Part shown: piece by piece, positions 1-11,231 of the stretch
How positions within the stretch are numbered: the first letter of the stretch is position 1
Layout of the letters: every line of letters begins with the position of its first letter
Origin: Armatimonadota bacterium
GTDB taxonomy: Bacteria; Armatimonadota; Zipacnadia; Zipacnadales; UBA5352
Reading direction: 5' to 3'
Length of the DNA: 11,231 nucleotides
NCBI GenBank assembly: GCA_034722055.1
Contig: JAYENL010000328.1
Coordinates: 1-11,231 of the forward strand
The notes under the pieces: model-generated
The model's input: only the letters and a program-made list of their open reading frames with translations
Databases searched by the model: none
What the model was told of the DNA's origin: nothing
Position numbers and translations under genes: made by a program

Positions 1-914
1 CCGGTCACCGAGTTGATCGTCGGTGTGCCCGGCGCGTCCGGGCCCTGCGCCTCCGACGGCGCCTGTATGGTCCAGCCGCCGCGCACGAAACGGTCGGCGT
101 CGAACATCACGTCGCCGTGCGCGGTCGCCAGCGACCGCTGGGTGGCGCCCACCCGAACGGTCCCGTCCGCCGCCTGCACAGGGATCACCAAGCGCTGTGC
201 CGGCTGCAGGGCGGCGTCGATGTCCGCCTGGCAGATGGGGTTGTGTAACACCTGCGTCAGTGCACCGCCCTCGTTGTAGACGACCCCCGCCAGCTCGTGG
301 AACAGATCCTGCTTGTTGACGGCGGCGCCGTGCGCGTCGCGCAGCAGGTCGCCGCCCTGCTCGACGGCGTGGGCCAGAAGGCCCTTGACGCGCTCGGGGA
401 ACACGTCCCGGTCGCCGGTGAACAGGTCCGTCTCCAGGCGGCCGAGTATCTGCCTCGTCCCCGCTTGCTCCTCTTCGACCTCTGCAGACTCGATGCTGCG
501 CATCAAAGTCATCACGTGCGAGACCTCGCGCCGTGACCTGTAGTAGCTCACGGTGTCGATCTGCCGCGCGAGGTCCGCCTCAGAGATCGGCGGGTTCCCC
601 GTCTCGCCGACGGCCACTCCCCAGGCACTACCGTAGCTCGAACGCGTCACCCACTCATCCACGGTCGCGCCCAGCGACGACGCCCGAAGCGCCTTGAACA
701 GCTTCACGTGTTTGTCGGACCACAGCACGTCCGCTAGTGTGTCATCGAGGCTCTCCATCACGAGCGAGCGCCCGCCGGTGAACAGGCTGCTGTCCGAACC
801 GGTGCCAGCCGTGATGGCCTTGAGCAGCTCCGCCACCGGCTGGCTCTCTCCGGCGGGGCTGAAGTACGACAGGTCGGGATAGTCTGCTGCCGTAACGATG
901 TTGTCGCGTCGCAT
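1..914 (-). CDS. Major capsid protein (Herelleviridae/SPO1-Twort-K-like), partial, runs off the left edge
   Basis: Not in the ORF track; translated by hand. ATG at 914 follows GGGGAGG, and the frame is open for 304 codons to the edge: MRRDNIVTAADYPDLSYFSPAGESQPVAELLKAITAGTGSDSSLFTGGRSLVMESLDDTLADVLWSDKHVKLFKAL...ATVDEW...GETGNPPISEADLARQIDTVSYYRSRREVSHVMTLMRSIESAEVEEEQAGTRQILGRLETDLFTGD...KGL...DAHG... The motif order matches my recollection of phage K/A511-type capsids (KS..TGYG...ALRRE.LDD...LTW, E.G..P.SD, IEWA.FYGD, FDGL). It sits directly downstream of protease/scaffold. Confidence 0.88.
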   Translation of the reverse strand, partial: MRRDNIVTAADYPDLSYFSPAGESQPVAELLKAITAGTGSDSSLFTGGRSLVMESLDDTLADVLWSDKHVKLFKALRASSLGATVDEWVTRSSYGSAWGVAVGETGNPPISEADLARQIDTVSYYRSRREVSHVMTLMRSIESAEVEEEQAGTRQILGRLETDLFTGDRDVFPERVKGLLAHAVEQGGDLLRDAHGAAVNKQDLFHELAGVVYNEGGALTQVLHNPICQADIDAALQPAQRLVIPVQAADGTVRVGATQRSLATAHGDVMFDADRFVRGGWTIQAPSEAQGPDAPGTPTINSVT

Positions 915-918
915 TTTG

Positions 919-925
919 CCTCCCC
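919..925 (-). promoter_or_regulatory. Shine-Dalgarno of major capsid gene
   Basis: Minus strand reads GGGGAGG-caaa-ATG. Confidence 0.8.
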
Positions 926-929
926 ACGC

Positions 930-954
930 AAAAGCGCGCCCTGCTGGGCGCGCT
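930..954 (-). terminator. GC-rich hairpin with short U-tract upstream of capsid RBS (weak terminator, attenuator or mRNA stabiliser)
   Basis: Perfect 9-bp stem AGCGCGCCC (933-941) / GGGCGCGCT (946-954) with a 4-nt loop. The minus strand ends in TTTT, including the last stem base. Confidence 0.55.
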
Positions 955-1024
955 CTGCGGTTTCACGGGTAGTGAGGTACGGGAAGGCAGCCTGTACGCG
1001 TGGGCGTTCACGACGGTGCAACCG

Positions 1025-1813
1025 CTAATCCAGTTCGATGCGGTTGACCTGGTCGATCACCTCCTGATTCCCTCGCTTGACACCCTTGCGCAGCGTACCG
1101 GCCTGCACCGGCGTCAGGTGCCCGGCGGTCAGGGCGTTGGTGATCTTCTCGTTGAGCTCCGTGAGAGGCGGCCCGTCGCCGCCGTCCTTGGGCGACTTCC
1201 TGATCTCGAAGCCGGCGGGCATGGCCCCCTCCACGGCGGCCTGTTCGTCGGCCCGCTCCCGGGCCTCGCGCAGGGCCTCCGTCTGGGCCGACACCGCCTT
1301 CGCCATATCGGTCAGCAGTCCGTCCTGAGCGTCGAGGCGGTCGCCGATCACCTTGGCGAAGGCGTCGAGCACCCCGCCGAAGGCCGCGTCGGCCTCGAGC
1401 ACCGTCGCGAACTCCTCGTCCTCCGCCAGGGTCTGGCGGACGGACTTGCCGAACTCGTCCTCCTCCTCTTCCTCTTCCTCCTCTTCCTCCTCTTCCTCCT
1501 CCTCGGGAGGTGGACTCTCGCCCTCCATCTCGTCGATTGCTTCGATCATCTCGTCGAGCTCCTCCTCGTCCGGCGGCTGCTCCCCTTCCGGCTCCACCCC
1601 TATCTCCGGCTCCTCGCCGGCCTCTTCGACCTCCTCCTCGACGTCCTCCAGCTCGTCCTCGATGTCCTCGACGTCCTCGTCGTCCAAGGCCGCTTTGAAC
1701 ACCTTAATGGCGTCGCGGAGATGGCTGGCCGCCTTCTCCAGCTCCTCGCTGTCCTCGTCGGCCTGATCAGCCCTTGAGAGCAGCGCGCGTGCCTTCTCTA
1801 GCAGGTTGCTCAT
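1025..1813 (-). CDS. Putative nested in-frame scaffold protein (262 aa) from internal start Met298
   Basis: Minus strand reads GGAGGGAGCAAAC-ATG AGC AAC CTG (MSNLLEKA...), in frame with the protease and exactly at the start of the acidic region. The context resembles the capsid start (GGAGGCAAA-ATG). Confidence 0.65.
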   Translation of the reverse strand: MSNLLEKARALLSRADQADEDSEELEKAASHLRDAIKVFKAALDDEDVEDIEDELEDVEEEVEEAGEEPEIGVEPEGEQPPDEEELDEMIEAIDEMEGESPPPEEEEEEEEEEEEEEEDEFGKSVRQTLAEDEEFATVLEADAAFGGVLDAFAKVIGDRLDAQDGLLTDMAKAVSAQTEALREARERADEQAAVEGAMPAGFEIRKSPKDGGDGPPLTELNEKITNALTAGHLTPVQAGTLRKGVKRGNQEVIDQVNRIELD

Positions 1814-2704
1814 GTTTGCTCCCTCCGACGTCAAGTTGTGTGCGATACGGTCCACCGCCGACTTGTGGACCTGTCGGTCGCGCCGGCGGTCGGTGATACG
1901 TACCATCTCCCCCCCGCAGGCGGGGCAGCGGGGGGCCTCCTCCGCCTCCTTGCGGATAGCGCAGGTGGGGCAGATCCAGGTGGTGGTGGCCACCGCCCCA
2001 TGCAGGCTCTCCTCCACCATCGACCGGCCGCCGGTCATGGTGGCGCTGTCCGTGCCGTAGCCAGCGGTAACGGCCTTGGCCACGACCACCACCGGCGGCT
2101 GCCCGTCCTCATGCTTCTCCTGCATGGCCGCGCTCAGCGACTTGGCCAGCCGCGCCACCGAGTTCGTGTTCATCGGGCACGGGGCCAGGGCCACCTTGGT
2201 CAGCACCGCCTGATCGGTGGCGGGATAGACCCAGCCGTCGGGGGCCTGGGCCGCCCCCTTCTTGACCCGCGTCCCCTGCAGCGAGAAGCCGATGGGATAG
2301 CCCCGCAACAGTGCCTCTCGCGCGTTCTGCAGGTCCTCGTTGACCGGCTCGCCCTCCAGCGGCGTCTCCACATACCCCCGCAGGTAGAACACCTTGTCAC
2401 CCACGAAGTCCCGGCCGAACCACTGCTTCAGCTCAGGGAAGCGCTGCCGCGCCTCCTCCACCGAGATTAGTTTGGCCTCGGTCGGTCGGCCGATGATGGT
2501 CTTGCCGTGGTCCCAGTTAAACACCCCGCGCTCCTCGAGCAGGTCCAGCGTGCCCATTAGGCCGCTGGCCTTCACGACCTCGTTCTCCAGGTCCACGGAC
2601 TCGTCCGAGGCGATCCCCTCCACCCACAGCCTGCCGTCCTCGGCTACGGCCGCCTTCGCTATGGGCACGTGGAGCACCCATTCGGGCGCAATTGTCGTCT
2701 CCAC
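1025..2704 (-). CDS. Prohead (maturation) protease fused to acidic scaffold protein, 559 aa
   Basis: N-terminal HK97-type prohead protease motifs: VEGIASDESVDLENEVV, NWDH (putative catalytic His), GFSLQG (putative catalytic Ser), KVALAPCPMN. The C-terminal half is very acidic and helical. GTG start with a very strong RBS; lies directly upstream of the capsid gene. Confidence 0.88.
   Translation of the reverse strand: METTIAPEWVLHVPIAKAAVAEDGRLWVEGIASDESVDLENEVVKASGLMGTLDLLEERGVFNWDHGKTIIGRPTEAKLISVEEARQRFPELKQWFGRDFVGDKVFYLRGYVETPLEGEPVNEDLQNAREALLRGYPIGFSLQGTRVKKGAAQAPDGWVYPATDQAVLTKVALAPCPMNTNSVARLAKSLSAAMQEKHEDGQPPVVVVAKAVTAGYGTDSATMTGGRSMVEESLHGAVATTTWICPTCAIRKEAEEAPRCPACGGEMVRITDRRRDRQVHKSAVDRIAHNLTSEGANMSNLLEKARALLSRADQADEDSEELEKAASHLRDAIKVFKAALDDEDVEDIEDELEDVEEEVEEAGEEPEIGVEPEGEQPPDEEELDEMIEAIDEMEGESPPPEEEEEEEEEEEEEEEDEFGKSVRQTLAEDEEFATVLEADAAFGGVLDAFAKVIGDRLDAQDGLLTDMAKAVSAQTEALREARERADEQAAVEGAMPAGFEIRKSPKDGGDGPPLTELNEKITNALTAGHLTPVQAGTLRKGVKRGNQEVIDQVNRIELD
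1460..1504 (-). repeat. Poly-Glu (E15) GAG/GAA low-complexity tract in the scaffold
   Basis: tcc/ttc triplet run on the + strand encoding PPP-E15-DEF on the minus strand. Confidence 0.85.
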
Positions 2705-2706
2705 CA

Positions 2707-2720
2707 GATCACCTCCTCCT
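2707..2720 (-). promoter_or_regulatory. Very strong Shine-Dalgarno of protease gene
   Basis: Minus strand AGGAGGAGGTGATC. Positions 2707-2717 (gatcacctcct) give an 11-nt complement to the canonical 16S rRNA 3' end. Confidence 0.85.
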
Positions 2721-2728
2721 GAATCACA

Positions 2729-2751
2729 GAAGCCGCCGAGTTGGCGGCTTC
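2729..2751 (-). terminator. Hairpin upstream of protease RBS (terminator-like or stabilising stem-loop)
   Basis: Perfect 9-bp inverted repeat GAAGCCGCC (2729-2737) / GGCGGCTTC (2743-2751) with a 5-nt loop. No strong U-tract. Confidence 0.45.
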
Positions 2752-2781
2752 GCGCGGTACGCCTGCACGGCGGACGTCAGA

Positions 2782-3153
2782 TCACTTTCTACCCATCGAC
2801 CGCCGACCCCCCTTCCTCCCTGGCACCGGGACAGGCCGGCGGACGAGCGGCTCGCCGACCGTGCCCGCCTGTCGGGCCGCCCGCCGGTCGCGCTCGTAGC
2901 GCGCCACCCGTTTCGCCCGGGCCCGGTCCACCGCCGTCTGCACGTACTGGCGCTCGATCTCGCGCAGCTTGTGCGGATCGGACTCCTTCTGGAGCATCTG
3001 GCGCTGGCGGTCCATGTCCTCGGTGCGGGTCTTATCCACCTCGTCGGCACACGCGATCAGCTGGTCACTGACCTCGTGACAAGCGGCTATGCCCGCCTCG
3101 GTCCTCGCCAGCAGCTCACCGATCTGCCTGGTCAGGTTGCCCAATGCAGTCAT
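2782..3153 (-). CDS. Hypothetical protein, 123 aa, helical with Arg-rich basic C-terminus (start corrected from 3258 to 3153)
   Basis: ATG at 3153 overlaps the upstream stop (ATGA, 3150-3153) and follows purine-rich GAAGGGGAAG. Sequence MTALGNLTRQIGELL...RRPVPVPGRKGGRRSMGRK. Confidence 0.7.
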   Translation of the reverse strand: MTALGNLTRQIGELLARTEAGIAACHEVSDQLIACADEVDKTRTEDMDRQRQMLQKESDPHKLREIERQYVQTAVDRARAKRVARYERDRRAARQAGTVGEPLVRRPVPVPGRKGGRRSMGRK

Positions 3154-3518
3154 TGTTGTTCTTCCCCTTCGCCTGTCCGCAACCCGCGCATCGACGACGC
3201 AGCACGCGACCGTGCCCGATGCTCCTGCAGGTGGTGCCAATAGCCAGCTATATCGCACATCGCGCCCTTATCTGCCGCCACGTCAATCTGTATCTCTACG
3301 GGCAGCCCGTGGGTCGCAGCCAGGTCGAAGACGTGCTTACCCGGGATGACCACCAGCGCGTCTTTGCCCCTCTCACGCAGCGCCGCCTCTCTCGCCCGCG
3401 GGATCGCGTCCTGCTGCTGATCCCACAGCCGCTGGTACTCATCCGGGATCCCTCCCTCAGCCACGAACTCCAGCATGAGTTCGCGGGCCTGACGAAAGAG
3501 CTCGTCAGCGTAGCTCAC
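3150..3518 (-). CDS. Hypothetical protein, 122 aa
   Basis: GTG start overlaps the helicase stop (GTGA, 3515-3518) and its stop overlaps the next ATG, implying translational coupling at both ends. Protein-like composition. Confidence 0.72.
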   Translation of the reverse strand: MSYADELFRQARELMLEFVAEGGIPDEYQRLWDQQQDAIPRAREAALRERGKDALVVIPGKHVFDLAATHGLPVEIQIDVAADKGAMCDIAGYWHHLQEHRARSRAASSMRGLRTGEGEEQQ

Positions 3519-6500
3519 GTGGCCGCCTCCGCCAGCACACCGCGGGCGGCGCCTGTTGCCCGGTGCAGCCCCCGCGTGAGTCGCTCACCCCGCGCCTCCC
3601 GGATCTCCCGCGCCAGCCCGGTATCATCGATCTGCTCAGTGGGTTCCATGAACGTGCTCATCAGCCCCTGCTTCTCCTCCAGCAGCTTCCGCCGGCGCCG
3701 CTCGTAGGGCACGTTCGTCCCCAGCGTGTACACGGACACGTTCCCCCACCGTTGCGTGAGGCGGTTTTGCCTCCCCTCTCGCTGCCTCATCTCTTTGGCC
3801 GTCCATGGCTGGTCGTAATGCACCAGCCACCGGGCCCGTTCGAGGTTGAGGCCGATGGCGGCGGCCGCCGACCCCACCAGCACGTCGTACTGTGCCTGTT
3901 GCCGGCGCGTGCGGGCCTCCTCCTCCAGCGTCTCCTGGCCGCGACCGGCGTCGGCGTTGAAGCGCATCCGCTGCAGCTCCGTCTCCTCCCCGTCCAGCTT
4001 GCCGGTGATTTTGCCCACCCGGAACCCCGCCTTCTCCAGCGCGTCAGCCAGCATGTCCACCGACTGCAGCGACTGGGCGAAGACCAGACCGGGGATCATG
4101 CCCTCGTCGGCATCGTCGCCCCGGTGCTTCTCCGCCAGGGCGATGACCTTCTGTATCCGGGGGTTGTGCTCTGGCGGGGCGTGCTCCAACACGCGGGCCA
4201 CGGCCCGGTCACGGGCGAACCCCAGGGACCGCCCTACATCGTCCAGCTTCTGCGCCCGGGCCTCGCCCTCCAGCCCGGCCAGCGCTTCCTCTGGCATCAA
4301 CCGCGCCAGGGCCTCGCGCTGGGCCTCGCTGCCCTGGGGGACTCGCCGGGCGTCGTTGTAGGCCTCCAGCACCTGCCGGTATCGGTCCCGCTGCCACTCA
4401 GAAAGCCCTACGCCGATGTCCTCGTGCGCCTCCATCACCCCGGTGTCCACGTTGTTCGCGTAGAAGTAGGGCATAACCAGCCGCTGCAGCGCCTGCCGAT
4501 TCGCCTCCGTGTTCAGCCCGTAGCGCCGGCGGAACTCCTCGTACCCGTCCCGCGGGAACTTGTCCGGGCGGATCTTGTACAACAGGTCATAGACCTCGCT
4601 GGGATCGTTCTTGACCGGCGTGGCGCTGGCGCTGATGAAGTAGCCCGCCCGCTCGGTGGTGGCGTCGATCACCCGGGCCAGCCGGCTGTCCGGCTTGCCC
4701 TTACGATTGAGTGTGTCGTGGCCCTCGTCGACCATGTTGAAGTCGAACTGCCACCCCTGCGCGTCAATGGCCTCCTGCACCGCGCTGCTGGTCTCGTCCG
4801 GCGAGGCCTCGCGCAGCCACTGGGCCGCCTGCTCTGTGTTGCCGTCGAAGCGCTGCTGGGCCACCGCCCAGGTCACGTCGTCGCGCCAGGCCTGATGCGA
4901 CACCGCCACCATGTCCCGTTCGGGGTCCGCGTAGGCCGCCCGCCGCTCCTCAGCGTCCGCAGAGGGGTCGGCGAAGTGGCGGAACCTCCCAGGTTCCACG
5001 TAGCGGTTCATCTCGCCGCCGAACTGCGCCTGGATCTTGGGCGGGACCAGGAATAGCCCCCGCTTCACCTGCCCCTTGCTGTGCAGGTCCGTGAAGCCGC
5101 CGATGGCCACGAGCGATTTGCCGCTGTTGTGGTGGATCAAGCCATGTGCTACGTAGTTGTGATAGACCGGCACCTCAAAGTCGAAGTACTCTTCCTCGGC
5201 ACCTGCTTCGATAGTTGACACCCGCACCCAGTAAGGTGTACTGCAGACGACCGGCTCAGATGCCGTGCCGACAGGATAGGCCACGTGTCCATATCGATGT
5301 CGATCAGCTGCGCGATCTCGCGACACGCGGCACATTGCGGCAGCAGGAGATATGTTCGCGCCTTGGGATCTGTCCGCAGACATTTCGCAAGTTGGTCGAT
5401 CAGTACGAGATCGACTGGCGGCCGTTGCAGCAGCGACGAGATCGCCGGGGTCGAGATCGGCCAGCCGACGCCAGCCCCCAGGCGTCAGAAACAGATGAGA
5501 GCGCGCCACCGTGATCTGGTTGCCGTCATCGCTGACCACGCGGAATAGGCGTTCGCTCCCCTTGATGAACGGCACTGCCGCTTCAGCCACGTGGAAATGG
5601 CCATCGTGATCAAGCGATAGGACACGTGGCGCTGTCCCATCTTGGTAGTGCTCTCGGACCGTCTTCTGCTGCTGTGTCATGGGATCAATCAGTACCGTGT
5701 CTCCCGCGACGCAACCCGTGCTGTGGTGCAGCCCGATGCGCTTGTTCTGCTCGAGCAGCTTGATGGCTCGCTGCTGGTGCACGTAGCGACCATCCATGTT
5801 CAGGTCGTGGATGATCTCCACCGGCCGCTCCGGGTCGAAGTTGGGCGCCACATTCGACCACACCCGCCGCGCCTGGTTCTCTGCGGTGCGACCGATGCTG
5901 GTGCGACTGGCGGCGGGCTCTCGTTCGGTGAAGAGCGTGAGCTGCATCTTCTTGGCCTTCTCCAGGATCCGCTGGGCGAGGTCCTTCACGGCGCCGGGGG
6001 CGTAGCGGCCAGCCGCGTCCCGCTTGCGCAGGCTTTCGTACTGCTGGCGGAGTACCTTGTCGTCGGCGTCGAGGACCCGCTCCAAGGCGTCGCGCGGCAT
6101 CAGCCCCACGACATGGCCCAGGGCGTTGGGAAGGTCCGCCGGCGCCGAGCGCAGCTCCCGCCCCGTCTCGCGGGCATAATGCTCGCCGAAGCTGGTCAGC
6201 AGGTCCCCTTGGACGAGGGCCTGCAGGCTGCGGTATGCCTTGTGCGTGCCCTTCTGCGCCCGCACGTAGCGGGTCCATGCGTTCTCCGCCCGCTCTGCCT
6301 CCTCCGCCTCCACCCGCTCCTGAAAGGCCTCCGTCTCCCCGCGCGTGACTGGCTCCACCTCGCCGAAGATGTTGCTCTGGCCAGCGATGATCTCCTCGGC
6401 CGCCTCCGCCCGCGCCGCGCGCTCCTCTCGTGTCTCCGCCGCCGCCGGCGGCTCCTCATCCGTCAGGTGCGTCCAGAAGTACTGACGCAGCAGGGCCTTG

Positions 6501-9064
6501 TCCTGGGGCGTCATCTGACTCAGCGGCGTCCAGGCCACCTTGCCCTCTGGCACCTCCTGCAGCGCCCGGTGCATGGGGTCCCACGCGCTGGCTGTGTTGA
6601 CCTGCTGGGCGTCCAGCGCCACCCGCTCCTCATCCGCCTCCTCCAGGAACGGCTTCACCAGCTCCTCCCCCACCGCCGTCCAGTTGTCGTCGGCCTCCTC
6701 CGCCGGCCAGATCCTGGCGACGATCTCCGCGAACTGCTGCTGCTGAAACTCGTCCAGGTTATTGGCCTGCCACTCCGCCGACAGCACCCGGTTGCGCAGG
6801 GACGCCGCGCTGCCGACTCCGTCGTTCGCCAGCATCCGACCAGCGTACTCGCGCAGCGCCTCCTCCAGCTCCGGGCCGTACTTGGCCTCCAGCAGCTCCG
6901 CCACATCCACGTCCCACCCCTCGACCTGCTCGATGTCGGCTTCCTCGTAGTAGGCGTCGGAGGGCCGGCGCATCAGCCCCTCCGCCAGCCAGCCCTTCTC
7001 GTCGTCGTCGCCAGCCTTGATCGACCGTGCCCGGTCATACAGCTCCACCTGTTCCGGGTCCGGTTCCTCCATGAGCTTGTACCACGCGCTCCGGCCCAGG
7101 CGGAGGTACTGATTGGGGCCGTCCGTCTGCAGCTCGTAATCGTCCGCGTCCAAGCCTAACGCGGCGGCGATCTGCAGGGCGCGGGCGTTGCCGACGGGGC
7201 CCAGCGCCACGTCGATGGTGTCCTCCTGTCCCTCCATCAGCGCCGCGTTCAGCGCCCCCATCATCTGCAGCTGGCCCAGGGCCAGGCCCAGGGTCTCGCG
7301 CGCCTCATGCAGGTGCTCGAGCTTCTCCTCGTTGGCCGCCGACGCTGCCTCCAGCCCTTCCGGTCCCAGCTCGCCGATGGTGCCCAGCCCGTCGAAGGCG
7401 TGCGCCGCCGCCTCCAGGTGTTCCCGTGCCCGCCTGACGGCCTCCTGTGCTTGCTCCGTCTGCTGCTGCATATGATGCTCGCGCAGCGTCTCGCGTATGG
7501 CGGCGGCGTCGTCGCCGGTATGGCGCATGATCTGCCGTGCCATCAGCGCGGCGGCCGTCTCCGGCCCCAGCAGGTCCAGCACCTCCCGCGGGATGGTCAG
7601 CGGCTGGCGAAACACCGCCTGCGCCACCTCCTCCAGCTGCACGTGCCGGCCCTCCAGCAGGTGCTGCTGCAGCGTCTTCGGGCCGCCCTCGATCTCCTCC
7701 GTCTCGGTGAGCAGGCGCACGGCGGCCGTGGTCTGAGCCCGCTCCTGCAGGCTCTGTTCCACCTTGTGTAGTGCCTCCTCGTCCGATAGCGGTTCGATCT
7801 CCACCAACGCCGAACCCGCTGCCACCTTAGTCACGTCGGTGGGTGCGGCCCCCTTAACCTCGCGCTCCATGGCCTGCAGCTGCCGCATCCGCTGTTTGAA
7901 CTTCTCCCGCGCGAGCAACACCTGCGGCGCCTTCTCCGGCGGGACCTCTATCGGGGCCTCCGGGTCGTGCAGCCCCTGCTCCCGGTAGGGCCTGTCCTCC
8001 TCTCGTGCCAGGGCCGCCATCGCCTGTAGGCTGTCTATGTAGTTGCGGGCGCGACCAGCGTCCTCGATGTAACCCTCCTGCTCGGCCACCAGCAGGGCCT
8101 CGTTGGTGATGATCTTCCCGCGCCTGCGGGCCTGCTCAGGAGACAGACCGTTCTCGCGCGCCAGTGTCTCCACCTCCGCCATGTACCCCAGGCCGGTGTC
8201 CTCCACCTCGTCGGCAGTGAGGTCCTCCGGTCGGCTGCTTCCCAATGCCTCGATCATGTCCCGTTCGTGCCGTTCGATGACCGCGTCCTGCACCTGCTTC
8301 TCCACCTTATCGGCGGCCCGCAGCAGCCTGCGCCGGCGCTCGCGCTCCAGCCGGTCCGCTGTCTTCCCTGGCAGCTGCTCCTTCACGCGTTCGTCGAGCT
8401 GAGTAGGCTCCCAGCCGAGCAGTTCCCCCAGCTCCGCCAGGTGCTCGGCCTCCGCCTTCTCCCGCCCGCTTTGCAGTTCAGAGAGGGTCTCCAGCCGCTG
8501 CCGTTCGCGTTCCGCGATCTCCTCCTCGGTCAGTCCCGCCTGTCTGGCCTCCTCTCGCTCGCGGGCGCGACGCTGCTCGCGCTTCGCCTTCCGCTCCTCC
8601 CGCTTTCGGCGGGCCTCCGTTCGGTACTGGCCCTTGGTCTTCACGCCGGTGATACGCCGGTAGTTGAGCGCGCCGCCAGCGCCGCCGACGATGGTGCCAC
8701 TTCCGCTCTCGCCCTTGGGGTCATCCATCCGCAGCAGGACGGGATAACCCTCCTCCTCCTCGCCGTGCGGATGCACGGTGATCCAGCGGTAGCGGGGGTC
8801 CTTGCGCCAGTCCACCGTCTCGGCAGCGGCCTTGGAGACCAGCATCGTACGCGGGGGGCGCTGGCCGTGCCGGCTGGCCTGCACGTGCTCGACATGGCCG
8901 CACAGCGGGCAGACCTCCACCTCATAGGTGTCGCCGTCATCGGCCAGCACGGGCAGCGCGTACATGGTCAGGTGATAGCACTGATCCGGCCGCAGCATCG
9001 GCCACGGCAGCTCCCGCTGCTTGCCGCCCTCCGGCCTGCGCTTGGAGAAGGTCAACGTCGCCAT
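3515..9064 (-). CDS. Large multidomain protein (1849 aa) with C-terminal SNF2/SF2 DExH helicase-ATPase containing an intein; DarB/polyvalent-like putative virion cargo
   Basis: Helicase motifs in order: Q-motif HQQRAI, Walker A HSTG[intein]SGKS, Ia FLVPP, II VDEGH, III SATP, IV LVFAQS, V GSAAAAIGLNL, VI QREGRQNR. The first ~1090 aa are charged and helical, with a WITVHPHG...GGAGGALN motif. RBS AGGAGG lies 7 nt before the ATG. Confidence 0.88.
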   Translation of the reverse strand: MATLTFSKRRPEGGKQRELPWPMLRPDQCYHLTMYALPVLADDGDTYEVEVCPLCGHVEHVQASRHGQRPPRTMLVSKAAAETVDWRKDPRYRWITVHPHGEEEEGYPVLLRMDDPKGESGSGTIVGGAGGALNYRRITGVKTKGQYRTEARRKREERKAKREQRRAREREEARQAGLTEEEIAERERQRLETLSELQSGREKAEAEHLAELGELLGWEPTQLDERVKEQLPGKTADRLERERRRRLLRAADKVEKQVQDAVIERHERDMIEALGSSRPEDLTADEVEDTGLGYMAEVETLARENGLSPEQARRRGKIITNEALLVAEQEGYIEDAGRARNYIDSLQAMAALAREEDRPYREQGLHDPEAPIEVPPEKAPQVLLAREKFKQRMRQLQAMEREVKGAAPTDVTKVAAGSALVEIEPLSDEEALHKVEQSLQERAQTTAAVRLLTETEEIEGGPKTLQQHLLEGRHVQLEEVAQAVFRQPLTIPREVLDLLGPETAAALMARQIMRHTGDDAAAIRETLREHHMQQQTEQAQEAVRRAREHLEAAAHAFDGLGTIGELGPEGLEAASAANEEKLEHLHEARETLGLALGQLQMMGALNAALMEGQEDTIDVALGPVGNARALQIAAALGLDADDYELQTDGPNQYLRLGRSAWYKLMEEPDPEQVELYDRARSIKAGDDDEKGWLAEGLMRRPSDAYYEEADIEQVEGWDVDVAELLEAKYGPELEEALREYAGRMLANDGVGSAASLRNRVLSAEWQANNLDEFQQQQFAEIVARIWPAEEADDNWTAVGEELVKPFLEEADEERVALDAQQVNTASAWDPMHRALQEVPEGKVAWTPLSQMTPQDKALLRQYFWTHLTDEEPPAAAETREERAARAEAAEEIIAGQSNIFGEVEPVTRGETEAFQERVEAEEAERAENAWTRYVRAQKGTHKAYRSLQALVQGDLLTSFGEHYARETGRELRSAPADLPNALGHVVGLMPRDALERVLDADDKVLRQQYESLRKRDAAGRYAPGAVKDLAQRILEKAKKMQLTLFTEREPAASRTSIGRTAENQARRVWSNVAPNFDPERPVEIIHDLNMDGRYVHQQRAIKLLEQNKRIGLHHSTGCVAGDTVLIDPMTQQQKTVREHYQDGTAPRVLSLDHDGHFHVAEAAVPFIKGSERLFRVVSDDGNQITVARSHLFLTPGGWRRLADLDPGDLVAAATAASRSRTDRPTCEMSADRSQGANISPAAAMCRVSRDRAADRHRYGHVAYPVGTASEPVVCSTPYWVRVSTIEAGAEEEYFDFEVPVYHNYVAHGLIHHNSGKSLVAIGGFTDLHSKGQVKRGLFLVPPKIQAQFGGEMNRYVEPGRFRHFADPSADAEERRAAYADPERDMVAVSHQAWRDDVTWAVAQQRFDGNTEQAAQWLREASPDETSSAVQEAIDAQGWQFDFNMVDEGHDTLNRKGKPDSRLARVIDATTERAGYFISASATPVKNDPSEVYDLLYKIRPDKFPRDGYEEFRRRYGLNTEANRQALQRLVMPYFYANNVDTGVMEAHEDIGVGLSEWQRDRYRQVLEAYNDARRVPQGSEAQREALARLMPEEALAGLEGEARAQKLDDVGRSLGFARDRAVARVLEHAPPEHNPRIQKVIALAEKHRGDDADEGMIPGLVFAQSLQSVDMLADALEKAGFRVGKITGKLDGEETELQRMRFNADAGRGQETLEEEARTRRQQAQYDVLVGSAAAAIGLNLERARWLVHYDQPWTAKEMRQREGRQNRLTQRWGNVSVYTLGTNVPYERRRRKLLEEKQGLMSTFMEPTEQIDDTGLAREIREARGERLTRGLHRATGAARGVLAEAAT
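5215..5242 (+). promoter_or_regulatory. Putative antisense sigma70-type promoter inside the intein
   Basis: Perfect TTGACA (5215-5220), 16-nt spacer, TGTACT (5237-5242; 4/6 match to TATAAT), 17 nt upstream of ATG 5260. Confidence 0.35.
5260..5514 (+). CDS. Antisense HTH-like mini-protein (84 aa) nested in the intein linker; possibly a homing-endonuclease remnant
   Basis: MPCRQDRPRVHIDVDQLRDLATRGTLRQQEICSRLGICPQTFRKLVDQYEIDWRP shows a tri-helical HTH pattern. The overlapping intein-frame linker is Ser/Arg/Ala-rich and looks non-globular. Confidence 0.55.
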   Translation: MPCRQDRPRVHIDVDQLRDLATRGTLRQQEICSRLGICPQTFRKLVDQYEIDWRPLQQRRDRRGRDRPADASPQASETDESAPP

Positions 9065-9071
9065 AGATCGG

Positions 9072-9077
9072 CCTCCT
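9072..9077 (-). promoter_or_regulatory. Shine-Dalgarno of the large helicase gene
   Basis: Minus strand reads TAA-gt-AGGAGG-ccgatct-ATG. Confidence 0.85.
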
Positions 9078-9079
9078 AC

Positions 9080-11231
9080 TTAGTCGCCAAATCGCACCAG
9101 TGCAGCCGGCGGTGCTGGCATCAGCAGCGGCAGGACCGCTTCATACAGCCGGCGCACCCACGGCCTGCCCATCCGATCCACCAGCGGCAGGTCGCGGGCC
9201 AGCTCCCGCGCCCAGGCCGCGGCCAGGTCCAGCGCCCGTTCCTCTGGCCAGTACACACCGCGGCGCACCGTGGCCACCAGCACGCGGGCGGTATCTGCCA
9301 TTGCCAGCGCCTCGCGCTCCCCGAGCTGCCGTGAGCCCTCCTCCACCAGCGCCGCCAGCGGCGCCAGGTCTTCAGCACCCACGGCCTTGAGCAGCTGCAG
9401 CTGGCCCTGGGGGGCGGGCACCTCGGCAGCTCTCGCTCGCGTGGCAGTCGCCTCCCCGGCCGCCCTGTAAGCCTTCCACAGGCGGCGCGTGTCACTGGCC
9501 AGCCGCCGCCGCACGGTCCACAGGCCCCGATGTATCTGGCTCTCTGCGGCAGCGAAGTCCGTGTCGTGGCTGTCCTCCAGCAGGTGGGCAAACTCGTGCA
9601 CCGCCTCGGCGAACAGGAAGTTGTCCAGGGCGTCGGGGCTGATCATGGCCTCGCTGACGTAGCTCACGTTCAGCCCTACGCTCTCGCCCCGCATGCCAGC
9701 GTGTGTCATCGACGCCACCGCTGGCACGTCGCCGGGGATGGCGTCAACCGGCACCGGATCGAGGTGCCTGCCAGCGAGGTGGTTCGCGACCGCCGTCATG
9801 TACCACTGGCCGATCAGCAAGCCGGCCAGCTGGTGGATGCCGATGCTGCGTGACTCGCCTGCAGGGGTCTCCGGACCCAGGAAGCGGCCGGCGGTGGCAT
9901 CCAGCGCCACGGTGTCGTCGGGCGGCCTTGGCCCCCAGGTCTCTCCCAGGCCCAGCTCCGCACGCGCGAAGCTCATATCCTGCAGCGCTTCAGGCGGTTG
10001 GGGGCCGGTCTTCCGCCTGGCCTCCCTGTACTCATGCAACTCGTCGGTGAGCTTACCTAGCTCCTGCACCAGGGCGTGGATCTTGCGGGCGTTGTCGGGG
10101 CTGAGGTCGGACTGACGCAGTAGGACCGGGCAGGCCTCCGCCTCCCCCTCGATGGTGGCGCCGGTCTTCTCCTCCACCGTGAGCTGCTCGAGCTGGTCGC
10201 GCAGCCAGCTCTTCCCCACGTCCAGCTTCAGGCCGGTGCGGTGGGGGTCGAAGGGGTAAGTCTCGCTGCCCGGCCGGGCGGTGGTCTCCACATCCACCAC
10301 GTAAAAGCCCCTGGCGCGGGTGCCCTCGACCACCTGCGCCAGGCCGCCCAGGCGAATGACCAGGTTCTCCCACCCCTGCTCCCACTCGATCTCCGGCTCG
10401 CCTCTCTCGCGCCGCCGTTCGTTCTCCTTGTCGATGTCCACCTTGTAGAGGCGGAGCGTGGTCTCCCCGTCGTTGAAGGTCGTCTCCGCAAGCGGCTTCC
10501 GCCGCGTGGTGGACAGGCCACTGACCTCGCCGTTGTAATTGCCGTGCCAGTCGTCGCTGATCTCCGCGCGCATGGTGATCCCGCGCCCGACGTCGGAGCA
10601 CTGCATGTACCGCAATCCCTTACGCAGGCCTGGGGCCGCCGCCGCGCTGATGTGGTCCCAGCGAATGGCGGTCCCCTGACGCTCCGGCACCACGCGGAAG
10701 CCGGTGACCTTCTCCAGCTCGTGGCTGGCCAGCGCCAGGTCGCGGGTGTGAATCGACCAGGTGCCACCCTTCTGCGGGTCGGACAGGGAGAGGATGACCG
10801 CCTTCGCCACGCCGAAGCCGCCGACGGCCCCGACCTCGTGCGCCTTGCCCGTCTCACCCAGGCACAGGAACTTGTGCTCGAGGGTGTCCGCGTCCATGCC
10901 CACGCCGGTGTCCTCGAACCATGCCTGCTGCCTGCTGGCGTCGTAGCCGAAGGCGATCTCTCCACCGCCCACGGCCTCGCAGGCGTCGCGGCTGTTCTGC
11001 AGCGCCTCCCGCACCGCCATCTGGGCCACTATGCGCGGGGAGCCGTAGGCCTTCTCGGCGAACATGCTCCAGACGACCTCGGGGTTCACGCCCAGGGCGA
11101 TCTTATGGCCCCGCTCGCGGACGGCTACATCGAAGTGTATGCGGGTCCGTGGCCGCACCGGCTTCTGCCTGCTCACCCCGGAGGGCCGGAACTGCCCGCC
11201 CTTCGGATGCCCCTTCGGCCAGCGCGGGTGC
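9080..11231 (-). CDS. GHKL (Hsp90/MORC-like) ATPase plus HExxH zincin-like metallopeptidase protein, 5'-partial (>=716 aa)
   Basis: GHKL boxes REALQNSRDA (N), FEDTGVGM (G1), GETGK...GGFGVA (G2). AVHEFAHLLEDSH at 9566-9598. The frame stays open upstream of the GTG at 11176 (HPRWPKGHPKGGQFRPSG) to the window edge, so the true start probably lies outside the window. Confidence 0.82.
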   Translation of the reverse strand, partial: HPRWPKGHPKGGQFRPSGVSRQKPVRPRTRIHFDVAVRERGHKIALGVNPEVVWSMFAEKAYGSPRIVAQMAVREALQNSRDACEAVGGGEIAFGYDASRQQAWFEDTGVGMDADTLEHKFLCLGETGKAHEVGAVGGFGVAKAVILSLSDPQKGGTWSIHTRDLALASHELEKVTGFRVVPERQGTAIRWDHISAAAAPGLRKGLRYMQCSDVGRGITMRAEISDDWHGNYNGEVSGLSTTRRKPLAETTFNDGETTLRLYKVDIDKENERRRERGEPEIEWEQGWENLVIRLGGLAQVVEGTRARGFYVVDVETTARPGSETYPFDPHRTGLKLDVGKSWLRDQLEQLTVEEKTGATIEGEAEACPVLLRQSDLSPDNARKIHALVQELGKLTDELHEYREARRKTGPQPPEALQDMSFARAELGLGETWGPRPPDDTVALDATAGRFLGPETPAGESRSIGIHQLAGLLIGQWYMTAVANHLAGRHLDPVPVDAIPGDVPAVASMTHAGMRGESVGLNVSYVSEAMISPDALDNFLFAEAVHEFAHLLEDSHDTDFAAAESQIHRGLWTVRRRLASDTRRLWKAYRAAGEATATRARAAEVPAPQGQLQLLKAVGAEDLAPLAALVEEGSRQLGEREALAMADTARVLVATVRRGVYWPEERALDLAAAWARELARDLPLVDRMGRPWVRRLYEAVLPLLMPAPPAALVRFGD

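Follow-up and report, generated by a model that had tools for sequence, protein, structure and literature searches.

The plus-strand ORF that lies opposite the intein linker of a helicase gene in an Armatimonadota genome is likely to encode the C-terminal domain of an antisense HNH homing endonuclease. This helix-turn-helix (HTH) would have been left by an in-frame deletion of about 624 nt and is probably a recent, unselected relic. The allele is probably a stage through which a selfish element passes as it decays, and not a new regulator, and its own importance is limited since it is probably a relic. The window, by which we mean the whole 11,231-nt stretch of DNA that was analysed, is the start of contig C328 in a genome of 330 contigs, and its gene content consists of phage genes.

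The helicase gene and its intein

The features of the window that bear on this finding are as follows.

3515-9064, minus strand: host gene, a 1849-aa SNF2-like helicase (Pfam SNF2-rel_dom and Helicase_C; PHROG 62 DNA helicase, E = 1e-57)
5126-5713, minus strand: intein of 196 aa, helicase residues 1118-1313, in the Walker A motif (HSTG/C ... HN/SGKS)
5438-5713, minus strand: N-terminal splicing region, intein residues 1-92 (51-55% identity to the same-site alleles P0154, P0155 and P0002)
5234-5437, minus strand: intein linker, residues 93-160 (about 68 aa), low in information in the intein frame
5126-5233, minus strand: C-terminal splicing region, residues 161-196, overlapping the antisense promoter position
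5215-5220, plus strand: perfect TTGACA at the -35 position of the intein family, found at the same place in L013, L030 and L090
5239-5244, plus strand: -10 position of the family, here TACTGC (2/6, the last T missing), 18 nt past the -35
5260-5514, plus strand: antisense ORF of 84 aa, from ATG 5260 to TGA 5514, open within the intein linker and running into the N-terminal splicing region
5273-5279: putative in-frame deletion junction, about 208 codons (624 nt) relative to a P0154-type allele, placed by a change-point on codon distances
5278-5427, plus strand: HTH domain, ORF residues 7-56 (Pfam HTH_28, AlphaFold and placement on P0154)
5512-5514, plus strand: TGA stop codon, formed on the strand opposite intein codons I67-T68, close to block B

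The neighbours of the helicase gene encode a head maturation protease and a major head protein (PHROG 1028 and 752), which place it in a phage head region. The intein scores 48.4 bits on Pfam Intein_splicing (cut-off 35.8) and has the residues of a class 1 intein, namely C1, His73 of block B, Asp178 of block F, the terminal H195-N196 and a +1 Ser, with Ala at the position of the usual Thr in block B. Its last 41 residues share 63-73% identity with P0154, P0155 and P0002, and the intein is predicted to splice still. Seven homologous helicases (P0156-P0158 and P0160-P0163), one of them labelled Armatimonadota by its source, have no intein at this site and all read through Walker A. At 196 aa, with a short linker and with all six frames free of an endonuclease, the window allele is a mini-intein.

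The linker differs from the two splicing regions in its coding signal. Codon log-odds per codon in the linker are -0.13 in the plus frame vs -0.76 in the intein frame, while the intein frame is the best of the six in both splicing regions. In the host frame of the linker, GC2 is raised and GC3 lowered, and this inversion of codon positions is confined to the linker. Its low information in the intein frame would follow from its being the opposite strand of an endonuclease remnant. The intein in Walker A with a low-information linker, which the initial annotation of this DNA had read from the sequence, is confirmed by the Pfam score and by the codon log-odds.

The short allele is real DNA that metagenome contigs bridge. 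The window DNA was found in four brine metagenome runs, all of one study, and contigs of three of the four span 5278-5679 with zero differences, two of these three being flagged as possible sources. No second copy was found in the same genome, no match to the intein in 60 related genomes, and no match in GenBank phages searched by tblastn.

An antisense ORF with an HTH domain and no nuclease

The antisense ORF probably comprises about five codons of an old 5' end, the C-terminal HTH and an unstructured tail, which is the opposite strand of the N-terminal splicing region. Its match to Pfam HTH_28 (E = 2.2e-5, 24.9 bits) lies just below the cut-off of 25, and four further Pfam HTH models match it more weakly. 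Single-sequence AlphaFold predicts helices at residues 14-23, 28-35 and 39-48, with pLDDT 72-83 over residues 11-50 and no structure beyond about residue 50. The HTH-like ORF from ATG 5260 that had been proposed from the letters is thus supported by the profile match, and structure prediction of the 5260-5514 peptide, which had been suggested as a check, gave three helices.

Foldseek searches of the PDB gave nothing at E ≤ 0.001, the weak matches being mostly HTH proteins. The best scores in the ESM Atlas (0.89-0.90) fell on small HTH-like clusters and serve as a lead only. Among longer proteins the HTH query returned 12 candidates, none of them significant. A viral scan with the HTH returned a single locus, L007, which is unrelated, carries no intein and was set aside.

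The antisense ORF has no HNH match in Pfam or PHROGs, and the antisense HNH-block score of the window linker is -4.5 vs 83-109 in longer alleles. Judged by its sequence, the nuclease domain is absent from the window ORF, and the allele is a derivative, not an intact antisense-endonuclease intein.

The initial annotation had also pointed to the lack of stop codons on both strands. This is uninformative, being no more than chance. Long antisense ORFs are common in the window, whose GC content is 68%, and when three host genes are read in the register of the window HTH, 40% of their codons belong to stop-free stretches of at least 99 codons.

Related inteins with an antisense HNH endonuclease

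The first relatives were L001-L006, identical copies with an antisense HTH-HTH-HNH ORF, whose flanks suggest that the host site is the Walker A motif of a terminase. The antisense ORF of L001, the only family member tested against Pfam, matches HNH_3 with 38 bits (cut-off 24.8) along with HTH models. Scanning three collections with a 10-row alignment, and leaving out duplicates and loci without one half, yielded 78 distinct inteins with both splicing halves, the window included, as a sample biased by the query alignment, with a viral part that is the best 80 of 142 hits and with related sequences that are not independent.

The intein frame is stop-free in all 78. The best antisense frame lies in the register of the window HTH in 56 of the 57 linkers of at least 440 nt, and an HNH motif passes a loose filter in 54 long-linker inteins, 37 of which also pass a strict 40-residue block. 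In the negative control, each of 28 other inteins, taken from genomes of this phylum, is interrupted in that register by 1-16 stops and lacks an HNH. Translating homologous linkers and looking for antisense HTH(+HNH) ORFs, as had been proposed, supports the reading of the ORF as what is left of an inverted HNH homing endonuclease after loss of its nuclease, with full-length relatives also found at the same site.

Most family members have their HTHs before the HNH, weakly matching the window HTH, and a C-terminal HTH like that of the window was found in none of the 49 HNH tails known from DNA. Seven of the remaining 20 short alleles have a match in the 3' part of a full ORF (L009 among them, weakly); of the rest, L106 has an N-terminal HTH, one gives a marginal match outside these parts and 11 give no match. 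L106 (2501-3160, from an Abditibacteriaceae MAG) is a decayed allele in a homologous helicase, where the antisense N-terminal HTH ends in a stop, and it retains a -35 of 5/6 and TAAACT. At another site, L074 (257-688), a mini-intein, is identical at 430 of 432 nt to L068 (2399-3355), a full antisense-HNH intein, from which it differs by one 525-nt in-frame deletion.

Two further loci were observed in passing. L015 (2501-3097) is a decayed allele that has kept the second half of the HNH and lost the HTHs. P0001, a related helicase, has two inteins (residues 746-1106 and 1255-1613), and both linkers look like antisense shadows.

A probable graded decay among same-site alleles

A search with the host-protein region gave 17 hits, including the longer intein alleles P0154, P0002 and P0159, which are protein records only. 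The intein is 404 aa long in P0154 and 403 aa in P0002; in P0159, which is more distant, it is 363 aa. Their antisense ORFs, decoded from the residues that the proteins allow and not read from DNA, give HNH-block scores of 103 (P0154), 83 (P0002) and 109 (P0159), against maxima of 29, 24 and 32, respectively, in 12 shuffles each. A viral scan with P0154 confirmed nothing and gave no DNA for a full-length same-site allele.

On P0154, the best placement of the window HTH has an offset of exactly 0 relative to the N-terminal splicing region and falls on the 3' side of the HNH (z = 6.4). None of 200 shuffles reached this placement, and for the two halves of the domain taken singly 1/200 and 0/200 did. 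On P0002, the placement of the whole HTH is not significant (32/200 shuffles) and that of its second half is (0/200). At the promoter end, the window linker aligns gap-free to P0154 at offset +208. The C-terminal-HTH architecture, as decoded from P0154 and P0002, appears special to this site. The initial proposal of an inverted-endonuclease remnant is refined accordingly by these alleles: the surviving HTH would be the last domain of the endonuclease, brought up to the old start when an internal deletion removed the N-terminal part and the HNH domain.

The same-site alleles form a graded series, measuring 330, 329, 122 (window), 76 (L009) and 62 (L091) aa from block B to the intein end. L009, an intein of 150 aa, keeps the last HTH helix only and has no start, and its antisense frame stops at the same place as the TGA of the window ORF. 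L091 is a mini-intein without the HTH. A second HTH-only allele was found neither among 17 + 5 protein hits nor in the contig scans, which make a small sample at this site. In this sample, the HTH ORF was not seen to be conserved across diverged genomes as an independent gene, and both L009 and L091 have lost the HTH.

The window and L009 differ at the second position in 2 of 14 codons of the HTH frame, vs differences at 76 of 129 wobble positions of the intein frame in the splicing regions. This conservation indicates that the antisense frame has at some time been under selection, but not that the HTH-only form has been. We had considered the gap-free tail of the two alleles as a shared deletion junction, which would have meant selection on the HTH after nuclease loss. 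We dropped this reading because comparison with P0154 identifies the tail as the place where the full ORF naturally ends.

The same site also offers an intein presence/absence pair in near-identical genes. The C-extein of L091 (197-2697) is identical to intein-less P0157 at 541 of 545 residues. P0157 carries Ala where the intein needs the +1 Ser, and an intein inserted into this Ala allele would be unable to splice.

Candidate promoter and start signals of the antisense ORF

TTGACA, which occurs as two perfect copies in the window, is here the antisense of intein codons V165-S166-T167 and lies 39 nt upstream of ATG 5260. In L013, L030 and L090, it is followed after 18 nt by TATAAT, TACAAT and TAAACT, respectively, and L090, a same-host fragment, also has GGAGG 6 nt before its own ATG. 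In the window, ATG 5260 sits 15 nt past TACTGC, and no sigma-70 promoter passed the scan because the -10 is poor. Neither a Shine-Dalgarno (SD) motif nor a leaderless start was found for the window ORF. TAAGGT at 5232-5237 fits TAnnnT (3/6) and is only 11 nt from TTGACA. L009 retains TTGACA without a start codon, so that a perfect -35 by itself does not indicate that a promoter is used. Of the candidate promoter named in the initial annotation, the hexamer stands, at the -35 position of the family, while the promoter itself was not called and its -10 is degenerate.

A -10 of at least 4/6, in a fixed zone by the conserved Trp codon, is present in 40 of the 54 full alleles and in 2 of the 21 short ones, against 84 of 1410 background windows, where zone and threshold were picked after viewing the sequences and related alleles are not independent. 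An in-frame ATG or GTG follows 5-8 nt past the -10 in 19 of the 54 full alleles; the window has neither such a -10 nor such a start. Since 14 of the 54 full alleles fail the -10 test too, failing it is only moderate evidence of silence. We consider the window antisense ORF likely to be silent. For the family as a whole, these patterns suggest an antisense promoter that overlaps the C-terminal splicing codons (Trp and following), as in L013, L030, L032, L037, L047, L084 and others, and the ATG/GTG spacing suggests leaderless messages. Such a family-wide promoter, often with an ATG about 6 nt past the -10, suggests how hidden nucleases get expressed.

Against an unselected relic, the HTH is well formed, its codon bias is intact and the -35 is perfect. 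A well-formed HTH with intact codon bias means either that the deletion is recent or that the ORF is under selection. It is conceivable, if unlikely, that the HTH-only ORF of this same origin, or an antisense RNA, is still expressed and kept as a regulator, which might bind the homing site or its own promoter in an I-TevI-like autorepression or might dampen the helicase transcript by convergent transcription. The intact three-helix HTH with its good codon bias, the perfect -35, the in-frame ATG and TAAGGT, despite its distance from TTGACA, fit this possibility, and the DNA-binding domain of I-TevI alone represses (PMC2988022). However, the -10 at the family position is only 2/6 and is joined by no SD or leaderless start. 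The promoter matches the empty homing site at best at 11/20, and all of 181 control windows score as high or higher. The HTH has been lost from both short alleles at the same site, L009 and L091, and no second HTH-only allele was found among the protein hits or in the contig scans. Since the stretch shared by the window and L009 is the nuclease's natural 3' end, its conservation is explained by selection on the full-length nuclease. The other reading that had been offered for this ORF, as a small regulator or as an antisense transcript that acts against the late operon, finds no support in the -10, the start signals, the same-site alleles or the empty site.

We regard it as improbable, too, that the element is a domesticated endonuclease DNA-binding domain, an HTH made from the inherited promoter that acts as a repressor or as a homing-site blocker against full-length rivals, or whose transcription has a tuning effect on the helicase gene. 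If true, it would be a nested regulator born of a single deletion.

The putative deletion junction and the proposed course of decay

The position of the junction bears on which HTH survived. The change-point on codon distances falls after intein residues 145-147. BLOSUM scoring alone in the intein frame places the switch of diagonals near 5336-5341, after residues 125-126 and inside the HTH. The latter position would suit a hybrid of N- and C-terminal HTH repeats formed by recombination, or an N-terminal HTH with everything downstream deleted. The prevalence of relatives with HTHs before the HNH, L106 as an N-terminal-HTH remnant at a homologous site, and P0002, on which the N-terminal placement of the HTH ties with the C-terminal one, point the same way. 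But both halves of the domain fit best on the C-terminal diagonal of P0154, this half-domain test favours 5273-5279 as the junction in line with the codon distances, and we hold either origin to be very improbable. It is hardly credible that the ORF arose by chance as an antisense shadow in GC-rich DNA, or that assembly error produced the short allele: the abundance of long antisense ORFs at 68% GC, a Pfam score just under its cut-off and the lack of a Foldseek match at E ≤ 0.001 would allow it, but it is largely refuted by the register shared with 56 of 57 long linkers, the gap-free homology to P0154 and L009, the codon-position inversion confined to the linker and the contigs of three of four runs that bridge the linker unchanged.

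For an HTH that is the C-terminal domain of a deleted HNH endonuclease, the following course may be proposed. The ancestor would have made a nuclease of the form HTH(n)-HNH-HTH, expressed from an antisense promoter of its own that overlapped the codons of the C-terminal splicing region. This nuclease would have cut intein-less helicase alleles. Once the site was occupied, selection on homing would have relaxed. One deletion may then have taken out the nuclease, so that the old start region ran directly into the HTH, the last domain. Since a deletion tolerated by the host must keep the intein frame, the antisense frame is kept too, and no selection is required to explain an in-frame join of start and last domain. 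The resulting intein would still splice and be passively inherited but would no longer home by itself, and further deletions would lead to ordinary mini-inteins.

Relation to known systems

Published anti-sense endonuclease inteins encode LAGLIDADG enzymes (Synechocystis DnaX, Chloroflexus SpoVR-like) or VSR-like enzymes (Gosselin, Arsenault, Gogarten, 10.1101/2025.01.02.630785). The available part of this preprint distinguishes four types, namely in-frame HNH, anti-sense LAGLIDADG, anti-sense VSR-like and frame-3 endonuclease VII, and its section 15 predicts the decay of antisense-endonuclease ORFs toward mini-inteins. The window element resembles the anti-sense LAGLIDADG and VSR inteins described there in having a contiguous intein open in the host frame, an endonuclease ORF opposite the linker and a setting of phage genes. 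It differs from them in that the nuclease family is HNH and in that the window allele has lost the nuclease and keeps the HTH only. Our literature search, which covered few subscription papers, found no paper on antisense HNH inteins; preprint supplements may list such cases.

The C-terminal-HTH remnant and the graded same-site decay series are new here. The series, from a full allele of about 404 aa through the 196-aa HTH-only and the 150-aa alleles to a bare mini-intein, gives a concrete case at one site of the decay that the preprint predicts and does not survey. Some mini-inteins with odd low-complexity linkers would accordingly be antisense-nuclease shadows missed by annotation.

Mini-inteins arise by loss of the homing endonuclease in the homing cycle (PMC8966425). 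Like them, the window intein keeps its splicing motifs and has lost the nuclease by size reduction. Unlike the mini-inteins described there, its relic lies on the opposite strand, is invisible in the intein protein and is an intermediate of a same-site series. The ShiLan domain is an out-of-frame HNH hidden in a phage methylase (PMC11855218), and both systems place an HNH endonuclease in an alternative frame of a host gene that stays open. While ShiLan, as described there, has no splicing domain and is out of frame, the present element is an intein with an antisense ORF from which the HNH has been deleted.

I-HmuI, a phage homing endonuclease, ends in an HTH. In I-HmuI (PMC3384342) and I-TevI (PMC2988022), the catalytic domain is tethered to independent DNA-binding modules, which in I-TevI include an HTH. 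Unlike the window element, both enzymes are intron-encoded, and the likeness is one of modular design.

Other ORFs in the window

Three minus-strand ORFs outside the helicase gene deserve mention. The 122-aa ORF at 3150-3518 matches Pfam tRNA-synt_2c (alanyl-tRNA synthetase) over residues 56-112 (E = 4.7e-8, 32.5 bits, cut-off 30.3); the match is fragment-like and lies within the phage head region. The ORF of about 700 aa at 9080-11230 has no PHROG family and gives weak matches to HATPase_c (E = 0.007) and to metallopeptidase-like models (WLM, YgjP-like; E = 0.16). The head maturation protease at 1025-2704 has a CxxC...CxxC stretch and a long acidic run past its protease part.
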